A stretch of DNA of 64,000 nucleotides from Verrucomicrobiota bacterium. GTDB lineage: Bacteria; Verrucomicrobiota; Lentisphaeria; Oligosphaerales; Oligosphaeraceae. A program made the translations under genes and the position numbers. Shown here in pieces: positions 1 through 64,000 of this stretch. The stretch's first letter is position 1. Each line of letters starts with the position of its first letter. The stretch covers positions 533 through 64,532 of the forward strand of contig JAGVUR010000156.1 of the NCBI GenBank assembly GCA_019136135.1, in the 5' to 3' direction. The notes under the pieces were generated by a model that had not been told where the DNA came from, did no database searches, and was given only the letters and a program-made list of their open reading frames with translations.

Positions 1-613
1 AGGTTCCCTTGACGATTTTCGGGTTGAGTTCGGGCTTTTCGGTCGTGCCGTCCTTCATGTGGAGGAGGATGATTCGGTCGTAGTACTTCTTGACCATGTC
101 GGCCGCGTTGTTTGCCCCGAAGTTCGAGGACCAGTATGCATCGAGCTGGAATTTGATATTTGGGCAGAGTTCGACGAAGTAGTCGTACTTGAGTTTTCCG
201 TCGATCTTTTCGAATTCCCAGTAGTGGTTATGTTGGAAGAGTTCGAGTCCTGCCGCGCCGAGTTTTTCGATCATGATGTTTGTATCTTCGGCGGTTTTCT
301 TGATTGCGTCGAGGTTTTCGAAGTCTTTTGGTCCGTAGCCGCAAACGACTCTTGTGAGTCCGAGTTCGCCGGCCTGGTCGATCGATTCGTTGATATTGTT
401 GACATTGCACCATGGTCTGTGTGACGAGGTGATTTCGAGTCCCAGGTCAGACGCCGCCTTTTTGAAGTCCTTGATCGAGAGGTCGCCGAAGCCGCATGGT
501 TCGATGCCGATGAATCCGATGTCGGAAACCGTCTTCAGGACACTGAGCATGCCCAGCTTTTCGATTTCGTTCCGCAAAGAATACATCTGCACTGCCAATT
601 TCCGCTTAAACAT
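1..613 (-). CDS. sugar phosphate isomerase/epimerase (xylose-isomerase-like TIM barrel); C-terminus runs off the window
   Basis: Absent from the ORF track because no stop lies in the window. My translation of the minus strand from ATG at 613-611 reads MFKRKLAVQMYSLRNEIEKLGMLSVLKTVSDIGFIGIEPCGF...RIILLHMKDG and stays open to position 1. The call rests on family resemblance only. Confidence 0.65.
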   Translation of the reverse strand, partial: MFKRKLAVQMYSLRNEIEKLGMLSVLKTVSDIGFIGIEPCGFGDLSIKDFKKAASDLGLEITSSHRPWCNVNNINESIDQAGELGLTRVVCGYGPKDFENLDAIKKTAEDTNIMIEKLGAAGLELFQHNHYWEFEKIDGKLKYDYFVELCPNIKFQLDAYWSSNFGANNAADMVKKYYDRIILLHMKDGTTEKPELNPKIVKGT

Positions 614-719
614 CGTTTTCTCCTTGAATTCCTAACTTGTTGCCATTTCCGACGATACCTGTCGGATTTTGCCTAAAAAACTAAACCAATAATATAATCA
701 CGATGGGACTAGATTTCCA

Positions 720-1412
720 TTATGATCTCTTAAGCACATTGTACTTGAAGATGTACCACAATGCCGCGACTCCGTCTTTCCAGCCGATTTTCTTTCCTTC
801 ATCGTAAGGCCTTGCTTCGTATGAGATTGGGATTTCGTAGATTCTTGCTTTTCGTTTTGCGAGCTTTGCGGTGATTTCCGGTTCGAATCCGAACCGATTG
901 CATTCCAGTTCGAAGGACTTGAAGATGTCGGCCTTGATCATCTTGTAGCACGTTTCCATGTCGGTCAAATTGACATTGGAGAGTATATTTGAGAACAGGG
1001 TCAGCATCTTGTTTCCGAAGTAGTGCCAGAATGTATCGACCAGGATTTCTCGTCCCGAGTATCTCGATCCGAATACGGCATCCGCCTTGCCCTCCTCGAT
1101 CGGCTTGAGCATTGCGGGGAATTCATTTGGTGAATACTCCAGGTCTGCGTCCTGGATGACGACCACGTCTCCCGTGATGGCGGCCTGGGCGGTTCGTATT
1201 CCCGCGCCCTTGCCCTTGTTGTGCGGGTGGCGGAAGATCCTGAGGTCCGGCGACGGCGGCATGTCGTCCAGGATTTTTCCGGTTCCGTCCGTGGAGCAAT
1301 CGTCAACCACGATGATTTCCAGGTCTTGCACGCCGCAGTTTCGGACTGCATCGATGACCGTTTCTATGGTGCTCGCCTCGTTGTAGACGGGAATAATTAC
1401 AGATAACTTCAT
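720..1412 (-). CDS. family 2 glycosyltransferase (dolichyl-phosphate mannose synthase-like)
   Basis: MKLSVIIPVYNEASTIETVIDAV...IIVVDDCSTDGT...VVIQDADLEY are typical GT2 motifs (DxD). The ATG at 1412 is preferred over the GTG at 1421. Confidence 0.85.
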   Translation of the reverse strand: MKLSVIIPVYNEASTIETVIDAVRNCGVQDLEIIVVDDCSTDGTGKILDDMPPSPDLRIFRHPHNKGKGAGIRTAQAAITGDVVVIQDADLEYSPNEFPAMLKPIEEGKADAVFGSRYSGREILVDTFWHYFGNKMLTLFSNILSNVNLTDMETCYKMIKADIFKSFELECNRFGFEPEITAKLAKRKARIYEIPISYEARPYDEGKKIGWKDGVAALWYIFKYNVLKRS

Positions 1413-1552
1413 CGTGTTCACCAGGGAAAATTGTGGATTTAGCTTGTTTTCGGGGCGACAATGTCAGAAAAAACGGAAACAATGAATATATTATGGGAAA
1501 ATCGTTTTTGCAATGGGTTTATTGATGTTGTGGTAGAAGGTTTGGAATTGAC

Positions 1553-1909
1553 ATGAAGCATGAATTGACTTGCATCGGGTGTCCCAAGGGTTGTCGCATG
1601 ACGGCGACATTGGATGATGGGGTTGTGACCAGCGTGAACGGGCAAGGTTGTGCTCGCGGCGTGACCTACGCCCGTCAGGAGTGCGTCGATCCCCGCCGCA
1701 TGGTGACCTCGTTGATTCCGATTCCCGGCCATCGTCGTCCCTTGAGCGTCAAGACTGCCGAGGCGATACCGAAGGGTTCGATAGCGTCCTGCCTGGATGC
1801 GATTCACAACGCACGTGTCCAGTTGCCTGTCAGGATTGGCGACGTTGTGTTGTCAAACGTCGCGGGCACGGGCATTGACGTCGTCGCCACTGCCGACTAC
1901 CTTCAGTAG
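1553..1909 (+). CDS. DUF1667 domain protein
   Basis: MKHELTCIGCPKGCRMTA...GQGCARGVTYARQE...RIGDVVLSNVAGTGIDVVAT matches the characteristic DUF1667 Cys pattern and C-terminus. The partner oxidoreductases that usually accompany it are absent here. Confidence 0.8.
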   Translation: MKHELTCIGCPKGCRMTATLDDGVVTSVNGQGCARGVTYARQECVDPRRMVTSLIPIPGHRRPLSVKTAEAIPKGSIASCLDAIHNARVQLPVRIGDVVLSNVAGTGIDVVATADYLQ

Positions 1910-1911
1910 CT

Positions 1912-3168
1912 TTATTTTTCCGGGTAGAGGTATTTGAGCATCAGCAGCATCGCATGGACCTGGTGTTGGACGTTGTCAATTCTCACCAGGGGATTGTTGG
2001 GCGCCGCCGTGATGCCTCCGTAGGCTTGTTCGGGCACGTTTTTGAGTCCCATCAGGTAGGGGTTGTATTGCATCAGCGGTCCTTTGTATTGGCAGAGGGT
2101 CAGCCGCGCCATGATTGTTTCGAGCAGTGGCTTCAGCCTATCCTGCGCCTGTTTGTCTCCAATGATGTTGGCGCATCTCCATGCCGATGCGAGTCCTTCG
2201 ATTGCGTAGGCCACGTTTCCGCGTTTTGTCTCGATCAGGTTGTCGTCGATTTGCCACCATGCGAGTGCCAGCGCGGCGTCCGCGGCGAGTTTTGCGTGTG
2301 GTTCCCATCCTGCTTCGAGGTATTCCGCGAAGGACATTGATCCCCATTGGTAGAATCCCTTTGTGAGTTCCTGGTCTCCGTCGGGCTCCCATGTTTGGAC
2401 TGTATACCTGTGGATGAGCCTTGGGAGTGCGAAGTTGATTCTCCTGATCAGGTCTTTCCTGTTGAATTGCCGTGCGATCTTGCAGTATGCGAGCAGGGCT
2501 TCACCGTCGTAGTACGAGCTTGGCACTGGCTTTCTGATGCCTGAAGCAAGTTCATATGCTCGGGACCATGAACCGTCATCCAGTTCCATTGACCTTAGGA
2601 AGTTGACGTGCGTGAAGAGCAGTCTTCTGAACTTGTCCTTTGTGTTTTGGTCCAGGTACTTGTCCTGTCCTGCTAGGAAATCGGTCAGGGCCAGGCAGAA
2701 GAGGGCGACTGTGCCGGTGTTCAGGTTTTTTTCGCCCGGGTAGGTGATGACTGTTTCGCCTGTTGGGAGCGTTTTGACGTTGTTGATGAAGAAATCGAAT
2801 CCGAGCAGGACCGCCCTTCTTGTTGGTTCGTTGAAGAAATCCCTGTTGAGGCAGGAGAGTCCCCATAGTGCCCCGGCCTGGCGGACCTGGTTGTCGTCGT
2901 CGTCAACCATTCCTGTTGTGATATCCAGGAGGTAAGTGAAGTTGCCTGCCGGCTTTTGCTGGTTGAGATAGAACGTCCTTGCCGCCTCGATGGATTGGAT
3001 CAGGATATCCCGGGTCAGCGGCGGCACCTCGGCCCTGCGCTGCCAATACCCGTCCTCAAGATATTTCTGCAAGGACTCGGAGGTCTTCTCGATGCTCTCG
3101 AAGCTATTTGCTTGCCCAAATGATGGCAATGACAGCGCCATGCAGGCGACACACGCCAATCTCAACAT
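1912..3168 (-). CDS. secreted hypothetical protein
   Basis: Long ORF with a signal-peptide-like N-terminus, MLRLACVACMALSLPSFGQA, when started at the ATG at 3168. I could not recognise a confident family. Confidence 0.55.
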   Translation of the reverse strand: MLRLACVACMALSLPSFGQANSFESIEKTSESLQKYLEDGYWQRRAEVPPLTRDILIQSIEAARTFYLNQQKPAGNFTYLLDITTGMVDDDDNQVRQAGALWGLSCLNRDFFNEPTRRAVLLGFDFFINNVKTLPTGETVITYPGEKNLNTGTVALFCLALTDFLAGQDKYLDQNTKDKFRRLLFTHVNFLRSMELDDGSWSRAYELASGIRKPVPSSYYDGEALLAYCKIARQFNRKDLIRRINFALPRLIHRYTVQTWEPDGDQELTKGFYQWGSMSFAEYLEAGWEPHAKLAADAALALAWWQIDDNLIETKRGNVAYAIEGLASAWRCANIIGDKQAQDRLKPLLETIMARLTLCQYKGPLMQYNPYLMGLKNVPEQAYGGITAAPNNPLVRIDNVQHQVHAMLLMLKYLYPEK

Positions 3169-3326
3169 CCATATACCTGATCTAGCAATCACGACTTTTG
3201 CCCCTTTTGTTGAACGGCTCCCTAAAGAACTCTGTCCCCTTTCCTTGCCACAAACATTTCTTGAATTACATTAGTTCATTTTTTGTATTTTGCACCAAAA
3301 ACCAGGAAATTCAGTGCTTTAGGACA

Positions 3327-4142
3327 ATGGAACGGATCAATTTTCATACGCACACGTACTTGTGCAAGCATGCTGACGGGGTTCCCGCGGACTATTGCCG
3401 GGAAGCCATCGAACAAGGCGTTGCGGTATTGGGTTTCAGCGACCACACGCCTTATCCTGTGGAGCGCTGGAGCAGCGTGCGGATGGATATCGAACAGCTC
3501 CCGCAGTACGTGGAATGGATCCGCCAGGCGCAAGAAGACTTCCCGCAGTTGAAGATTGTCATGGGAATGGAGTGCGAATACGATCCCGAGTACATGAATT
3601 TTTTCATGGACGAGTTGGTTGGCAAGTGGGGATGCAAGTACTTGATAGGGGCGGCGCACCATTACCTGAGCAAGGGGGAATGGGTTGGCTTGTACGGTCG
3701 CTCGATGGACGATAGGCTTCTTTGGGACTACACGGATTATCTGGTCGAGGGGATTTCGAGCGGGAAATTCCTGTTTTGGGCGCATCCGGATGTTTTCGGC
3801 GTCTGCTATAGGGGTTGGACTTCGGAGGCTGACGCTTGTTGCAAGGCGATTTGCGAGGCGGCGGTGTCGGCTGACGTTCCCTTGGAGATCAATGGCTATG
3901 GGTTGCGGAAGCCGATGATCGAGGATTCAGGCGAAATGAGGTATCTCTATCCCCTTCGGAAGTTCTGGGATGTTGCCGGCGAGGTTGGAGTCAAGGTTGT
4001 TGTCTGCAGCGATGCCCATTCTCCGAAAGACGTTTGGAACAATACGGACGACTGCGTCGAATGGGCGGAGCGGGTAGGCTTGCAGGTGGTCAACGAGGAA
4101 TTGGCGCGCCAACTTGATTCACTTGATTTCGCGAAACCTTAA
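3327..4142 (+). CDS. PHP-family histidinol-phosphatase-like hydrolase
   Basis: MERINFHTHTYLCKHADG...LGFSDHTP...GMECEY...AHPD...CSDAH are PHP metal-ligand motifs. The ATG at 3327 was chosen by homology to the N-terminal HxH motif. Confidence 0.85.
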   Translation: MERINFHTHTYLCKHADGVPADYCREAIEQGVAVLGFSDHTPYPVERWSSVRMDIEQLPQYVEWIRQAQEDFPQLKIVMGMECEYDPEYMNFFMDELVGKWGCKYLIGAAHHYLSKGEWVGLYGRSMDDRLLWDYTDYLVEGISSGKFLFWAHPDVFGVCYRGWTSEADACCKAICEAAVSADVPLEINGYGLRKPMIEDSGEMRYLYPLRKFWDVAGEVGVKVVVCSDAHSPKDVWNNTDDCVEWAERVGLQVVNEELARQLDSLDFAKP

Positions 4143-4229
4143 CTATATATTTATTATTTTTAATTTCCCCGCCTTTATTCAGGTTTGGGATTGGAACATA
4201 GTTCGTGCCATCAGATTTACAGGAGCGAT

Positions 4230-4856
4230 ATGTTTGATAAATTGCGTCAGTTTGGTGTGGTTCCGGTGGTTGCCGTAGATGATGTCGACAACGGCTTGCG
4301 TCTTTGCGAGGCGTTGCTGTCAGGCGGATTGCCGGTTGCGGAGATTACCTTCAGGACGGCGGCGGCGGCGGATGTGATCCAAGCCGCGTCAAAGCGCTTC
4401 CCCGAATTATTGCTGGGAGCCGGAACGGTACTGACCACGGATCAGGTCGATCGGGCGATCCAGGCTGGAGCACGATTCGCAGTGGCGCCCGGATGCAATC
4501 CAACGGTTGTCCGCGCCGCGCAACGCCAAGGGCTTCCCTTCGCGCCAGGCGTATGCACGCCATCCGACGTGGAACGGGCGCTGGAACTCAAGTGCCAGTT
4601 GCTGAAATTCTTCCCGGCAGAGGCGTCGGGAGGCGTCCCCATGCTGAAGGCGCTCATCGGTCCCTATGGACATACTGGAATAGGTTTTTGCCCGACTGGC
4701 GGTGTGACGATCGCCAACATGAAGGACTACCTTGCGCTTCCGCAGGTCGCCTTCGTCGGAGGAACCTGGATCGCCAAGTCGGATTTGGTGAAAAAAGGTG
4801 ATTGGGCAGCGATAAGCGACCTTGCCAGGCAAGCCGTGGAGGCGGCGAGACGGTAG
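4230..4856 (+). CDS. eda: 2-dehydro-3-deoxyphosphogluconate / 4-hydroxy-2-oxoglutarate aldolase
   Basis: VVPVVAVDD...LPVAEITFRT...GAGTVL...FAVAPG...LLKFFPAEASGG...FCPTGGV is typical Eda. An AGGAG RBS precedes the ATG at 4230. Confidence 0.9.
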   Translation: MFDKLRQFGVVPVVAVDDVDNGLRLCEALLSGGLPVAEITFRTAAAADVIQAASKRFPELLLGAGTVLTTDQVDRAIQAGARFAVAPGCNPTVVRAAQRQGLPFAPGVCTPSDVERALELKCQLLKFFPAEASGGVPMLKALIGPYGHTGIGFCPTGGVTIANMKDYLALPQVAFVGGTWIAKSDLVKKGDWAAISDLARQAVEAARR

Positions 4857-4911
4857 GCCATGACATGCCGTCGAAATTCTCATTTTGATATTGTAGATTG
4901 AGGAGTTGAAA

Positions 4912-5835
4912 ATGTCATCACCAACATTGCTGGTTTTGGCTGCGGGTTTGGGCAGCAGATATGGAGCGGGCATCAAGCAGATGGATCCAGTTGGGCCGGA
5001 CGGCGAGTTCGTCCTTGACTATTCGGTTTACGATGCATGGAAGGCTGGATTTGGGAAGGTTGTTTTCGTCATACGCGAGGATTTGGAGGACGATCTGAAG
5101 GCTCATTTCCAGGATCGTCTTGTTGGGAAGGTTGACGTCGAGTATGTCGTCCAGGACATGAAGGCTTTGCCTGGCGGGGTTCAATGTCCCGGAAGGCGCG
5201 TCAAGCCCTGGGGTACAGGTCATGCGATTTGGAGCGCCCGGAATGCGATCAGCGGGCCTTTTGCGGCGATCAATGCCGATGACTACTACGGTTCCACGTC
5301 ATACGACTTGATGTCGCAATTCCTCGGTTCGCCGCAGTGCGACCCCACCAACTACGGGATGGTGGGATTCGAGCTCAACAAGACGCTTTCCGCCAATGGA
5401 ACCGTCTCCAGAGGCATCTGCGAAAAGACCCGCGAGGGCATTCTTGCCAGCGTCATCGAGAGAAAGGGAATCGAAAGCGTCGATGGCGAAATCCGTTGCC
5501 TCGCCGAGGATGGGCATGGGGTCATTCCATTGACGGGACGCGAAACGGCTTCGATGAACTTCTGGGGATTCCATCCGACCATCTTCGGACACCTAGACAG
5601 GCTTTTCGCCGAATTCTGGCAACGTGGATGCAAGGATTTGAAGGCCGAATACTATATCCCAACGGTTGTAGATACCCTGATCCAGCGTGAGGAAATCACG
5701 GTGAAGGTATTGGAAACCACGGATCGTTGGTTCGGCATGACCTACGCCGAGGACAGGGCCATTGTGAAGGAACGACTCAAGGACCTGACGGCGCTGGGCA
5801 TGTACCCGCATCGACTTTGGAACAGCAACTCCTAA
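4912..5835 (+). CDS. sugar-phosphate nucleotidyltransferase family protein
   Basis: LVLAAGLGSRYG (the G-x-G-x-R NTP-transferase loop) ...PWGTGHA...INADDYYG. AGGAG at 4901-4905 precedes the ATG at 4912. Confidence 0.75.
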   Translation: MSSPTLLVLAAGLGSRYGAGIKQMDPVGPDGEFVLDYSVYDAWKAGFGKVVFVIREDLEDDLKAHFQDRLVGKVDVEYVVQDMKALPGGVQCPGRRVKPWGTGHAIWSARNAISGPFAAINADDYYGSTSYDLMSQFLGSPQCDPTNYGMVGFELNKTLSANGTVSRGICEKTREGILASVIERKGIESVDGEIRCLAEDGHGVIPLTGRETASMNFWGFHPTIFGHLDRLFAEFWQRGCKDLKAEYYIPTVVDTLIQREEITVKVLETTDRWFGMTYAEDRAIVKERLKDLTALGMYPHRLWNSNS

Positions 5836-5894
5836 GGAAATTCCCTGCATTGTCGCAAAACATACAAACACAACAAGCCACGGAGAACGAAGCA

Positions 5895-7349
5895 ATGAAA
5901 GAAGTCTTCAAATTGGTAGCCCCCAAGACCGTACCTGTATTGGATCCCGATTTCAGGCCGCCTGTCCTATCCAATCGCGCTTTCCTCGCTGAGGTTGACG
6001 CTTCAGGTTGTGCGATTCCCTTCATCTTCGCCGTAGAGCGTGACGGTGGGAAAATCTCCCGCTTTGACACACGTATTTTTGACATGCGGCATCCCCGTGC
6101 GGCGGCGAATTTCTTCTACATCGAACGCACATTGAAGTTTTTGTTGTGGCAATTTGGCGGCTGGAAGGTCACGATCCACGGTCCGAAGGAACTGGTCAGC
6201 TACTTGGAGGCCTGCTACAGCACAACTGGAATCAGGCGTTTTGACGCGGAGTTCTGGGGCACACAGACCTACGAAAAGGAAATGCAGATCGTCCATGCCC
6301 CGACGCCCAGCGACGTTCCGAAGGCCAGCGATGGCGCGGGAATGGCCGTCAAGCTGGATTGGAAAGGCTGGAGAATCGGGTTCGACCTGGGCGCCAGCGA
6401 CCGCAAAGTCGCCGTGGTCAAGGACGGGAAGTTGGCGCTGAAGGCAGACGGCGAACCCGTCCTCAGCGAAGAATACGTCTGGGATCCCAGGCCTCAAACC
6501 AATATCCAATACCACTACGATGCAATCAACTGGATCCTGAAAGAAGCGGAAAAGGCGATCAAGGCGATCGACCCGAAGGCGAAAGTCGAAGCGATCGGCG
6601 GAAGTTCGGCGGGCGTGTACGTCGATGGACGCGTCAGAGTCGCATCGCTCTTCAGGGGCATCACCCCGCGTGAACGGTTCGATGCCGAAGCGGCGCCGAT
6701 ATTCAAGGAAATCGCCAAGCAGTGGGGTGTTCCGCTCCGCCTGGAAAACGATGGTGACGTGACCGCATTGGCGGGTTCGATCGCCTTGGGCGAGGGCGCG
6801 GTCCTCGGATTGGCGATGGGTTCGTCGCTGGCCGGCGGATACGTCGATGAAAACATGATGGTCAAGGGCTGGATGAACGAACTTGCCTTCGCGCCGGTTG
6901 ACTACAATCCCAACGCGGCGGTTGACGAATGGTCCCGGGATTTCGGCGTCGGAGCCAACTACTTCTCGCAACAGGCCGTGGCACGCCTGATCTACGCGGC
7001 CGGCATCGAGATGCCCGACATTGACCCGGCGGCGTTCCCGCTGAGGCTTGCTAGGGTTCAGGAGCTGATGCACAAGGGCGATCCAAGGGCGCGCAAGATC
7101 TACGAGACCATCGGCGTCTACTTGGGCTATACCATCGCCCATTACGCTGACTTCTACAAGCCGATCAAGCATGTCGAGGTGTTGGGACGCGTTGTTACTG
7201 GCGAAGGCGGCCAGATTATCCTCGACTTGGCCAAGAAGGTCCTCAAGGAAGAATTCCCCGAATTGGCGAACATCCACTTCTACGAACCCGACGAGCGCGA
7301 GAAGCGGCATGGACAAGCCGCGGCCGCCGCAAGCCTCCCATTGACCTGA
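5895..7349 (+). CDS. ROK/BadF-type (actin-fold) sugar-kinase-like protein with a roughly 190-aa N-terminal extension
   Basis: GFDLGASDRKVAVV...IGGSSAGVYV...LENDGDVTALAG...GSSLAGGY are sugar-kinase/actin-fold phosphate motifs. The ATG at 5895 was chosen because the upstream extension overlaps the previous gene. Confidence 0.7.
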   Translation: MKEVFKLVAPKTVPVLDPDFRPPVLSNRAFLAEVDASGCAIPFIFAVERDGGKISRFDTRIFDMRHPRAAANFFYIERTLKFLLWQFGGWKVTIHGPKELVSYLEACYSTTGIRRFDAEFWGTQTYEKEMQIVHAPTPSDVPKASDGAGMAVKLDWKGWRIGFDLGASDRKVAVVKDGKLALKADGEPVLSEEYVWDPRPQTNIQYHYDAINWILKEAEKAIKAIDPKAKVEAIGGSSAGVYVDGRVRVASLFRGITPRERFDAEAAPIFKEIAKQWGVPLRLENDGDVTALAGSIALGEGAVLGLAMGSSLAGGYVDENMMVKGWMNELAFAPVDYNPNAAVDEWSRDFGVGANYFSQQAVARLIYAAGIEMPDIDPAAFPLRLARVQELMHKGDPRARKIYETIGVYLGYTIAHYADFYKPIKHVEVLGRVVTGEGGQIILDLAKKVLKEEFPELANIHFYEPDEREKRHGQAAAAASLPLT

Positions 7350-7447
7350 GACCAATGCCCCTCGAAAAGGGCATTTGACGAATGCCGTCGCCGAGGCGGA
7401 ACGATAATCGGCGACGGCTGCATAACAACTTGCATGGATGTAGAACT

Positions 7448-8224
7448 ATGACAAACAAGGAACGCGACGAGTTTATTGCGGAACAGCTGAACAAGGGTGT
7501 CTCGCTCTCCGATGTCCAATCTGCCCTGGCAAAGGATTTCAATATCAAGATGACCTATTTCGAGCTCCGGATGGTCGCGATGGGGCTTGACGTTGACTGG
7601 GAGAAGCAAGACAAGCAAGTCCAGAAGCCGAAAGCCGATGCGGCTGGACCGGCGCATGCCGAGGAATCGGATGAGGAGTTTGAAGACGAGGAAGAGGACG
7701 AAAAGGACGTTCGCACGATGCCTGACTTCGTCCGAAAAAGCGCTGCCAACAAGCCGTTGGACGACGAGGATGAAGAGGACGATGAGGCGGCAGTCACCAT
7801 CGACGAGGTTCCGCTTGCTGGGTCGCAGCTTTCCGGCAAGGTCAAGTTTGCCTCTGGCGCATCGGGAATCTGGTTCCTGGGACCGCGTGGATTGGGCTAT
7901 GACTTGGACGAAGGCTCGGAGGAACCCAATGACGAAGACGTGGAAATCTTCCAGAAGCAACTCCAGGATGCCGTCAGGAAATACCAGGAGCAACTGAAGA
8001 GGGAAGAGGAGGCATCGCCAACGACCGTCGAAATTGACAAGGTGATGAGACCTGGCGTGCAGCTTTCCGGAAGCGTAGCGTTTGCCTCGGGCGCAACCGC
8101 AAAATGGGAAGTGGGAGCCAGGGGATTGCAGGTCATTCCTGATGATGATTCCGAAAAACCGACCCAGAAGGACATCATTTTCTTCCAGCGTGAACTCCAA
8201 AAGCACTTGAGCGGGCAAGCCTAA
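7448..8224 (+). CDS. acidic hypothetical protein with an internal duplication of about 65 aa
   Basis: The ORF has a D/E-rich linker and two similar modules: VTIDEVPLAGSQLSGKVKFASGASGIWFLGPRGLG...IFQKQLQ and VEIDKVMRPGVQLSGSVAFASGATAKWEVGARGLQ...FFQRELQ. Confidence 0.6.
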   Translation: MTNKERDEFIAEQLNKGVSLSDVQSALAKDFNIKMTYFELRMVAMGLDVDWEKQDKQVQKPKADAAGPAHAEESDEEFEDEEEDEKDVRTMPDFVRKSAANKPLDDEDEEDDEAAVTIDEVPLAGSQLSGKVKFASGASGIWFLGPRGLGYDLDEGSEEPNDEDVEIFQKQLQDAVRKYQEQLKREEEASPTTVEIDKVMRPGVQLSGSVAFASGATAKWEVGARGLQVIPDDDSEKPTQKDIIFFQRELQKHLSGQA

Positions 8225-8350
8225 TTGGTAAATGGCTGGAAAAATCCGCTCCAATGATTTGCCATATCCATTTCACGGGATATATTAAGCTCTTCAAATT
8301 ATTTTATCAAAGTCATTCATTTTGTAGGCACGTTGTAGTAAGGAAAAGGT

Positions 8351-8638
8351 ATGTCGGTCAAGATAAGACTTCGTCGTACTGGCAAGCGCAATCAAGCTTG
8401 CCATCGTATTGTTGTTGCGGACAGCCGCAGTCCCCGTGATGGTCGCTTTATCGAAGTGATTGGATTCTACGATCCCCGTCACGAGAACGAGAAGATTGAT
8501 TTGGAGCGTGTTGACTACTGGCTGCCTCGCGGCGCCCAGGTCAGCGACACGGTCAATAAGATCATCAAGCGCGCTCGCGAAGGCAAGTCCAGGGGCAGTG
8601 CCACCGCGGCAGCCGCAGCTGAAGAAACGCAGGCATAA
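8351..8638 (+). CDS. rpsP: 30S ribosomal protein S16
   Basis: MSVKIRLRRTGKRNQACHRIVVADSRSPRDGRFIEVIGFYDP. Confidence 0.95.
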   Translation: MSVKIRLRRTGKRNQACHRIVVADSRSPRDGRFIEVIGFYDPRHENEKIDLERVDYWLPRGAQVSDTVNKIIKRAREGKSRGSATAAAAAEETQA

Positions 8639-8659
8639 CCCTATGTTGGCAATAGAGCT

Positions 8660-9085
8660 ATGACGTTTTCATTTTGGAAAAAAATGTTTGGCAGCCAGTC
8701 TAGTGCTGGCACTGACGACCAGGTCGTTCCCGATGCTCCGGTTCGCGGATCTGTCGATTCCGAGCTTGAAGCGATCGAGTCTGGCGATGGAGTTGATCAG
8801 GTCGAGGACATAGAGGTTCAGGAATCGGGTCCAGCCAAGGTCAGCCGCCAGGGATTGGAAGATTTCGTCCTTTACGTTGCCCGTGCCTTAGTTGACAATC
8901 CCGATACGGTTGCTGTTTCGACGTTGGAGAAGGAGCGCCTGAGCGTGATTCAGATTCGTTGCGACAAGCCTGACATCGGGAAGATCATCGGCAAGAACGG
9001 CAAGACGATCGCGGCGTTGCGGTTGTTAGTCAGCGGTGCTGGTGGGCGTATCGGTCTTCGAATGACTGTTGACGTATTGGATTGA
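8660..9085 (+). CDS. KH-domain RNA-binding protein (YlqC-like) with an acidic N-terminal extension
   Basis: DKPDIGKIIGKNGKTIAALRLLV (GxxG KH motif). The position between rpsP and trmD is conserved. Confidence 0.8.
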   Translation: MTFSFWKKMFGSQSSAGTDDQVVPDAPVRGSVDSELEAIESGDGVDQVEDIEVQESGPAKVSRQGLEDFVLYVARALVDNPDTVAVSTLEKERLSVIQIRCDKPDIGKIIGKNGKTIAALRLLVSGAGGRIGLRMTVDVLD

Positions 9086-9116
9086 CGGATTTACGGCTCG
9101 CGAGGTAGCGTCAGCT

Positions 9117-9800
9117 ATGCGCATGCGGTTCGATATTGTTACCTTGTTCCCCGAGATATGCGAGTCGTCTCTTTGTGTTTCGATCATTGGTCGCGCCAGG
9201 AAGTCTGAGCTTGTAGAGATCAACACGATTGATTTGCGCAAGTATTCACACGACCGTCGTGGCACTGTCGACGACACGCCGTATGGCGGGGGATGCGGGA
9301 TGGTATTAAGGCCCGAGCCGTTGTTTGAATGTGTTGAGGACATCGCCGATGAGCGTGCTCACGTGGTGTTGATGACCCCCCAGGGTCGCAGGTTCACGCA
9401 GGAAGATGCGGTTCGTCTTTCCCGGTTGGATCATATCGTTTTGGTATGCGGTCATTACGAGGGTATTGACGAGCGGGCCAGGCAGGTATTGTTTGACGAG
9501 GAGTTGTCGCTTGGGGATTTCGTTCTCACGAATGGGGCGATTGCCGCCGTTGTGATGTGCGATGCGATAGTACGGTTGTTACCGGGTGTGCTTGGTGATG
9601 ACGAATCGTCTGTAGAGGAATCGTTTGGTGGCGATGAGCGGTTGTTGGAGTATCCGCAATACACACGCCCATATGAGTATCGTGGAATGAGAGTGCCGGA
9701 CGTGCTCCTGTCCGGGGACCATGAACAGATCAAGCAATGGCGGTTGGAGCAGCGTTATGTCCGTACTTCGGGCCGCCGTCCCGATCTGCTTGGTCAATGA
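9117..9800 (+). CDS. trmD: tRNA (guanine37-N1)-methyltransferase
   Basis: [11 protein letters not shown]...[13 protein letters not shown]...[11 protein letters not shown]...[11 protein letters not shown]. Confidence 0.95.
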
Positions 9801-9853
9801 TGAACAGGAATACAGGTGAAGCAATGGAAAACAAGGAAGAAAAGAATCCGGGA

Positions 9854-10201
9854 ATGAGCTTGATTGAGCAGTTGAGGCGTGAAAACCTGAAGACGGACGT
9901 TCCGTCTTTCTCCATCGGCGACACGATCAAGGTCGGCGTAAAGATCATTGAAGGCGGCAAGGAACGCATTCAGGAATTCGAAGGAGTCGTAATCGCTCGT
10001 GACGGTGGCGGCATTGCCGAGACCATCACCCTGCGTCGCGTCAGCCATGGGCAAGGCGTGGAGCGCATTTTCCCGATTCATTCGCCGCGCATCGCCAGCT
10101 TCAAGCTGATCCGTCAAGGTCGCGTCCGCCGTGCGAAGCTCTACTATCTCCGCGGCAAGGTCGGCGCCGCCGCCAGGGTCAAGGACAAGCGCCTCCACTA
10201 A
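9854..10201 (+). CDS. rplS: 50S ribosomal protein L19
   Basis: [48 protein letters not shown]. An alternative upstream ATG at 9824 is possible. Confidence 0.93.
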
Positions 10202-10275
10202 GAACTTCTCAACGCTTCTGGGATGCATGGGCATGCCAGGGCAAAAAACTCTACTAACCTCTCTTTAGCATTACG

Positions 10276-10318
10276 GGAAGGAGCTCGGCTAATGTCGCGG
10301 CTCCTTTTCCTTTGTTTG
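10276..10318 (+). terminator. candidate intrinsic terminator after rplS
   Basis: Stem AAGGAGC (10278-10284) pairs with GCTCCTT (10300-10306) and is followed by TTCCTTTGTTT. Confidence 0.45.
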
Positions 10319-10340
10319 GAAAGGATTCCCTTGAAGACGT

Positions 10341-11000
10341 ATGACGAAGTCCGACACGCAACGCGACATGTTCGAATTTGAACGTCAGGCACGGCATGGT
10401 CAGCCTGGTCTGGTGGTATGCGGTGTTGACGAGGCTGGTCGCGGACCATTGGCTGGTCCGGTTGTCGTCGCTGCGGTGATTTTGCCTGATGATTTCGAGT
10501 TGGCTGTCTATGATTCAAAGGCGTTCAGCGAAGACGACCGTGAAAGTTTGGCTTTGGAGATCAAAGGCGATTCCCGTATCATTTGGAAGCTTGCGGTCCG
10601 TTCGGCCGGCGAGATTGATCGCTACAACATCCTTCGGGCTACGCATCAGGCGATGCGTGAGGCTGTTCAGCAACTGGAGCCAGAACCTCAACTTGCACTG
10701 GTCGACGGGCTGAAGGTTCCTGATTTTCCGGTTCCAGCGCAGTTTATCGTCAAGGGCGACACCAGGTCCGCCAGCATCGCCACGGCCAGCATCTTGGCGA
10801 AAACGCACCGCGACGAGCTGATGCGCAAACTCGACCAGGAATATCCGGCATATGGATTCGCGCAACACAAGGGGTACGGAACGCAAGCGCATCTGGATGC
10901 ACTTCGGAAGTTCGGTCCTTGTCCGGAGCATAGGCGCACATTCGCCCCCGTCGCGGCAATTATCCATCCTCCACCAGTTCAACTGGAACTTTTCAACTAG
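10341..11000 (+). CDS. rnhB: ribonuclease HII
   Basis: VCGVDEAGRGPLAGPVVVAAVIL...DSK...ASILAKTHRD...YGFAQHKGYGT. Confidence 0.93.
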   Translation: MTKSDTQRDMFEFERQARHGQPGLVVCGVDEAGRGPLAGPVVVAAVILPDDFELAVYDSKAFSEDDRESLALEIKGDSRIIWKLAVRSAGEIDRYNILRATHQAMREAVQQLEPEPQLALVDGLKVPDFPVPAQFIVKGDTRSASIATASILAKTHRDELMRKLDQEYPAYGFAQHKGYGTQAHLDALRKFGPCPEHRRTFAPVAAIIHPPPVQLELFN

Positions 11001-11004
11001 CACA

Positions 11005-12210
11005 ATGATAGCCAAAAGGAATCTCCGAGACAAGATCAGCCCCGCTGCCGTCCAGGTGGCCACCAGGCTCGTGCAAAACGGGTTTGAGGCCTACGTGGTC
11101 GGCGGAGCTGTCCGAGACTTGCTCCTCGGATCCATTCCGAAAGACGTGGACATCACTACGAATGCGACCCCCGAACAGGTGAGGTCGGTCTTCGGACGGC
11201 GGCAATGCGTCGTCATCGGACGACGATTCAAGCTTGCGCAAGTCAGAATGGGGAATGAGACCTTCGAGGTCAGCACGTTCCGAAGAAAACCGTCGCACGA
11301 AGAAAGCAAAGGACGCGATGACGATGACGGAATGATGATTTGGAACGACAACGAGTACGGCACGCTGGAAGACGATGCCAGCAGGCGTGACTTCACGGTC
11401 AATTCGCTCTACTTGGACGTAGTCGGCAAGCAGGGTGTCATCGATATGACTGGAGGCCTTAAGGATTTGAAGGCCGGGATTGTTCGCGTCATCGGCAATC
11501 CCGAGGAGAGGTTCATTGAGGATCCGGTTCGAATGTTGCGCGCCCTCAAGCTGGTTGGGCTTCATGGCTTCAAGTTGCATCCCGCCACGGAGGCCGCATT
11601 GAAGGCGAACAAGGCGATGATTTCCATGTCCTCGCCAGCCCGGCTCTATGAGGAATTGCTGAAGATTCTGTTCACGGGGCGTTCTCTTGCGATTTTGACT
11701 GCCTTCCACAAGTACGGTTTTTTGACGTATTTCTGGCCTGACCTGGAAGAGATTTGGTCCAAGCAGGACGGGGTTTTGGTGCGTCGTCTTTTAAAGACCC
11801 GTGATGCCGAAGTCGCGACAGGCAACTACTCGCACTCCAGGGCCTTGGCTTTGGCGACCGTCTCGTTGCCTGTGGCTTTGAGGGCGTTGCGACCGATTAC
11901 GGAGGATGACGAGGACGCCATCCTGTTGGGCGATGGCGGCGCGGTTTGCCTCAGGGTGGTCCGGCAATTCTTCAGCAGCTTTGTCTTGCCGAGGCTCTAT
12001 GCCATTCGCGTCAAGGAAATTCTCCTGTTGATTCCCGCTTTGAGTTCCGAACTGGCACCAAGATTCTACAGGCATCGGGAATACAAGTACGGAAGACTGC
12101 TCCTGCAACTCCTCGTCAAAACCCTCGATTGGGATCCGGAAATCGCCAATCGCCTTCCGCCCCCGGAAATCGCCTCGAATATGAAGCGAAGAAGACGGCG
12201 AAAACACTGA
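11005..12210 (+). CDS. pcnB: poly(A) polymerase I (tRNA nucleotidyltransferase superfamily)
   Basis: YVVGGAVRDLLLG..PKDVDITT, plus VIGRRFKLAQV which fits the PAP-specific [LIV][LIV]G[RK][RK]F signature. The tail is basic (KRRRRRKH). Confidence 0.85.
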   Translation: MIAKRNLRDKISPAAVQVATRLVQNGFEAYVVGGAVRDLLLGSIPKDVDITTNATPEQVRSVFGRRQCVVIGRRFKLAQVRMGNETFEVSTFRRKPSHEESKGRDDDDGMMIWNDNEYGTLEDDASRRDFTVNSLYLDVVGKQGVIDMTGGLKDLKAGIVRVIGNPEERFIEDPVRMLRALKLVGLHGFKLHPATEAALKANKAMISMSSPARLYEELLKILFTGRSLAILTAFHKYGFLTYFWPDLEEIWSKQDGVLVRRLLKTRDAEVATGNYSHSRALALATVSLPVALRALRPITEDDEDAILLGDGGAVCLRVVRQFFSSFVLPRLYAIRVKEILLLIPALSSELAPRFYRHREYKYGRLLLQLLVKTLDWDPEIANRLPPPEIASNMKRRRRRKH

Positions 12211-12217
12211 TTCACTC

Positions 12218-12456
12218 TAAAAAAAGCAGTTGAAACTGGATTTAGTTCCTAATTGATTGATTTTCAAATGGTTATAAATTTTATTCCGTTAACCATGTTG
12301 CTGAATTGAAATGCGTCAGTCTTCTGTAGCGCCTTTACAAGGCGCCCCGGCATGGGGGCATCCTGTCCCCAGGCTTTTAGCCTGGGGTGAGGAACTTACC
12401 CAAGGACAGTGCCTTGTAAAGGCACTACAACCATAAGGCGTCAACTGCTTTTTTTA
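12218..12456. mobile_element. MITE-like non-autonomous element (copy E1)
   Basis: Perfect 16-bp TIRs: TAAAAAAAGCAGTTGA (12218-12233) and TCAACTGCTTTTTTTA (12441-12456). The 9-bp direct repeat GATTCACTC lies at 12209-12217 and 12457-12465. There is no ORF. Homologous copies start at 20134 and 38535. Confidence 0.8.
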
Positions 12457-12459
12457 GAT

Positions 12460-13218
12460 TCACTCTGTTTTCTTCATGTCGTTCCATGCCGCAAGATAGG
12501 GAATGCATGGCCAGACCGATTCCCGTCTGAGCAGCGACTCTTTTACGTTTCTTGCCTCTTCTGTTTTTCCGGCATATTCAAGATAGACTGCGATGCCGTA
12601 CATCGCGACAACGGCGTTCAAGTCATTCTTATCTTGTTCCGCTTGATCAAGTGCTTCATCCGCAGTCCTTTTTCCAAGGATAACCTCCACGGCAGATTGA
12701 TATGCCGTATGGTGTCCGACACTCATGTCGTCACGGTATGTTCCTATCAGCTTGTCTGGCAAGTTTCCGCGCATGCAGCATAGGGAATTCCAATAGAGGA
12801 TTGCAATTCCCATCTCATCTCCGCAGGGAAGAACCTTTGTAAAATTGCCTGACGCCGCTTCATAGTCTCTTTGCAGGTAGTGCCACACCCCCATTGGATA
12901 GGCGATTGTTTTTTCGTTGCCATTGAGAGAACGGCTCTTTGCGTATGCTTTTTTTGCTTCAGTGAAATGCCGTAATGTCAGATAGGCTCCGCCTAAGCGA
13001 ACGTACAGCATCGGATCATCGGCACGAATTATCTCCGCAGAATGATATGCATCGATCGCCTCGCGAAAACGGTATTGTCCTGAAAGCAGGTTTCCCAGCT
13101 TTACCCGGCTTTCGTAGTCATCCGATTCCCGAAGCCAGAACATTTCTTCCGTATCTTCACATAGGCATGGAGCATTTCCGAGCTGGCTATCGATAGAAGC
13201 GTATCTCATCTCCTGCAT
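12460..13218 (-). CDS. TPR-like repeat protein, last gene of the lar operon
   Basis: Helical-repeat composition (YRFREAIDAYHSA..., FTEAKKAYAKS..., YEAASGNFTKV...). Its start lies 2 nt after the larC stop. Confidence 0.6.
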   Translation of the reverse strand: MQEMRYASIDSQLGNAPCLCEDTEEMFWLRESDDYESRVKLGNLLSGQYRFREAIDAYHSAEIIRADDPMLYVRLGGAYLTLRHFTEAKKAYAKSRSLNGNEKTIAYPMGVWHYLQRDYEAASGNFTKVLPCGDEMGIAILYWNSLCCMRGNLPDKLIGTYRDDMSVGHHTAYQSAVEVILGKRTADEALDQAEQDKNDLNAVVAMYGIAVYLEYAGKTEEARNVKESLLRRESVWPCIPYLAAWNDMKKTE

Positions 13219-13220
13219 GG

Positions 13221-14483
13221 CTACTTCGCCTGCTTGCCGATGCGTTCCACCACCTCGGCAAGGCTGATCTTCTGTTCTCGCGCAATGCGGGCAAGGCTAT
13301 CAAATTCGTATTTTTCCCTTGTCACACCATATCCGACAGATACCTTTTTACGTACTTCTCCATATTCTGTCGCCACGGTTTCGATTGAACGGGCAAGGGT
13401 ATATCGGCGGCTAATATTTTCACGCACTCCAAGTGTTGTCGTATGCTTGAAGATCAACCGGATCATTTGGTCCTTGTCCTTTTCGTGGCACATCACTGCA
13501 AGCAGAATGCCTGGGCGTGATTTCTTCATCTGGGCAGGAACGGCATAGACTTCCAAAGCCCCTGCCGCAAAAAACTGTTCCTCTGCGAACCCTATCGCTT
13601 CTGCCGTCATGTCATCGAGATTGCAGAGAAGCTCGGAAATCATGTCGCCTGAATCATCTGTTTCTCCAAGCAATGCCCGGACACAGTTTGCGGCGGTAAA
13701 ATCCTTTTTCCCCATGCCGTAGCCGATTGCTGTCGTTCTCATTACCGGCATATCTCCAAACCTTGTCGCAAAGTGCTTCAATAGAGCCGCACCGGTAGGG
13801 GTACACAGTTCGCTCTTGATTCCGCCTCCATAAATTGGAATGCCTCGCAGGATATAGGCGGTTGCAGGAGCAGGGACAGGCAGGATTCCATGGGCGCATT
13901 TTACATGGCCGCTGCCTACATGTATCGGAGAAACGACAACTTGTTCAGGAGATAAGCGATCCATCAGCATGCAAACGGCAGTTATATCTGCAACGGCATC
14001 CATCATCCCAACTTCATGGAAATGAATTTCCGTAACAGGCACACCGTGGGCATCGCTTTCCGCTTCCGCAATCAGCGAATAGACGGCAAGAATATCCGCT
14101 TTTACCTTTCCGGATATCGGCAGCTTTTCAATAATATGTTCGATATCGTGCATGCTATTGTGATGGTGCGTATGCTCTCCGGCATGGGAATGGTCGTGGT
14201 CGTGGGAATGACTGTGCCCATGCTCATGGTCATGACTGTGCCCATGCTCATGGTCATGGGAGTGCATTTCCTCTGTTTCTTCTTCGCCATGAACCTTTAC
14301 CGTGATTTGCGTCCCCTGGATTCCGCACTTTGTGGCTGCTTTACTGGAGATGGTGACTCCGGGAATGCCAAGACTGTTCAGTTCATCAAGAAATTCCTCC
14401 TTGTTCGGAAGAAGTTCAATCAAGGCCGCAGTCAGCATATCGCCCGCCGCGCCCATGCCGCAGTCCAGATATAACGTTTTCAT
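13221..14483 (-). CDS. larC: nickel-pincer cofactor biosynthesis protein LarC (nickel insertion, DUF111)
   Basis: MKTLYLDCGMGAAGDMLTAALIEL...; a His-rich tract HSHDHEHGHSHDHEHGHSHSHDHDHSH; adjacent to larB and larE. Confidence 0.9.
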   Translation of the reverse strand: MKTLYLDCGMGAAGDMLTAALIELLPNKEEFLDELNSLGIPGVTISSKAATKCGIQGTQITVKVHGEEETEEMHSHDHEHGHSHDHEHGHSHSHDHDHSHAGEHTHHHNSMHDIEHIIEKLPISGKVKADILAVYSLIAEAESDAHGVPVTEIHFHEVGMMDAVADITAVCMLMDRLSPEQVVVSPIHVGSGHVKCAHGILPVPAPATAYILRGIPIYGGGIKSELCTPTGAALLKHFATRFGDMPVMRTTAIGYGMGKKDFTAANCVRALLGETDDSGDMISELLCNLDDMTAEAIGFAEEQFFAAGALEVYAVPAQMKKSRPGILLAVMCHEKDKDQMIRLIFKHTTTLGVRENISRRYTLARSIETVATEYGEVRKKVSVGYGVTREKYEFDSLARIAREQKISLAEVVERIGKQAK

Positions 14484-14484
14484 T

Positions 14485-15237
14485 TTATTTCGCCTCCATA
14501 TGATTGATCATGCTTGCCAGATATCCGGCACCGAAACCATTGTCGATATTCACCACGGATACTCCGCTGGCGCAGGAATTCAGCATGGATAAAAGAGCAG
14601 ACACCCCATTGAAGGATGCTCCATATCCGACGCTTGTAGGGACGGCAATCACGGGACAATCCACAAGCCCACCGATTACGCTGGCAAGTGCGCCCTCCAT
14701 TCCGGCTATGGCAATAATAACGCTTGCACTCATGAGTTGATCCAAATGAGCAAGCAGACGGTGCAACCCAGATACGCCGACATCATACAGGCGAACAACT
14801 TCGTTGCCATGGACTTCGGCGGTTAATGCGGCTTCTTCCGCCACTGGGATGTCGCTGGTGCCTCCAGTTGCCACAACAATCTTTCCAATTCCGTTGGCGC
14901 TTGGGATTGAACCGATGATTCCAACTTTGGCTTCCGCATGATAATCGATCTCATAGGCTGTTCCGACTTTTTTGGCTGCTTCCGGAGGCAGTCGTGTAAT
15001 CAGGATAGTCTTCTGTCCGCTAAGTTTCATTTTCTCTGCTATCCCGATAATCTGCTCCGCGGTTTTCCCGGCGCCATAGATGACTTCCGGAATGCCTTGG
15101 CGAGTGGCGCGATGCAGATCGATTTTAGCATAGCCGATATCCTCAAACGGCTTTTTTTTCAGAGCCAAAATAGCTTCGTTTACCGTTAAGTCTCCATCGC
15201 GTACAGCTTCCAAAATCGCTCTGATTTCCGTTTTCAT
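14485..15237 (-). CDS. larB: nickel-pincer cofactor biosynthesis protein LarB (PurE/AIR-carboxylase-like)
   Basis: VVATGGTSDIPVAEEA...IAIAGMEGALASVIGGLVDCPVIAVPTSVGYG. Confidence 0.9.
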   Translation of the reverse strand: MKTEIRAILEAVRDGDLTVNEAILALKKKPFEDIGYAKIDLHRATRQGIPEVIYGAGKTAEQIIGIAEKMKLSGQKTILITRLPPEAAKKVGTAYEIDYHAEAKVGIIGSIPSANGIGKIVVATGGTSDIPVAEEAALTAEVHGNEVVRLYDVGVSGLHRLLAHLDQLMSASVIIAIAGMEGALASVIGGLVDCPVIAVPTSVGYGASFNGVSALLSMLNSCASGVSVVNIDNGFGAGYLASMINHMEAK

Positions 15238-15980
15238 TCCCTCGTCTCCAAATCCAGCAAAACAGCCGAATAATACCGCTTCAATTCCGCAATGATGCTT
15301 TCCCGGTTTTCAATGACTTTTCCAATCTGTGCAGCAGGAACCTGTATTTTTGCGGCATTCCCCATCAGCCGAACCCGAAAATCATTCAATCCAAGAGAAG
15401 ACAGATAACTCTCCGCAGCTTCTGTCGCTTTCAACTTTTCCTCGGTGATCTGCTCTCCAACGGGAATCCGTGTGGCAAGGCAAGCATAGGCTGGCTTGGC
15501 CCAAGTAAATAGACCCGCTTCCTGTGAAAGCCGGCGAATCTCGGCTTTGGTCAAGCCACACAGCCTTAGCGGTGAAAGCACGGACAATTCATGGAGAGCC
15601 TTCATGCCGGGACGATCATCGACATCATCCGACGCATTTGTTCCATCAAGCAAAACTGCAAATCCATCTGCTTTGGCTTGTTCTTTAATGGTTTCAAAGA
15701 TTCGTTTCTTGCAGTAATAGCAGCGGTTGCTTGGGTTGGATGCAATTGTTTCGTCTGAAACAACATCCAAGTAGAGAGTTGTCATTTGCACGGCAAGTTC
15801 CTTGGCAATGCGTCGAGCATCATCTAATTCAAACTGCGGCTGAAAAGCTGATTTTACATAATAAGCCCGCACCTCTTTTGCATACTGCTTGGCAGCGTGC
15901 AAAAGGTAAGCCGAATCGACACCTCCGGAAAATGCGACTGCAACTCTGGGATGCTCTTTAAAAAAATCAATTAACTTCAT
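15234..15980 (-). CDS. larE: LarE ATP-dependent sulfur transferase (PP-loop ATPase)
   Basis: VAVAFSGGVDSAYLL (PP-loop), CYYCK and ACLATRIP Cys motifs. It overlaps larB by ATGA. Confidence 0.88.
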   Translation of the reverse strand: MKLIDFFKEHPRVAVAFSGGVDSAYLLHAAKQYAKEVRAYYVKSAFQPQFELDDARRIAKELAVQMTTLYLDVVSDETIASNPSNRCYYCKKRIFETIKEQAKADGFAVLLDGTNASDDVDDRPGMKALHELSVLSPLRLCGLTKAEIRRLSQEAGLFTWAKPAYACLATRIPVGEQITEEKLKATEAAESYLSSLGLNDFRVRLMGNAAKIQVPAAQIGKVIENRESIIAELKRYYSAVLLDLETRE

Positions 15981-15990
15981 GCGACTCCCA

Positions 15991-16027
15991 AGACAAAAGG
16001 CGGCTCTGCGTGAAGTACAGAGCCGCC
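15991..16027 (-). terminator. intrinsic terminator/attenuator between the membrane-protein pair and larE
   Basis: Perfect 10-bp stem GGCGGCTCTG (15999-16008) / CAGAGCCGCC (16018-16027). On the minus strand it is followed by TTTTGTCT. Confidence 0.6.
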
Positions 16028-16040
16028 AATCTGCCGCTGG

Positions 16041-16355
16041 TTATTTTTTCACGAACAGGGCGGCCTTGACAACACCCTTCGGATCCTTTACAAGCAGAAT
16101 AACGAGCCAGATGATCAGACCCAGGGCTACAACGGACAATCCAAGATAGAAATCATTGAGCATATCGACTGGAGCAGGGGTGAAGTATTCAGCCCCAAGT
16201 TCACCATACTCAATGATTGCATCGATAAACCACATGAGGGAAGCGCCCCAAAACATCCAGCAGAGATGACCGACCTTCATCTCGCTTTTGGGTGCGCCCC
16301 TATACCAGATGATCGTGCAGATGATTGCCGCAAATACCGTCGTTAATAGAGTCAT
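16041..16355 (-). CDS. small integral membrane protein (about 3 TM), unknown family
   Basis: Hydrophobic segments LLTTVFAAIICTIIW, HLCWMFWGASLMWFIDAII and LGLSVVALGLIIWLVILLV. It shares a WG(A/G)S...(F/W)..(H/A)...(G/Y)(E) motif with the upstream neighbour. Confidence 0.6.
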   Translation of the reverse strand: MTLLTTVFAAIICTIIWYRGAPKSEMKVGHLCWMFWGASLMWFIDAIIEYGELGAEYFTPAPVDMLNDFYLGLSVVALGLIIWLVILLVKDPKGVVKAALFVKK

Positions 16356-16357
16356 TC

Positions 16358-16771
16358 TTATACGCCCTCCTCAGCAGGTTTGGGAGCGCGAAGCGCTCTT
16401 TTTTCAATAACGGAGGCGACGGCAAGCATGCCAACCCACACAGCCGTGATGAGAACTGACATCATCACACCAGCGCTTCTCATTTCTGCGAGCATTTCAG
16501 CGGTTTCACCGCTTTTGATCGCCGTCAGGAACGGGAAGAACGGTACAATTTCGCCATGCCACAGATGCTCGAAAGCAAGCAGGGCGGAGCCGCCCCAGAG
16601 CAATTTATTCAGCCAGCCGAGCTTGGCGGAAAACGGGATCTTTGTTGCTTCTTCAACAGAGCCATCGGAAAGGTAAATCTTGACAGACTCTTCCTTTTCC
16701 TTGGATTTCATAACCTTTGCAGCGACAGAAGTGATGACTGCTTGAGCAGCCGGGACAAGAAAACATGCCAT
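16358..16771 (-). CDS. small integral membrane protein, paralog-like to 16041-16355
   Basis: The ATG at 16771 is preceded by GGAGGG with 8-nt spacing. MACFLVPAAQAVITSVAAKV..., LLWGGSALLAFEHLWHGEIVPFFPF and GVMMSVLITAVWVGMLAVASVI are hydrophobic segments. Confidence 0.6.
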   Translation of the reverse strand: MACFLVPAAQAVITSVAAKVMKSKEKEESVKIYLSDGSVEEATKIPFSAKLGWLNKLLWGGSALLAFEHLWHGEIVPFFPFLTAIKSGETAEMLAEMRSAGVMMSVLITAVWVGMLAVASVIEKRALRAPKPAEEGV

Positions 16772-16941
16772 AATTGTGTACCCTCCAAAATTATTCAGGT
16801 GGCGGCATGCAAAAAAGGCATACCATTTCTCTTCTGAGAAATCGCATGCCTTCCTGGCACACATGGCCACCAGTGTTATCGTTAAACTTTCGTCTGTATT
16901 TTTGGACACTTCAGCGTCATTGTTCAGCTTCTTGCTGTAAC
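16772..16941 (-). promoter_or_regulatory. structured 5' leader with an internal intrinsic terminator (candidate riboswitch or attenuator)
   Basis: The minus-strand hairpin GGCATGCGATTTCTC-AGAA-GAGAAATGGTATGCC followed by TTTTTT lies at plus coordinates 16811-16851. A 12-codon leader ORF MTLKCPKIQTKV is at 16920-16882. The leader sits between a consensus promoter and the RBS. Confidence 0.5.
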
Positions 16942-16947
16942 AAATAT

Positions 16948-16976
16948 ATTATATCGCTTTTCTGTTAGGTCGTCAA
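16948..16976 (-). promoter_or_regulatory. sigma70-type promoter
   Basis: On the minus strand: TTGACG (16976-16971), a 17-nt spacer, then TATAAT (16953-16948). Confidence 0.6.
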
Positions 16977-17174
16977 ATTGGCTTGGACCAAAAAGCGGGC
17001 AATGCAGCTGGAAAATGAAATCTAGCTTCTTCATGCTTGATTGCTTCCATGGTCGGTGTAAATTCATCATATATGGGATGATGTGGATTCGAGCAACGGA
17101 AGGCCTTGATTTATGCGGGGATGTGGCAGGGTTCGTATTGGGTTGTCAGCAGATCTAATTCTTCTGGAGGAAGT

Positions 17175-20114
17175 ATGCGCATTTTAAATGTTTGCCTTGC
17201 CGCTTCGCTGTGCTTGTCCGTCCGTGGAAATATGCGTAATATCGCCATATTAGGAGGAGGTCAAGCGGCGATAAGCGTTGCCGAAACAGTTCAGAAACTT
17301 GGGTGGAAAGCCTATGTTATTGCGCCCGAGAACCATTTGGGCGGTGCATTGGCTTCATCCAACCATTGCTGGATCCTAAATGGAACGACGGGTGAATCCC
17401 TCATGCGTCCCATTGGGGCACTCCAGAAGGAACTGTACGCAAGGGCGATGGATTGCGGGGCGAATCCGTTGCCCCTTTCTCATTGCGCAGGCTTTCTGGT
17501 TGCGGACAAGACGGTCAAGGCGGTCGCCGTCGCCAACAAGTTCGGGGTTTTCCTGCTGCCTGTTGCCGCAGTCATCGACGCTTCGCACGAGCAAATCGCC
17601 GCGAACCATATTTCTGGGTGCTTGAAGGCGGAACCCGTGATTGTCGAGTACAACTTTGAGATAGTCCGAGCGCATGCGTTCACTGGGAATTCCTGGGTTT
17701 TGCCGTCTGCCCATGTTGAGATTCATCGGACGCTTCGGGACGGGAATCTTTGCGTGTCATTCAGGGAAAATCGTGTTTTGGATGAAACGGACTGGTTGTC
17801 TTCATCCCGCATGCAGATGGATTTGCGTCGCAAGGCTGTTGACCTGGTCTCTGAAATCCGAAAGACGGTTCCTGGCTTGCAAGATGCTCAATTGGCGCGG
17901 ATAGCGGCACCTAGGATTATCGCGTCCGAGCGGGAATGCAACAATGCATTCGGGAATCTGCTCCGCGTCAAGGGGACATTTCCCGAACGGCCGACGACTC
18001 ATGACGTCAGGATCATCGAACGCAATGCCGAGGAGCAAACCAGGGACTTTGTCAAAAACCTCAAGACGTTAAAGCCGGACTACCAAGGGGAATTGCTTAG
18101 CACAGGGCAAAAGTTGGCTTTCGCCCTGTCGGATTGGCAAGATCCCGATGTGGAAGGATTGCCCTTGGCTCGCATCGAGATCACGCCTGCGAGCGAGGTT
18201 CGCTACGATGCGGCAGTCATCGGCGGGGGAACAGGCGGCAGCTCCGCGATGTCCGCCTTGGCAAGCCAGAAGATTCAGGCGATAACCGTTGACATGCTAC
18301 CATTTCTTGGCGGGACAACGACGGCAGGCGGCGTGTCCGGCGCTTGGCACGGCTACACGAAAGGCGCCTATGAAGACTACACGAAAGGCCGCAATGCATT
18401 GGTGCGGGCGGAATCGCTGTCGTCTTTCTGCGCGTCAATCCGGCATTGGGACAAAATCCTCCTGGATCCCGAGAACCGCCAGGACTTCGCTGGATCAACC
18501 GTCGCCTGCGGAACAGCGAAGGAGCAGGATCGGGTCACCGGGGTTCTGCTCTATTCGAACTCGGGCTTCAAGCGCTTGGTGGCCAAAATCTACCTCGATA
18601 TGACCGGCGAGGCGACGCTCTGTGACCAGGCTGGAATCAAAACCGAGCTCGGAGACCCGGATACTGGATGGATCCAAAGCTCAAGCTGCTGGGGACTTGA
18701 ATATTGGACGACGTCCAACTTCCAGCAAAACCACTTTGCAAATGACTTGGATGTGGTTGATCCGACTTGCTACAAGGACGTGATCCGGGGAATTGGATTG
18801 GCGCACCGAAAGAACAGCGACTACCATATCGCTCAAATCTATACGCAACGGGAAGCAAGGCGAATCATCGGCGAGCATTACCTTAACGTCAAGGATATCC
18901 TTACGCGGAAGTTCCATGACGACGCGATCGCGGTCTCCTCCTGCCTGTTCGATACACATGGTCGGCTAAGTACTGAAATCCCCCTGCGCTGCATCACGAA
19001 GGATGCCTACGATCCCGAGGACAAGGAGATTCGCGTCCTCATCCCGGTCGGTACCTTCATTCCGAAGGGACTAGCCAATGTCTTGGTTGGAGCCAAGGCC
19101 ATTTCGGGCGAACGGGACGCGACGACTCTTTGTCGGATGAATCCAGAGATCACCAATGCGGGATTTTCCCTTGGGTTTCTGGCGTCGCAATTCATTACAC
19201 GAAAACTGGGAAATACACGTGACGCCGATATCCAGGCGCTTCGGCAGCAACTTATCCAGCGGAAGATTCTTCCGTCTTGGGCGGAAAAGCCCTCGGTCCC
19301 GGAATGGACTTTGGAATTCGCCGTCGAACGCCTTAGCGAACCCGATGGTTTCCTGCCTGCCTTGCTGATGCCCAAAGAGCAAATCGTACCGAAGCTCAAG
19401 GAATTGTACCAGCAAAAGCAGACGCGTCAGGTCGCCTATGTTCTGGCGTATTTCGGCGAACCCGATGGCCAAAAGCTGCTTTTGAAGGAGTTGAAGCAGC
19501 AGATGGCGATTGACATGCACGAGGTTCGGGATTCGGGGGTGGGCGAGTTTACGGTTGTCGACGTCAAGGGCGAGACATTCACGTCAGACAAGCGCAGCAA
19601 CTACGGCGTCCCGGTATTTGGCGAGTTGAAGCCAGGCAAGGCGTACGGCATGGTCAATCGGATCGTTGGTTTTCTCGCCCATCTTGACTCGGAGGAATCG
19701 CTTGAGCCGGTCCTCCAGTTGACCGAGCGTGCTTGGGCAGGAGGCACGGACCTCAATACGGGAAATACCCCGTACGCCATCGCACGAACCGATGGTACGA
19801 CGACGTACTTCCATGGCAGGCTGTGGACAATCGCAACATTCTTCAATGAGCGCCCGACGCCCAAGGCCATCAAGCCCCTGACTGAGCTCCTGAACAAGAA
19901 ATTCGTTGGCGGCAATATTGTCAACGAGTATTGGTCTGACGTTCCCCCGCTTCAGATGACCTACTTGGAGGTGATGCTCGCGCAGGCTTTGCACCGTTGC
20001 GGAGGCGAACAGGGAACGCAACGGCTCCAGGCATTCACCAATGACTCCAGGGCAATCTTCAGGAATATGGCGAAAGCCGCACTGAAGAATCAACCTAAGA
20101 ATCTTGCAAAGTAA
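17175..20114 (+). CDS. secreted FAD-dependent oxidoreductase family protein with two Rossmann-type dinucleotide motifs
   Basis: Signal-like MRILNVCLAASLCLSVRG; IAILGGGQAAISVAE and AAVIGGGTGGSSAMSALA (GxGxxG, twice). GGAGG RBS at 17166-17170. Confidence 0.7.
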   Translation: MRILNVCLAASLCLSVRGNMRNIAILGGGQAAISVAETVQKLGWKAYVIAPENHLGGALASSNHCWILNGTTGESLMRPIGALQKELYARAMDCGANPLPLSHCAGFLVADKTVKAVAVANKFGVFLLPVAAVIDASHEQIAANHISGCLKAEPVIVEYNFEIVRAHAFTGNSWVLPSAHVEIHRTLRDGNLCVSFRENRVLDETDWLSSSRMQMDLRRKAVDLVSEIRKTVPGLQDAQLARIAAPRIIASERECNNAFGNLLRVKGTFPERPTTHDVRIIERNAEEQTRDFVKNLKTLKPDYQGELLSTGQKLAFALSDWQDPDVEGLPLARIEITPASEVRYDAAVIGGGTGGSSAMSALASQKIQAITVDMLPFLGGTTTAGGVSGAWHGYTKGAYEDYTKGRNALVRAESLSSFCASIRHWDKILLDPENRQDFAGSTVACGTAKEQDRVTGVLLYSNSGFKRLVAKIYLDMTGEATLCDQAGIKTELGDPDTGWIQSSSCWGLEYWTTSNFQQNHFANDLDVVDPTCYKDVIRGIGLAHRKNSDYHIAQIYTQREARRIIGEHYLNVKDILTRKFHDDAIAVSSCLFDTHGRLSTEIPLRCITKDAYDPEDKEIRVLIPVGTFIPKGLANVLVGAKAISGERDATTLCRMNPEITNAGFSLGFLASQFITRKLGNTRDADIQALRQQLIQRKILPSWAEKPSVPEWTLEFAVERLSEPDGFLPALLMPKEQIVPKLKELYQQKQTRQVAYVLAYFGEPDGQKLLLKELKQQMAIDMHEVRDSGVGEFTVVDVKGETFTSDKRSNYGVPVFGELKPGKAYGMVNRIVGFLAHLDSEESLEPVLQLTERAWAGGTDLNTGNTPYAIARTDGTTTYFHGRLWTIATFFNERPTPKAIKPLTELLNKKFVGGNIVNEYWSDVPPLQMTYLEVMLAQALHRCGGEQGTQRLQAFTNDSRAIFRNMAKAALKNQPKNLAK

Positions 20115-20133
20115 AAACAGCTTGGTTTAAACC

Positions 20134-20539
20134 TAAAAAAGCAGTTGAAGCTGGATTCAGTTCCTAATTGACTGATTATCAAACAGTTAAAAATTTTGTT
20201 CGTTTCACCATGCTGGTGATTTTAAGTGCGTCTGTTGCGCCTTTACAAGGTGCCCGGCAAGGGGGCATCCTGTCCCCGGGCTGAAGCCCGGGGTTAAGCA
20301 TGGTCATGCGCCTACGGCGCAAAGTCTTAGGCGCGGACCAGCCGTCCGCAATCCACGCGGGTGGGACACGGACCAGACACGGACGATAATTCGGACTTGT
20401 CAGAAGGATTTACATAATGCATTGCACCGTAGGTGCTTAACTATGCTTAACCCCAGACTTTAGTCTGGGGAGAGAAAACCACCCGAAGACCGTGCCTTGT
20501 AAAGGCATTACAATCATAAGGTGTTAACTGCTTTTTTTA
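20134..20539. mobile_element. MITE-like element (copy E2) carrying a nested palindromic insertion
   Basis: Ends are TAAAAAAGCAGTTGA (20134-20148) and TTAACTGCTTTTTTTA (20524-20539). It is flanked by GGTTTAAACC at 20124-20133 and 20540-20549. The left roughly 160 bp is colinear with E1. The inner element 20294-20450 has arms of about 27 bp starting TTAAGCAT. Confidence 0.75.
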
Positions 20540-20549
20540 GGTTTAAACC

Positions 20550-20599
20550 TAAAAAAAGCAATTGACGCCATGGCAAAATGACTGTCATGGCGTTTTTTT
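20550..20599. terminator. bidirectional intrinsic terminator
   Basis: An A-run (8 A, 20550-20557), then stem ACGCCATG (20565-20572) / CATGGCGT (20586-20593), then T7 (20593-20599). Confidence 0.7.
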
Positions 20600-20652
20600 G
20601 GGGGGGCGGAATGGGGCGGACGAATTTGCCCTGAACAGGACAAGACGGTTTC

Positions 20653-20681
20653 AGGTACGGGCACCCGGGGTGCTCGTACTC
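20653..20681 (+). repeat. REP-like palindrome GTACGGGCACC-N-GGTGCTCGTAC (copy 1)
   Basis: AGGTACGGGCACCCGGGGTGCTCGTACTC. Near-identical copies are at 47530-47558 and 47648-47676, a perfect version at 34904-34942, and an inverted version at 38827-38855. Confidence 0.8.
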
Positions 20682-20725
20682 AAACGGTGTCGCCGGTCAA
20701 GGGGCTGAAAATGGCGCATTTCTGG

Positions 20726-23308
20726 TCAGACAGGTCGGACAGGTCGGACAGGTCGGACAGGTCGGACAGGTCGGACAGGTCGGACAGGTCGGACAGGTCG
20801 GACAGGTCGGACAGGTCGGACAGGTTGTTTCTGTGCGAGGCTTGATTCGATCGCATTTCGAACCCGGTCTGTGATCGTGCGATAGTCGTCTTCTTCGAGA
20901 GGAATAATTGGCTCGAGGAAGGTGACAGTGATCTCCTGGCGAAGCTTGGGGAAGAGCTTTTTCCTTGGGAGTGCGTCGTAGGCGCCGTCGATTGCGACGG
21001 GTACGATCGGTACGTTGAGTTCCTTTGACAGGATAGCGAATGTTCTCTTGAATGATCCTAGGGAGCCGTCGAGTGTTCGTGTCCCTTCAGGGAAGAGGAT
21101 GATCTTGTGTCCCTTTGCGAGTACGGATGCGAGTTTTTGAAGTGAGAGCTTGAGGTTGTCGTTGATGTCCATGACGATGACATTGTGTCGATCGGCGAAG
21201 GCTTTTCCGTACCAGCTTTTCATGTGGTCGGCTTTTGCGTAGAAGAAGGTGTTTTTTAGGTTGTTGCCACGCAGGAATGCTGCGAGCAGCGGCGCGTCAA
21301 GGAAGCTTTGGTGGTTTGGCGCGATGATGCATGGTCCTTCTGGAATGTTCTCGGTTCCCGTTCCCTTGAACTTGAAGGCGATGTGGAGGAAGCATCTTGA
21401 AATCGCGTTGATCAGGTTATGTGCGAACCAACTTCTCGGAAGTTTGAGCTTGACGTTTTCCTTGAGGACCTGGGACCATTTGAAGCTCAGGTTTTCCCGG
21501 GCGACTCCTTTTTGCGATATCGACGTGATGGCGAGGGCAAGCTTTTCGGGGGTTGGGTTGTCAGCAATCGTTTGGTCTTGGATTTCAATGTTAAAGGTTT
21601 CGTTGATGAAAACCGCGAGCGCGACTTTCCCGAGCGAGTCCATGCCGAGGTCGATTTCCAGGTGGTCGTCGGGATGGAGGGCTACCTTCAGTGTGCTTTC
21701 CAGGTATTGCTTGATCGCCTTGTATTCTTGCGAATCCGGGTCTTCCTTTGGGGGATGGATTCGATGCTGCTTGATTGACGCAAGCAGTTCGAGTTCGTAT
21801 CTCTTGAGTTTTCCGATTCTGGTCCTCGGGAGCGGTTCGGACAGCAGGGAGAATTTTAGGATCCTGTTGTAGCTTGACGACTGTTCATTGTAGGGTGCGA
21901 TGACCTTTTGGCGGATGGTTTCCTCGATGTTGAGGATGCCTTGGCCTTCGAGTTTCTTGACATTGGGCAGGATCAAGGCATGCAAGGCATCCTCGGTGCC
22001 TATGACACCGACCTCGGCGATGATGTCGCCTGCCAGGTTCATCAGCTTTTGCTCGACGGTTTCGGGGTTGATGTTCTTTCCGTTGGGGAGGACGATGATT
22101 TCCTTTTTTCGACCTGTGATGAAGATGTAGTCATCATCGTCCACATAGCCCAGGTCTCCGGTATGGAGCCAGCCATCCTTCATGATTTCGCTTGTTTCCT
22201 CGGGCTTGTTGTAGTATCCGATCATCACATTGTCGCCGCGAACCGTGATTTCTCCGTCTTGGATGCGTACTTCGCAACCTGGGAGGAGCTGTCCCGCCGA
22301 GCCGTGCCTGGGCTTTCCGGGTCTTGTGAACGAGATCATCGGCGCTGTTTCGGTCATTCCGTAGCCGTTCAGGATCTCGAATCCGAGGGTTCTGAAGTCC
22401 AGGATTACTTGCTTGTCCAAGGCGGCGCCGCCACAAGGCATGTACCGGATCGAACCACCGAACTTGTTCTGGACAGACTTGAAGACTATCCTGGAAAAGG
22501 CAAGAGAATTGACTTTGGAGCAGAGCCAGAAGAGGCTTTTGGCAATGGAGCTTTGCCGGATCTTGCCCATGATGCCGTCCCGTAGAAGGGTATAGAGCCT
22601 GGGGACGCCGATGATCATCGTGATCTGGTACTGGGCGAGCGTGCCCAGGATGTCGGCTGCCGCCATTGAAGGCGCGAATACTGCTGTTGCCCCGATGGTC
22701 AAAGGCATGACGAGGGTGCCCTGGAGCGGGAGGACGTGATGGAGCGGGAGGAGGACCAGGAGCCTGTCGTCAGGTTGGTAGATCGGGACTTTTTTCGAGA
22801 CGGAGACGAGATTGGCGTAAAGGTTCTTGAAGGTTAGCATCACGCCTTTTGGGCTGCCGGTAGTTCCCGAGGTGTAGATGATCAGTGCGGTATCGTTGTC
22901 GGGATTGTCGGCGAACTCGTTGTCTAGGTCAGGCGATTCGGGAATGACTTCATCGGCATTGACCATGCAACTTGGCTTCCAGCTGGTGGCTTCCAGCGCC
23001 TTTTTGAGGTTTTGCTCCGTGGTGTTTGTGTAGAGGATTGCGGTGGGTTTCGCATCGTCCAGGATATAGGCGACTTCATCCGGGCTGGAGAGCGCGTCAA
23101 TGGGAATTGCGATCGCATGGGCGTGCCAGGTGCCGTAGAGAGCATACACCCATTCGAGACGGTTTTCAGCGAATATGGCGACCCTTTCCCCAGGCTGGCA
23201 GCGGAGTATCCGGGAGTAGCGGATGGCATGGGCGATGAGGGTATGGTAGTCGATACGCTGATCCTTGTAGATCAAGGCGATTTTGGAAGAAGGTTGGAGG
23301 AATCGCAT
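20726..23308 (-). CDS. fusion protein: acyl-CoA/acyl-ACP synthetase (AMP-binding) + carrier-protein domain + PlsC-type acyltransferase, with a C-terminal (PVR)10 tail
   Basis: IIYTSGTTGSPKGV (AMP-binding P-loop), GWLHTGDLG, DLGMDSLG (Ppant Ser motif), APNHQSFLDAP (HX4D acyltransferase), FPEGTRT, then PVRPVR...PV. Confidence 0.85.
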   Translation of the reverse strand: MRFLQPSSKIALIYKDQRIDYHTLIAHAIRYSRILRCQPGERVAIFAENRLEWVYALYGTWHAHAIAIPIDALSSPDEVAYILDDAKPTAILYTNTTEQNLKKALEATSWKPSCMVNADEVIPESPDLDNEFADNPDNDTALIIYTSGTTGSPKGVMLTFKNLYANLVSVSKKVPIYQPDDRLLVLLPLHHVLPLQGTLVMPLTIGATAVFAPSMAAADILGTLAQYQITMIIGVPRLYTLLRDGIMGKIRQSSIAKSLFWLCSKVNSLAFSRIVFKSVQNKFGGSIRYMPCGGAALDKQVILDFRTLGFEILNGYGMTETAPMISFTRPGKPRHGSAGQLLPGCEVRIQDGEITVRGDNVMIGYYNKPEETSEIMKDGWLHTGDLGYVDDDDYIFITGRKKEIIVLPNGKNINPETVEQKLMNLAGDIIAEVGVIGTEDALHALILPNVKKLEGQGILNIEETIRQKVIAPYNEQSSSYNRILKFSLLSEPLPRTRIGKLKRYELELLASIKQHRIHPPKEDPDSQEYKAIKQYLESTLKVALHPDDHLEIDLGMDSLGKVALAVFINETFNIEIQDQTIADNPTPEKLALAITSISQKGVARENLSFKWSQVLKENVKLKLPRSWFAHNLINAISRCFLHIAFKFKGTGTENIPEGPCIIAPNHQSFLDAPLLAAFLRGNNLKNTFFYAKADHMKSWYGKAFADRHNVIVMDINDNLKLSLQKLASVLAKGHKIILFPEGTRTLDGSLGSFKRTFAILSKELNVPIVPVAIDGAYDALPRKKLFPKLRQEITVTFLEPIIPLEEDDYRTITDRVRNAIESSLAQKQPVRPVRPVRPVRPVRPVRPVRPVRPVRPVRPV
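20729..20824. repeat. 9-bp tandem repeat (GACAGGTCG), about 10.7 units
   Basis: Read directly: perfect in-frame units that encode (PVR)10PV on the minus strand and end at the TGA stop (20726-20728). Confidence 0.95.
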
Positions 23309-23492
23309 TATGTCGTCATGGGCAAAGGTTTGGGTTTCAAGGTCGATTTGCCACTATGGCGGAAACCGTAAAAAGGTAATAATATAGTTTTTGTCTTTTG
23401 TATGTCCACTAAAGGTGGTTTATATTATAAATTTCCTTAAGTAGGCAAGTGCATTGATTTTTGTTCAGAAGTTTTTGAATTTTTAGGGATTA

Positions 23493-25571
23493 ATGATGAG
23501 CGAATCACCTCCGTCGACAGTTTCGAGTGATTTCATTCGCGATATCGTGAATGCTGACATTGCGAGTGGCAAGTACAAGATAGGCGAGATCCGGACCCGT
23601 TTTCCTCCGGAACCCAACGGATATCTTCACATTGGTCATGCGAAGGCTTTGTGGATTGACTTTGGCGTTGCCCGTGACTATCAAGGCAAGACATTGTTGC
23701 GCATGGACGACACGAATCCTTTGAAGGAGGATGTCGAGTACGTCGATGCGATCAAGGAGGACATTCGCTGGCTTGGTTTCGAGTGGGACGGCGAGGTCCG
23801 TTATGCGTCTGACTACTTCGAGTGGATGTACGATCTGGCCGAGTTGATGATTGAGAAGGGCTTGGCATACGTTGACGACCAGACTGCGGAAGAGATACGC
23901 ATCAATCGCGGGACCTTGACCGAGCCCGGCACGGAGAGTCCGTGGCGCAACCGTAGCGTTGAGGAGAACTTGGACTTGTTCCGACGAATGCGCGCAGGCG
24001 AATTTCGCGATGGCGAGAGAGTCCTTCGTGCGAAGATTGACATGACTCATCCGAACATGAATTTCCGCGATCCGGTCATGTATAGGATTTTGCATGCCCA
24101 CCATCACCGCACAGGTGACAAGTGGTGCATCTATCCGATGTACGATTGGGCACATGGCTTGGAAGACTCGTACGAGGGCATCACGCATTCGCTGTGCACG
24201 TTGGAATTTGAGATCCATCGTCCGCTTTACGAGTGGTTTTTGGAACAGCTTCCCGTCCACCGTCCGCAGCAGATTGAATTTTCGCGTTTGAATCTGACTT
24301 ATACGGTGATGAGCAAGCGCAAGCTGCTGCGCCTTGTCCAGGAAAATCACGTCAATGGCTGGGACGATCCCCGGATGCCGACGATTTGCGGGCTGCGTCG
24401 TCGCGGCTACACGGCATCCTCTATCTTGGATTTCCTCAGCCGCTGCGGCGTGACGAAGTTCAACGCGATAACGGACATTGCCCTGTTGGAGAACAGCCTT
24501 CGTGAAGAATTGAACAAGAGCGCCAGCAGGTACATGGGCGTCTTGAATCCCTTGAAGGTCGTCTTGACGAACTATCCGGAGGGACAGATCGAGATGCTGG
24601 AAGCGGTCAACAACCCGGAGGATGACAGTGCGGGAACGCGCCAGCTTCCGTTTGGACGTGAATTGTACATCGATCGCGACGACTTCAGGGAGGTTCCTCC
24701 GCCAAAGTACTTCCGTCTTGCACCTGGAAGCGAAGTCCGGTTGCGCTGGGGCTATTTCATCAAATGCGAAGAGGTCATCAAGGATGCCTCGGGCGAAATC
24801 GTTGAACTGCGCTGCACCTACGATCCTGCCACCCGTGGCGGAATGGCGCCTGACGGCAGGAAGGTGAGGGGAACGATCCACTGGGTCGAGGCAACCAACG
24901 CGATCGATGCCGAGATCCGGCAGTACGACAGGCTGTTTTTGAAGGAGAATCCCGATGATGTGGAGGAGGGCAAAGATTTCCTGTCCAACCTGAATCCGTC
25001 CTCGTTGACGATCCTTACCGAATGCAAGGTCGAACCTGCCTTGGCTGGTCTTAAGCCCGAGGATCGTTTCCAATTGGAGCGCATTGGGTATTTCTGCGCC
25101 GACCGTTACGATTACCGGAGCGACAAGCCGGTGTTCAACTTGACGGTCAATTTGAAGGATACCTGGTCGAAGATCGAGAAGGCGCATGCTCCTGCTTCGG
25201 CGAAGAAGGAGCCACCGAAAGCGGCTGACGAGAAGAAGCCCGAAGGAGTTGAGTTTATCGGGATCGAGGATTTCGGGAAGTTGCAGCTGAAGGTCGCCAA
25301 GGTGATTTCGGCGGAGCGTGTCGAGGGTGCGAACAAGCTGTTGAAGCTTCAGGTGGATTGCGGTGACGTTCGGCAGATCGTTGCCGGCGTGGCCGAGGTG
25401 TATTCGCCTGAGGACATGGTCGGGAAACTGATCATCATGGTGACGAACCTCCAGCCTGCGACGATACGCGGGATCGAGTCCAACGGAATGTTGCTTGCGG
25501 CGAAGCGCAAGGGTGAACTTCGGTTGTTGACGGTTGACGGGGAAATCGCTCCCGGTGCGAGCGTCGGATGA
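23493..25571 (+). CDS. glnS: glutaminyl-tRNA synthetase with a C-terminal Trbp111/MetRS-C-type tRNA-binding domain
   Basis: [20 protein letters not shown] (HIGH), VMSKRKL (KMSKS-like), close colinearity with E. coli GlnRS. A K/E/P/A linker is followed by [31 protein letters not shown]...ESNGMLLAA. Confidence 0.92.
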
Positions 25572-25578
25572 GGTTGCG

Positions 25579-26181
25579 ATGATGCGATACGAGCTTATAC
25601 CTGTTGGGATCTTGCAGACCAATTGCTATCTGGCCTGGTCTTCCAAGAGTTCGTCCTGCTTGGTCATCGATCCCGGCGGATCCTTTGAGTTGATCGAGAG
25701 CAGGCTTGGCAAGTTGAACTTGAAGCCTGTCGGAGTGTTGTTGACCCACGGTCACGTCGACCACATTGGCGCCGTTGGCGAGCTATCGTCGAAGTACGGG
25801 ATCCCAGTTTGGATTCATGAGGGCGACCGAGGTTTGTACTTGGATCCCAGAAATGCGATTTTGCCTTGGGTTCCTGCGGCAGAGGGGTTGCCCGAGCCGG
25901 TGCAGGAACTTCCCAAGGTGGAAGGACTTTCTTACGAGGTCATCCACACGCCAGGACATACGCCGGGTGGCGTGTGCTTCTACTTCGCGGAGCACGGAGT
26001 CCTGTTTTCGGGAGATACGCTCTTCCAGGGGACGCACGGAAGGACGGACTTCCCCGGAGGAAGCTACGCGACATTGATGAAGTCCATCAAGGAAAAACTG
26101 CTTTCGCTTCCAAAAAATGTCGTCGTCTTGCCTGGACATCAGGAGGCGACGACCATCGGGGACGAACAAGATAACTACTGA
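25579..26181 (+). CDS. MBL-fold metallo-hydrolase (glyoxalase II-like)
   Basis: LLTHGHVDHIGA...HTPGHTPG...GDTLF...GRTDFPGG. Confidence 0.85.
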   Translation: MMRYELIPVGILQTNCYLAWSSKSSSCLVIDPGGSFELIESRLGKLNLKPVGVLLTHGHVDHIGAVGELSSKYGIPVWIHEGDRGLYLDPRNAILPWVPAAEGLPEPVQELPKVEGLSYEVIHTPGHTPGGVCFYFAEHGVLFSGDTLFQGTHGRTDFPGGSYATLMKSIKEKLLSLPKNVVVLPGHQEATTIGDEQDNY

Positions 26182-26203
26182 CACGAGACAAGGAAGACCA
26201 ATT

Positions 26204-27178
26204 ATGGCTGGCAAACGAATTCTTTCAGGTATCCAACCTTCGGGTACGTTGCATATTGGGAACTATTTCGGGATGATGAGGCAGGCGATCGCCCTCCAGA
26301 ACAGAGGTGACGACTGCTATTATTTCATCGCTAACTACCATGCGATGACGTCAATGCCGGAACCGGAGGCATTGCGCGAGCGCTCATTTGGTGTTGCGGT
26401 TGACTTTTTGGCGGCGGGTTTGGATCCTGAGAAGTCTGTGTTTTTCCGTCAATCGGATGTGCCCGAGGTACTGGAATTGACCTGGATCTTGAGTTGTCTT
26501 TGCCCGATGGGTTTGCTTGAGCGTTGCCACAGCTACAAGGACAAGCTTGCCCACGGCATGGAAGCGAACCACGGCTTGTTTGCGTATCCTGCATTGATGG
26601 CGGCTGACATTTTGCTGTACAATAGCCACCTGGTACCCGTCGGCAAGGATCAGAAGCAGCACCTTGAGGTGACCCGCGACCTGGCGATTCGGTTCAACAA
26701 CCACTTTGGCGAGATTCTGACGATTCCCGACGCGTACATCCATGAAGACGTGGCGGTGATTCCCGGACTCGACGGGCAGAAGATGTCAAAGAGCTACAAC
26801 AATACGATCGAGCTGTATGGCGAAGGGAAGGCGATCCGCAAGAAGTTCATGAGCATCGTTACGGATTCGACTCCTATGGGCGAGCCGATGGATCCGGACA
26901 GGTGCAGTATTGTGGCCTTGTACAAGCTGATGGCCTCAGAAGAGGAACTTGAGGAGTTGCGCAAGAACTACCGTGAAAATCCCGAGTTCGGATACGGCCA
27001 TGCCAAGCAGAAGCTGTATGAAAAGTACCTGGAGTATTTTGCCCCGATGCGAGAACGTCGTGCAAAATTGCTTGCGAATCCCCAGCTTGTTGAGGACATT
27101 TTGCAGGACGGCGCTCGTCGGGCCCGCCTGGTTGCAAGAGCGACGATGGAGAAGGTACGGAACGCGGTTGGGCTGTAG
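26204..27178 (+). CDS. trpS: tryptophanyl-tRNA synthetase
   Basis: ILSGIQPSGTLHIGNYFG...VPVGKDQKQHLE...KMSKS. Confidence 0.93.
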   Translation: MAGKRILSGIQPSGTLHIGNYFGMMRQAIALQNRGDDCYYFIANYHAMTSMPEPEALRERSFGVAVDFLAAGLDPEKSVFFRQSDVPEVLELTWILSCLCPMGLLERCHSYKDKLAHGMEANHGLFAYPALMAADILLYNSHLVPVGKDQKQHLEVTRDLAIRFNNHFGEILTIPDAYIHEDVAVIPGLDGQKMSKSYNNTIELYGEGKAIRKKFMSIVTDSTPMGEPMDPDRCSIVALYKLMASEEELEELRKNYRENPEFGYGHAKQKLYEKYLEYFAPMRERRAKLLANPQLVEDILQDGARRARLVARATMEKVRNAVGL

Positions 27179-27188
27179 GGAGGACTTG

Positions 27189-27755
27189 ATGGCTGAAGGT
27201 TCTCGTTTGAGATTGCTTGGGGCACTGGTGTTGATTTGCTTGTGCTTTGGGCCGGTCTTGCATGGCGAACGGAAATCGAAGGCCATTCCTTTGAAGGTGG
27301 AGGGAGTACCGAATCTCCATCGCATCGACGACAATTTGTATCGATCTGGACAGCCGACCCGCGAGGGATTTGCGAACCTGGAGGCATTGGGTGTAAAGAC
27401 GGTGGTATCGTTATGCCTGAACCAGGATGACATCGACCTGGCTTCGGGGACATTGCTCCGCCTTTACCTGGTTCCATTGAATCCGGTTTGCATCAACAGG
27501 GATCAGGTCGTCCGTGCGCTGTCCATTCTTGGCAATCGTTCGCAGGGACCGTATTTGGTTCATTGCCGTCACGGTTCCGACCGTACTGGATTGGTTTGCG
27601 CATCCTATCGTATCGCGTACCATGGTTGGTCTATTGAGGACGCGATAGACGAGTTGGTCAACGGCTCTTTCGGTCATCACGAGTTCCTGAAAAACATCCC
27701 CAGCTGGCTTCGCAGGGAAGGCAAGGGATTGAAAGTTCGGGTAGAGACGAATTGA
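27189..27755 (+). CDS. secreted/periplasmic protein-tyrosine (dual-specificity) phosphatase family protein
   Basis: Signal-like N-terminus LLGALVLICLCFGPVLHG; active site HCRHGSDRTG (CX5R). Confidence 0.8.
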   Translation: MAEGSRLRLLGALVLICLCFGPVLHGERKSKAIPLKVEGVPNLHRIDDNLYRSGQPTREGFANLEALGVKTVVSLCLNQDDIDLASGTLLRLYLVPLNPVCINRDQVVRALSILGNRSQGPYLVHCRHGSDRTGLVCASYRIAYHGWSIEDAIDELVNGSFGHHEFLKNIPSWLRREGKGLKVRVETN

Positions 27756-27827
27756 CAGAATGCAAAAGAAGGGATACCTTAGAAAGTTCTCGGACTTTCT
27801 ACTTTACGTAACATCAGAAAAGAAACA

Positions 27828-28913
27828 ATGAAGCAACTTTACAAGATAAACGTCGCGAACGGTCTTGATTTCGAGGCCATTGCGGAATGCGAACTGACAT
27901 TAAAGGCAAACGACAATATTGTTGTTCAATGCGAGCGATACATGGATTTTGCCCGTGTTGTTGAACCGATCGGCGATCCGATTGAGGACGAGAAGGAGTT
28001 TGAGCGTCAGCGCGCCGCGAACAGCAAGGGGCGTCACATCGAGGGCGCCAAGATTCCTGTGATCTTGCGTGTTGCCAACGAAGACGATTTTCGTCAGGCC
28101 GAGGAGAACGACCAGCAGGCATTCGAGGCACACAACAAGACGTTGGAGCGGATCCGTTTCCATGGACTGGAAATGAAGTTGATCCAGACCCACTTTTCCT
28201 TTGACCGGAAGATGATCATCTTTTTGTTTTCCGCGGATGGTCGAATCGACTTTCGCGAATTGCTCCGTGACTTGTCTGGATTGCTGAAAGTACGAGTTGA
28301 GTTGCGTCAGGTTGGGGTGCGCGACGAGGCGGCGATTCTGGGTGGCGTCGGGACTTGCGGTCGTCCGTTTTGCTGTGCTCGTTTTTTGAGCTGTTTCAAC
28401 AGCATCAACGTAAAGATGGCCAAGCAGCAGGGCTTGTCGCTGAACCCCCAGAACATCTCGGGTAGCTGCGGTCGTCTTAAGTGCTGTCTTCAGTTCGAAG
28501 CTGAAGTTTACAAGGAGTTGAACATCGAGCAGAAGCAGAAGCAGCAGGAAGTCGCCGAACAGCCGGGTGTGGAAGATGACGAGGAAGTCGAAGTCGCCAA
28601 GGAAGCCGATAATTCCAAGCTACCAAGGAACGAAGCGCCGAAACAGCAGCAAAACAATCCGAAAAACAAGCAGCAGGGTGGGAATCGAAGCAACAATCCT
28701 AGGCAGTCCAAGAAGCAACAGGGGGATCGGGAAGGACGGCGGGAAGGCAGAAACCAACAGCAAGGACAGCAAGGCAAGGGCAACAGGCAAGGCGGGAACC
28801 AGAGTCGTCCCGGCAGGCAACACAAGAATCCGCCAAAACGCCCGATGCCGCCGCCTGACAAGCAGGTCAAACGCCCCTTGCCACCACCGAATTCAGCGCA
28901 ACCCGGGGAGTAA
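27828..28913 (+). CDS. PSP1-domain protein (RicT/YaaT-like) with a long Q/K/R/G/P-rich C-terminal tail
   Basis: RIDFRELLRDLSGLLKVRVELRQVGVRDEA...CGRPFCCARFL...GSCGRLKCCLQFE, then about 120 aa of low complexity. Confidence 0.85.
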   Translation: MKQLYKINVANGLDFEAIAECELTLKANDNIVVQCERYMDFARVVEPIGDPIEDEKEFERQRAANSKGRHIEGAKIPVILRVANEDDFRQAEENDQQAFEAHNKTLERIRFHGLEMKLIQTHFSFDRKMIIFLFSADGRIDFRELLRDLSGLLKVRVELRQVGVRDEAAILGGVGTCGRPFCCARFLSCFNSINVKMAKQQGLSLNPQNISGSCGRLKCCLQFEAEVYKELNIEQKQKQQEVAEQPGVEDDEEVEVAKEADNSKLPRNEAPKQQQNNPKNKQQGGNRSNNPRQSKKQQGDREGRREGRNQQQGQQGKGNRQGGNQSRPGRQHKNPPKRPMPPPDKQVKRPLPPPNSAQPGE

Positions 28914-28970
28914 AGGGATGGCACATGGCGAACTTGCCCGAAATCCCCCTCTCCAAGTGATGGTTTACCA

Positions 28971-30926
28971 ATGAAGGCAGCCAAGTACCTAAGATATTAC
29001 CTTTGCATCCTGGTGTTCTTGCTCCCATTGCTTTTCGGAAGCTATGCGGGGGGAACTGAACAACCGAATTTCCCGGTCAGTATCCTAGAGTGGCTCATTT
29101 GCGGGATGACTCCTTCGTTTCCCGCGTTTTTGGCACCGATCCTGTCCGGAATCGCGTTGATGTTTGCGGTTGCGGTCCACCCAGCACCGCCACGGACGGC
29201 AAAGAGTTGCCTGTGCCTGACCTGGTCAATTCCATTGCTGGCGGGCTTGATGGGACTGGTGCGGACGACCGAGTACGACTATGCCTTCAACTGGCTGTTC
29301 CACTTTGCAGGAGCTGTCGCGTTAGCGGTTGCAGTTTACTGGACTGCTGCGCAGGACAAGGAACTGATGCCCGCCTTGTTGAATTCAATCGTAGCATCGG
29401 CGTTGCTGCTGGTCTTGACGGGTTGGTACCAGAGGTTGATTGGCCTTGACGACAAACTGAGGATGTTCCGCGAAAATGCCGTCAAGACGGGAATCCCTCT
29501 GGATGGAAAGCTGGAGCAGAAACTCCTCCAGAAGCGAGTTTACAGCTTTTTCATCGACCCGAATCTCTTTGGTGCGCATTTGGTTTTGACGTTGCCGATT
29601 TCGTGCTGGTGCCTCTATGGTTGGGGTGGTCATTTCAAGCCCGAGTTGACGAGCCGTCGCGTCCTGGCTGGTCTTGGATTGCTGTTGTTTCTGGTTGCGT
29701 TGTATTGGACTGGCAGCCGTGGCGCAGCGATTGGCTTGGTGATTGGATTTGCCGTGGCGATTTGGTGCGAGCCTATCATTCAGCGTTGGAAATGGAAATG
29801 GGTCTTGCCCGTTCTGGCGGTAGTCGGCGTGGTGGCAATTGTATGTTTTGCGGCATTAAGCCATGGGCGCGAGGGGATGAAGTCGGCATCCGCCCGTGTT
29901 GGATACTATGCTGTTGCATGGCGGATGTTTACGGAATCTCCTGTGACGGGGAAGGGATTGGGCGAATTTTTCCCTCACTACATGAAGTACAAGCCCGTAC
30001 ATGCCGAAGAGACTCGCGATCCACACAATTTCGTTCTTGGGATGTTGAGCCAGAATGGGATTTTTGGCGGCATCGCTGCATTGATTGCCTTGGGGATGCC
30101 CTTTTTCCTTGCTGTTTTTCATGGTGGTGGGAATCGTCGCCGTTCCATGCTGTTATTTGGTTTGTGCGGTTGGTCTGTCCACACGTTATTTGAGTTCAAC
30201 GAGTTGATACCTGGCACGTTTTACCTTGTTGCTCTCCTGCTTGGCGTCGTTTTGCTGGACAATGACGAGGCGCCTGTCCGCAGGATTGCTAATTGGGTAC
30301 GTATCCCTGCCGCATTGTTTGGGCTAGTGTGTTTGGTTCCTGTACTTCGGATTCCAGGCGAGCGTGGTTTTCAGCAGCTGGAGCGTGGCGAGTTTGCGGG
30401 GAACATCTTTGGTCGCCTAGATGAATTGAGCGAATCGCTGCCTCGTTCCGTTGGTCCGTTGGTGATGAAGTTCAACGTATGCTATGAGTCATTGGTGCCT
30501 CGTCTTGGTCGAGAGGTACGTCAACCCGTTCCCAGGGATTTGGCTGAGCGGCATGGCTTGTCTGCGATACGCCAGTTGACTCGACTAGTGCCGCATCGTT
30601 CCTCGAATTGGCGGAAGGCGGCCGAGGTGTTCGCGGTAACGGGCGAATGGTCCGAGGCGGAGCAGGCAATCGAACAGGCGCTGGAATGGTATCCGGGAAA
30701 CGGCAACAACTACTTGGTCAAGGCCGGAATCATCAGGCGAAGGGCAGATTGGATGCCAGTGGCAAAAACCTGCGATACCTATTTCCGCAACCAGGAAGAT
30801 GGCTACAGGCTTGACATGGTACTCGACGAAGAACTCAAGCCGTTGGCAAAAGACCTCTGCGACGCGGCAAATGAAGCGAAATTCGTTTATCAAGACGGAA
30901 GACCAATCCGATTTTCTATCCCATAA
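28971..30926 (+). CDS. O-antigen ligase (Wzy_C) family membrane protein with a C-terminal soluble domain
   Basis: Polytopic; WTGSRGAAIGL...GLGEFFPHY...DPHNFVLGMLSQNGIFGG. Confidence 0.75.
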   Translation: MKAAKYLRYYLCILVFLLPLLFGSYAGGTEQPNFPVSILEWLICGMTPSFPAFLAPILSGIALMFAVAVHPAPPRTAKSCLCLTWSIPLLAGLMGLVRTTEYDYAFNWLFHFAGAVALAVAVYWTAAQDKELMPALLNSIVASALLLVLTGWYQRLIGLDDKLRMFRENAVKTGIPLDGKLEQKLLQKRVYSFFIDPNLFGAHLVLTLPISCWCLYGWGGHFKPELTSRRVLAGLGLLLFLVALYWTGSRGAAIGLVIGFAVAIWCEPIIQRWKWKWVLPVLAVVGVVAIVCFAALSHGREGMKSASARVGYYAVAWRMFTESPVTGKGLGEFFPHYMKYKPVHAEETRDPHNFVLGMLSQNGIFGGIAALIALGMPFFLAVFHGGGNRRRSMLLFGLCGWSVHTLFEFNELIPGTFYLVALLLGVVLLDNDEAPVRRIANWVRIPAALFGLVCLVPVLRIPGERGFQQLERGEFAGNIFGRLDELSESLPRSVGPLVMKFNVCYESLVPRLGREVRQPVPRDLAERHGLSAIRQLTRLVPHRSSNWRKAAEVFAVTGEWSEAEQAIEQALEWYPGNGNNYLVKAGIIRRRADWMPVAKTCDTYFRNQEDGYRLDMVLDEELKPLAKDLCDAANEAKFVYQDGRPIRFSIP

Positions 30927-30941
30927 GGCGAAAAGACGACT

Positions 30942-31562
30942 ATGAAACACATCGGTACAGCAGTCATTCTCTCGGGCCCCAGCGGCGTGGGCAAATCAAC
31001 TGTGTGCTCGCATTTGTTCAAGGCACGACCTGGAATCGGTTTTTCCGTTTCGTGCACGACTCGTTCCCCGCGTCCCGGCGAAGTGGATGGGGTCGCGTAC
31101 CATTTCTTGAACAAGGACGAATTCCAATCCAAAATCGAGGCGAATGCCTTTCTGGAATGGGCCGAAGTCCACGGAAACTACTACGGGACGCTGAAAGAGG
31201 AAGTGAAGCCGATTGTGATGGCTGGGCGTGACGTGATCCTGGACATTGACGTCCAGGGATGCCGCTTGGTCAAGACTTCTTGTGAAAACGATCCCGTTTT
31301 GCGCTGTTCGATCATTTCCGTATTTTTGGTGCCGCCCTCACTTGAGGTTTTGGAGCGTCGGCTTCGTGGTCGTGGTACGGAGACCGAGGAGGCGATCTTG
31401 AGGCGTCTTGGCAATGCCCGCCGCGAAATGGAAGCCTGGCGCGAATACGATTACGTGATTGTGAACGACGAAGCCGAGGAGGCTGCTCGCCGCCTGGAAG
31501 CCATAATTGAGTCATCCCATTTGAGAACAACCGTCATGGACGAGGAGCCGTGGATCAAATGA
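30942..31562 (+). CDS. gmk: guanylate kinase
   Basis: VILSGPSGVGKSTV...SCTTRSPRPGEVDGVAYHF...EWAEVHGNYYGT. Confidence 0.93.
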   Translation: MKHIGTAVILSGPSGVGKSTVCSHLFKARPGIGFSVSCTTRSPRPGEVDGVAYHFLNKDEFQSKIEANAFLEWAEVHGNYYGTLKEEVKPIVMAGRDVILDIDVQGCRLVKTSCENDPVLRCSIISVFLVPPSLEVLERRLRGRGTETEEAILRRLGNARREMEAWREYDYVIVNDEAEEAARRLEAIIESSHLRTTVMDEEPWIK

Positions 31563-32119
31563 AAGGCAACAAAAAGCAATTGAATGGAACCAAGGTTATC
31601 GCACTCGGCATCACGGGTTCCATCGCCGCGTACAAGGGCGCCGACCTGTGCTCGAAACTGGTCCAGCGCGGGTACGAGGTCAATGTGATTATGACAAAAT
31701 CCGCAATGGAACTCGTCACCCCAAGGACATTTTTCACCCTGTCCAGAAATCCCGTCACCACGGATCTCTGGCAGATTCCCGATTGGAAGCCGGGGCATAT
31801 CGACCTGGCGGAACGGGCAGATCTGCTTTTGGTGGCGCCAGCGACCGCGAATATCATCGCCAAAATGGCGTATGGGCTGGCTGACGACGCCCTGTCAACG
31901 TTCCATATTTCGCATGTCGGTCCAATCATTGTCGCCCCTGCGATGAATCATCGGATGTGGGGTCATCCTGCGACCCGGGCGAATTGCGCCATGTTGCGTG
32001 ATCGCGGGGTGGTTTTCGCGGGTCCCGAAGATGGTCATCTGGCTTGTGGCAGTCCGGGCACAGGTCGATTTGCGTCCATCGAGTGTATTTTGGACGCTGT
32101 TGAGAAGGCTTTGCGCTGA
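31559..32119 (+). CDS. coaC: phosphopantothenoylcysteine decarboxylase-type flavoprotein (standalone CoaC)
   Basis: IALGITGSIAAYK...VAPATANIIAKMAYGLADD...VAPAMNHRMW...LACG. The start overlaps the gmk stop (ATGA). Confidence 0.8.
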   Translation: MKGNKKQLNGTKVIALGITGSIAAYKGADLCSKLVQRGYEVNVIMTKSAMELVTPRTFFTLSRNPVTTDLWQIPDWKPGHIDLAERADLLLVAPATANIIAKMAYGLADDALSTFHISHVGPIIVAPAMNHRMWGHPATRANCAMLRDRGVVFAGPEDGHLACGSPGTGRFASIECILDAVEKALR

Positions 32120-32141
32120 GTTTTTTCAGTGGAGGTGTCTG

Positions 32142-34898
32142 ATGCGATTTGCGGCATTGGCTTTTGCGTTGTTGTCGTCTGCGTTGTTTGGGCAGGTCGA
32201 GCAGGCTTTTGATTTGGTTCGCCTGTCGTATTTGGAGGATTTCAAGCCGGTTGCCGGGGAGCCGAAGTGCGACCTGGACCGGAAGCTGGTCTTTGCCCAT
32301 CACGTGTCCTGGCACAATACCTTCAACAACTACGCGCGCAGCGAATCCTACTACGAATTCAGCTTGATGAGAGATGATACGCTGACGGACAACTGCAAGC
32401 GCGAAATCGCACTTGCGCAAGCGACGGGAATTGACGGATTCCTGATCGACTATGCCGGGCCACCACAGGGCTACGAGATGGAACCCTACCTCAAGGCGGC
32501 CGAAGGCACCTCGTTCCTTGTGGGATTCTGCCTCGACAAGCGGGGAAATGACGAAGCCTACATCGCTTGGGCAGTCGATCTGTTTACCCAAATGCACAAT
32601 AAGTTTGCCAAACATCCCAACTATCCCAAGATTGACGGCAAAATGGTCTGGTCAGGATTTTCGTCCCAGGGAATGAAACCCGAAACCTACCAGGAAATCC
32701 ATCGCAGATTGGCCGAGAAGGGAATCGGAATCTTCCTGATCTTCGACTATGATGGACGAGCCTGGGAAAACTCTATCCGCAAAGGCGAGTACAAGCATCT
32801 GGAATCCGGAGACATGTTCTATAATTTCGTTCCCACGTACCGCGCCTGGAATGGCGATACGGGCGAGACGATCGACATGCACAAGGATGGATTCAACCTG
32901 CTGAAGACATTGGCCGAAAAAGGCGGGAAGCGCCCGATGCTGTCCCTCCATCCCGGATACATTGGAGCCAGCTTGAGTTCCATGAGAACAGTCGGCTACA
33001 TCCCGGCACGTGGATTCGACAAGCTGTGGGATTGCTTCCATGCCTGCGAACCCGGCGAGGTAAACTGGGTGCAACTGACCACATGGAACGACTTCGCCGA
33101 AACTGCAATCTATCCCAGGACCTTCGACCAGGCGGCGTCCTGCGAATTGGTCCGTTGCCTGATTGACGCCAGGCTTCGCGGAATCGCTCCCCCGGAACAA
33201 CGGGATCCGAAGCTGTTCTTCGCGGCATTGCGCGAGATTCACCCCGGGACGTTTCTGCGTCTGGAAGTGATTTCCGCTCCGATTCGTCGCGGTGGCGAGG
33301 TTGTATTGCGTGGCCGCCTGCTGGACAATGAGGGCAATGGCGTTGCGGAGCTTGCTGAGAAGCGCCTGTCCATGGCTGGTTTTGTGCGTGACGAGTGGGT
33401 TGTGAAGACGGCTGGATTGTCCCGTCACCATGCCTTGGTTCCCGAGATTACCGCCAGTTGGCGTGATGGAAGCGGAAAGGAGCACCAGCAGGTTCGACGC
33501 TTGCCTGCCGTATTGCTTCGGATGCCCTGGATCGAGAACATGTCAACAGTTCGGAGCGTTTTCCACGGGATGGCCGATATCGGCTCGAAATTGTCTGTAA
33601 GCCAGGAGGGCGAGTTGGTTCGTGCCCGCGTTGAGTTCAGTTCTTCGTCTCCGATTCGGCGTGCGATCTTGTGGCGCAACGATCGTCCCTTGGGTGATTT
33701 CACCGCCGCTGGCGGTCGCCTGCTGAATCTCCATGTGCGACCGAAGCGGGAGAACAAGGAGACGTTCACGTTCAAGGTAACGGATGGACGATTTACGGGA
33801 TCGACGCGCAAGTTCGGCATGGTTGAAGGCGTTGAGCGTTTGCCTGGAGGCGGCGAACTCTTGACGATACCCGCACGTTCGCAGGGCGAGTACGCGTCGC
33901 AGATCTGGACGGATGGAGTGGATGGGAGCATTGAAGTGAAGTTCGGCGATCAACTCCTGGGCAACGTGCCGCTCTCTGACATTGCCCGAAACGGCGAGAT
34001 CAGGCTGGGCGAAGGCGATTCGGAATGTCGGTTGACCTGGTCTGAAAGCTTAATCTACTGCCCGTTGCGTCCGAAGGCCTTGCCGTCCGAGCCATTGTCG
34101 CTGGAGATCTACTCGCGGAAGGCGCTGCGGACGGACGTATATCAAGTGCAATTCATCACAATGGAAGGTCGGAGCGCGTACTCCAGCTTCGTGGCGCCGA
34201 ATTGCACGGATGCGCCCAGGAAGATGGGCATGATCGAGACATTCAAAAACCAGGAAGCACGGGACTTGAATACGGGATACCTGGGAGACGTGGACAAAAC
34301 CATGACCTGGACAGCACAGGACGTCAACCGATTGTGCGTACGTGAAGGATTGTGGAATTTTGACAATGGCGGAGAGGATCTTTTGGGAGACCGACCGATT
34401 ATCGACGAACCATTGGAGAGCCTGATTAAGCCGGAAGGCGTTGGTGGAAGCAAGTGCCTCGTGTTCAAGGGCGGCGAGGAATTGAGGCTGCGTACGCGGG
34501 TGTATCCCAAGACGAACCATGAATTGTCCTGCGACCTGCAGGTCGATTCCTTGCCTGAAAAGGAACAAGTCTTCATCTCTGTGACTGGATGGTGGATGAC
34601 ATTCGGCAGTTTCACGTTCAAGCTGCATCCCGATGGAACGATCACCGTGCGCCGAATCGGATGCGCGCCAGTCCTGAAGTCGAACGGGAAAATCAATGTT
34701 GGCGAATGGACCAAGCTCAGGTTCGCATTCAATGACGCCAAGGGGCGACTCTACTTGAACGACAAGCTGGTCGCGGAAGGCGAATTCCCGCCCTACAGGG
34801 ACTTCCGAGGCAGGTGGCTGACGCTTGGCGACAAGGAGACCGGCTTTGCAGGACGCCTGGATAATTTGTACTTGGGCGGCTGCTGGGATGTACCCTAA
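32142..34898 (+). CDS. secreted multidomain protein: N-terminal glycoside-hydrolase-like (GH71/GH99-like, tentative) and C-terminal LamG/concanavalin-like domain
   Basis: Signal MRFAALAFALLSSALFG; LVFAHHVSWHN...AQATGIDGFLIDYAG; C-terminal ...GFAGRLDNLYLGG typical of LamG. GGAGG RBS. Confidence 0.6.
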   Translation: MRFAALAFALLSSALFGQVEQAFDLVRLSYLEDFKPVAGEPKCDLDRKLVFAHHVSWHNTFNNYARSESYYEFSLMRDDTLTDNCKREIALAQATGIDGFLIDYAGPPQGYEMEPYLKAAEGTSFLVGFCLDKRGNDEAYIAWAVDLFTQMHNKFAKHPNYPKIDGKMVWSGFSSQGMKPETYQEIHRRLAEKGIGIFLIFDYDGRAWENSIRKGEYKHLESGDMFYNFVPTYRAWNGDTGETIDMHKDGFNLLKTLAEKGGKRPMLSLHPGYIGASLSSMRTVGYIPARGFDKLWDCFHACEPGEVNWVQLTTWNDFAETAIYPRTFDQAASCELVRCLIDARLRGIAPPEQRDPKLFFAALREIHPGTFLRLEVISAPIRRGGEVVLRGRLLDNEGNGVAELAEKRLSMAGFVRDEWVVKTAGLSRHHALVPEITASWRDGSGKEHQQVRRLPAVLLRMPWIENMSTVRSVFHGMADIGSKLSVSQEGELVRARVEFSSSSPIRRAILWRNDRPLGDFTAAGGRLLNLHVRPKRENKETFTFKVTDGRFTGSTRKFGMVEGVERLPGGGELLTIPARSQGEYASQIWTDGVDGSIEVKFGDQLLGNVPLSDIARNGEIRLGEGDSECRLTWSESLIYCPLRPKALPSEPLSLEIYSRKALRTDVYQVQFITMEGRSAYSSFVAPNCTDAPRKMGMIETFKNQEARDLNTGYLGDVDKTMTWTAQDVNRLCVREGLWNFDNGGEDLLGDRPIIDEPLESLIKPEGVGGSKCLVFKGGEELRLRTRVYPKTNHELSCDLQVDSLPEKEQVFISVTGWWMTFGSFTFKLHPDGTITVRRIGCAPVLKSNGKINVGEWTKLRFAFNDAKGRLYLNDKLVAEGEFPPYRDFRGRWLTLGDKETGFAGRLDNLYLGGCWDVP

Positions 34899-34903
34899 TT
34901 CTC

Positions 34904-34942
34904 ATTTTGAGTACGGGCACCCCTGGTGCCCGTACTCAAAAT
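34904..34942. repeat. perfect REP-type hairpin (18-bp stem, 3-nt loop) followed by an orphan MITE right end
   Basis: ATTTTGAGTACGGGCACC-CCT-GGTGCCCGTACTCAAAAT. CGCCAGCTGTTTTTTTA at 34953-34969 is the reverse complement of the left end seen at 47491 (one extra T). Confidence 0.85.
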
Positions 34943-34972
34943 GTTGTCATGTCGCCAGCTGTTTTTTTAGTT

Positions 34973-36262
34973 TTAAAGCAGCATTGAAGCTGTTTCAGCG
35001 AGTTCGGATCTTTCTCCCTTGAGTAGAGTGATGTGGGCTGAAATCGTTGATGACAGGAATTTGTCCACCAGTTGCGTCAGTCCGTTTGAGATTGCGTCCA
35101 CGTATGGGTTGTCGATCTGGGCTGGATCTCCAGTCAGGATGATTTTAGATCCGTTTCCGACTCTTGTTATCGCGGTTTTGACCTCTAGGGGGGTTAGGTT
35201 TTGGGCTTCATCGATGATGATGAACTGGTTTGGGATCGATCGTCCCCTGATGTAGGTGAGCGGTTCGATTAGGATTTCCTGGCATGACATAATGTCATTT
35301 GGGAGCGTACGGTTAGGCATTTTCTTGTCTTGTGCGCGAATGAAGTCGAGTGCGTCGTAGACGGGTTGCATCCAAGGCTTCATTTTCTCGTTGATGTCGC
35401 CGGGAAGGTATCCTAGATCCCTGGAGACTGGCATGGTTGGCCTGAAAACCAGCAGTTTTTGGAATTTCCCCATTGCGAATACCTGGTGGAGTCCGGCAGC
35501 GATGGCGAGCAGGGTTTTTCCCGTACCGGCTTTCCCTGCGAGAGTGACGAGTTTGATGTTATCGTCGAGCAGGGCGTCGATCGTGAATACTTGTTCCAGG
35601 TTGAGCGGTCGAATTCCGCAGCAGTGCTTGGTTGTGTCGTCAAGGGGCCACAATTCTTTTGTTTGCGCTGTGTATTTGGCGCACTGTGCGATTTTTGGGT
35701 TGTCTTTTTGTCTTGCGAAGACGTACTCGTTGGGGTGCAATTTGTATTTTTCTGCTGGGATTGGGAGTTTTGCCTTGAGTTTTTCGATGGCATGTTGCTC
35801 CATGTCCTTGATGTGCCATCCCTTGATTGTGTTTGTGTCCCGCGCCGTCGCTTGCTCGTAGTCTCTTGCAGGGATTCCGAGTGCGTCCGCCTTAAGCCTG
35901 AGGTTGACATTCTTCGTGATGATGATCGGACCTTCTTGTGGGACGTGTGGGGTGAGCTTGAGCGCGAGCCTGAGGATTGCGTCGGCGGCATCCCGATCTT
36001 GTCGTGACTCGGCGGAGCTGTCCCCGACGATTTTGAGCGTTGCACCGTTGTTGAGTTTGACGCCGTCCTTGAGTGATCCTCTAGTCCTTAGGTTGTCGAT
36101 ATTGATGGCGACTTGCCTTGCATTTCGTCCTGTTTCGCTTGAATCGTACTTGAATCGGTCGATTTCCTCTACGACTGCAAGGGGTATGAGGAGTGATTTT
36201 TCTGGGAAGTGGAATATTGCCTGTGGGTCGAAAAGGAGGACATTGGTATCAAGAATGAGCAT
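34973..36262 (-). CDS. PIN-domain / PhoH-like ATPase (YlaK family)
   Basis: MLILDTNVLLFDP (PIN), LAGKAGTGKTLLA (Walker A), IIIDEAQN (Walker B). Confidence 0.9.
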   Translation of the reverse strand: MLILDTNVLLFDPQAIFHFPEKSLLIPLAVVEEIDRFKYDSSETGRNARQVAINIDNLRTRGSLKDGVKLNNGATLKIVGDSSAESRQDRDAADAILRLALKLTPHVPQEGPIIITKNVNLRLKADALGIPARDYEQATARDTNTIKGWHIKDMEQHAIEKLKAKLPIPAEKYKLHPNEYVFARQKDNPKIAQCAKYTAQTKELWPLDDTTKHCCGIRPLNLEQVFTIDALLDDNIKLVTLAGKAGTGKTLLAIAAGLHQVFAMGKFQKLLVFRPTMPVSRDLGYLPGDINEKMKPWMQPVYDALDFIRAQDKKMPNRTLPNDIMSCQEILIEPLTYIRGRSIPNQFIIIDEAQNLTPLEVKTAITRVGNGSKIILTGDPAQIDNPYVDAISNGLTQLVDKFLSSTISAHITLLKGERSELAETASMLL

Positions 36263-36480
36263 AATTTGGGTTTCGGCGTATGATTTTTGTCTAAAAGGTT
36301 GTGAAATTTCAGAAAAAACGTTTTTAATTTCTTTACGTTTGGTAAAATATGGATTACGTTAGTCAGTTAATTGGTGCGTTTTTCGCTATCTTAACAAGAT
36401 AGTACATGAACGATGAAATGCGAATCTTCAGCCGCCTCAGAATATGTCGATGCATTTGGTAATTTAGCTTGGGGAGTGTG

Positions 36481-37410
36481 ATGGCAGTACTTGATATAGT
36501 CAGGCATGTGTTTGAGATCCTGATTTTATGGATGCTGATCTACATGTTGCTGTGGATATTGCGCGGCAGCCGCGGTCTTCGCGTATTGGTTGGTGTTATG
36601 GTCGGTCTTTTGGCATTTCAGAAGCTCGCCTCCTGGCTTTCTCTGCCTGTTTTGGTTTATTTGAGCCGCGCGACGATTAGCTTCATGCCCATTTTTTTGG
36701 TTGTTGTATTTCGCGATGAATTGCACCGCGTGATGATGTCGGTGTTGGGTCGTCCGTTTTTTCCATCTGGGGATCGCATCCAGGAGACTCGCGAAGGTGA
36801 GAAGGAGTACGAGTTGACGTCCTTGTTGGTTCCTGCGTTGCGTCGTCTATCCATGTCAAACACGGGTGCCTTGATAGCGATTGAGCAGGAAGTGAGTTTG
36901 GCATATATCGCTGATTTCGGTCATCCAGTCCAGGCTCGGTTGTTGCATGACAGTCCTTTGTTGGACACGATATTCTACGAGGGTTCTCCGATGCACGATG
37001 GTGGGATTGTGATCAGGGATGACATCGTTGTTGCCGCAGGGTGTCAGTTTCCGATGCCTGACAATGGGGGTGTCAAGGATTTGTCTCGCAACTTGGGCAT
37101 GCGCCATCGTGCGGCAGTGTCCTTGAGCGAGCAGACTGATGCTGTTGTTTTGGTTGTTTCGGAGGAGACAGGTCGGATTAGCCTTGCCCATGAGGGGAAG
37201 TTGACTGTGATTGGGAACGATGTTGAGAGGATGGCTTTCGAGTTGAATCGAAGCCTCCAACGCGCAAAGGAAGTGGAAATTGACCGTCCAATCCTGATGG
37301 AGTTGTACCGTAGTTTTTACCTGTTGGGTCAACGGATACGCCGTTCGCTGGGCATGATGCGTAGTCGTGACGGGAAAAAGAAAGAGAAAGGCGAGAAGCG
37401 CAACAAATAA
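36481..37410 (+). CDS. cdaA: diadenylate cyclase CdaA
   Basis: Three N-terminal TM segments; GALIAIE...MHDGGIVI...GMRHRAAVSLSEQTDAVVLVVSEETG. Confidence 0.9.
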   Translation: MAVLDIVRHVFEILILWMLIYMLLWILRGSRGLRVLVGVMVGLLAFQKLASWLSLPVLVYLSRATISFMPIFLVVVFRDELHRVMMSVLGRPFFPSGDRIQETREGEKEYELTSLLVPALRRLSMSNTGALIAIEQEVSLAYIADFGHPVQARLLHDSPLLDTIFYEGSPMHDGGIVIRDDIVVAAGCQFPMPDNGGVKDLSRNLGMRHRAAVSLSEQTDAVVLVVSEETGRISLAHEGKLTVIGNDVERMAFELNRSLQRAKEVEIDRPILMELYRSFYLLGQRIRRSLGMMRSRDGKKKEKGEKRNK

Positions 37411-37421
37411 TTGGGGCGGCT

Positions 37422-38465
37422 ATGTTTTTAGGTATGCTGAAGCGGATATGTCGTCGATTCATGAACGACTTTGTACGGCGCCTGTTGGCGTTGGCTCTGG
37501 CGTTGTTTGTTTGGGCCTGGATTAACTTGGAAGTGAGCGACGAGGCTGATTTGGAGAACATCACGGTCAAGGTCGATTACGATTCCGCCCTGATGAAGGT
37601 TTCACCGGACAGCTTCGTGATTCAGAGCCTGCGTGTGCGCTATCAGGGAATCGACAAGGAGAATACAGATTGGCGATTGCCGACGAAGTACAAGCTTGTG
37701 GCCAAGCTTCCCGAAGACCTTAAAGGAGAGGGGAAATACTCGTTTTTGCTGAAGGATTTGCATTTGGATGTACTGCCTGAAGGGGTGACTCTGAAGTCCA
37801 TGAGGCCAGAGTCGTTGAATGTCGCCTATGACATGAAGGTATCTGAAAAGAAGGACATTCAGTTTCCTCGGAATCAAACGATGCCCAATGGCGACGTGAT
37901 CAAATTTACGCTTGCGGTCCCCTACGCGAAAATCAATGTGAGCGGACCATACAGCATTGTCCACAAGTTGCAGGCACTTCAGCTTGAGGAGCCTGATTTG
38001 TCACAACTGGACAAATCGGACGTCGTCTTGAGAATCGTCAATCCTGACCCGCGGAACGTGACGCTTAATCCTGCGAGCATTTCGTTTCAGCTTGACCGAC
38101 AGCGCTTGGGCGAACGCTCCTATGAGCGAATTCCATTTCTGCTCCTTCCAAGAAACAGCGACCTGGTATTGGTGAATTCGGAGTTACCGACGGTTCGCGT
38201 GCGTCTGCGTGGATCAGAATGGGATTTGGAAGAATTGGGCAAGCCGACCTCGATGCTTCGGGCATACCTTGATATGACGGAAGTTGTTGAGGCAGGGGAG
38301 CATCGGGAAATTGAAGTCCGGGTGTGCGGCTTGCCGAAGAGCGGCGTTGACGTGGTTAGCATCGATCCAGATAAGATCCATGATATTGTGCTGCGCCGTC
38401 GCGAACCCGCAGAACAAGTTTCGCCTCAGCCTGAAGCCGTTGAGCAGAAGCCCGAACCCAAGTGA
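37422..38465 (+). CDS. cdaR: YbbR-domain protein (CdaA regulator)
   Basis: N-terminal TM, repeated beta-rich modules, conserved position immediately after cdaA. Confidence 0.7.
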   Translation: MFLGMLKRICRRFMNDFVRRLLALALALFVWAWINLEVSDEADLENITVKVDYDSALMKVSPDSFVIQSLRVRYQGIDKENTDWRLPTKYKLVAKLPEDLKGEGKYSFLLKDLHLDVLPEGVTLKSMRPESLNVAYDMKVSEKKDIQFPRNQTMPNGDVIKFTLAVPYAKINVSGPYSIVHKLQALQLEEPDLSQLDKSDVVLRIVNPDPRNVTLNPASISFQLDRQRLGERSYERIPFLLLPRNSDLVLVNSELPTVRVRLRGSEWDLEELGKPTSMLRAYLDMTEVVEAGEHREIEVRVCGLPKSGVDVVSIDPDKIHDIVLRRREPAEQVSPQPEAVEQKPEPK

Positions 38466-38534
38466 TGTTGAAGAGTGGAATTGCTTCGACAGCGAATCCC
38501 GTCGAAGCAACTCAACATCTTCACGGGGTTGTCC

Positions 38535-38884
38535 TAAAAAAAGAAGCTGACGCCAGCTCTTTATTCCTAATGCATTGAAAAAGTGGCTTTCAAGCTACCG
38601 TTTTGGGACACTAAATGCAGTGGCGCAATGATTGAAATGCGTCAAACCTCTGTAGCGCCTTTACAAGGCGCCCGGCTTGGTGGGCATCCACCCCCAGGCT
38701 AAAGTCTGGGGTTAAGCATGGTCAGGCGCTTACGGCGCCAATGCGTTATGTGGTTCCGTCAGGCCTCTCCGACCTGCCCGACCAGGAATGCGCCTGTTTT
38801 AGCCATTTGACTGCTGACAGCCCCTTGAGTACGAGCACTCTGGGTGACCGTACTCAGGTAGCCATGGCGCAACTGCTTTTTTTA
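38535..38884. mobile_element. MITE-like element (copy E3), diverged; its right half is replaced by an inverted REP hairpin
   Basis: Ends are TAAAAAAAGAAGCTGA (38535-38550) and GCAACTGCTTTTTTTA (38869-38884). It shares the modules TGTAGCGCCTTTACAAGGCGCCC, GGGCATCC, the CCCCAGG...CTGGGG hairpin and TTAAGCATGGTCAGGCGCTTACGGCGCC with E1/E2. I could not find a flanking duplication. Confidence 0.65.
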
Positions 38885-38895
38885 GCTTCACAGGT

Positions 38896-41217
38896 TTACT
38901 TGAGCTTGAGGATTTCCTGGGCTAGGATTCGTCTTTGTTTTTCGATGATTTGCGGGTCCTTGGTCCAGTTCTTGAAGTCGACGATGACAGGATTGATGAT
39001 CGCCTCGACCTTCTCCTGTGCGTTGTTTTTCTCTGCCAGGAGCTTTCTGTAGATGTTGAAGTATTCGACGTCTTCGTTTCCGTCCCTGATGATTTCCAAT
39101 CTCATTGAGGTCACCGGTCCATCGATGCCGACTTGCTTTCCGGGATAGACCAGGAATCCGTCGCCATTGGCATGCGGGAAGAGTTCCGCCTCGTCCCAGA
39201 CTTCGACTTCCTTCTGGTATTTTCCTTCTCGGTATTTTGTGCAGACGTTGACGCACCAGTAGAGCACGCCTTCGACCTGATGCTTTGCCTGCAGCCATGA
39301 GAGGACTCGGTGCGAGGTGCCGTAGTCGTCGATCAGGTAGGTTGGATAGGGTGCTCGCGGTCCGCAGCATGTGTACCACCAGAGTCGTTCTCCGAGTTCT
39401 CGGCGCTTGTTGCAGTCTTCCCATTTGATGGAACTGAGGATTGGGCACCAGATGTCAATGTGTCCGAAGAGTTTTTCTGTTGGCTGGACGGTCATCAGGT
39501 ACGGGATGTCGCTGACGGCTTCATGGGCTTGCTTTGATTGCTCGATGATTGCGGGGTATCGTTCCGGCGGCGGCTCGTCGTCGATGTAGAGATATGCCTT
39601 GTGGTACCATCCATTTTTCTTGATGTGGTCGATGGTTTTCCTGAGGTTGTCCTTTTCGACCTTTCCCCATGGTGCCGGGATTGAGAAGGACCTGACCAAT
39701 GGGTTGTCCAGGTACTTGTGGGCTTCCTGGGAGAATATGCTGACCGGAATCGCTCCGGCTCCGAGGCGGCGTTCCGTGATGAACCAGTAGTATTGGTCCC
39801 TGAGCTTTTTGAATTCCTCGGAATCTCTATCGACCTCATGCGCCTGCGCTATGAAGTTTGGCCAGATGGCGAATGCGGACATGAAGGTCGGCGTGATCGG
39901 GATTTGGAAATCATAGACTTGGATGCTAAGGGGGAATGTCTTCTTGTAGTTGCCTTCGGCGGTGATTTCCACGGAGGCCTTGTAGTTTCCCGGCGGGCAA
40001 TCCGGCGCCGTTTGGATTTGGATCCAGAACGATTGGTTGGCGTCTGCTGGTACGTCAACGGGTTCCTTGTAGGGGGGGAGGGCATCTGCGAAGAGTCCGG
40101 TCGGTCGCTTCAATGCTGGGTCGCAGGTCGTGTCCCTGACGGTCGTATATTTGGCAACAAGGATTTTGGCGTTGATATGCTTGGCGTCGGCTTGTTTCCC
40201 GTTCTCGTCGAGGATCTCAGTTGCCTTGATGGCGAGGCTTTGTATCGGTGCGCCCTTGGCGAAGACGACGATTTGCTGGGCTTCGGTTTCGTTTTTCGCG
40301 AGTGCGATGTCCAGGTTGTCGGAGCCGGTGTTTTGCGGGATTGCCTGGTATCGCCTATACTTGTTGAGGACGGAGTCCGCGAAGGCGACGATTGTGGGAT
40401 TCTTGCCCGGATTGAGGTTGATGGTCGCCTTCGGAGGGTTGGGCGATACGTCATGGAAGATATTGCATGCCGAGATCACGTAGGAAACTTGTCCCCGGTC
40501 GGCGGGAATCGTTTCGTCGAGGAATGTAGTGCCTGTAGTTTTTCCGATTGGTTCCGCTCCAGTGACGATATCGGGGTACCGCGATCTGAAGACGTAGTAT
40601 GTGACATCCTTGGTTTTGCTAGGTTGCCATTGGAGCTTGCAGGCTTGTCCTTCTTTTGTCACGACGAGGTTTTCAGGCGGCATTGGCGACGGCAACGCCT
40701 TTCCGAAGACGACTTGGTCAATCCATCCGTCTCCCTCGCATTCCTTGCCGTAGAGCTCGAAGCGTGCCACGTACTCAACAGTCTCACTAGCGGTCGTGAA
40801 CTTGACGCATACGGGTGTCCAGTTGATGGTGTTGGACCTTTTCCCAGGAGCGCAGCGGATCCACTTGTTGTTTTCGCCGTATTCGTATCCGAAGAGTGTG
40901 CCTTCGCCGCGAACCATCGCGCTGAGCATATATTCCGTGTTTGGTTCGACCTTGTGGCTTTGTGAAAGTGCGGCGACGTGGCTCGTTCCGTCAACGACCT
41001 TGTGGATGTATCCGCAGTGCTTTCCGTCGTAGGGATTGTCTGTTGTGATTCCTGCGTGGGAGGTGCCTGTGCAATGGTTGCCCCAGCCTACCGGCTGTCC
41101 GTCTTGGGTTACACCGTCCTCGAAGGATGGGTTTTTGATCCAATTGTCCTGTGCGCAGGCGACGAGCGCCGCAAATGCGATTGCGGCGATGCATCGGAAT
41201 AGTTTTTTGGTGTTCAT
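38896..41217 (-). CDS. secreted DUF4091-domain glycoside-hydrolase-like protein with N-terminal CBM/Fn3-like modules
   Basis: Signal MNTKKLFRCIAAIAFAALVACA; WWYTCCGPRAPYPTYLIDDYGTSHRVLSWLQAKHQVEGVLYW is typical of DUF4091. Confidence 0.75.
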   Translation of the reverse strand: MNTKKLFRCIAAIAFAALVACAQDNWIKNPSFEDGVTQDGQPVGWGNHCTGTSHAGITTDNPYDGKHCGYIHKVVDGTSHVAALSQSHKVEPNTEYMLSAMVRGEGTLFGYEYGENNKWIRCAPGKRSNTINWTPVCVKFTTASETVEYVARFELYGKECEGDGWIDQVVFGKALPSPMPPENLVVTKEGQACKLQWQPSKTKDVTYYVFRSRYPDIVTGAEPIGKTTGTTFLDETIPADRGQVSYVISACNIFHDVSPNPPKATINLNPGKNPTIVAFADSVLNKYRRYQAIPQNTGSDNLDIALAKNETEAQQIVVFAKGAPIQSLAIKATEILDENGKQADAKHINAKILVAKYTTVRDTTCDPALKRPTGLFADALPPYKEPVDVPADANQSFWIQIQTAPDCPPGNYKASVEITAEGNYKKTFPLSIQVYDFQIPITPTFMSAFAIWPNFIAQAHEVDRDSEEFKKLRDQYYWFITERRLGAGAIPVSIFSQEAHKYLDNPLVRSFSIPAPWGKVEKDNLRKTIDHIKKNGWYHKAYLYIDDEPPPERYPAIIEQSKQAHEAVSDIPYLMTVQPTEKLFGHIDIWCPILSSIKWEDCNKRRELGERLWWYTCCGPRAPYPTYLIDDYGTSHRVLSWLQAKHQVEGVLYWCVNVCTKYREGKYQKEVEVWDEAELFPHANGDGFLVYPGKQVGIDGPVTSMRLEIIRDGNEDVEYFNIYRKLLAEKNNAQEKVEAIINPVIVDFKNWTKDPQIIEKQRRILAQEILKLK

Positions 41218-41241
41218 GGCTGTCCTCGCTGGTTATGTTTG

Positions 41242-42279
41242 TTAACTATCGAAATCATCGAATTTGACCAGTACTTTTTCCAGTGTGTTTTTGCAGTAGT
41301 TGCAGGTTGGGCAGAATGAGTTGCATGTCGATGTTTTTTCGAACCAGTTTTCTGGGAAGAGGGTATTGTCAATGACGTACGGCGCGATTGCCGGCCCGTG
41401 TCCTGGTTCGAAGAGGTCGACTAGGTTTCCGTAGTGTTTTCCCGTTGCGTAGGCATGGATGACCATTCTTGGGTTTTGGTGCATCCTTGTCGCGAGCTTG
41501 ATGGTCGGGACGATATCTGCATAGTGTTTCAGGTCTTCCGGCCTGATCCAAGTTGCCTGTAGGATTGCGGACCAGTTTTCACGTTGCTTGAGGTGTCTCC
41601 AGCATGTGTGCGGAATCCACTTTTCGAGGGGGGCGATTTCATCGATTTCTTGTTCATGGGCGACCATGTTGTCATGGAATACTTGTCCAGGGCAGTATCT
41701 GAAACAGCCCGAATTGGCTAGGAGGACGAGTGATTTTCCCATTGAATCAGCCAGCGCCTTCATGTTTTTGAGGTAGTCGAGATTTCGTTGGTTGTCTCGT
41801 TGGAGGCAATAGGAATCGAAGATCGACTTGCTGTATTCGAAGCCCTGACAGGTTCCGATTCTCATGTTGACGGACGCCCTGACCTCAATGTCCGGAAAAT
41901 GCTTTTTGAGGATATGCGCAATTGCAGGGGAGGCGGTAGTGACGATATCGACCCCATCCAGGATATCATAGAGGTGCGTGATGAGCGAGCCGACTTGGTT
42001 TTCAAGGAATTGGCTTGATGCATATTGTCCATTGCAGTTTGCATTGAGCAGGAGATCGAGTTTCATGCCCATGCTTTTGAGTTCGTGGAGGTCTCGTTCA
42101 AGGGTTGCCTGGGTCATCCAGTCCACGATGCCTCGCGAAACATTCAGGGCGGCACGACCCGTGGCAAATCCTGGCCAGGGGAAATACACTTCCCCAATGA
42201 CGTCCTTATAGTCCTTGACGATATCGACGAATGTTTCCCGCCCTTCGTCGGGCAGCTGGTATCCAACGGTGAATTGCAT
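41242..42279 (-). CDS. hypothetical TIM-barrel-like protein, possibly peptidase-U32-related; Cys-rich C-terminus
   Basis: LLANSGCFRYCPGQ...TCNSFCPTCNYCK. Only a weak resemblance to the U32 family, so the call is tentative. Confidence 0.4.
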   Translation of the reverse strand: MQFTVGYQLPDEGRETFVDIVKDYKDVIGEVYFPWPGFATGRAALNVSRGIVDWMTQATLERDLHELKSMGMKLDLLLNANCNGQYASSQFLENQVGSLITHLYDILDGVDIVTTASPAIAHILKKHFPDIEVRASVNMRIGTCQGFEYSKSIFDSYCLQRDNQRNLDYLKNMKALADSMGKSLVLLANSGCFRYCPGQVFHDNMVAHEQEIDEIAPLEKWIPHTCWRHLKQRENWSAILQATWIRPEDLKHYADIVPTIKLATRMHQNPRMVIHAYATGKHYGNLVDLFEPGHGPAIAPYVIDNTLFPENWFEKTSTCNSFCPTCNYCKNTLEKVLVKFDDFDS

Positions 42280-42306
42280 AGTGGCTTGCTGGGGTAGGGC
42301 TGTAGG

Positions 42307-43350
42307 TTAAGATTGTATTTTCTTGACTCTGATGGTTGGTGCAAGCAGGTTTTCACCCGAACCCTTCGCAGTTGAATGGATCAATTCGATTTGCTTGTCC
42401 AACCATAGGCTTCTGATGTATTCGTAGGCGAGCATCGTTGATTGATCAATGGTGTCCTTGGTCCAAAGGGGTTTGATTTTGCCGGCGAGTTCTCCGACCG
42501 AATGGGCTGCGTTGTCGGAAATCAGTTGGTCCATGATGTGTGTTGCCTGTGGCCATGGGGTATTGGGTTCCAGCAGTTTTTGGGTGAACCATGCGTCGAT
42601 GGGTGAGAATTGTACTCCGTCTTCGCTCATTTGCATTGCGCAGCACATTGGGACGGGCTGGATCCAGGGGACGTCGAAGGAGTGCAGTGGGATTGCCGAG
42701 GTTGAGATATACATTCCGTCGTCGTGCTTGTATCCCCACATCAGCGGTGCATCGAGCCTTACTGCCGCCAGTGATTTGGGTTCCTTGTCTGAGATTGCGA
42801 GCGCGGCGATGGCGCTGGGGCTTTCCGTGATCATGGTCGCCATGGCGTCCTTGAGGGATTTTCCATTGTTGACATGGTTGTATGCGACAAGACCGCACAT
42901 CACGTCGCTGAAATGGACGCAGTTGCCGTCAGAGTAGGCGTTGTATTTCCCGACCTTCCTGGGGACGGCGGATCCAAATGTAAATCCCTGGTCCTTAAGG
43001 AATTGATACCAATGGTTCCTATCGACCTTGTCTTCGAAGATGCCCATCGTTCCATTGGCGCAATAGGCTACGTGTCCGTCCGAGGAGAAAAAGGGATGGG
43101 CCCAGGATTGGTAGGGGTCGCCGGGGGAACGGCTGTGCGCGATGCCGACATTGCCCGGAAGGTTCAACGCATCCGTTTCAGCGATGAGCTTGGCCACGTC
43201 GCCAACGACTTTGGCGGAATGGATCTTGCCTTCGTGGATGGTCGCAATGCCGCTGAAATGTCCTCCGCCGAAACCTTCTTGTTGCTTGAGCAGATCGAGA
43301 AGCTTGGGGGCTGCGCGGTGACGTCCTGCATATCCGTTCATGTTGCACAT
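42307..43350 (-). CDS. class II (Ntn) glutamine amidotransferase domain protein with an uncharacterised C-terminal domain
   Basis: Met-Cys N-terminus, MCNMNGYAGRHRAAPKLLDLLKQQEGFGGGHFSGIA, parallels GlmS/PurF (MCGIVG...). No SIS or PRT domain follows. Confidence 0.65.
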   Translation of the reverse strand: MCNMNGYAGRHRAAPKLLDLLKQQEGFGGGHFSGIATIHEGKIHSAKVVGDVAKLIAETDALNLPGNVGIAHSRSPGDPYQSWAHPFFSSDGHVAYCANGTMGIFEDKVDRNHWYQFLKDQGFTFGSAVPRKVGKYNAYSDGNCVHFSDVMCGLVAYNHVNNGKSLKDAMATMITESPSAIAALAISDKEPKSLAAVRLDAPLMWGYKHDDGMYISTSAIPLHSFDVPWIQPVPMCCAMQMSEDGVQFSPIDAWFTQKLLEPNTPWPQATHIMDQLISDNAAHSVGELAGKIKPLWTKDTIDQSTMLAYEYIRSLWLDKQIELIHSTAKGSGENLLAPTIRVKKIQS

Positions 43351-43414
43351 GGCTGTTTCCTTGTCGTTAGATTTTATAACTTACCCAAAAAATCAACACA
43401 ATAGCCATACTATA

Positions 43415-44047
43415 TCACATGATGCAGTTGGCCTTGAAGATCAGGATCGGGTGGTTGTCCGGGAATGTCAGCGTGAAAGAGGTGTCTGTTGCTTCGTTTA
43501 GTGTTGCCTGCCACCATGCCGTTGGTATCAGTCCGTTCAAGGGGTACTTGAGGTTGGTCGATTGTATCGGCGTATCAGGAACCATGGCGAAGATTGAGAT
43601 TTGCTGGCCTGGGATTGCATCGACGGTGCTGGAGTTGAGCAGGACCTGGAAGCATCCGTCATCGGTGACCATTTTGATGTCCGGCGAAGTCTTTGCGAAA
43701 TCGACTAGGAGCGAGATGTTTCCGAGCGTATGGTCTTCCCGTTTTCCGGTTGCACCGAGGATGACGATGTTGTCGGTCCACTTCTTTTGGATGCAGAATC
43801 TGAATGCCTTTGAGAGGTCGTTGGTTTCTTGTTCCGGGATGTGTACGACCTTGTCCTGGAGCTGGATTTTGAGTTTGGGGTCGAGGCTGTCGAGGTCTCC
43901 GACGACGGCTGTTGGGACGAGGTTTGCCTTGAGCAATGTCGCGGCGGCGCCATCGCAACAAATGATTCTTTGTGCGTTTTGGAGGATATTTCTTGGAACT
44001 GTTGCCTGTGGGAAGCTTCCGTTGGCGAGGATAACTGTCGTACTCAT
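43415..44047 (-). CDS. thiN: thiamine pyrophosphokinase
   Basis: ICCDGAA...VVGDLDSL...ETNDLSKA...ILGATGKREDH. ATGA overlap with the upstream pnuC-like gene. Confidence 0.85.
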   Translation of the reverse strand: MSTTVILANGSFPQATVPRNILQNAQRIICCDGAAATLLKANLVPTAVVGDLDSLDPKLKIQLQDKVVHIPEQETNDLSKAFRFCIQKKWTDNIVILGATGKREDHTLGNISLLVDFAKTSPDIKMVTDDGCFQVLLNSSTVDAIPGQQISIFAMVPDTPIQSTNLKYPLNGLIPTAWWQATLNEATDTSFTLTFPDNHPILIFKANCIM

Positions 44048-44766
44048 TGCCTGATTTCCTTTCGCCACTTGATAAAGAAGATGATTCCATTGGCGAGTGC
44101 GACGCACCAATAGAGGAGTGTTGCGATGGAGCCGTATCCGTCGAGGTATGCGTTGAGCCAAAGGATGATTGACGTTGCATTGACGATGGTCCAAAGGAGC
44201 CATTGCTCAATGCATCTTTTGACGGTGAGTACCATTGCGGTGATGGAAAGGATCGTTGTTGTGCTGTCCAGGATTGGTTGCGGATCCTTGAGTTTGGCGA
44301 GGACGATTGCGTATAAGGCGATGCCCAGAATGGACAGGACGACGGTGATGGCGCGTCCTGTCCAGGTCAAGGCGGTCTTGACGATTTCAGCCTTCTCGTC
44401 CAGGCGCTTGCTCCAGAAGATGAGACCGATGAACATCATCGGGAGGTAGTATCCCCAGTTGAGCATCGTCTCGCCGAGAAGCTTCGCATGGTACGAAACA
44501 AGGCCGTAGCCAATCGTGTTGACAATCCCGAACAGGTAGCAGGAACATTTCCCCTTTCCCGCAATCAAAGTGTACATGATCCCGGTTATCGCGGCGATGA
44601 TTCCGATGGCGCTGTCCTTGAGCCAAAGTGAAATCCCAAGGACTGCGGCAACGCAAAAAACCATCCAGGACACCTCAAGCGCCGTCCAGCCGGATAGCTC
44701 CAGGCGGATAAAACTAACGGCGCGGGAAGGGGATATCGTGCCTAAGGCGGTGCGAGAAGAGGACAT
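44044..44766 (-). CDS. pnuC: PnuC-family vitamin transporter (likely thiamine-type, PnuT)
   Basis: 7-TM profile; C-terminal WLNAYLDGYGSIATLLYWCVALANGIIFFIKW. Coupled to the thiamine pyrophosphokinase gene. Confidence 0.8.
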   Translation of the reverse strand: MSSSRTALGTISPSRAVSFIRLELSGWTALEVSWMVFCVAAVLGISLWLKDSAIGIIAAITGIMYTLIAGKGKCSCYLFGIVNTIGYGLVSYHAKLLGETMLNWGYYLPMMFIGLIFWSKRLDEKAEIVKTALTWTGRAITVVLSILGIALYAIVLAKLKDPQPILDSTTTILSITAMVLTVKRCIEQWLLWTIVNATSIILWLNAYLDGYGSIATLLYWCVALANGIIFFIKWRKEIRQ

Positions 44767-44771
44767 GGTGC

Positions 44772-45788
44772 TTAAAGCTGGTGCTGAAGGAATGTTTCGA
44801 CAAGTTTGATTGATTTGACAGCGTCCTGAATCGAGGTCTCGGGCATGGTTCCATTGAGAATGCAGTCGATGAAATGACGGTCTTCGAAGTAATAGCCGTA
44901 GAATTTATGGAATTGATCGCTGTTTGCGAGGACCCTTCCATCAAGCTCGTCGGCTTTTTCATTGGCGGCTCCCGTTGACGCCAGCGAGTAGCTGACCTTG
45001 CCTTGGTGGGTCAGGATTTTTGTTTTCATCGCCATTTCGGAACCCATTCCCAAGTCGATGAAGGCGGACATTCCGACTCCGTGGATCTGGAAGTGGTGGG
45101 TTCGTCCTCCGACCCTGTAGTTGGCCTTGATGATTGCCGTGACATTGTTGTCGAAGAGGCAGACTCCGTTCCAGGCATTGTCGACCGGGCTGTCGTACCG
45201 TTTTGTCACGAGCGCCGTTTTGACGGCTTCGTCGGCATCTGCCAGGTACCTGAGCAGGTCGATGCTATGGATTGTATCCGAGACGAAGGAGGAGAGCGAT
45301 CCCTTGTCAAAGGCCGCGTCCCCATATTTGTAGAAGCATCCTTCGACCTGTGTTACTTGCGTTGCTTCCTTGACGATTTTCTTGGTTTCCCGTACGAGCG
45401 GGATGTAACGCCTGTTGAATGCGACCATCATGGGTTTCCCTGCGGCATCGGCTTTTCTTGCGAGGGATTCCGCCTGGTACGATGTGATTCCCGGTGGCTT
45501 CTCGATGAAGGTGTAGTATCCTTTTTCGATGGATTTCGTCGCCACATGGAACATGGAGCCAGGTTCGACAAGGCAGAAGACGGCATCGATGTCCTCGTTG
45601 GCGAACATGTCCTCGATGTGGTCGTATGCCTTCGGGATGTTGAATTTCTTGGCCAGGTTCTGAGCCTTGGTCGGGATGAGATCGCAGATGGCGACCAATT
45701 TAACCTCTGGGATCTCGACCAGCGAAGGGAGATGGACACCGTTGGCAATTCCGCCAGCGCCGACAAGTGCGACTTTGATTTCTGACAT
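44772..45788 (-). CDS. Gfo/Idh/MocA family oxidoreductase
   Basis: KVALVGAGGIANGVHLPSL...EKPPG... Confidence 0.88.
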   Translation of the reverse strand: MSEIKVALVGAGGIANGVHLPSLVEIPEVKLVAICDLIPTKAQNLAKKFNIPKAYDHIEDMFANEDIDAVFCLVEPGSMFHVATKSIEKGYYTFIEKPPGITSYQAESLARKADAAGKPMMVAFNRRYIPLVRETKKIVKEATQVTQVEGCFYKYGDAAFDKGSLSSFVSDTIHSIDLLRYLADADEAVKTALVTKRYDSPVDNAWNGVCLFDNNVTAIIKANYRVGGRTHHFQIHGVGMSAFIDLGMGSEMAMKTKILTHQGKVSYSLASTGAANEKADELDGRVLANSDQFHKFYGYYFEDRHFIDCILNGTMPETSIQDAVKSIKLVETFLQHQL

Positions 45789-46023
45789 TGTGGCTCCTTA
45801 CTAAATTTTGGGTTTGGGTGGGTTGCGAAAAACTAAAATATAGTGTGTTCGGCTAGATTTTTCCAGAGTTGGAATTAGCAGGCTTCTCAAGAAATCATAG
45901 TTATCCCAGCTGTTCAGCTTTTGCGGTCAAAAATGATATTTGGAAGTCAACATTTGAGGATGTCGGATTATATTACATTTTTCGGCGGGCAAGGGAGGTT
46001 CGGATCATGCAGGAATACGTCAG

Positions 46024-46506
46024 ATGGAAGAATGTCTCGAGCCTTGTTTCAATATTGTTTTGGTCGCCCCTGAGATTCCCCAGAATACGGGTACGATCGG
46101 TCGTTTGTGTGTTTGCACGGATGCGTCTCTACACTTGATTCGCCCGTTGGGGTTTTCCTTGGACGAGGCTCATGTTCGCAGGGCAGGGCTGGATTACTGG
46201 CCGTACTTGAACCTGAACGTCTATGAGAATTGGGACGATTTCCTGGAGCGCGCCCAGCCTGGGCGGATGATTTTCTGCAGCACGAAGACGGAACGCAGTT
46301 TATACGACTATCGTTTTCAGGAAGGCGATTGGCTTGTATTCGGCAACGAGGGGCATGGGTTGCCGGTCGAGTTCTATGAGCGTTATCGCGACCAGTTGTT
46401 TACCATCCCGATGCCTGGCATCCATTGCCGGAGTCACAACTTGGCGAATTCGGCTGCCATTGCCTTGTACGAAGGGTTGCGGCAAACTCGGTTTTCAGTG
46501 CGATAG
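46024..46506 (+). CDS. trmL: tRNA (cytidine/uridine34-2'-O)-methyltransferase (SpoU/TrmL)
   Basis: [21 protein letters not shown]...LHLIRPLGF...VFGNEGHGL...[12 protein letters not shown]. Confidence 0.88.
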
Positions 46507-46553
46507 TATTTGTAGTTTTTCGTAGTAAAGAAGCGAAATTGGAGAAGCGAACG

Positions 46554-47387
46554 ATGTTCTTGATAGGTTGTCACTTGAGTATGGCGAATGGATTTGTCCA
46601 GATGGGCAAGGATGCGTTGTCCATTGGAGCGAATGTATTCCAGTTTTTTTCCAGGAATCCACGTGGGGGCAAGGCGAAGCCCATCGACCCCAAGGACGTT
46701 GAGCAATTCCTGGAGATGTGCGATGAACATCAATTCGGTCCCTTGCTTGCCCATGCGCCGTACACCCTGAATGGATGCTCGGCAGACCCGAAAATCCGGG
46801 AGTTTGCCACAGCGACAATGCGGGATGACCTGGAGCGAATGGAGCATACCCCGGGAAACTTGTACAATTTCCATCCCGGAAGCCATGTCGGCCAAGGCAT
46901 TGAAGCCGGAATCGAGATGATCGTGAAGATGCTGAACGAGATCATGTTCTCGGATCAGCGGACGACTGTGTTGCTGGAGACGATGGCAGGCAAGGGGTCC
47001 GAGGTAGGAAGTCGATTCGAGGAATTGCGCCAAATCATCGATGGGGTTACGCTTGCCGAGAAGTTGGGTGTCTGCCTCGATACCTGCCATGTCAATGATG
47101 CAGGATACGATGTTGTCAATGACCTGGATGGCGTTTTGGCCGAATTTGACAAGGTTATTGGCTTGTCGCGCCTCAAGGCTATCCATCTGAATGACAGCAT
47201 GAATCCGCTGGGGGCCAGGAAGGATCGGCATGCGGTGATCGGAGGCGGACACCTTGGGGTGGAGGCATTGGCGAGGGTCATCAATCATCCGCTCTTGCGC
47301 GCCCTTCCCTTCTACTTGGAGACGCCAAACGAATTGCCTGGATACGGCAAGGAAATCAAGCTGCTGAAGGAATTTAGGAAGGAGTAG
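46554..47387 (+). CDS. nfo: endonuclease IV
   Basis: IGCHLS...[11 protein letters not shown]...HAPYTLN...FHPGSH...[10 protein letters not shown]...[11 protein letters not shown]...HLNDS. Confidence 0.9.
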
Positions 47388-47414
47388 GTTAACTTTTTCG
47401 GGAATTGCCCTCAC

Positions 47415-47490
47415 ACCATTTCTTGCAGATTTAAAGCGCGACTTCAAATCTGCAAGAGTGGTGCCGGGATAATCACAGTAGCAATAAACC
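47415..47490. repeat. 76-bp direct repeat, left copy (island boundary) with a 16-bp-stem hairpin
   Basis: ACCATTTCTTGCAGATTTAAAGCGCGACTTCAAATCTGCAAGAGTGGTGCCGGGATAATCACAGTAGCAATAAACC. It aligns with 50523-50598. Confidence 0.85.
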
Positions 47491-47690
47491 TAAAAAACAG
47501 CTGGCGTCCATCAGTCAATCGGTTAAGCTAGGTACGGGCACCCGGGGTGCTCGTACTCAGGCGGTTTCGCCGCTAAAGCGGCGAAACTGGGGCGTTCCCG
47601 GTCGGACGGGCGAGCAAATTTGCCCTGTTTCAAAGCAAGACGGGTTTAGGTACGGGCACCCAGGGTGCTCGTACTCAGGCGGTTTTGGAA
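47491..47690. repeat. composite REP/MITE block: MITE left end, two REP hairpins and one 10-bp-stem hairpin
   Basis: TAAAAAACAGCTGGCG at 47491; REP copies at 47530-47558 and 47648-47676; GTTTCGCCGC-TAAA-GCGGCGAAAC at 47564-47587. AATTTGCCCTG and CAAGACGG(T/G)TT(T/C)AGGTACGGG are shared with 20600-20660. Confidence 0.8.
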
Positions 47691-47903
47691 TTCATTTTTT
47701 ATTTTTATTTTTTTACATTTTTTAAAAATTTTATTGTTGTTTATCCTTGAAATACAGCATGTTATGAATATTATATTTAAATAATTTTTAATTTATTTTT
47801 ATAATTTTTATATTGAGGCTATTAATTACAAGGCAAGGTGTCAAAAAGACAGAATTTACAATAAAGATGTCAAAATAAAATATGAATGGCATGTTAATTA
47901 TTG

Positions 47904-48092
47904 ATGGAAATTCATTTGCTGAATCATAGTAAAGCAGGAAATCTCTTCAGTAGCATAGGAGGTTTTATTTCAAATACGATAGAAGGAGTGTGGGATATAG
48001 TTATGGAAAAAATAGCAGGAGTGGACTATAAAATTATAATCAAAGATAACACATCTATTCCAGATGGAAGTTTCCTCCGCCCTAAACAATAA
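47904..48092 (+). CDS. orphan small protein in the AT-rich block (uncertain)
   Basis: An open frame in very AT-rich DNA. An internal ATG at 48003 has a better RBS (GAAGGAG). I recognise no family. Confidence 0.3.
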   Translation: MEIHLLNHSKAGNLFSSIGGFISNTIEGVWDIVMEKIAGVDYKIIIKDNTSIPDGSFLRPKQ

Positions 48093-48162
48093 TAGTCGAG
48101 GTGCAACGAAATGAACCCTGAAAAAATTATAATTTCAGAGCATCAACTTTTTTTGGGGGCAG

Positions 48163-48726
48163 ATGAAGTCATTGCTTAGTTTGCTCAAAAAACATCCCAA
48201 AATAAGGTTGAGGACCTTTGTCTTAGTTACAATTATATTGCTCTTTATTTGTGTTTTGCTTATTCTTTTAAACGGTAATATCGATGAAAGTGGATATGCG
48301 AGTAATTTTGATAAAGTCCCTGGAATACAAGAAAAAAAAATCTTTGTAGATAAGATTGCTGTGGAAAATAATTTATTTTTTTATAGAATTGGATGGTTAG
48401 AAAACTGGAGTTTATATATAATAGGGAAATTTACATCAGAAACAACATCTATTTTTTTCAGTAACCCTAATACTTTTGGATTGTCAACACCTCGAATTAG
48501 CTATCAAGATCAAATACCTATAAGTTCTTGTCCTTGGACATTTAAGAATATTCCAGTTGATATCGCAAGTAAACTAAAATTGCGTCGAGAGGACAAGTTA
48601 TATTACTCTGACTTGGATGATAATCTTATATTATTTGAAAGTGGTTATGAAAAGTTCCATATAAGAATTTATTTGTTGGGCAGGAGTGGATATTTTATAA
48701 TATCTATTATCCATAATACACGATAA
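48163..48726 (+). CDS. orphan membrane-anchored protein in the AT-rich block
   Basis: MKSLLSLLKKHPKIRLRTFVLVTIILLFICVLLILL (N-terminal TM) followed by a roughly 150-aa Asn/Ile/Tyr/Phe-rich domain. Codon usage is unlike the rest of the window. Confidence 0.5.
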   Translation: MKSLLSLLKKHPKIRLRTFVLVTIILLFICVLLILLNGNIDESGYASNFDKVPGIQEKKIFVDKIAVENNLFFYRIGWLENWSLYIIGKFTSETTSIFFSNPNTFGLSTPRISYQDQIPISSCPWTFKNIPVDIASKLKLRREDKLYYSDLDDNLILFESGYEKFHIRIYLLGRSGYFIISIIHNTR

Positions 48727-48937
48727 ACCGCATGTTTGGAGCAAATAATCATTTAGAACTCAAATGACTGTTTCTCGAACAATATGCATATTTTTATATG
48801 CCTTATGACTACGGCAATCTTCGCACAGGTCCTGTCCAACTCGCCTTTTTCTGCCACCCTAGGTGAGTTTCTGTTGGCGCATCAGGGAATTTCATGGGTG
48901 CCTCCAGCATGCCGTTGCCCGTACCATGACTGCCTGT

Positions 48938-49063
48938 TCATGGCATTGACGGCATAAGGTCAAGCTTCGCGCAATGGAAAAGGATGGCGTTTCGGAAAGA
49001 TTCTTTGTTCCTAAATCCGCAGATCGACCGCTTGATTGACTCGATCTTGTTGTTCAACCCTTG
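48938..49063 (-). pseudogene. C-terminal remnant of an ISL3-family (IS204/IS1001/IS1096/IS1165-type) transposase
   Basis: The minus-strand translation QGLNNKIESIKRSICGFRNKESFRNAILFHCAKLDLMPSMP* matches the conserved ...EGxNNKIKxxKRxxYGFRNxxxFxxRI... tail. The frame is closed immediately upstream. Confidence 0.6.
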
Positions 49064-49315
49064 TCAAGGGCCGCATCAAAATGAGCCACCTATGGGTCGC
49101 ATCAAAACGCAACATCGATGATGCAACCAGCACTTGGCTTCCTGGTTTGCTGCACCCTTGCTTGACGCAATGCCGAAGCGTTTAGCTCAATATTTCGCAA
49201 GAATTGACTTGGTGGCATCTATGAGCTTCTGAAAAATACAAAGGAATACCTTGTTCCTAGCGATTCGCACGGACTTCGTGAGACCCTTGGCTTCGACGGC
49301 GGACTATGCGGGGTG

Positions 49316-50476
49316 TCAATCGACTATTTGGGCGGCGTCTTTGAAATTGATGTATTTCACGTCGTTACTGATTGGGGTCATGTCACCGCTATAGACTACA
49401 AAACCACTGGTGAATTTGGGTGATAGCTTTCGCAGTTTGCAGATGTTGGCGGCGAAGTCTTTGTTCCAGGTCATCGCGCCCTTGATTTCGGTTGGAATCA
49501 GCTGGTCGGGTGCTTTACGGAACAGGAGATCGACTTCGGTACCGGCGGAGTCGCGGAAGAAATACAAATCGGGTTCCTTGCCGGCGTTGCAGCGTGCTTT
49601 CAAGGCTTCGAGGACCACCATGTTTTCAAACAATCCGCCGAAGAGCGGATCGCGGGCAACTTGCGCTGGTTCGCGAATGCCGAGAAGCCAGGTTGCCAGG
49701 CCAATTTCGGTAAAGTAGAGCTTTTGGCTCTTAAGCAGGCGCTTGCCGAAATTTTCGTAATAGCAGGGCAGACGGAAAATGATGAAACTAGCTTCCAGTA
49801 TCGAGAGCCAAGCTTTGATTGTGGATGAAGAAACCCCGATATCGTTTGCCAGGGAGCTAAGGTTCAGCAATTGTCCGCAACGACCGGCCAGCAGTTTCAT
49901 GAAAGTCTCAAAGGTGCTGAGGTTGTTCAGGTTTGCTATTTGCCTGACGTCTTTATCGATGTAAGTGGCAAAATAGTCGCTGTAGAGGGTATGCGGTTCC
50001 AGCACGGTTCGGTAGGCACGCGGCATGAACCCCTTGTACAGATAGTCGTCTCGCTCCATGGTGATGCCGGCATCGCTCAGCTCTTGGATGGATAGCGGCA
50101 GCAAGCGCAATAAGCCAGTGCGTCCTGCCAGCGACTGCGAGATACCAGCACTAAGCTGTGGCTGATGGCTCCCAGTGAGTAGGTACTGGCCATTCATTCC
50201 TGATTCATCGACCATCGTTTGAATGTAACTCAATAGCTGCGGTACCCGTTGAATTTCGTCAAGGATGACTGGTGCCGGATAGGCCTGTAAAAACGCTCTG
50301 GCGTCGCTTTCGGCAAGGGCGCGAATATCGGGACTCTCTAAACTGACATAGCGCAAGTCCGGAAACGTGGTTCTGGCTAAAGTGGTTTTTCCTGATTGTC
50401 GGGGCCCGGTGATGGTAACAACGGGGTAGCCAGCCCAGAGATGCAAGAGTTGCTTTTGGATCTTTCGTGGAATCAT
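49316..50476 (-). CDS. AAA+ ATPase with DUF4143 domain
   Basis: VVTITGPRQSGKTTLA (Walker A), VILDEIQRVP (Walker B), and the typical C-terminal ...EVDLLF... module. Confidence 0.85.
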   Translation of the reverse strand: MIPRKIQKQLLHLWAGYPVVTITGPRQSGKTTLARTTFPDLRYVSLESPDIRALAESDARAFLQAYPAPVILDEIQRVPQLLSYIQTMVDESGMNGQYLLTGSHQPQLSAGISQSLAGRTGLLRLLPLSIQELSDAGITMERDDYLYKGFMPRAYRTVLEPHTLYSDYFATYIDKDVRQIANLNNLSTFETFMKLLAGRCGQLLNLSSLANDIGVSSSTIKAWLSILEASFIIFRLPCYYENFGKRLLKSQKLYFTEIGLATWLLGIREPAQVARDPLFGGLFENMVVLEALKARCNAGKEPDLYFFRDSAGTEVDLLFRKAPDQLIPTEIKGAMTWNKDFAANICKLRKLSPKFTSGFVVYSGDMTPISNDVKYINFKDAAQIVD

Positions 50477-50522
50477 GTCGTGCCTCCGTCATTGTGACTG
50501 GCTATAAGATAAACCGTTTCTT

Positions 50523-50598
50523 GCAAATTTAAAGTACGACTTCAAATCTGCAAGAAAAGGTGGCAAAATAGTCACAGTAGCAATAAAGACGGAGATTG
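50523..50598. repeat. 76-bp direct repeat, right copy (island boundary)
   Basis: ACCGTTTCTTGCAAATTTAAAGTACGACTTCAAATCTGCAAGAAAAGGTGGCAAAATAGTCACAGTAGCAATAAAG. Confidence 0.85.
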
Positions 50599-50622
50599 TT
50601 TTTCCAAATTTGGAGAGTTGGA

Positions 50623-51468
50623 TTAGCCTTCCAGGAACACGTTGTCGATCAGCCTTGTTTTGCCGAAGTATGCCGCGCAGGCCAGCAATGCGGGACGATC
50701 GATGGTTCCGTCGATTGCCCTGAGAGTATCTTGCGCGACGAGTTCGACGTAGTCGATTTTCCCGCCGGCTTCCTGGATGGATTTAGCTAGGATTGCCTTG
50801 AGGGCGTCCGGGTTTTTCTCGCCGTTGTTGAATGCTTTTTCGGCGCTGAAGATTCCCTTTGAGATGGCGAGTGCGCGATTTCGTTCGTCTTCGGAGAGGT
50901 ACCTGTTCCGCGAGCTTCTGGCGAGTCCATTGTCTTCCCTGACCAGTGGCGCCATAATGATATCAATGGGCACGTTGAGGTCGCGAACCATCCGCTTGAT
51001 GATCAGTGCCTGCTGGGCGTCCTTTTTCCCGAATACGGCGACTTGTGCGCAGGTGATGTTGAAGAGCTTAAGTACGACGGTGCAGACGCCCCTGAAGTGA
51101 ATTGGCCTGGACAGTCCGCAAAGGGATTGCGACAGCGAGTCTTCGGAGACCCAAGTAGAGAAGTCGGGCGCGTACATTTCATCGGGCGTCGGATAAAAGA
51201 TTGCATCGACTCCTCGAGCTTCGCAGAGCTTTTCGTCACGCTCGAAATCCCGTGGATACTTGTCAAGGTCTTCGTTGGGAGCGAATTGCGTTGGATTGAC
51301 GAAGATTGAGACGACGACCTTGTCAGCGTTCTTTCGGGCGATATCGACCAGCGAGAGGTGTCCTTCGTGCAGGAATCCCATGGTCGGGACGATGGCGACC
51401 TTGAGGTTGCTGGCGTGCCAGGCGTCGCATACCTGACGTGTTTCGGCGACAGTTTTGCAGATTTGCAT
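50623..51468 (-). CDS. panC: pantoate--beta-alanine ligase
   Basis: VAIVPTMGFLHEGHLSLV...VSIFVNPTQF...FGKKDAQQ. Confidence 0.93.
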   Translation of the reverse strand: MQICKTVAETRQVCDAWHASNLKVAIVPTMGFLHEGHLSLVDIARKNADKVVVSIFVNPTQFAPNEDLDKYPRDFERDEKLCEARGVDAIFYPTPDEMYAPDFSTWVSEDSLSQSLCGLSRPIHFRGVCTVVLKLFNITCAQVAVFGKKDAQQALIIKRMVRDLNVPIDIIMAPLVREDNGLARSSRNRYLSEDERNRALAISKGIFSAEKAFNNGEKNPDALKAILAKSIQEAGGKIDYVELVAQDTLRAIDGTIDRPALLACAAYFGKTRLIDNVFLEG

Positions 51469-51501
51469 GATCAATCAGGGTTATTAGCTTTGGAAAAGAA
51501 T

Positions 51502-52302
51502 TTAGTTTGCGGAGTTTTCCTCTGCCGGGAAGGTTGAATTTTCCACTTGTTTTTTGTATTCTGCGAGTGCATCCAGGGTGATTTGCCCTAGGTCTGCAAA
51601 TTTCTTTGCGTGTCTTGGAATGAAAGCGCCGCCCAGGCCAAGTATGTCGGTAACGACTTGGATTTGTCCGTCGCAGTAGGGGCCTGCTCCGATTCCGATC
51701 GTTGGAATCTTGAGTGTCTCGGTGATGGTTTTCGCCAGGAGTTTTGGCACGCCTTCGAGTACGACAGCGAAGGCGCCTGCTTCTTGGACTGCGAGTGCAT
51801 CGTCGATGATTTGCTGTGCTTCCTCGTTTCGCCCGTGAATTCTGTATCCTCCGTCTTTGAGTACGGATTGCGGCAGGAGTCCCACGTGTCCGAGTACGGG
51901 AATAGAGGCTTCGGTAATTCGCTTGATTGTTTTGAGCATCGCCGTTCCGCCTTCCAGCTTGACGCCGTCGGCGCCGGTTTCCTTGAGGTAGCGCCCTGCG
52001 TTTCTGACGGCTTCAGCTTCGGAAACCTGGTATGACAGGAATGGCATGTCGCCGATGACCATCGCATTCTTGACGCCGCGCTTTACTGCAGCCGTGAGCA
52101 TCAATGATTCCTCCAAGGTAACGGGGATCGTGTTTTCATAGCCGAGAACCGTATTTCCTGCGGAGTCGCCGACGAGGATGAGCTGAAAGCCAGCCTGATC
52201 GACAAGCCTTGCGGTGATGGCGTCATAGGCGGTAATGGTCGTGATTTTGCGTCCTTCGGCCTTCATCTTGGCCAGATCGCGAACTGTGTAGCGCCTTTCC
52301 AA
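51502..52302 (-). CDS. panB: 3-methyl-2-oxobutanoate hydroxymethyltransferase
   Basis: ITAYDAITARL...ILVGDSAGN...GDMPF...VKLEGG...GHVGLLPQ. The TTG start at 52302 is supported by AAGGAGG 6 nt upstream. Confidence 0.92.
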   Translation of the reverse strand: MERRYTVRDLAKMKAEGRKITTITAYDAITARLVDQAGFQLILVGDSAGNTVLGYENTIPVTLEESLMLTAAVKRGVKNAMVIGDMPFLSYQVSEAEAVRNAGRYLKETGADGVKLEGGTAMLKTIKRITEASIPVLGHVGLLPQSVLKDGGYRIHGRNEEAQQIIDDALAVQEAGAFAVVLEGVPKLLAKTITETLKIPTIGIGAGPYCDGQIQVVTDILGLGGAFIPRHAKKFADLGQITLDALAEYKKQVENSTFPAEENSAN

Positions 52303-52317
52303 TTTTGTCCTCCTTGG

Positions 52318-53649
52318 TCATTGCTTTTCCGGGAAGTGTTCGTCAATGAGATTCAGGGCGTGCTTTGAGCCGTTTGTGGCGGCTTTTGCCAGCCATTTCT
52401 TGGCTTCTTCCTTGTTTTGGGCTGTTCCAAATCCGGTGAGCAGGCATTCGCCCAGCTTCGCCATTGCTTCGGGTTCCTTCAGTTCAGCCGCTTTCGAGTA
52501 GAACTTGAAGGCGGCCTCCGGATTTTTCGGGATTGCCACGCCCTCTTCGTTGAAGCGTCCCATCAAGAACAGGGCCGGTGCGAAATTGTGGTTGGCTGAA
52601 GCCTGGATGAAGGATAGCGCCTTTTCGGGGTTTTGCTCCAGGACATAGCCATCCAAGTAGGCTTGTCCGACTCTGAATTCGGCGATGAAGTCTCCCTTTT
52701 GTGCGGCCTTCTGGTAGGCTTCGACAGCTTTTTGTGGCGAAGCGGACACACCGACCCCGTTCTTGTAGCAGTCGCCGAGGGCTACGATGGCGGGTGCGTA
52801 GTCGGCTTTTGCCGCGAGTTTATACCATTGGAATGCGACGTCTGTGTTTTTGACTGTTCCGAATCCTTTTTCGTAGCAGAATCCAAGTTTGGTTTGCGCT
52901 TCTGCGTCGCCTTCTTGAGCGGCGAGCATCAGCCAATTGAACATTTCGTCATAGTTGATCGGGACGCCGTGTCCCTTTTGGTAGCAATCAGCCAGGTGGA
53001 CCTGTGCCCGTCTGTCACCTTGCCTTGCCGCTGACATAAGCAGGTCTGTGATTTCTGTTGGGCTATTGGGCCTTCCCAGCCCATTGAGCAGGAATACAGC
53101 CGCCTTCCGCTGGGATTTAGGATCGCCTTGTGCGGCTAGCCTTCGGAAGTACTTAAGTGCCACGATGTAGTCGCCCTTCTGCTCTGCGACGTTGGCGATT
53201 TTCTGCATGGCCTCGGGGACTCCTTGTTCGGCTGCCTTGCTGTAGTAGTCCAGCGCCGTATCCAGGTCTTGCTTGACTCCGAATCCACCGTCATAGCAGA
53301 GTCCCAGGTTGAACATCGCCGTTGGGTTTCCCTGGTCGGCGGCCATTCTGAAGTACTTGACTGCCTTCTTGTAGTTTCGCTTCACGCCGCCTCGTCCGTC
53401 AAAGTAGCATTTTCCGATTGCGAGCTGCGCGTTGTGATTGCCTTGTTTGGCGATTCGCTCCAGGTTTTCTACCGATACCTTGTCTTCTTCCTTGGGCTTA
53501 TCGTAGGTTTTGAGATTCTGGGGTTCCGGCAAGTCGGGCTTGTAGATGGGAATGTCATTGCTCTTCTTGGGCTTAGAGGAGAATGGCCAGAAGGCGAATG
53601 CGATGTTGGTGGACATCGCGAGCGCGAGGATGAAAGCAATTGTTTTCAT
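52318..53649 (-). CDS. secreted Sel1-repeat (TPR-like) protein
   Basis: Signal MKTIAFILALAMSTNIAFA. About 10 repeats of the form A..W(Y/F).KAA.QG...AQ..LG.CY..G.GV.. Confidence 0.88.
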   Translation of the reverse strand: MKTIAFILALAMSTNIAFAFWPFSSKPKKSNDIPIYKPDLPEPQNLKTYDKPKEEDKVSVENLERIAKQGNHNAQLAIGKCYFDGRGGVKRNYKKAVKYFRMAADQGNPTAMFNLGLCYDGGFGVKQDLDTALDYYSKAAEQGVPEAMQKIANVAEQKGDYIVALKYFRRLAAQGDPKSQRKAAVFLLNGLGRPNSPTEITDLLMSAARQGDRRAQVHLADCYQKGHGVPINYDEMFNWLMLAAQEGDAEAQTKLGFCYEKGFGTVKNTDVAFQWYKLAAKADYAPAIVALGDCYKNGVGVSASPQKAVEAYQKAAQKGDFIAEFRVGQAYLDGYVLEQNPEKALSFIQASANHNFAPALFLMGRFNEEGVAIPKNPEAAFKFYSKAAELKEPEAMAKLGECLLTGFGTAQNKEEAKKWLAKAATNGSKHALNLIDEHFPEKQ

Positions 53650-53686
53650 GGTATGTGGCTCCCTGGCATGAGGTTGCGTAATCAAA

Positions 53687-54358
53687 TCAACGATGGCCGA
53701 AAATCGCAGACCCGATTCTGACGATAGTCGCGCCTTCGGCTATGGCAATGGGGAAATCCGCCGTCATGCCCATGGAGAGCTCCGGGAATTTCCGACCCAA
53801 GTTTTGTTCCAACTTGTCCCTCAGCTTCCTAAGACCGGCGAATATGGAGTGAAGTTCCGACTCTGTTGCGTCTGCTGGCGCCATGGTCATCAAGCCTTTG
53901 CAGATCGCTGGTCCTTGAAGTCCCGATTCAATGACCTGTTCCGCTTGGTCCGGAACCAATCCGATCTTGGAGGCTTCGCCTGAAATGTTGATTTCCAGCA
54001 GGACTTTGGGTGCGGCGCCTAGTTCGTCGGCAATCCTGTTGATACGTGCCAGAAGTTTCTCCGAGTCGACGGAGTGGATCCAGGCGGCGTTTTGGATTGC
54101 GTTCTTGACCTTGTTTTGTTGCAAATGTCCAATCAGGTGCCATTCGATGTCATCCGGCAGCAACGGTGTTTTTTCTTTTAGTTCCTGGACTTTGTTTTCG
54201 CCGAAGAGTCGTTGTCCTGCGTCATATGCTTCTTGAATGATTGACGGGGGGAAGGTTTTCGAGACTGCCAGCAGTCTTGTCTCGCCGGGATTTCTGCCTG
54301 CTTTTTGCAGTTCGGCGTCGATTCGTTCTCGAATGGCGTTTAGGTTAACGGAAATCAT
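53687..54358 (-). CDS. yggS: YggS-family pyridoxal-phosphate homeostasis protein
   Basis: LLAVSKTFP...FGENKVQE...WHLIGHLQQNK...MGMTADF...VRIGSAIFG. Confidence 0.9.
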   Translation of the reverse strand: MISVNLNAIRERIDAELQKAGRNPGETRLLAVSKTFPPSIIQEAYDAGQRLFGENKVQELKEKTPLLPDDIEWHLIGHLQQNKVKNAIQNAAWIHSVDSEKLLARINRIADELGAAPKVLLEINISGEASKIGLVPDQAEQVIESGLQGPAICKGLMTMAPADATESELHSIFAGLRKLRDKLEQNLGRKFPELSMGMTADFPIAIAEGATIVRIGSAIFGHR

Positions 54359-54513
54359 TTGCAGTTGCTTTGAGGTCAATGGAATTATGTACAAATCAAC
54401 TTATTAATATAATGCAATTTCCATTTCATTCTAGTTTCCTACGTCTTTCGCTTTTTCGTTGATACGGGGACACTGGGAAAGTCACAGTGTTGTTTCTGTG
54501 GCATGCCACTTAT

Positions 54514-54581
54514 GAATGCTGAATGCTGAATGCTGAATGCTGAATGCTGAATGCGGAATGCGGAATGCGGAATGCGGAATC
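54514..54581. repeat. biphasic heptanucleotide tandem repeat (GAATGCT)5(GAATGCG)4
   Basis: Read directly. It lies in the intergenic region between divergent yggS and the DUF721 gene. Confidence 0.95.
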
Positions 54582-55017
54582 ATAGGTTTCAGTCCCAAGA
54601 CCTCCAGGTTCCTAAAACCCAAGGTCAAGTCCCATGGTCCCAGTCCCATTTCCCAGTCCTATAAGTCACATGCGTCTTATTTGTCCCATTTGTCTCAGTC
54701 CCAAACCCTCCAATGTCGTATCCAGGGGGCATGTCACATCCCTTTTGAGTACGAAAGTGTGCAAAAATCAACTTTTAGTCGCAGCTTGGGGAACTTTGGG
54801 TTTGGAGTGGTTTTCTTATTGTCGTGGCGAATTCATATGAGAAATAGGTCTTGTATGTTGAATTGTAGAGTGTTGTGGCTATGAAAATATGACAATGTGG
54901 ATTATGTTATACTTTTTATTTTTCATGGCTTTTTGAAGAGTCGATTGCAAAAGAGTCTAGTTGATTCCGGCATAGAAGCGGGAGTTGAGGACGAATTGGA
55001 GTGAACGAGGTAGCTTG

Positions 55018-55473
55018 ATGTCTGGTGGAGACGGCAAGAAATCATTTGAAAAAACCTGGCTGAAACGCGAGCAAAGCGGAAATCGGCACGGGTTTTTCCG
55101 TCGACCGACGAGGCATGAGGCCGAGCGTGAACGGGTTCTTGCCGATTGGCTTGGCGAGGAACGCAGCAGCTCGGTGATGGCGGATTTGCGAGAAATGCAT
55201 ACGGATATGGAAGGGATGTTGCGCGAGATTCTATCCAAGGTCGAACCCAATGACGTGATATTGCTGACCCGCATCCGGGAGAATTGGGAGACGCTGGTTG
55301 GGGCTGATTGTGCGCGGATGAGCAGTGCGGAGCGTCTTCAGGACGGGGTTCTGAGCATCCGGTTGCATCACTCCACGTTGAGGTTTGTGTTTGAACGGGA
55401 ATTGCGGGGAAAATTGGAAGAGGCATTGGAGACGTTTACCTCCGGCGAGGTAAAGAAAATACGTTTTGTATAG
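55018..55473 (+). CDS. DUF721 (DciA-like) protein
   Basis: ...IRENWETLVGADCARMSSAERLQDGVLSIRLHHSTLRFVFERELRGKLEEAL... resembles the DUF721 core. Confidence 0.65.
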   Translation: MSGGDGKKSFEKTWLKREQSGNRHGFFRRPTRHEAERERVLADWLGEERSSSVMADLREMHTDMEGMLREILSKVEPNDVILLTRIRENWETLVGADCARMSSAERLQDGVLSIRLHHSTLRFVFERELRGKLEEALETFTSGEVKKIRFV

Positions 55474-55495
55474 AAAAAGAAACAAGGTTGGACGA

Positions 55496-57697
55496 ATGAA
55501 AAGTCGCTTTATGAAATCAGCCGCGGGCATGTTGTCCAGGCTGGCATTAGTTGTTATCGTTGCTTGTCATGTAGTCATTGGTGCCGAGGAGACGGTTCAG
55601 GAGATGCTGGATCGTCTCCCTGTCGTTTCGAAGCGTACTCAAAAGGATGCGATGTTGAATCGTCGCGTAGTGAGTTTGCTTTCGCTGCACCACTACAATG
55701 CGGGTCAAGTTGACGAGAAGCGTTCGAGCCAGTGGTTCAACGAGTACTTCAAGAGCCTTGACTACATGAAGAATTTGTTCCTCGCCAGCGACATCGAGGA
55801 CTTTCGGTCCTACGAATCCATATTGGGGAATGACGGGAACTACAAGGCGCGGCTGGATTTTGCGTTCAATGTGTATGAGCGCTTTTTGCAACGCCTTCGG
55901 GAATTCGCGGTTTTCTCGGTGAAATGCGTCGATGACGAGCACGACTTTACGCAGAAGGAATATCTTGATACGAACTACAAGGAAATGGCTTGGTGCACGA
56001 CTCGCCAGGAGCTTGAGGATCTTTGGCGTCGCCGTGTCAAGAATGCCATTTTGGTCGAGGAATTGGCTCAGGAAAAGACGGCGAAGGAGGCTGCGGAGAA
56101 GCCGGATGCCAAGGGCGAGGAGGATAAGGTTGAAGATGAGGGCGTCAAGGCGGCAGTCGTCTTGTCTCCGAAGGAACGGATGAAGCGTTCGTATGCTAGG
56201 AACTACAAGCGTCGTGCCGAGGTCGATTCGATCGAGGTGATGGAGATTTTCCTGAGTGCCCTGGCACGGACGTACGATCCGCATTCGGCATATATGGCTC
56301 CCGAGACCAAGGAGAATTTCGACATTGACATGAGTTTGTCGTTGCAAGGGATTGGGGCGACGTTGACGACGAAGGATTCATACGTGACGATCGTTTCGGT
56401 CGTTCCCGGTGGACCTGCCGAGCGCGATGGACGTCTAAAGGAAGGCGATCGGATCGTTGCTGTCGCCCAGGATGGCGAGGAGCCTGTTGATGTGGTTGAC
56501 ATGTCTTTGAACCGTGTTGTCCGTCAGATTCGCGGCAAGAAGGGGACCAAGGTTCATCTTACGATTTTGGCTGAAGGTTCGAACACGCCTCAGTTGATTA
56601 CGATTGTTCGTGACGAGGTCAAGTTGACGGAATCGGAAGCCCAGTCTGAAGTTCGTACATTGCCGATGGGGGATGGCAAAACGGCACGCGTCCTGGTTTT
56701 GTATCTTCCCAAGTTCTATGCGGATTTTGCCGCCCGGAACAAGGGTGACAAGAACTACAAGAGTTCCAGCAGAGATGTTCGGAACCTGCTGGAAAAAGGT
56801 GTCGGGGAAGGCGGCATTGACGGTGTGATCTTGGATTTTCGCGGGAATGGCGGCGGTAGCTTGGAAGATGCCGTGATGTTGGCAGGTTTGTTTTTCGAGG
56901 AGGGACCCGTAGTGCAAATTCGAAACCAAATGGGGAAGATTAGTCGCCTCGAGGACCCTGACAAGACGGTACAGTACGAAGGTCCGTTGATGGTCATGGT
57001 TGACAAATTCAGTGCATCTGCAAGCGAAATTGTGGCGGCTGCGTTGCAGGATACAGGTCGTGCATTGATTGTAGGCGACAAGATGACCCACGGCAAAGGC
57101 ACTGTCCAGAATGTTCTGGATTTGGATCGGCACTTTAGGAATTCAAGCAGAATTGTGAATTTGGCGGATATGGGCGGCAATGGATCCCTGAAGTTGACTG
57201 TCGCCAAGTTCTACCGGGTCAATGGCGAGTCGACTCAGGTCAAGGGTGTTTCTCCTGACATTGTGTTTCCTGCTTATACGGATCACATGGAGACCGAGGA
57301 AGGCGCGTTGCCATTCGCATTGCCATGGGATAAGATTGAGCCGGACAAGTACACTGAGTTCAATCAGGTTCGCCCTGCGATACCTGCATTGCGCGAGGCA
57401 TCTGCCGGTCGTCTTGAAAAGGCTTCAAATTTCAAGGAGTACGTGGAGAACATCGAGTTTTTCGGGAATCTTCGCAAGCGGAAGCAGCTACCCTTGAACA
57501 AGGCTGAACGCCAAGCATTTATTGATGAGGAGGAGACGGCGACGAAGATGCTCCAGAAGTTCCAGGCCCAGCGCAAGAATGCGCGGAAGCGGGGAACCTC
57601 TGAAAAGGTCGAGGAAATCAAGGATGCCTATGATCTGATCTTGGACGAGACGCTTCAAATTATGGGCGATCTCATTCAAGTATATGCGAATAAGTAG
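55496..57697 (+). CDS. tail-specific (C-terminal processing) protease, S41 family
   Basis: PDZ: GIGATLTTKDSYVTIVSVVPGGPAERDG.LKEGDRIVAV. Catalytic region: DFRGNGGGSLEDAV...SASASEIVAAALQD...GKGTVQ. Confidence 0.9.
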   Translation: MKSRFMKSAAGMLSRLALVVIVACHVVIGAEETVQEMLDRLPVVSKRTQKDAMLNRRVVSLLSLHHYNAGQVDEKRSSQWFNEYFKSLDYMKNLFLASDIEDFRSYESILGNDGNYKARLDFAFNVYERFLQRLREFAVFSVKCVDDEHDFTQKEYLDTNYKEMAWCTTRQELEDLWRRRVKNAILVEELAQEKTAKEAAEKPDAKGEEDKVEDEGVKAAVVLSPKERMKRSYARNYKRRAEVDSIEVMEIFLSALARTYDPHSAYMAPETKENFDIDMSLSLQGIGATLTTKDSYVTIVSVVPGGPAERDGRLKEGDRIVAVAQDGEEPVDVVDMSLNRVVRQIRGKKGTKVHLTILAEGSNTPQLITIVRDEVKLTESEAQSEVRTLPMGDGKTARVLVLYLPKFYADFAARNKGDKNYKSSSRDVRNLLEKGVGEGGIDGVILDFRGNGGGSLEDAVMLAGLFFEEGPVVQIRNQMGKISRLEDPDKTVQYEGPLMVMVDKFSASASEIVAAALQDTGRALIVGDKMTHGKGTVQNVLDLDRHFRNSSRIVNLADMGGNGSLKLTVAKFYRVNGESTQVKGVSPDIVFPAYTDHMETEEGALPFALPWDKIEPDKYTEFNQVRPAIPALREASAGRLEKASNFKEYVENIEFFGNLRKRKQLPLNKAERQAFIDEEETATKMLQKFQAQRKNARKRGTSEKVEEIKDAYDLILDETLQIMGDLIQVYANK

Positions 57698-57722
57698 TTG
57701 AACTTGCTTGGAGGCAAGCCCA

Positions 57723-59378
57723 ATGGCTCAGCAATTTGTGTTTCACATGCAGGGCATGTCGAAATTCTACGGGGACAAGTGCGTTCTCCAGAACTTCAAC
57801 CTGTCATTTTACTATGGGGCGAAGATCGGCATTGTCGGCGAAAATGGTTCTGGCAAATCCACGTTGTTGCGGATCATGGCTGGTTTGGACCGTGATATTC
57901 AGGGCGAGGCGGAGATCTTGAAGGGCTACCGCGCCTTGCTCGTGCCCCAGGAACCAAAGCTCAATACCGAGAAGACGGTCAGAGGAAACTTGGAGGAGGC
58001 AATGGCGCCGATTCAGGCGCTGATCGACAGGTACGATGAGGTGATGGAGCAAATGGGCGAGGAAATGACCGAGAAGGAGCAGGAAAAGCTCAACGACGAA
58101 TTCGATTTCCTGCAAAATGAAATCGATCGTCTTGATGGCTGGAATATCGACCATCAACTGGAAATCGCCAGTGCCGCCCTGGTTCTTCCGCCCGACGATG
58201 CGGATGTGACCAAGCTTTCTGGTGGCGAGAGAAGACGTGTCGCACTCTGCAAGGCGCTTTTGGAAAAGCCTGATTTGCTGTTGCTGGACGAACCGACCAA
58301 CCACTTGGACGCCGAAACGATCACGTGGCTGGAAAAGACGCTGAACGAGTACGAAGGAACAGTCATTATCGTGACCCACGACAGGTATTTCCTCGACAAG
58401 ATCACCAAGTGGATTTTGGAAATCGAAAATGGTCGCGGACTGCCGTTTGAAGGCAACTACTCCAGCTGGTTGGCGCAAAAGCAGGAATTGCTGCGCGTCC
58501 TGGAAAAGAAGGAAACGGCAAGGCAGCGGTTCCTTGCTCAGGAGCTGGAGTGGATCAACAGCACGCCGGAAGCGCGGCGCAAGAAGAGCCAGGCACGCGT
58601 GACGCGATACGAGGAACTTGCAAGCCAGAAGTTCGAGGTGAAGCAAGACGACGTGACGATTCAGATTCCGCCAGGACCGCGTCTTGGTGACCGTGTCCTG
58701 GAGGTGTCAAACCTGTGCAAGAGCTACGGGAACCGCAAGCTGATCGACCAGTGCAGCTTCTCATTGCCACGAGGAGGCGTGGTTGGCGTCATTGGTCCCA
58801 ACGGCGTTGGCAAGACGACATTGTTCAAGATGATCGTCGGCGAGGAGACGCCTGACAGTGGGTCATTGACCTTGGGCGAAACGGTTCAGCTGTCATACGT
58901 TGACCAGCATCGCGATGCGCTTGACGACTCGAAGACGGTGTACGAGGAGATTAGCGGCGGGAACGAGGAGCTTCAGCTTGGCGATCGCCGTATCAATTCC
59001 CGCGCCTACTTGTCGCGTTTCAACTTCCGGGGTTCCCAGCAGCAGAAGCTAGTAGGGAACCTGTCCGGGGGCGAACGGAATCGAGTCCATTTGGCGAAAC
59101 TGTTGCGCACAGGGGGGAATTTGCTGTTGCTTGACGAGCCGACCAACGACCTGGACGTCAACACGATGCGCGTCCTGGAAGAGGCCTTGTGCGCCTTCTC
59201 GGGTTGTGTCATGGTCATCAGCCACGATCGTTTCTTCTTGAATCGAATTTGCACCAACCTGTTGATATTCGAGGGGAATGGCAAGGTGAGCTGGTTCGAG
59301 GGCAACTACGAGACGTACGAGGAGCGAGTGCTCAAGAGCGACAGCGAGCATTTCCTGAATCGTCGCGTCATGGTTTGA
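57723..59378 (+). CDS. ettA: energy-dependent translational throttle protein EttA (ABC-F)
   Basis: MAQQFVFHMQGMSKFYGDK...GENGSGKSTLLRIMAGLD...LSGGERRRVALC...; the second ABC module has GPNGVGKTTLF and LSGGERNRVHL. Confidence 0.93.
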   Translation: MAQQFVFHMQGMSKFYGDKCVLQNFNLSFYYGAKIGIVGENGSGKSTLLRIMAGLDRDIQGEAEILKGYRALLVPQEPKLNTEKTVRGNLEEAMAPIQALIDRYDEVMEQMGEEMTEKEQEKLNDEFDFLQNEIDRLDGWNIDHQLEIASAALVLPPDDADVTKLSGGERRRVALCKALLEKPDLLLLDEPTNHLDAETITWLEKTLNEYEGTVIIVTHDRYFLDKITKWILEIENGRGLPFEGNYSSWLAQKQELLRVLEKKETARQRFLAQELEWINSTPEARRKKSQARVTRYEELASQKFEVKQDDVTIQIPPGPRLGDRVLEVSNLCKSYGNRKLIDQCSFSLPRGGVVGVIGPNGVGKTTLFKMIVGEETPDSGSLTLGETVQLSYVDQHRDALDDSKTVYEEISGGNEELQLGDRRINSRAYLSRFNFRGSQQQKLVGNLSGGERNRVHLAKLLRTGGNLLLLDEPTNDLDVNTMRVLEEALCAFSGCVMVISHDRFFLNRICTNLLIFEGNGKVSWFEGNYETYEERVLKSDSEHFLNRRVMV

Positions 59379-59393
59379 GTACCGATAAAACAG

Positions 59394-59424
59394 CGAGGGC
59401 ACCGACTCAACGAAGGTGCCCTCG
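59394..59424. terminator. hairpin between convergent ettA and the RND pump gene
   Basis: Perfect 10-bp stem CGAGGGCACC (59394-59403) / GGTGCCCTCG (59415-59424). There is no clear T-tract, so its terminator role is uncertain. Confidence 0.4.
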
Positions 59425-59447
59425 TGCATGATGGAATGTCTGCAACC

Positions 59448-62400
59448 TTATTTGGGAGATTTCTTTCTGGTGAAGAGGTTGGCGGTGAATTCGCCACAGT
59501 ACTGGAAAAGGGTGTAGAGCGCGGGGACGAACAGCATTCCGACGGCTGACGCGACGAGCATTCCCCAGAATGTCGTTGTACCGACTGCGCGCCTTGCAGC
59601 AGCTCCTGCGCCCGTTGCCGCGAGCAGCGGGAGGACTCCGAAGACGAAGGACAGGGCGGTCATCATCACCGAGCGGAAACGGACTCGCATTCCGGAAATC
59701 GCAGCTTCCTTGATCGATTTGCCTTCTTCGCGTTCCTGCTTTGAGAATTCGACCATCAGGATGGCGGATTTCGCCGTCAAGGCGATCAGCATCAGCAAGC
59801 CGAGCTGGCAGTAGATGTTCATGTCGCTTCGGGTCACGTATAGTGCCACCAATCCACCCAGGGAGGCGGTTCCCACGGTAAGGATCACCGAGATCGGAAG
59901 CGTCCAGCTCTCGTACTGCGCGACCAGGAACAGGTATCCCATCACCAGTGCCATTGCGAGGAAGTAGATGATTTTTCCTTCGTTGAGGCTTTCCTGATAT
60001 GACATATCCGTCCATGAGATCGAGTAGTCCTGTCCCAGTTCCTTTGACAGGTCGGAGACCAGATTCATCATTTGTCCCGATGAGAAGAATTGAACGGATT
60101 GGGTATTGATATTTGTTGCAGGGAACATATTGAAGCGTTCGACCTGCCTGGAACCCAGGGTCCATTTGATGGTTGCCACGGCGTCCAATGGGATTTGGTG
60201 TCCAGTAGTCGAAGGCACGTAGAGTTGCTTGATTGCGTTGATGTTCTCGCGGAATCTGGAATCCGCCTGGAGCTTGACTTGATAGGTTTTCGAGAATCTA
60301 TTGAAGTCGTTGACATAGTAGGAACCCAGATGCGTCTGGAGCGTGGTGAAGATTGCGGCGGGTGAGATGTTGAGCACTTTCGCCTTTGCTCGGTCGATGT
60401 CGATGTACATCATTGGCGTGTTTGCATCAAAGGACGTGAAAGCGTAGATTGCCTTTCCTGTTTCCATGATTTTCCCAATCAGCTTATTGGTTGTTTCTGA
60501 CAGGTCCTGGATCGTTTGTTCGCCGTGTGCCTGCAGGGCGAATGTGACGCCTCCTGATGCGCCCAATCCGTTGATAGGCGGTGGAACCAGCACCATGATG
60601 TTGGCGTCCGCCAGATCCGCGAGGCGCTTCTGCATTTCGGCCTGGATGGCGTGGATCGAGGTCTCGGGGGTTGTGCGAAGATCCCATGTTTTGAGTTCAA
60701 TGATAAGGAATCCGACGTTTTCGCCGCTTCCGGAGGTGAGTGACATTCCTGGGATGGAGAGGATTCTGTTGACTCCATCGATGTCCTTGACGCGCAGGCG
60801 TGCCTCTTCAAGGAGCGCCTCGGTACGCGGAAGCGCCGCGCCTGGAGGAAGCAGGCATTCGACGAAGAGCGCCCCCTTGTCCTCGGAGGGAAGGAAGGCT
60901 GATGGAATGCGCTTGTACAGGAAGTAGTTGGCCGCCAACATGCCGGCGAACAAAATCACGGTAATCGGCAAGATTCGAACCAAAATGCTGGAAGCCCTGA
61001 CAAATCCGTTCCTGGTCTTTGTGACCGACCACTCGAAAATCTTGAAAGGTCCCCAGGCTGGCTCGGTCTTGCGGAGAAGCATGGCGCACATGGCAGGAGA
61101 CAAGGTCAAGGCGACAATGGTCGAAATGACCAGTGCGACGCACATCGTCACCGCAAACTGCTTGTAGATGATGCCGACCATTCCGCCATAGAAGGCAATG
61201 GGGACGTATACCGCCAAGACGACCAGGGTGGACGCAATCAAGGCGCCGGAGATTTGCTCCATTGATTTGATGGCCGCATCGTAGGGGTTGAGACCCTCGT
61301 CGTCAATGATGCGCATCGTGTTTTCGGTCACGCAGATCGCGTTGTCAACGACGGAACCGATGACCAGGATCAACGCAAACATGGTCAATGTGTTGATGCT
61401 CATGTCAAAGATTTGCAGGAACAGAAACGTGCCGATGATGGAAACGGGGATGGTGACTGTTGGGATGAGCGTGGCTCTCCAGCTGGGCAGGAAGGCGTAG
61501 GTTATGGCGACGACGAGGATAAAAGTGATGACCAGCGTGACTGCAATTTCTTTCATGGAGACCTTGACGAATGTTGTGGAGTCGTATGGGACTGACCATT
61601 TCATTCCCTCCGGGAAATTGCCTTCGAGCTTTTCCATTTCTTTTTTGACAAGGTCCATGACTGTCAGGGCGTTTGCGTCATTGAGTTTAAACAGCCCGAT
61701 GATTGCGGACGGGAGTCCGTCAAACCTAGTAGTGCCGCCATATCTTTCGGCGCCCATCTCGACCCTGGCGATATCCCTTAGAAGGATTTGCTTGCCATCC
61801 TGGGTTGATCTGATGACGATTTTTCGGAAATCTTCCGGTGTTCTGAGCCGTCCTGTCGTATCGACCTTGAAAGACATCATTTGGTTGGCCGAGTCTGTTC
61901 CGACAGATCCTGTTGCGGCTTGTACGTTTTGTTCTTGGATGGCGGCGACGGTTTCTGGAATTGAGATGTTGAGCGCCTTCATTTTCTGTGGGTCGAGCCA
62001 AACTCTCATCGAGTACTCTTGTGCCGAGAAAACGAGGGCTTGTCCGATGCCTTGCACTCGCGTAAGTGCGTCCCTAAGGTTGATGGACGCGTAGTTTGTG
62101 ATATAAAGGAGGTCGTGTTCCGGGTTGTCGCTGTTGAGTGTGACGATTCCGAGCAAGTCCGATGAGCGCTTGAAGGCGAGGACGCCGCCGGCGACGACTT
62201 CGGGTGGGAGTCTCCTTTCCGCTCGTTTGATTGCGTTGTTGACATTGACCAGGGCCATGTCCTCGTCAATGCCGAAGTCAAAGGAAATACTCAGCATGTA
62301 GTTGCCGTTGTTGTCCGAGTTTGAGGAGAAGTATGCCAGTCCTTCGACGCCGTTGATTTCTGCTTCGATTGGCGCCGCGACTGTTTCCGCGATGACCTGT

Positions 62401-62564
62401 GCTGAAGCTCCCGGATAGAAAGTGATGACGACAATGCTCGGCGGTGTCACCTGAGGGTATTCTGCGACGGGGAGGTCGACGAAGCTGGCTATGCCGGCCA
62501 GCATGATGACAAGGGAGATGACAGTAGCAAGCCTGGGGCGTTTGATGAATATCGTTGAAAACAT
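59448..62564 (-). CDS. RND (HAE1/AcrB-type) efflux transporter permease
   Basis: MFSTIFIKRPRLATVISLVIMLAGI...; 12-TM/large-loop architecture; 1038 aa. Confidence 0.93.
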   Translation of the reverse strand: MFSTIFIKRPRLATVISLVIMLAGIASFVDLPVAEYPQVTPPSIVVITFYPGASAQVIAETVAAPIEAEINGVEGLAYFSSNSDNNGNYMLSISFDFGIDEDMALVNVNNAIKRAERRLPPEVVAGGVLAFKRSSDLLGIVTLNSDNPEHDLLYITNYASINLRDALTRVQGIGQALVFSAQEYSMRVWLDPQKMKALNISIPETVAAIQEQNVQAATGSVGTDSANQMMSFKVDTTGRLRTPEDFRKIVIRSTQDGKQILLRDIARVEMGAERYGGTTRFDGLPSAIIGLFKLNDANALTVMDLVKKEMEKLEGNFPEGMKWSVPYDSTTFVKVSMKEIAVTLVITFILVVAITYAFLPSWRATLIPTVTIPVSIIGTFLFLQIFDMSINTLTMFALILVIGSVVDNAICVTENTMRIIDDEGLNPYDAAIKSMEQISGALIASTLVVLAVYVPIAFYGGMVGIIYKQFAVTMCVALVISTIVALTLSPAMCAMLLRKTEPAWGPFKIFEWSVTKTRNGFVRASSILVRILPITVILFAGMLAANYFLYKRIPSAFLPSEDKGALFVECLLPPGAALPRTEALLEEARLRVKDIDGVNRILSIPGMSLTSGSGENVGFLIIELKTWDLRTTPETSIHAIQAEMQKRLADLADANIMVLVPPPINGLGASGGVTFALQAHGEQTIQDLSETTNKLIGKIMETGKAIYAFTSFDANTPMMYIDIDRAKAKVLNISPAAIFTTLQTHLGSYYVNDFNRFSKTYQVKLQADSRFRENINAIKQLYVPSTTGHQIPLDAVATIKWTLGSRQVERFNMFPATNINTQSVQFFSSGQMMNLVSDLSKELGQDYSISWTDMSYQESLNEGKIIYFLAMALVMGYLFLVAQYESWTLPISVILTVGTASLGGLVALYVTRSDMNIYCQLGLLMLIALTAKSAILMVEFSKQEREEGKSIKEAAISGMRVRFRSVMMTALSFVFGVLPLLAATGAGAAARRAVGTTTFWGMLVASAVGMLFVPALYTLFQYCGEFTANLFTRKKSPK

Positions 62565-62609
62565 GGTGATGTACCTATGGATATCAGGGTTGGATTCAAG
62601 GGTGAGGTG

Positions 62610-63680
62610 TTATTTGGCGAGCCGGACGGTGCCACCAGGCTGGGTCTTGTGACCGCCGCCTGTGATGACAAGCTCGTCGTCCTTCAAGCCGTCAAGGATG
62701 ATCTGGACATCCCCGACCTGATCGCCGGTCTTGACAATGCGTTTCTCAACCTTGTCCTCCTTCACAATGTAGATGTAGTGCTGATGGCCATCAGTCATCA
62801 AGGCGGATATCGGCAATGCCAGCTGTGGCTTGTCGTATTTTTTCTTGAAGACGATTTTGACGATGCCGCCAGGAAGCAATTCGTTCTTGGGATTCGGGCA
62901 GAGCATTTGGATCATGACTGTGTTGGTTTCCTGATCGACCTGATTGTCAAAGAAATCGATTTTGATGTCACCTGCCAGTGGTTTTCCGTCTGCATTGAGA
63001 ACGGTCATCGTGTGGTCGATGAGTTTTCCGTCCTCGAAGTTTTGGTAGAAGTCAGCTTCCGCCATTGAGAATCTGATTTTGATTGGATCGAATTGGACGA
63101 TTGTCGCCAGCTTACCGGAGGCCGGTCCGATTTCATTGCCGACCGAGATGATGTTCTCTCCGATTCTGCCTGTGATTGGCGATGTTATTTTAGTGTAGGA
63201 GAGGTTGTTTTCGCAGAGTTTTATGTTTGCCTTGACCTCGATGATTTTTGCTGCGAGGGTATCTTTTACCTTGACGTAATTTGAGAATTCTGAAGCCGAG
63301 ATGACCTTTTTGTCATAGAGCGTCTTGTTTCTGTTGAATTCGCTGATCGCATGATCGTATTCTGCCTGGACCTGCTTGAGTCCCGCCTGTGCGATTTCGA
63401 GGTTTGCCTTGTAGATCGTGTCTTCGATTTCGAAAAGCAAGTCGCCTTTCTTGACGATTGAACCTTCCTTGAAGGCTGCCTTCCAAAGAGTTCCATTGAT
63501 TTTTGCGGTGATATTGACGGTTTCGGCGGCCTTGACGGTGCCGATGTATGTTCGTTCTTCCGATTCTGTGACGGTCGTTGCGGTACGCGCCATGACGGTT
63601 GGTGCGGACATGCTTTGGGCAAGGGCTGATTGTGCACACAGCACGGCAAGGCAGAGGACAAGGGGCTTTTTGAGGTTCAT
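62610..63680 (-). CDS. RND efflux periplasmic adaptor (membrane fusion protein)
   Basis: Signal MNLKKPLVLCLAVLCAQSALA; LFEIEDTIYKANLEIAQAGL...; beta-barrel/lipoyl-like layout. Confidence 0.88.
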   Translation of the reverse strand: MNLKKPLVLCLAVLCAQSALAQSMSAPTVMARTATTVTESEERTYIGTVKAAETVNITAKINGTLWKAAFKEGSIVKKGDLLFEIEDTIYKANLEIAQAGLKQVQAEYDHAISEFNRNKTLYDKKVISASEFSNYVKVKDTLAAKIIEVKANIKLCENNLSYTKITSPITGRIGENIISVGNEIGPASGKLATIVQFDPIKIRFSMAEADFYQNFEDGKLIDHTMTVLNADGKPLAGDIKIDFFDNQVDQETNTVMIQMLCPNPKNELLPGGIVKIVFKKKYDKPQLALPISALMTDGHQHYIYIVKEDKVEKRIVKTGDQVGDVQIILDGLKDDELVITGGGHKTQPGGTVRLAK

Positions 63681-64000
63681 GAGCGTTTTCCTTCGAGTTT
63701 GAGTTTGATATGATTGCAAATTTTGGTGATTGTTTCTATGGCTGCATCGATGCCGTCGGGAGCTGAATCCGATAGCGCTTCTTGCACGATTAATGTTATC
63801 TTCCTGGAGTTGTCGTCCCTGATTTTGATGCCAAGGGGGGTCAGGGAGATTGTGACGGCGCGCCTGTCCTCGGTCGATGTTTCCCGAATGACCAATCCGA
63901 GCTCGACCAAGGTGTCGATGGCAACGGATGTCGTCGCGGTACTCAGTCGCAATGCTTGGGCGATGTCCTTGAGCCTCATCCCCACGGGATGGAGCTTTGC
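63677..64000 (-). CDS. MarR-family transcriptional regulator; N-terminus runs off the window
   Basis: LKDIAQALRLSTATTSVAIDTLVELGLVIRETSTEDRRAVTISLTPLG (winged HTH). ATGA overlap with the adaptor gene. The frame is still open at 64000. Confidence 0.8.
   Translation of the reverse strand, partial: AKLHPVGMRLKDIAQALRLSTATTSVAIDTLVELGLVIRETSTEDRRAVTISLTPLGIKIRDDNSRKITLIVQEALSDSAPDGIDAAIETITKICNHIKLKLEGKRS

Follow-up and report, generated by a model that had tools for sequence, protein, structure and literature searches.

Two convergent genes in the 64-kb stretch of DNA analysed here (the window) end on either side of a short segment that is bounded by an inverted repeat and, immediately outside it, by a direct repeat. 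The arrangement raises three questions: what this segment is, how it came to lie between two stop codons, and whether it does anything for the genes that it separates. Our answer to the first is that the segment at 12216–12458, hereafter copy 1, is an ordinary non-autonomous transposon of the MITE type. Very probably, it is a fossil copy from a family mobilised in trans by an IS1380-like DDE transposase. The other two questions are answered below with differing degrees of firmness.

Results

The element and its site

A preliminary description of this locus reported a 16-bp inverted repeat (TAAAAAAAGCAGTTGA at 12218–12233, with its exact reverse complement at 12441–12456), a 9-bp direct repeat (GATTCACTC at 12209–12217 and 12457–12465) and two convergent stop codons, all of which are present. 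Both repeats can be read further. The complementarity of the inverted repeat reaches 18 nt, with 18/18 positions paired (TCTAAAAAAAGCAGTTGA, 12216–12233 versus 12441–12458), and the direct repeat is 10 nt long when the following T is included. Depending on where its ends are set, copy 1 measures 239–243 bp. Its longest ORFs comprise 41–42 aa, and none in the interior is longer than 42 aa. The features of the locus and the further family members in the window are collected in Table 1.

Table 1. Features of copy 1, its flanking genes and other family members in the window
Feature	Position	Strand	Remarks
Stop codon TGA of the pcnB-like poly(A) polymerase gene	12208–12210	+	Ends ORF 10852..12210(+), PolyA_pol domains
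TPR-protein gene, ORF	12460–13218	-	Upstream of LarC, LarB and LarE homologues; stop TCA at 12460–12462
TTCAC, left copy of the 5-bp target duplication	12211–12215	.	Core of the 9-bp repeat 12209–12217; single copy in empty allele L163
TTCAC, right copy of the 5-bp target duplication	12459–12463	.	Overlaps the TPR gene stop TCA 12460–12462 (minus)
Left terminal inverted repeat TCTAAAAAAAGCAGTTGA, 18 nt	12216–12233	+	Family consensus CCTAAAAAAAGCAGTTGA; outermost C replaced by T in copy 1
Right terminal inverted repeat TCAACTGCTTTTTTTAGA, 18 nt	12441–12458	-	Family consensus end ...TAGG
AT-rich left module	12216–12320	+	Derived from the parent IS, from its left end (upstream of the transposase); first 50–58 nt share 76–82% identity with the left ends of L068 and L076 (IS copies)
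TTAACCatgttGCTGAA, degenerate subterminal hairpin TCACC-N5-GGTGA	12289–12305	+	
H1, 17-nt palindrome GCGCCTTtacAAGGCGC	12329–12345	.	
H1', 17-nt palindrome GTGCCTTgtaAAGGCAC	12409–12425	.	
Hairpin CCCCAGGCttttaGCCTGGGG, two hairpins of the 417-bp form fused	12367–12387	.	Junction of the 178-bp deletion at ~12367–12371
Copy 2, full-length, 410 bp, CC...GG termini	20132–20541	+	TTTAAA flanks at 20126–20131 and 20542–20547
Partial family-B element: same terminal repeat (CCTAAAAAAAGCAATTGA) at its start, (GGTCGGACA)11 array at its end	20548–20830	+	Right limit approximate
Copy 3, chimera: left half family A, right ~70 bp an inverted family-B end	38533–38886	+	Without target duplication

A multicopy family

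When up to three mismatches are allowed, the 16-mer of the inverted repeat occurs nine times in the window against 0.64 expected (maximum of 4 across 100 shuffles). These matches led us to mark two further copies, giving three family copies within the window. The related Lentisphaeria MAG UBA1407 holds at least 21 copies (21 core matches), many of them at contig ends; the family disrupts the assembly of these Lentisphaeria MAGs, in which many contigs stop within a copy. All sequences compared are MAG or metagenome assemblies, and the family copies in them are 80–88% identical to one another. Exact and mutually different 5-bp duplications flank 13 independent copies, not counting copy 1. Thus, the initial view of the segment as a non-autonomous mobile element bounded by terminal inverted repeats holds: it is multicopy, it has independent flanking duplications elsewhere, and an empty site exists, as described in the next section.

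Copy 3 and L097 are chimeras of families A and B. Families B and C and metagenomic mini-elements of 157–250 bp have the terminal repeat as their sole common part, and this combination of unrelated interiors with one common terminal repeat suggests that the functional unit is the repeat itself.

Proposed insertion and deletion history

The empty allele of copy 1 was found in a strain of the window's own species (L163, 95.9% identical to the window). The site reads ...ACATTGATTCACTTTGTTTTC... / ...TGATTCACTTTG..., holding a single copy of the direct repeat, not two, and no element. Its convergent stops lie 1 nt apart (TGAtTCA), which is the very junction that the preliminary description had obtained on paper by removing the element and one repeat; the natural allele agrees with that sum.

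In a sister species, the identical site is occupied by a 417-bp form. Alignment with five sequences (L001, L003, L004, L007 and L011) places the 178 bp by which the two forms differ between two near-identical hairpins; the same deletion junction as in copy 1 is seen in L023, and a different one in L027. The alignment indicates that the 239-bp copy is an internal-deletion derivative of the 417-bp element. The 239-bp element as first delimited is accordingly a real MITE, but a shortened one and not the full form. We propose that a 417-bp element inserted at TTCAC between the stops of the two convergent genes, which would be the sole position there that disrupts neither gene, and that in the window lineage the copy then lost 178 bp, presumably through deletion between the near-identical internal hairpins.

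Several other comparisons around these sites were made and set aside. The window and the sister species diverge little within a block of ~0.9 kb around copy 1, in which third codon positions are 95–96% identical versus 74–86% further out. Our first reading of this block was introgression of the insertion allele, which we rejected because the empty allele in L163 is equally similar. The sister species lacks copy 2 and has nothing but a 49-bp spacer in its place; this was dropped as a clean empty site, the spacer being too different. Relatives of pcnB at ~67% identity (L012 and L013) were uninformative as an empty-site test because synteny downstream of pcnB is lost in them.

The probable parent insertion sequence

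Tblastn with the cognate transposases found no such transposase in the window, in agreement with the preliminary description. The element was also rightly called non-autonomous there, but its mobilising partner, taken then to be unknown, can now be proposed: IS1380-like IS of ~1.7 kb carry the same terminal repeat. Six metagenome loci hold elements of 1.63–1.77 kb bounded by CCTAAAAAAAGCAGTTGA, and each of the three that were checked has one ORF of 523–534 aa matching both DDE_Tnp_1_4 and DDE_Tnp_1. The Pfam DDE_Tnp_1_4 scores (60–68 bits) are above the cut-off of 34.7, and the best NCBIfam match is IS1380 (NF033539), at 129–135 bits and below the curated cut-off of 180; identity to annotated IS1380 members is only ~25%. 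These IS copies come from metagenome contigs, and a search of ~350 kb of Lentisphaeria DNA returned no autonomous copy; this, like the distance from annotated IS1380 members, counts against the proposal.

The termini support the assignment. Ends of the IS1380 family begin with CC, and its target duplication is 4–5 bp. All 17 additional copies of two related IS have CC...GG termini. Their flanks match at only 3–4 of 5 positions, with identical left flanks joined to different right flanks, which indicates that the short-read contigs are chimeric across the 1.7-kb repeat; these copies are therefore usable for the termini and the target consensus only. Duplications of 5 bp are present at two IS copies (L139 and L131) and at a 48% identical IS on a plasmid of cultured Polaromonas, which has CCTA...TAGG ends and the duplication TTAAA. 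The rule for the family is CC...GG termini together with a 5-bp AT-rich target duplication (WTNAW).

Likeness between MITE and IS continues inward from the left repeat (Table 1), and of six full-length IS copies examined, five retain the subterminal hairpin TCACC-N5-GGTGA, as do most MITE families with these ends. On this comparison, the left ~100 bp of the MITE descend from the left end of the IS and include its terminal repeat, its subterminal hairpin and the stretch that precedes the transposase start. The right end keeps little beyond the terminal repeat, and the middle consists of GC-rich palindromic hairpins. We infer that the family was mobilised in trans by the DDE transposase of an IS1380-like IS with ends CCTAAAAAAAGCAGTTGA, an enzyme which we take to be piggyBac-related, and that the MITE would serve no host function. 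A different partner, an IS701-like element (DDE_5) inside L029/L033, was tried and rejected: it has ends of its own (CTGGAGTTTGGCA...) and merely interrupts a copy.

Transcription termination

The A7 and T7 tracts at its ends had led to the suggestion that copy 1 is built like a bidirectional intrinsic terminator. Our analysis does not support this suggestion. A terminator scan of both strands of 12216–12458 detected no canonical intrinsic terminator, and the sole stem adjacent to a U-tract, with 8 non-A/U pairs, closes a structured, branched 'loop' of 207 nt (385 nt in the longer form). Furthermore, the tracts are part of the terminal repeat inherited from the parent IS, whose two ends are 1.7 kb apart and in which terminator action is impossible.

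It could nevertheless be argued that copy 1 is a mobile element exapted as a terminator or insulator, and that it is retained because transcription from the two convergent genes stops at its A7-stem-T7 ends. In the empty allele nothing but a single nucleotide separates the stops, and there is otherwise no terminator between them. On both strands the terminal stem lies directly beside U7, and folding of the element as a whole is strong (z about −9 to −10). The distribution of the family points the same way: half of the copies (8/16) lie between convergent genes (binomial p=0.027 vs 25%), and 14/16 lie downstream of at least one gene 3' end. In addition, the family-B fragment does form a canonical terminator-like hairpin (20564–20594, plus a T-run), and the pneumococcal SPRITE, a mobile repeat that resembles a terminator and lies preferentially at convergent 3' ends, is a precedent (PMC3184786). 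However, the WTNAW preference, together with purifying selection that removes insertions from promoters and genes, accounts equally well for the positional bias, and L163, a strain of the same species, is without the element altogether. Taking these points together with the results of the scan, we regard retention as a terminator as unlikely, although copy 1 might still cause some termination of transcription.

The argument can be widened from copy 1 to the family, which might seed bidirectional transcription stops: the ends would act as A7-stem and stem-T7 units, the WTNAW preference would land copies beside stop codons, and copies would be retained as insulators. A linked oddity is that copies without terminal CC/GG carry longer duplications, of 7 or 9 bp. 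We offer this as a speculation that is quite improbable, and turn to the duplications themselves.

Length of the target duplication

The 16-bp inverted repeats and the 9-bp duplication of the preliminary description are correct as letters at copy 1; as a rule they give way to the CC...GG termini and 5-bp duplication of the family. Copy 1 has the termini TC...GA, so that its flanking repeat reads 9 bp (GA+TTCAC+TC). Taken literally, it would be a TA7...T7A element with 16-bp repeats and a true 9-bp staggered cut, made either by another transposase (IS4-, IS1- or IS903-like) or by the same enzyme in a non-canonical event. Transposases of the IS4/IS10/IS50, IS1 and IS903 types do make 9-bp duplications. 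The repeat matches at 9/9 positions, or at 10/10 when the following T is counted, and it occurs once in the empty allele (GATTCACTT). The literal reading also makes end mutations unnecessary, whereas the 5-bp rule needs two of them in copy 1 plus a coincidence with the flanking bases, which counts against the MITE/IS1380 account. Moreover, copy 1 has company, in that the repeats of L023 and L026 are similarly 'extended' through the missing CC, to 7 nt.

The empty allele does not discriminate between the two models, since both predict the same sequence, and it is the rest of the family that weighs against a 9-bp cut. In copy 1, the two outermost bases on each side of the '9-bp' repeat occupy the place that the terminal dinucleotides have in every other copy. 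CC and GG adjoin the repeat in 28/45 and 27/45 paired ends, respectively, and CC/GG termini are found in 23/23 IS copies. A 9-bp cut would require a distal GG or CC in the opposite flank, and this is generally missing there; only copy 1 reads 9 bp across the family, and the others read 5 bp beside CC/GG. Besides, a given DDE transposase normally cuts with a constant stagger. A true 9-bp cut at copy 1 is therefore quite improbable in our judgement.

Structured RNA

A scan of the whole window at the Rfam gathering thresholds gave no hits, ARAGORN found no tRNA or tmRNA, and E-value scans returned weak, chance-level hits only, apart from one sub-threshold match. The latter is to RF01687 (Acido-Lenti-1), an RNA motif of Acidobacteria and Lentisphaerae (PMC2864571), and lies in the full-length form. 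It covers the whole 46-nt model with the same two-hairpin architecture, at 22.9 bits in copy 2 and 23.4 bits in L024, well below the gathering score of 37. On this basis the family might be read as a mobile gene for a structured RNA, in which an IS-derived promoter drives a hairpin module, the module is a small RNA related to Acido-Lenti-1, and transcription stops at the right terminal repeat. A local-hairpin model agrees with it in part, pairing 97.8% of cells and showing compensatory changes in 3/56 pairs, but all three come from one sub-lineage. In the RNAalifold model, one of 108 pairs is compensatory and the covariation term is unfavourable (+1.59); the long-range interior stem of that model was rejected, being contradicted by C-A mismatches that turn compensatory in the local-hairpin model. 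Neither model gave clear covariation support for a selected RNA. The Acido-Lenti-1-like module, moreover, is part of the 178-bp segment deleted from copy 1, no sigma-70-like promoter was detected in copy 1, and the flanks in the published Acido-Lenti-1 alignment are without these terminal repeats. We thus hold a mobile RNA gene to be very unlikely.

A reading of the flanks as integron attC-like core sites (GTTRRRY) was rejected, since the fit is limited to one flank and copies of the family are scattered among housekeeping genes.

Discussion

As it stands, the finding at copy 1 is routine genome annotation. Its wider interest is that it links a MITE family to a very abundant and barely annotated IS1380-like group, which has more than 8000 protein clusters in public metagenomes. 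Copy 1 would matter more if copies of the family terminate or insulate convergent transcription, and the presence of filled and empty alleles within one species is a natural experiment for termination. Likewise, the pattern of 5-, 7- and 9-bp duplications would matter more if it reflects real transposase chemistry; lengthening of the duplication where CC/GG is missing, if real, would suggest that this IS1380-like transposase processes its ends or joins its target in an unusual way.

How does the proposed system compare with known ones? The parent IS resembles members of the IS1380 family such as ISEcp1 and ISSsu5 in having one DDE ORF (DDE_Tnp_1_4, DDE_Tnp_1), a length of about 1.7 kb, CC(TA) termini and a 5-bp AT-rich duplication; ISEcp1 itself makes 5-bp duplications (PMC2887853). 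It differs from them in its ~25% identity and score below the NCBIfam cut-off, in its transposase of ~525 aa and in the A7 tract of its terminal repeat, and the window element differs further in being without a transposase.

The two systems that bear on a host role differ from copy 1 in construction. SPRITE is ~105 bp long and is itself a compact hairpin with a U-tract, whereas the U-tracts here belong to transposon ends that are 207–385 nt apart. Acido-Lenti-1 resembles the full-length form only, in an 8-bp stem with a UGAN loop, a linker of 12–14 nt starting with UAA, a 5-bp stem with a triloop, and the host phylum; the score below gathering, the different flanks and the absence of the module from copy 1 set the two apart.

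Among mobile elements, the Tn3-derived TIMEs are short elements that keep only the inverted repeats of the parent and combine into mosaics (PMC4133298). The A/B chimeras copy 3 and L097 can be compared with such mosaics, although TIMEs come from the Tn3 family and not from an IS1380-like parent. An IS1380-derived MITE was not found in the literature searched. With the known bacterial MITEs (Correia/NEMIS, ERIC, RUP, Nezha and MaeMITEs) the present family has much in common: a size below 600 bp, terminal inverted repeats, a target duplication, multiple copies, intergenic location, hairpin formation and ends held in common with autonomous IS. It differs from them in its parent family, in its occurrence in the phylum Lentisphaerota and in its modular build, in which several unrelated interiors are carried by one terminal repeat.

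Copy 1 and its relatives

The preliminary description took the 239-bp element (copy 1) for a MITE, and we agree, since its sequence has the features by which bacterial MITEs are recognized. The 16-bp inverted repeat, the flanking direct repeat and the convergent stop codons were all found as described (see table), although complementarity between the ends extends to 18 nt (12216-12233 versus 12441-12458). The TPR gene on its right is the first of a LarC/LarB/LarE-like operon. With up to 3 mismatches, the 16-mer of the copy 1 end has 9 occurrences in the window where 0.64 would be expected, and the repeat is therefore not due to chance; the matches beyond copy 1 reveal two other copies (copies 2 and 3).

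Coordinates of the elements, repeats and neighboring genes (window positions unless a locus is named)
Feature	Location	Strand	Description
Terminal inverted repeat of copy 1	12218-12233; 12441-12456		TAAAAAAAGCAGTTGA on the left; exact reverse complement on the right
Direct repeat of copy 1	12209-12217; 12457-12465		GATTCACTC; 9 nt, 10 nt with the next T included
ORF with poly(A) polymerase domains (pcnB)	10852..12210	+	452 aa; stop TGA at 12208-12210
TPR ORF	12460..13218	-	252 aa; stop TCA at 12460-12462
Copy 2	20132-20541		410 bp; TTTAAA on both flanks
Copy 3	38533-38886		Right half diverged; without duplication; A/B chimera
Two-hairpin module	20274-20321; L024 1923-1970		Sub-threshold Acido-Lenti-1 match
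Family B	20548-~20830; L026, L031, L025		Shares the terminal repeat only
Family C	L018		Shares the terminal repeat only
Metagenomic mini-elements			157-250 bp; terminal repeat alone in common
A/B chimeras	Copy 3; L097

The window comes from a Lentisphaeria MAG, whose pcnB product shares 96% identity with a protein recorded under 'Lentisphaerae bacterium'; at the DNA level, the window is ~93% identical both to MAG UBA1407 and to GCA_040768065.1. An internal 22-nt pattern, searched for in a single genome of each species, gave 21 matches in UBA1407, many of them at contig ends, and 2 in another Lentisphaeria MAG; the one match in Dyadobacter was judged to be chance. Copies within the family are 80-88% identical pairwise. 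The terminal repeat is the sole feature that family A, to which copy 1 belongs, has in common with families B and C and the mini-elements, and different interiors behind one repeat would be expected if the repeat is the substrate of a transposase. The literature searched contained no account of MITEs derived from IS1380 or of MITEs in Lentisphaerae.

Family elements often lie directly beside other ends of the superfamily. The right duplication of copy 2 adjoins a family-B terminal repeat (20548-20600), adjoining ends also occur in locus L026, and tandem or solo ends are present in L015, L016 and L025, which suggests insertion beside sequences like the element's own ends. In the same region, a tandem array that looks perfect, (GGTCGGACA) x 11.3 (20724-20825), extends into the 3' end of an ORF for an AMP-binding/acyltransferase protein (20726..23308, minus strand); the sister species is without the array, and its gene stops earlier. 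The 9-nt unit recurs beside or within elements at L024 6700-6790 and L026 5070-5095, and degenerate CGGAC repeats occupy the center of the 417-bp element described below.

Other mobile or repeated sequences were seen in passing. At L029 3191-5158 (equivalent to L033), a family-A copy is split by an IS701-like element, which has a 467-aa DDE_5 transposase and the ends CTGGAGTTTGGCA... and is followed, at 5160-5800, by two copies of a different GC-rich structured repeat; L029 and L033 are 99.4% identical over 3.6 kb, though they come from representative genomes of different species. At L038 4724-4859, the sister species carries an extra ~120-bp segment with the inverted repeat CAATAATTAAG.../...CTTAATTATTG at its ends, absent from the window (equivalent site 5839-5852) and possibly a small, unrelated mobile element.

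Long, short and empty alleles

Five sister-species loci (L001, L003, L004, L007, L011) carry a 417-bp element at the copy 1 site with identical flanks. Copy 1 lacks 178 central bp of this form, with breakpoints inside two near-identical hairpins, CCCCGGGCTGAAGCCCGGGG and CCCCAGGCTTTTAGCCTGGGG, and it is, on sequence comparison, a deletion derivative. At a different locus, L023 has independently lost this segment, and L027 and L072 lost a similar one with different junctions. The two hairpins have no more than 9-10 identical bases in common, which makes an assembler short-cut unlikely, although the data are MAG assemblies.

One contig, L163, is 95.9% identical to window 7008-12216 and thus belongs to the window's own species. 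It reads ...AAACATTGATTCACTTTGTTTTCTTCATG... at the copy 1 site without any element, aligning up to 12216 and again from 12457 on, with a single copy of GATTCACT in common. The earlier prediction, that removing the element and one repeat leaves TGA-t-TCA with the stops one base apart, is matched by this natural allele, whose empty site holds one repeat copy and not two. Copy 1 is thus present in the window (short form) and in the sister species (long form) but not in L163, a pattern compatible with any of three histories: ancestral polymorphism, excision or recombinational transfer. At the copy 2 site, the sister species has only a 49-bp spacer, too diverged to be a clean empty site.

Several local peculiarities deserve mention. 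L163 ends (5320-5359, window equivalent ~12577) in another family terminal repeat (CCTAAAAAAGCAGTTGATATCGTGACGCCC) within the TPR ORF, either an assembly tip or a separate insertion by which this gene is disrupted in the strain. In one sister-species strain (L164 1490-1745 versus L038 11210-16186), the element is missing along with the entire TPR-larC-larB-larE block; after pcnB, the sequence continues with ...TGATTCA, then GACCATGG..., ~246 bp of unrelated sequence and the region upstream of an FAD oxidoreductase. The left breakpoint lies within the left target duplication, and the loss may be a transposon-associated adjacent deletion. Finally, a ~0.9-kb block covering the 3' ends of both genes (11900-12800) is 97-98% identical among the window, L038 and L163, against 86-96% outside it (third codon positions, 95-96% versus 74-86%), and is common to filled and empty alleles.

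Termini and target duplication

In 23 of 23 copies of the candidate parent insertion sequences, CC directly precedes TAAAAAA... and GG lies beyond the other end; the 17 extra contigs among these, being chimeric across the repeat, were used for termini and target consensus only. Among 45 paired ends tabulated, CC and GG were present at 28 and 27, respectively. Exact 5-bp duplications (including TTAAA, TTTAA, ATAAA, ATTAT, ATTAC, TTCAA, ATAAT, GTAAT and TTCAC) adjoin CC/GG in 13 independent copies, so that the further copies with flanking duplications of their own that had been sought do exist; the copy 2 duplication is 6 bp. A true 9-bp duplication needs a distal GG in the left flank and a distal CC in the right, and these are generally absent. 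The family rule is consequently CC...GG ends, a 5-bp duplication and the target WTNAW. The IS1380-family ends in ISfinder agree with this rule, as does the 5-bp duplication made by ISEcp1 (PMC2887853).

Thus, the 16-bp repeats and 9-bp duplication first reported are both present in copy 1, but they do not describe the family. Copy 1 is atypical in having TC and GA as terminal dinucleotides, and GA+TTCAC+TC consequently reads as a 9-bp repeat. The empty allele does not separate the two readings, since both predict the same sequence. In L023 and L026, the CC position holds the dinucleotide found just after the right-hand duplication (TT and AT, respectively), and deviant dinucleotides match the following flank bases in 4 of 5 cases. 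This may be coincidence aided by AT-rich flanks, or it may reflect a non-canonical joining event.

Transcription and RNA structure

Copy 1 had been given the form of a bidirectional intrinsic terminator. No canonical intrinsic terminator was detected in it, and a U-tract adjoins only one stem, formed by the terminal repeat around a structured domain of 207 nt. The A7 and T7 tracts belong to the IS terminal repeat, and in the IS the two ends are 1.7 kb apart; termination did not shape them. Convergent genes flank more copies than expected (8/16, p=0.027), often with a stop codon 2-12 bp away, and the enrichment would favor a real terminator or insulator; however, an AT-rich target preference plus selection against harmful insertions would produce an equal positional bias. 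We consider it improbable that such a role, or the unusual duplication pattern, is real. Copy 1 is best read as a selfish element that is tolerated at the only neutral position between its two neighboring genes, with an incidental effect on transcription possible.

Covariation was scarce. The long-range RNAalifold model has one compensatory pair among 108 and an unfavorable covariation term; the local-hairpin model has 3 among 56, all in one sub-lineage. The full-length form matches Rfam Acido-Lenti-1 (RF01687), a motif of Acidobacteria and Lentisphaerae with 89 representatives (PMC2864571), over its full length at a sub-threshold 22.9-23.4 bits (threshold, 37). The matching module lies within the segment deleted from copy 1, and a second, inverted copy occupies the opposite arm of the element. 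Family terminal repeats are absent from the flanks of the published alignment. The match hints that motifs of this type may be modules of repetitive DNA.

Candidate parent insertion sequences

No matching transposase was found in the window, as reported before, or in ~350 kb of Lentisphaeria DNA searched. The mobilizing partner, until now called unknown, was sought with the 17-mer CTAAAAAAAGCAGTTGA on metagenome contigs, where IS1380-like elements with the same terminal repeat were found: among the at least 120 loci listed, six have it in inverted pairs 1.63-1.77 kb apart. Three of these six (L068, L121, L139) have ORFs listed, a single one of 523-534 aa each, matching Pfam DDE_Tnp_1_4 and DDE_Tnp_1. 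The likeness of the MITE to these elements goes beyond the terminal repeat: its left 50-58 nt and the left ends of L068 and L076 show 76-82% identity. In addition, a hairpin, CTCACC-N5-GGTGAG, lies 87-101 nt from the left end in 5 of the 6 IS copies (L068, L076, L121, L136, L139), with no match at the equivalent position in L131. In L139 and L121 it falls inside the first transposase codons, roughly 8-13 (..HQKGE..), and the MITE families retain it at the equivalent place, in degenerate form in copy 1 (12289-12305); it could be a site of transposase binding or translational control. Overall, the original observation and the MITE call were right, whereas the 9-bp/16-bp parsing, the partner described as unknown and the reading as a terminator have to be corrected or stay unproven.

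The transposase group is very abundant (>8000 clusters, mostly on contigs of ~1.7-2 kb). The products of the three ORFs are ~25% identical to the annotated ISSsu5 and ISEcp1 transposases; their identity to an unclassified transposase from a Polaromonas plasmid is 48%, and the element there has the ends CCTA...TAGG and the duplication TTAAA. IS1380 is the best NCBIfam match of the three ORFs, with scores of 129-135 bits (cut-off, 180). In the way it works, the parent group resembles IS1380, the family to which it is most similar, but it lies below the curated family threshold.

Follow-up and report, generated by a model that had tools for sequence, protein, structure and literature searches.

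The DNA that we analysed, a stretch of 64,000 nucleotides referred to here as the window, contains between two convergent genes a repeat, E2, that spans positions 20132-20541 (~410 bp). A first-pass annotation had drawn this element slightly shorter (406 bp, 20134-20539) and had described it as the second, independently inserted copy of a MITE-like repeat represented elsewhere in the window by a shorter copy, E1; every sequence feature which that annotation listed was present where it had been placed. No ORF of at least 50 aa lies within E2, and its longest ORFs, of 30-47 aa, are not conserved features. On its right E2 adjoins a truncated relative, and a mosaic relative, E3, is found farther along the window. 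The features to which we refer in this report are as follows.

12216-12458, plus strand: E1, of the same family as E2 minus 178 bp (hairpin H2 and the inner segment)
20126-20131, no strand: left copy of the target duplication, TTTAAA, the same 6-mer as at 20542-20547
20132-20148, plus strand: left terminal inverted repeat of E2, CCTAAAAAAGCAGTTGA, with one A fewer than the family consensus CCTAAAAAAAGCAGTTGA
20149-20236, plus strand: A/T-rich left arm, ~88 nt, without a right-arm counterpart and common to a 776-bp sister element (L036)
20237-20253, no strand: palindrome H1, GCGCCTT-TAC-AAGGTGC, with 100% of cells paired in 15 copies
20274-20321, plus strand: two-hairpin module of H2, linker and H3, Acido-Lenti-1-like
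20274-20293: H2, CCCCGGGCTGAAGCCCGGGG, a 20-nt hairpin
between H2 and H3: linker TTAAGCATGGTCAT, 14 nt
20308-20320: H3, GCGCCTACGGCGC
20294-20450, no strand: inner segment, 157 nt, in every long copy, including H4 (20333-20349) and the variable centre
20424-20470, minus strand: inverted partner module of H5, linker and H6
20424-20436: H5, GCACCGTAGGTGC
between H5 and H6: linker TTAACTATGCTTAA
20451-20470: H6, CCCCAGACTTTAGTCTGGGG, a 20-nt hairpin
20492-20508, no strand: palindrome H7, GTGCCTT-GTA-AAGGCAT
20524-20541, minus strand: right terminal inverted repeat of E2, reading TTAACTGCTTTTTTTAGG on the plus strand
20542-20547, no strand: right copy of the target duplication, TTTAAA
20548-20835, minus strand: truncated related element in inverted orientation, corresponding to ~290 nt from the right-hand end of the 776-bp 'G' type
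20564-20594, with a T-run to 20601: terminator-like hairpin inside the truncated element
20650-20682: 33-nt palindrome inside the truncated element
20724-20825: 9-nt repeat array inside the truncated element
38533-38886, plus strand: E3, a mosaic relative with a variant left arm, then the family core with H2, linker and H3, then a G-type right module

The identical 10-mers GGTTTAAACC at 20124-20133 and 20540-20549 had been taken for a 10-bp flanking duplication. Their identity on both sides of the element is not in doubt, but only the central TTTAAA is target DNA. The boundary follows from a comparison of the flanks of 21 non-redundant complete copies of the family. The dinucleotide just outside TAAAAAAAGCAG... 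was CC at 17 of 21 left ends and GG at 17 of 21 right ends, although flank positions -9, -8 and +8, +9 were not GG/CC, as a 9-bp duplication would need them to be. Because CC and GG are conserved at the ends and are not matched by GG/CC distally, we assign both dinucleotides to the element, which makes the terminal repeat the 18-mer CCTAAAAAAAGCAGTTGA, and we rejected a target duplication of 9 or 10 bp. The left 10-mer at E2 is therefore composed of GG from the left flank, the TTTAAA target and CC from the E2 terminus, and the right one of GG from the right terminus of E2, TTTAAA, and CC, the terminal dinucleotide of the neighbouring element. Each end of E2 matches the 18-mer at 17/18 positions, and the same termini are present on other complete copies. 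The terminal 16-mer occurs nine times in the window at three mismatches or fewer against 0.64 occurrences expected, and so is not explained by chance.

Beyond CC and GG, the next 5 nt in the 21 copies conform on either side to the consensus W-T-N-A-W, and perfect 5-mer direct repeats were observed in 10/21 same-copy pairs of flanks versus 18/420 cross-copy pairings (binomial p=5e-9). Likewise, same-copy flanks matched one another much better than did cross-copy flanks (permutation p=5e-5). The family target duplication is 5-6 nt long and A/T-rich, that of E2 being 6 nt. About half of the family copies carry no clean target duplication, which could be due to exchange of flanks between copies (L007/L008 versus L042/L064) or to assembly chimeras. 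E1, with a 9-nt direct repeat GATTCACTC and termini TC...GA, is a poor fit to the 5-nt model.

We scanned one genome per species with a pattern that was taken from the conserved core and was unbiased for length, and obtained 24 loci: 21 in the MAG Lentisphaeria bacterium UBA1407, two in another Lentisphaeria MAG and one in Dyadobacter, the last a chance match of the core pattern. A metagenome scan, which used the central part of the inner segment as its pattern, gave 35 matches, of which 31 were true and all in family context; the other four were chance matches in coding DNA. Two more copies, both non-coding, lay on 'viral' contigs. In total, 26 flank-distinct complete copies were called, two of which were weak TIR calls and were left out. 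At least 25 of the complete copies from Lentisphaeria MAGs and metagenomes are non-redundant. Several copies are located at contig ends, as is usual for dispersed repeats. Among the complete copies of the genome scan, 11 were long (L002, L003, L004, L007, L008, L011, L012, L013, L018, L022 and L024) and two were short (L010 and L014). Intact long copies measure about 403-415 bp, or 317-522 bp if N-gapped, partly deleted and insertion-bearing copies are counted, and short ones 234-238 bp, E1 being 239 bp; for the family as a whole, the standard form is ~405-417 bp long. Since the long form is the majority, E2 represents the standard and E1 the exception.

The window is ~93% identical to UBA1407 across 7.8 kb and was thus derived from a sister lineage. 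The MITE family is spread within a clade of uncultured Lentisphaeria made up of UBA1407 and its relatives. A distant blastn search of a plasmid collection with E2 gave no match, no tRNA or tmRNA attachment site was found, and a literature search returned no report of MITEs in Lentisphaerae; the element is an undescribed member of the MITE class.

Close homologues of the protein encoded upstream of E2 are present in seven related assemblies (L025-L031), where only 46-49 bp separate the same two convergent genes, and where neither E2 nor the fragment beside it nor the 9-nt repeat array is present. In view of this empty locus, E2 is a lineage-specific insertion. The flanks of E2 are 89-92% identical to those of the relatives, with a spacer that is too diverged to be aligned at the insertion point or to show an unduplicated TTTAAA. 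The E1 locus is shared with sister lineages. The terminal repeats, the target duplication, the multi-copy family and the empty locus in relatives together bear out the description of E2 as a second, independently inserted MITE-like copy. The colinearity of 20134-20539 with E1 (12218-12456) at both ends, also claimed earlier, was seen in aligned blocks of 83% on the left (12220-12320 versus 20135-20235) and 84% on the right (12376-12460 versus 20459-20543). We propose that E2 inserted between the two convergent genes in the lineage of the window, and that it landed directly against the terminus of the older, truncated related element.

When the minus strand of that neighbour (20548-20835) was aligned, it matched both the right half of E3 and some 170-290 nt at the right-hand end of the 776-bp element (L036 1810-2585). 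Common to the three are the terminus, GCCATGGCG, the 33-nt palindrome, of a kind present at five sites in the window, and the GTCCGACCTG repeats. The terminus of the truncated element, CCTAAAAAAAGCAATTGA (20548-20565), faces the right end of E2 across the 6-nt TTTAAA, and by a strict definition E2 itself is the one case that we found of two abutting termini. The 776-bp sister element is non-coding and occurs in a second copy in L033; its L036 copy is flanked by a TTAAA duplication, ends in perfect CCTAAAAAAAGCAGTTGA termini and shares its left arm with the MITE. Family members are genuinely piled up in L033, where a G-type element ends directly against the centre of a family copy. No target duplication was found for E3.

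Immediately downstream of E2, the first-pass annotation had noted a minimal terminator and had suggested that the family targets, or derives from, bidirectional terminators. The hairpin and its T-run are indeed present, but they are the end of the truncated related element together with a local hairpin-forming insertion. As to targeting or derivation, 7/19 copies lie between convergent genes, and the downstream hairpin belongs to the related element; by a crude ORF-based count the gene contexts of the 19 copies were seven convergent, nine tandem and three divergent, which indicates no strong terminator bias, and we abandoned the suggestion. MITE-related elements can also reshape genes: the related fragment adjoining E2 gives the neighbouring enzyme a 32-residue (PVR)n tail.

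The long form of the family is one long imperfect palindrome, in which seven short palindromes are symmetrically placed and to which the A/T-rich left arm adds an asymmetric portion. Each of the seven is a perfect palindrome with a 5-8-bp stem and a 3-5-nt loop. H1 corresponds to H7, and H2-linker-H3 to H6-linker-H5, with H4 in the variable centre. The inner segment runs from TTAAGC to GCTTAA (termini TTAAGCATGG...GCTTAA), and its ends form a 27-nt inverted repeat with 22/27 positions complementary; a larger inverted repeat has 69-nt arms, 20261-20329 and 20415-20483, that are 74% complementary. Folding of either strand yields one hairpin that takes in the entire element (z = -9.3 and -9.4). 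Across 15 long copies, Watson-Crick pairs make up 97% of the hairpin cells that have a letter on each side, and arm-to-arm pairing is kept less well (88% Watson-Crick) than that of the local palindromes. Compensatory changes were observed in three pairs (GCGCT/AGCGC to GCACC/GGTGC in H5, and G-C to A-T in H6), limited to a small number of copies that are related to one another. Among the cells of the seven hairpins that are not Watson-Crick pairs, 8 are G·T and 7 are A·C, with no sign of selection for one RNA strand. Conservation of the hairpins above the level expected from neutral decay hints at some function. The left arm may be the remnant of a promoter or leader of a parent element; our scan for a sigma-70 promoter in the left arm gave no convincing match.

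Such a string of short GC-rich palindromes is also what one would expect of a REP/BIME-like mosaic, whose spread would be due to recombination or to a REP-associated tyrosine transposase rather than to a DDE transposase. A separate 33-nt palindrome family, GAGTACGGGCACC...GGTGCCCGTACTC, is found at five sites in the window, and modules have been reshuffled between element types in E3, L016 and L036, both of which would suit that explanation. However, copies of the family end in defined terminal inverted repeats of 18 nt and are bordered by target duplications of 5 nt, neither of which REP/RAYT systems are known to produce, and no RAYT gene was noticed in passing; we regard a REP/BIME-like origin as extremely improbable.

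The inner segment had been interpreted as a MITE inside a MITE, that is, as a small palindromic element with TTAAGCAT... termini that inserted into an E1-like hairpin and duplicated it, so that the short form would be ancestral and the long form composite. The 27-nt inverted repeat at the ends of the segment (22/27) and the two copies of the 20-nt hairpin around it agree with that proposal, as do the existence of single-hairpin short copies (E1, L010 and L014) and of a genuine pile-up within the family (L033). Yet the inner unit was never found alone, either among the 31 true metagenome matches (0/31) or at the 24 genome loci (0), and when the 157-nt segment was compared by blast with all loci, it was full-length only within the outer arms. 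This is essentially the outcome that the first-pass annotation had itself named as refuting the nested arrangement. The 27-nt inverted repeat is part of the 69-nt arms, and the segment is the centre of one palindrome and not a separate mobile unit. What had been called the left terminus of the inner element is the H2-H3 linker plus H3, and the inner 'termini' correspond to the inward-facing halves of two copies of the two-hairpin module in inverted orientation. Moreover, in the variant elements E3, L006, L015 and L016, which lack the remainder of the segment, the left 'terminus' runs straight on from the core.

The hairpins on either side of the segment provide a second line of evidence against nesting. 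In 15/15 aligned long copies they differ from each other in the same manner (GGGCTGAAGCCC versus AGGCTTTAGCCT), and so are not the product of a recent duplication; short copies keep either type, the right one in E1 and L010 and the left one in L014. Nor do they resemble a target duplication of an inner unit, being 20-nt palindromes, as against the 5 nt that are duplicated by this family.

Evidence as to the direction of change was obtained from loci orthologous to E1. In three other assemblies, those of sister lineages, the E1 locus is long (417 bp) and shares with E1 both the GATTCACTC flanks and the diagnostic arm variants; the three are a metagenome contig (L052) and two NCBI MAGs, GCA_040768065.1 (L069) and GCA_012515425.1 (L070). 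E1 is the 417-bp long form minus 178 bp, lost between the CCCC runs that start each hairpin, and because the orthologous locus is long between the same flanks, we conclude that E1 arose by internal deletion. A further locus, L023, was not counted towards a long form at the E1 site: its contig breaks off within the repeat, and the final ~100 nt differ from the L011 copy at a single base, such that it is possibly chimeric. The arms of the three short copies are closer to their nearest long copies (0.978, 0.914 and 0.867) than to other short copies (0.81-0.85); the short copies do not cluster, and as the nearest long copy differs for each, E1, L010 and L014 are independent deletion derivatives. 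Other internal deletions, with different end points, were seen in L035/L043 (junction CCTAC), L038/L044 and L024. The palindrome is deletion-prone.

We consider, then, that E2 is very probably a canonical, full-length ~410-bp copy of the MITE, that the 157-bp segment is intrinsic to it, and that short copies, E1 among them, are deletion products. Insertion of a small palindromic MITE into a short element is very improbable as the origin of the long form. A single ancient nesting event that predated spread of the family is possible; the inner unit is not mobile today.

One feature of E2 goes beyond the ordinary, namely its tie to the orphan Acido-Lenti-1 motif (RF01687). A search of the whole window with Rfam at gathering thresholds gave no matches, and at E<=5 the search filters dropped Acido-Lenti-1 and left only chance matches of miRNA/snoRNA type. 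A sensitive Rfam search restricted to the region yielded a single match over a full model, that of RF01687 to 20274-20321 on the plus strand, with 22.9 bits (E 0.0025-0.0075), below the gathering score of 37. We also built a model of our own from the seed that Weinberg et al. (2010) published (PMC2864571, additional file 5). With filters off, this seed-built model gave 24.1 bits at 20274-20321, the best match in the 64-kb window, and 20-29 bits on most of the other family copies that retain the module. On the minus strand it gave 13.2 bits over 20443-20470 (H6 and the start of the linker), which is part of a module, and 6.3 bits on H5 (20424-20436) alone. Two loci, L033 and L036, scored 44.3 and 42.6 bits with the seed-built model and 44.5 and 42.9 bits with Rfam's own model. 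These above-threshold copies sit inside the 776-bp sister element, so that genuine Acido-Lenti-1 motifs are cargo of that element.

The module in E2 resembles Acido-Lenti-1 in having an 8-bp stem capped by a UGAA-type tetraloop, then a linker that begins YUA, and a 5-bp stem capped by a U-N-C triloop. It also comes from the same phylum, and is multi-copy and clustered, as are the seed members on the NZ_ABCK01 contigs, which we take to be from Lentisphaera araneosa. It differs from Acido-Lenti-1 in that its linker is of 14 nt (versus 12) and starts with UUA (versus CUA), in that the 3' base of the module is A (versus U), and in that it forms an inverted pair inside a mobile element, without an RNA-type strand bias. 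E2 appears to carry two diverged, inverted copies of Acido-Lenti-1, which by the Rfam threshold is no membership, but by architecture and context makes it a plausible relative.

The motif was rated a probable RNA when described (Weinberg et al. 2010, PMC2864571, Table 1), and the repeat could accordingly be viewed as a structured ncRNA gene, encoding an sRNA of Acido-Lenti-1 type and driven by a promoter of its own in the left arm, that was multiplied by gene duplication or selection, and whose terminal repeats are a long-range closing stem plus a U-run. The match at 20274-20321 (22.9-24.1 bits, best in the window), the 97% pairing of the hairpins and the compensatory changes in H5 and H6 would be in keeping with such a gene. 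We nonetheless think it very unlikely, inasmuch as the score is below the gathering score of 37, the hairpins show no strand bias (8 G·T versus 7 A·C), a single element has the module on each of its strands, the left arm yielded no sigma-70-like promoter, and the terminal repeats, target duplications and orthologous presence/absence indicate transposition. An RNA module is compatible with the MITE explanation that we prefer, as a MITE can carry one. Tentatively, and as a possibility that we regard as rather doubtful, Acido-Lenti-1 may be a palindromic DNA-level building block of TIR elements in Lentisphaeria, for example a hairpin pair that would bind a transposase or host factor; if it is such a DNA module, the two degenerate inverted copies in E2 may also cause the recurrent internal deletions. 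The 'sRNA' motif has been without a known function since 2010. Our observations suggest that at least part of this 'RNA family' is a component of mobile elements, and if the motif is borne by mobile elements, the reading of its covariation and of its multi-copy distribution is affected.

For the MITE itself, we observed terminal repeats, copy-specific duplications, insertion polymorphism and deletion derivatives. No autonomous element with CCTAAAAAAAGCAGTTGA termini was found in ~657 kb of related sequence, so it is by inference that we propose a transposase and its chemistry. The 18-nt termini are probably recognised by a DDE-type transposase acting in trans, which would cut A/T-rich W-T-N-A-W sites with a stagger of 5 nt (6 nt in the case of E2) and insert the element there. 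The centre would subsequently be lost by replication slippage or recombination; it is prone to loss because the two flanking 20-nt hairpins are direct as well as inverted repeats of each other. Our search for the parent transposase covered TIR pairs 0.6-4 kb apart at all loci. A candidate transposase element in L009 was a chance TIR match inside a gene. A DDE_5/IS701-like element in L016/L020 was also discarded as the mobiliser: it has termini of its own, CCTGGAGTTTGGCA, and is itself inserted into a family copy, right after H3. A scan of viral contigs for a parent transposase yielded only the two additional non-coding copies mentioned above.

With regard to annotation of the window, the three intergenic repeats are copies of one MITE family and are neither genes nor nested elements. 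The orthologous loci show directly how a palindromic MITE gives rise to shorter size classes by internal deletion. In bacteria, MITEs include the Correia/NEMIS elements of Neisseria, RUP of Streptococcus pneumoniae and the Tn3-derived TIMEs. The Lentisphaeria family is similar to these in being 0.24-0.42 kb long, non-coding, intergenic and multi-copy, in having terminal inverted repeats and a short target duplication, in that the whole element folds into a long hairpin, and in that full-length and internally deleted size classes exist side by side; Correia elements, for instance, occur in ~155-bp and ~105-bp forms. It is unlike Correia in its 5-nt W-T-N-A-W duplication, that of Correia being TA, and unlike the known bacterial MITEs in its CCTAAAAAAAGCAGTTGA termini, its uncultured Lentisphaeria host and its symmetric interior of seven palindromes. 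We know of no parent insertion sequence for the family. Members of the IS1380 family, such as IS1247 and ISEcp1, have 4-5-bp repeats and ends that begin with CC (ISfinder family table), to which the 5-nt duplication and CC termini of the element conform. The direct repeat of IS1247 is 5 bp (PMC3281130, Table 2). An IS1380-family element may be taken as a lead to the source of the transposase. Finally, intergenic mosaics of short GC-rich palindromes, with modular reshuffling, are shared with REP/BIME sequences, from which the Lentisphaeria family differs by its long terminal inverted repeats and its target duplications.

Besides copies of the MITE-like family, the window and related loci contain several other repeats and elements, which are listed below.

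Elements and repeats in the window and at related loci (L-numbers); coordinates are those of the window unless a locus is named
38533-38886: E3, a mosaic element
L036 1810-2585 and L033 1-666 (the latter in reverse orientation): 776-bp sister element, non-coding
20650-20682, 34906-34938, 38824-38856, 47527-47559 and 47645-47677: five sites of a 33-nt palindrome family (GAGTACGGGCACC..GGTGCCCGTACTC)
20724-20825: 9-nt tandem repeat GGTCGGACA, 11.3 copies, inside ORF 20726..23308 (minus strand)
L016 3190-5160 and L020 1660-3540: DDE_5 (IS701-like) insertion sequence
47414-47457 and 50513-50562: another family of hairpin repeats (TCTTGCAGATTTAAAG..CTTCAAATCTGCAAGA), whose two copies match each other in direct and in inverted orientation
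54513-54582: 7-nt tandem repeat TGAATGC/GGAATGC

E3 is composed, in order, of a variant left arm that is also found in L015, the family core with the H2-linker-H3 module, and a right module as in the 776-bp element; no target duplication is present at E3. Breakpoints at or just past hairpin H3 were observed in E3, L006, L016 and L036/L062, and this recurrence makes H3 look like a rearrangement hot spot. The DDE_5 insertion sequence, whose termini (CCTGGAGTTTGGCA) differ from those of the family and which has a small ORF upstream, likewise entered a family copy directly after H3; its transposase is frameshifted in L016 and intact in L020 (459 aa). At L033 640-720, family members are truly piled up: a 776-bp-type element ends against ATAAT within the central TGCATAATGCA palindrome of a MITE copy, and a further MITE copy begins right after the GCTTAA of that copy. 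The sequence of the locus covers one side of the junction, so that nesting at this site is a candidate reading. GAATG-rich repeats resembling the 7-nt array of the window adjoin family copies in L016 and L033.

Comparison of L007/L008 with L042/L064 revealed a reciprocal swap of flanks between two copies (a1..a2 + b1..b2 -> a1..b2 + b1..a2), UBA1407, a Lentisphaeria MAG, being set here against metagenome contigs. The swap is due either to recombination among the copies or to chimeric assembly across the repeat. Either event could account for the lack of a clean target duplication in about half of the copies. Separately, one Logan contig (L025 1490-1760, compared with window 12209-17030) is missing the ~4.8-kb block that follows the internally deleted copy E1 and has ~260 nt of unrelated DNA in its place; the missing block holds genes for a TPR protein and LarC-like, LarB-like and LarE-like proteins together with two small ORFs, and the left breakpoint falls within the flanking repeat of E1 (ACTGATTCA|).

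Wherever context is visible, the 33-nt palindrome adjoins a CCTAAAAAAAGCAG-type terminus, and it therefore belongs to the larger element and is not a free REP. The GGTCGGACA array derives from 2-3 copies that the 776-bp element natively has in its right part. In the window, the array supplies the C-terminal tail ...AQKQ(PVR)10PV of an AMP-binding/acyltransferase protein, which has 860 aa versus 829 aa in relatives, where the end is ...AQQQQ.

The termini of the 776-bp element are perfect CCTAAAAAAAGCAGTTGA sequences, and its target duplication is TTAAA. Genuine Acido-Lenti-1 motifs lie within it (42.9 and 44.5 bits by the Rfam model, against a gathering score of 37), and a weaker copy sits in tandem ~57 nt upstream. 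We counted pairs in the published RF01687 seed (alignment A4). Over 69 unique sequences, whose mismatches are not independent because many of them come from NZ_ABCK01 contigs (Lentisphaera araneosa) as closely related copies, the non-Watson-Crick pairs were A·C in 38 cases versus G·U in 8, concentrated at two pairs. Read on the opposite strand, these A·C mismatches would be G·U wobbles. To judge from this pattern, either the annotated strand of Acido-Lenti-1 is the wrong one, or the motif is one without selection at the RNA level.

Follow-up and report, generated by a model that had tools for sequence, protein, structure and literature searches.

What is the island that separates nfo from panC in this genome, and to which of the genes around them do the two hairpin-bearing direct repeats at its ends belong? 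The window, i.e., the whole 64,000-nt stretch of DNA that was analysed, had been described in an earlier note, which took the repeats for attL and attR of an integrated and since decayed element that duplicated a structured intergenic or small-RNA target. We find that the island is probably a small one-gene cassette, horizontally transferred and later filled with junk DNA, and not a decayed integrase-type element. The features on which the argument draws are given below, with the two repeat copies designated R1 and R2.

46425 to 47387, plus strand: nfo, AP endonuclease 2 / xylose-isomerase-like TIM barrel, left chromosomal flank (Pfam PF01261, E 1.4e-52)
47415 to 47488, no strand: R1, second repeat copy without gene (63/75 match to R2)
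47421 to 47457, no strand: R1 dyad core, 16-bp arms and 5-nt centre, 15/16 paired (DNA fold -18.5 kcal/mol, z -6.8)
47491 to 47690, plus strand: REP/MITE-type unit pair of a dispersed family (two 39-nt copies, 97% identity)
47691 to 48726, plus strand: AT-rich block, 28% G+C, with orphan ORFs at 47901-48092 and 48163-48726 (from G+C content)
48727 to 49315, minus strand: IS/repeat mosaic (fragments with matches in contigs C183, C193 and C50 of this genome)
49298 to 50559, minus strand: minimal horizontally shared unit of palindrome, leader and ORF (83-88% DNA identity to G008, G019, G013, G024 and G017)
49316 to 50476, minus strand: ATPase-nuclease, 386 aa (Pfam AAA_14 2e-27 and DUF4143 8.8e-45; PADLOC PDC-S01 3.6e-94)
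50477 to 50518, minus strand: leader, from palindrome to ATG (read from the sequence; conserved with the gene in five genera)
50513 to 50587, no strand: R2, resident repeat copy between the panC stop and the ATPase start (repeat search, BLAST)
50519 to 50555, no strand: R2 dyad core, cognate palindrome of the ATPase (covariance model, 46.8 bits)
50623 to 51474, minus strand: panC, right chromosomal flank (Pfam PF02569, E 2.7e-103)

The direct repeat bounding the island is real: R1 and R2 share 63 of 75 aligned positions (84%), with a single 1-nt gap, and a BLAST search of the 75-mer against the whole 4.74-Mb assembly finds these two copies only (E 6.5e-16). The first copy starts at 47415 as described earlier, while the second starts at 50513 and not at 50523, a shift of 10 nt. 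The 16-bp stem of the earlier description is also present (TCTTGCA(G/A)ATTTAAAG / CTTCAAATCTGCAAGA; arms 47421-47436/47442-47457 in R1 and 50519-50534/50540-50555 in R2), with 15 of 16 Watson-Crick pairs in R1 and 14 of 16 in R2, though it encloses a 5-nt centre (CGCGA and TACGA, respectively) and not a 6-nt loop. As reported before, the mismatches in both copies are A.C on the plus strand, hence G.T (G.U in RNA) on the minus strand, and both copies end in CACAGTAGCAATAAA. As single-stranded DNA the copies fold with z-scores of -6.2 to -8.1 relative to dinucleotide shuffles, and together they could also be used as terminal inverted repeats with 44-nt arms that are 82% complementary. On the ATPase coding strand, R1 consists of a 33-nt extension, the palindrome and 6 nt. 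This extension outside the palindrome is found in both R1 and R2, is absent from the cassettes of other genera and is left unexplained by a simple palindrome-only bracket. The sister genome (G003) has the same island layout with both repeat copies, and its comparison with the present genome (G000) gives identities of 80% for R1 and 93% for R2, with an indel in one arm breaking the dyad of the G003 R1. R1 thus decays faster than R2.

The contents of the island are those listed in the earlier note, viz., the REP pair, the AT-rich orphan block, an ISL3 remnant and the AAA_14/DUF4143 ATPase. The start of the REP block matches more than 30 contigs by BLAST and the block is also present in G003; we read the pair as a secondary insertion abutting R1. 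The start of the AT-rich block is common to G003 as well, and its orphan ORFs have no family match in Pfam or PADLOC. The ISL3-type remnant, the C-terminal part of a transposase at about 48938-49063 (sequence GLNNKIESIKRSICGFRNKESF, translation GLNNKIESIKRSICGFRNKESFRNAILFHCAKLDL), lies inside the IS mosaic. The ORFs within 47415-50587 are orphans, IS fragments and the ATPase, with no recombinase-like gene or remnant of the tyrosine or serine type among them, in agreement with the earlier reading, which speaks against an integrase-type attL/attR element. In the flanks, nfo is convergent with the panBC-ATPase strand, and panC, encoded on the strand of the ATPase, is located upstream of it.

The ATPase gene is single-copy in the assembly, and by its sequence the product is a clear member of PDC-S01/COG1373 and a candidate anti-phage protein. 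It matches the PADLOC PDC-S01 profile PDLC04790 over residues 1-367 of 386 (E 3.6e-94), and its matches to AAA_14 (96.2 bits, cut-off 27) and DUF4143 (152.7 bits, cut-off 28.1) are both above the Pfam gathering scores. An AAA+/STAND-like NTPase is followed by a winged helix (residues ~186-255) and a C-terminal PD-(D/E)XK domain; the AlphaFold2 model has a pLDDT of 91, and its top Foldseek matches are PAB2304, STAND NTPases, Orc1/Cdc6 and RuvB. Among 30 homologues the Walker A motif GPRQSGKTTL is invariant, as are D316 and K332 of the PD-(D/E)XK signature, with E330 at least 90% conserved; the three residues lie on the β-strands at residues 314-332 of the confident model with the D...ExK motif intact. 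PDC-S01, an ATPase combined with PD-(D/E)XK, is very common, ranking fourth among defence candidates, and is experimentally unvalidated (PMC12988326), and DUF4143 has been classed as a PD-(D/E)XK domain of unknown function (PMC3424549). The literature searched describes no cis element and presents the family as a lone gene.

A palindrome at the position of the R2 dyad recurs in front of the homologues of this gene. Among 80 loci from genome contigs, down to 40% identity, it is centred 17-82 nt upstream of the start codon in about 60, and homologues with the palindrome at the equivalent promoter position occur in at least eight phyla and on plasmids. The family has the consensus half-site CA.AT(T/C)..AA.T, 16-bp arms and a 3-5-nt centre. 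A covariance model identifies the upstream palindrome in 52 loci at E <= 0.01, with six hits elsewhere in 696 kb, and also matches sequences outside its training (R1, L031, L052, L053, L056 and L076), plasmid loci (L143 and L146) and palindromes beside ATPase genes in seven genomes (G007, G008, G013, G019, G020, G021 and G024). R1 scores 43.2 bits with R1 itself left out of model building. In the family alignment 89% of cells are paired, compared with 67% in shuffles and 25-48% in slid controls, values inflated by construction since the members were picked as the best palindrome upstream of each gene; both sides change in 15 of the 16 pairs. Of 56 sequences, 44-50 retain C-13, A-12, A-10, T-9, A-5, A-4 and T-2 and the corresponding mirror positions. 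The palindrome is linked to the ATPase gene and, as judged from these alignments, is diversifying together with the ATPase protein. The earlier proposal of a duplicated chromosomal structured or small-RNA target is not borne out, the hairpin belonging to the cargo and standing in front of this ATPase clade across phyla. Across the 56 family members G.T mismatches number 51 and A.C mismatches 36 (p = 0.13), and therefore no strand asymmetry of RNA type exists in the family, contrary to the suggestion of a structure read from the minus strand; an Rfam scan of the repeat, proposed as a check on its small-RNA nature, found no match. The model finds three palindromes of this family in the genome and 0-3 sites per relative. 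A REP/MITE-type dispersed repeat, with many copies per genome, was rejected for R1/R2 on this number and on the two BLAST copies of the 75-mer.

The limits of the mobile unit could be located from its homologues in five genera. Homology over 49298-50559 ends at -77 to -85 and at +1160 to +1184 from the start codon, the flanks are unrelated among the five genera, and the rest of the island has nothing in common with the other genera carrying the ATPase. Third-codon identity of the ATPase between genera is 0.66-0.70, whereas that of panC and nfo is 0.41-0.54 even within the genus. In the pairs G008/G019 and G013/G024 synteny ends precisely where the palindrome has its outer edge. These comparisons establish, at the level of sequence, that palindrome, leader and ORF have been transferred horizontally as a unit with these limits. 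What the earlier note had inferred thus stands as far as accessory DNA bracketed by a two-copy repeat is concerned, and is not supported with regard to a decayed att-type element that duplicated its target, as the palindrome bounds the unit of the five genera.

Palindrome-gene-palindrome forms exist in other lineages. L051 and L065 have a second copy directly behind the stop codon, and L081 has one at +1428, whereas over 90% of homologues have the upstream copy alone. For L051, empty sites are available in six relatives, where the flanking genes are 161-303 nt apart and neither the ATPase nor a family palindrome is present; it follows that the insert brought both L051 copies with it. An empty nfo-panC junction was not found, the junction being shared only by G003 and G003-like metagenome contigs, all with both copies, and by analogy with L051 we read R1 as having likewise arrived with its cassette. 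In contrast to the lone gene of the literature, one PDC-S01 clade here has its own cognate palindrome and, in some members, another copy that acts as a bracket. Gene-less palindromes also stand upstream of other genes (contig C111 of this genome, L047 and L081), and the role of the site could be wider than ATPase control.

The palindrome has the dyad symmetry, conserved half-site positions and fixed place relative to the start that characterize an operator. In several clades 0-5 nt separate it from the ATG, and the dyad covers a promoter, TGGACA-17-TAAATT, that abuts the ATG, a leaderless-type geometry. The R2 dyad core contains TTGCAG-16 nt-TAAATT on the minus strand, which matches 7 of 12 positions, and a sigma-70 scan called no promoter in R2; the leader carries a Shine-Dalgarno GGAGG (CCTCC at 50483-50487 on the plus strand). 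From these features R2 is a putative working promoter/operator, and its putative binder is the ATPase itself, through the winged helix seen in the structural model.

We hypothesize that the dyad is the DNA site of the ATPase gene, with R2 the working copy and R1 a decaying bracket of the transferred cassette, a joint reading that we consider likely. Palindrome, leader and ORF have been exchanged horizontally among Lentisphaerota genera and beyond, and the cassette would have landed between the convergent nfo and panBC before the split of G000 and G003. R2 may then act as an operator that overlaps the promoter and to which a dimer binds, in the simplest case via the winged helix of the ATPase, and such binding could provide autoregulation of a potentially toxic nuclease. 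R1 would be the downstream copy, i.e., the other bracket of the palindrome-gene-palindrome form known in other lineages, which the REP, AT-rich and IS insertions later parted from the gene and which is now decaying.

In an unlikely alternative, the ATPase unit integrated at a solo palindrome already resident between nfo and panC. This spacer would have contained the 33 nt and a palindrome without a gene, the footprint of an earlier cassette, and a circular or linear palindrome-ATPase unit would have recombined there, either site-specifically or through short homology, with a copy ending up on either side, so that R1 and R2 are attL/attR-like hybrids. Gene-less family palindromes, mostly between convergent ordinary genes, do occur in relatives (two in G004, and others in G001, G015, G005 and G003:C102) and in contig C111 of this genome, and both the restriction of the 33-nt extension to R1 and R2 and the synteny breaks at the outer edge of the palindrome agree with such an origin. 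However, the L051 empty sites lack a palindrome, no recombinase lies in or adjoining the island, and solo copies are equally explained by deletion between two brackets. Moreover, the 16% divergence between R1 and R2 is about the decay expected since just before the G000/G003 split, and hence the copies may have started identical.

The ATPase-nuclease could instead be the mobility enzyme of a minimal selfish element, which we regard as distinctly unlikely. Since the palindrome is its own inverted repeat, two direct copies would double as terminal inverted repeats; the winged helix would bind both, the AAA+ domain would bring them together and the PD-(D/E)XK domain would cut, so that palindrome-gene-palindrome units might be excised and inserted with host repair, and cassettes since lost would have left the solo palindromes as footprints. 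If true, this would make PDC-S01, at least in part, a mobile gene of a new, recombinase-free class.

A local tandem duplication of the 33 nt, palindrome and ATPase, after which one ATPase copy was lost and insertions came in, would make R1 an orphan promoter region left by chance. The repeat does include 33 nt beyond the palindrome, and 19 of 21 positions agree between the R2 extension (50560-50580) and a segment inside the ATPase gene (49965-49985), a level reached by 0 of 300 shuffles, which hints at past illegitimate recombination. We nevertheless consider this quite improbable: the deletion of one entire ATPase copy would have had to end 6 nt past the palindrome, 27 nt away from the stop codon of nfo, the island contains no ATPase pseudogene fragment, and second copies limited to the palindrome recur, independently, in L051, L065 and L081.

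Very improbable, in our estimate, is that the hairpin is an RNA element, viz., a panC terminator and/or a structure in the ATPase 5'-UTR, with R1 as another terminator, serving the convergent transcripts of nfo and the ATPase gene. A terminator scan flags the R2 minus strand (19 pairs, 4 of them G-C, with the T-rich tail CGGTTTATCT), the mismatches of both window copies are G.U on the coding strand, a T-run follows the downstream copy of L051, and several solo copies lie between convergent genes. Against this, R1 has no T-tail and is unflagged in the same scan, Rfam gives no match and G.U is not in excess over A.C family-wide; the palindrome abuts the ATG in many clades with no space for a 5'-UTR hairpin upstream of the ribosome-binding site, and the conservation of sequence-specific positions from phylum to phylum agrees with recognition by a protein.

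Least probable of all is that R1 and R2 are attL and attR of a larger element that lost its own integrase after duplicating a structured RNA or intergenic target. A two-copy direct repeat does bracket accessory DNA of mixed composition with IS debris, but the hairpin is carried by the cargo and accompanies the ATPase in other genera, phyla and plasmids, has no Rfam match or family-wide strand asymmetry, and lies in an island that holds no integrase remnant and nothing else common to other ATPase-carrying genera.

Among the candidate defence genes of bacteria and archaea, PDC-S01 is reported to be one of the commonest (PMC12988326). A co-diversifying palindrome offers a concrete, testable ligand and regulatory site for the family, and the sharply bounded unit, the palindrome-gene-palindrome form and the solo palindromes lead to a testable model of gene movement and loss without a recombinase. 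For annotation, it would be wrong to take hairpin-bearing direct repeats beside ATPases of this kind for att sites or small RNAs.

Among known systems, integron attC cassettes are similar in being promoter-poor single genes bounded by imperfect palindromes in unrelated contexts, sometimes with toxin-antitoxin modules as neighbours, as in the palindrome-vapBC-palindrome-ATPase arrangement of L067. They differ in that here the palindrome is upstream of the gene and tracks protein phylogeny, attC-type core sites and bottom-strand asymmetry are absent, and the L051 empty site holds no site at all. The window region has no IntI, attI or cassette array, and an integron cassette was rejected given the missing integrase and array, the palindrome upstream of the ORF and the lack of strand-specific features. 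REP/REPIN sequences with their RAYT share the plan of a single-copy nuclease-type gene flanked by its own palindromic repeats with few gene-less copies elsewhere, though 2-3 copies per genome are found here and not tens to hundreds, the enzyme is an AAA+/PD-(D/E)XK fusion and not a Y1 HUH enzyme, and cassette mobilisation is putative. Nobusato et al. are said to have described in 2000 the insertion of restriction-modification units with long target duplication in Helicobacter, likewise defence-type gene units without a transposase between direct repeats of tens to hundreds of bp; the repeat there is the duplicated target, whereas here the palindrome core comes with the gene and only the 33-nt extension could be target-derived. 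Palindromic operators are also used in C-protein/C-box autoregulation of restriction-modification genes and in autorepressed toxin-antitoxin operons. While no separate small regulator is encoded here, the putative binder being the enzyme's winged helix or a host factor, both kinds of system share with the arrangement proposed for the present locus a palindromic operator that overlaps the promoter of a potentially self-harmful nuclease gene, diversifies with its system and travels in a mobile unit.

The interval between nfo and panC is occupied by an island in which a repeat copy stands at each end, R1 on the nfo side and R2 between panC and the start of an ATPase gene.

Features of the island and its flanks in the window
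46425-47387, plus strand: nfo
47415-47488: R1, 75-nt repeat copy
47491-47690: REP pair of a dispersed family, between R1 and R2
47691-48726: AT-rich block (28% G+C) with orphan ORFs, between R1 and R2
48727-49315: IS and repeat fragments, including an ISL3-type C-terminal remnant, between R1 and R2
49298-50559: block shared in pairwise DNA comparison (palindrome outer edge, leader and ORF to just past the stop)
49316-50476, minus strand: 386-aa AAA_14 and DUF4143 ATPase, between R1 and R2
50513-50587: R2, 75-nt repeat copy
50623-51474, minus strand: panC
51502-52302, minus strand: panB

The two-copy direct repeat described in the earlier note is real, R1 and R2 agreeing at 63 of 75 positions with a single gap, and its account of the contents (REP, AT-rich orphan block, ISL3 remnant and AAA+/DUF4143 ATPase, with no recombinase between the copies) also stands. 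The second interval was off by 10 nt. The 16-bp arms are confirmed, with 15/16 pairs in R1 and 14/16 in R2, around a centre of 5 nt and not 6 nt, and the non-Watson-Crick positions are indeed A.C on the plus strand in both copies. Thus, the observation holds with small corrections and its interpretation is supported in part. Against shuffles, the z-scores of R1 and R2 folded as single-stranded DNA are -6 to -8. A genome-wide BLAST search with the 75-mer revealed R1 and R2 as the sole copies in the 4.74-Mb, 217-contig assembly, and the repeat is therefore not a dispersed one. On the ATPase coding strand, R2 follows directly on the panC stop and precedes the start of the ATPase by 42 nt. The order along this strand, viz., panC, R2, ATPase, IS debris, AT-rich block, REP pair, R1 and the end of nfo in antisense, makes R1 a second copy downstream of the ATPase. 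We also note a perfect 12-nt palindrome, TCCAAATTTGGA, at 50602-50613, between R2 and the panC stop codon.

To examine the region upstream of the ATPase, 80 loci encoding its relatives (39-99% identity) were fetched from Lentisphaerota, Kiritimatiellota, Verrucomicrobiota, Betaproteobacteria, Desulfobacterota, Spirochaetota, Synergistota and other taxa, and the best inverted repeat was sought in the 130-220 nt before each start codon. A dyad of 13-16/16 pairs with an odd centre is present in about 60 of the 80 loci, and the distance from its centre to the start codon is constant in each clade (17-29, 38-49, 58-64 or 77-82 nt). The arms vary among clades with both arms changing together, being CTTGCAGATTTGAAGT in the clade of the window and CAACAAATTTCAAGT, CGGCAGATTGAAAGT, GGGCTAATCGAAAGT, TGGACAAATTTAAACT and AGACAAATTGGCAAT in others. 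In an alignment of 51 sequences, 89% of the cells are paired, versus 67% in column shuffles and 25-48% with a slid partner, and 15 of the 16 pairs show change on both sides, although these statistics are inflated because the best palindrome of each locus was picked. The constant position, the rarity of the palindrome elsewhere and covariance-model matches outside the training set are free of this choice. The covariance model built from the alignment has only six matches elsewhere in 696 kb of flanks, and it matches R1 (43 bits), several further loci and two plasmid loci, none of which were used in building it. Whole-genome scans with the model also located palindromes directly beside ATPase genes in the relatives' genomes G007, G008, G013, G019, G020, G021 and G024. 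The 20 more distant DUF4143 paralogues in the relatives (31-49% identity) have no upstream palindrome above shuffle level, and the element is therefore specific to this ATPase clade and not common to all DUF4143 genes.

Homologues of the ATPase are also found on 258 plasmid records. On the Emticicia oligotrophica plasmid pEMTOL02 (NC_018749.1, 52229-53395), the homologue has a palindrome abutting its ATG and sits inside an arabinose operon, in the opposite orientation, between araD and araA, with spacers of 58 and 40 nt. The 16.8-kb Wolbachia plasmid pWALBA2 (NZ_CP101659.1) encodes a 45%-identical homologue, whose neighbours are two genes for Rpn-family recombination-promoting PD-(D/E)XK nucleases and a RelE/ParE toxin gene.

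The earlier note had read the mismatches as a sign of an RNA structure formed from the minus strand. Across 56 distinct family members, G.T (51) and A.C (36) mismatches do not differ significantly (binomial p = 0.13), along with 60 transversion mismatches, and this absence of strand asymmetry speaks against the RNA-structure reading. Positions C-13, A-12, A-10, T-9, A-5, A-4 and T-2 with their mirrors are conserved in 44-50 of the 56 sequences, across phyla, as predicted if a dimer recognises a DNA dyad by its sequence; a hairpin maintained only for its fold would not show them. Among the members from Desulfobacterota, Spirochaetota and Bacteroidota, only 0-5 nt separate the end of the dyad from the ATG, leaving no room for a 5'-UTR hairpin, and the dyad there resembles an entire promoter; an example is TGGACA-17-TAAATT, followed about 7 nt later by the A of the ATG. 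The equivalent hexamers of the window, TTGCAG-16-TAAATT, are weak; a consensus scan made no promoter call and found R2 terminator-like on the minus strand. An Rfam scan of 46000-52000 at E <= 10, a check that the earlier note had proposed, returned only chance miRNA and sRNA matches far below gathering scores, and an Rfam RNA is rejected as the identity of the repeat. From these sequence comparisons, we conclude that the palindrome is most plausibly a DNA-level dyad at the promoter, and infer that it would act as an operator.

The protein itself offers a candidate for the binding partner. A PADLOC profile search places the ATPase in PDC-S01 (E 3.6e-94), and it shows all the sequence features required of this class, which is the fourth most common defence candidate and is experimentally unvalidated (PMC12988326). 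DUF4143 is a PD-(D/E)XK family of unknown function (PMC3424549). An AlphaFold2 model made from 30 homologues (pLDDT 91) comprises an NTPase of the AAA+/STAND-like type, a section of helices and a winged helix spanning roughly residues 186-255, and a C-terminal α/β domain, on the strands of which lies a PD-(D/E)XK signature with invariant D316 and K332 and a nearly invariant E330. The best Foldseek matches of the model are PAB2304, STAND NTPases (Apaf-1, Avs, MalT), Orc1/Cdc6 and RuvB. We found no close sequence relative among solved structures, no NCBIfam model for the protein and, in the literature searchable here, no description of a cis element for DUF4143 genes. Since no neighbouring gene is conserved beside the ATPase among the homologue loci, its own modelled winged helix is the simplest candidate for binding the palindrome.

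The palindrome is also part of what is transferred. Outside the window's genus, four genera of the same family (G008/G019, G013/G024, G017) encode ATPases 89-93% identical to that of the window, and pairwise DNA comparison reveals a single homologous block, which spans -77..-85 to +1160..+1184 counted from the start codon with 83-88% identity; the flanks are related only inside a genus. At third codon positions, identity between genera is 0.66-0.70 for the ATPase, versus 0.41-0.54 for panC and nfo even between species of the window's genus, whereas between the source genome (G000) and its sister (G003) it is 0.90-0.92 for all three genes. These values indicate that the unit was exchanged horizontally among genera and has been vertically inherited since the split of G000 and G003. 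Within genera, synteny is lost precisely at the outer palindrome edge in G008 versus G019 (L025/L026), where G019 has an extra segment of about 1 kb with a uroporphyrinogen decarboxylase gene, and in G013 versus G024 (L035/L033), which differ by a 123-nt indel.

Bracketed forms of such a cassette, free of the debris seen in the window, are found elsewhere. The homologues at L051 (65% identity) and L065 (56%) have a second copy of their own palindrome 20-50 nt past the stop codon and L081 has one at +1428, and L067 and L047 have the additional copy upstream, the two copies being separated by a vapBC pair or a small ORF. In all five, the repeated unit is essentially the palindrome alone. The L067 bracket (2597-3964; Betaproteobacteria MS502-43) encloses vapB-vapC, an AbrB-type antitoxin and a PIN toxin, in the stretch between nqrF and the ATPase and immediately before the latter, and resembles a short cassette array. 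The earlier note had expected empty sites to hold one repeat copy. At the related L051 cassette, the empty sites of six related genomes, with flanking genes 161-303 nt apart, have neither the ATPase nor a match to the palindrome model, their native spacer containing an unrelated short hairpin; thus, both palindromes came with the insert in L051. The two L051 copies share asymmetries, showing that they are direct copies and not symmetrised ones, which rules out cruciform resolution as their maker. Comparison of the L051 genome (G041) with G049 (C71:18768-21937) shows an upstream flank 99% identical and a downstream flank only 81% identical, so that a recent recombination tract ends at the cassette site.

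For the window, only G003 and metagenome contigs resembling it share the nfo-panC junction, and their layout is the same; a metagenome scan with the clade palindrome found only three such contigs, broken at the same AT-rich and IS places. In the congeneric genomes G001, G002 and G004, nfo and panC lie in other surroundings that are not syntenic, and an exact-protein look-up of PanC gave no match. Comparing G000 with G003 gives 93% identity for R2 but only 80% for R1, one arm of which carries an indel in G003, and R1 is thus under little constraint. The R1-R2 divergence of 16% would roughly correspond to decay of an initially exact duplication since shortly before the G000/G003 split.

Family palindromes without a gene occur on contig C111 of the source genome and in G001, G003, G004, G005 and G015, mostly between convergent ordinary genes, and could be remnants of deletion between two brackets, or landing sites. 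The one on C111 (8825-8869), CCACCAATTCAAAGT-tgt-ATTTTGAATTGGTGG, is the third family palindrome of this genome; it has no ATPase nearby, is followed after about 110 nt by a lipoprotein-like gene (MTAPKSFF...LALAGC), and its site recurs in G003 (C102; L118:3046-3090). At the solo palindrome of G004 and G001, G002 is not syntenic and a REP repeat confuses the region. In G009 (C104:21366-21776), an intact family palindrome is followed, about 230 nt further on, by an ATPase relic limited to the first 47 codons (68% identity).

The window instance is, in our reading, a decayed example of the palindrome-bracketed cassette. Its repeat has 33 nt beyond the palindrome that the cassettes of other genera do not have. 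The R2 part of this extension at 50560-50580 (GTGGCAAAATAGTCACAGTAG) matches an ATPase-internal segment at 49965-49985 (GTGGCAAAATAGTCGCTGTAG, codons YSDYFAT) at 19 of 21 positions on the same strand, a level reached by 0 of 300 shuffles, and the R1 extension matches it at 14/21 only. Past illegitimate recombination here may have left the 19/21 match, and together with the extension this match keeps two other origins alive, integration of the cassette at a resident solo copy of the palindrome and a local segmental duplication. We regard the integration as improbable. The most far-reaching idea, self-mobilisation of the gene by its ATPase-nuclease product, is slightly less probable again; the palindrome being its own inverted repeat, R1 and R2 also form 44-nt terminal inverted repeats. 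Local segmental duplication, which draws on the same extension and internal match, is the least probable of these. A search of the island for a more extended, diverged repeat of the panC or nfo ends gave none. The attL/attR sites of an integrase-type element, as the earlier note had envisaged, are very unlikely, as there is no recombinase and the repeat is carried by the cargo. An integron attC and, given its 2-3 copies, a REP/MITE are rejected.

The window case adds an exact unit of transfer, evidence for horizontal transfer, an argument for DNA over RNA and, through L051, a palindrome-free empty site. As a putative promoter-overlapping operator of a mobile nuclease gene, the repeat is similar to the C-box control of restriction-modification systems, and the bracketed form of the cassette is similar to the recombinase-free 'insertion with long duplication' units.
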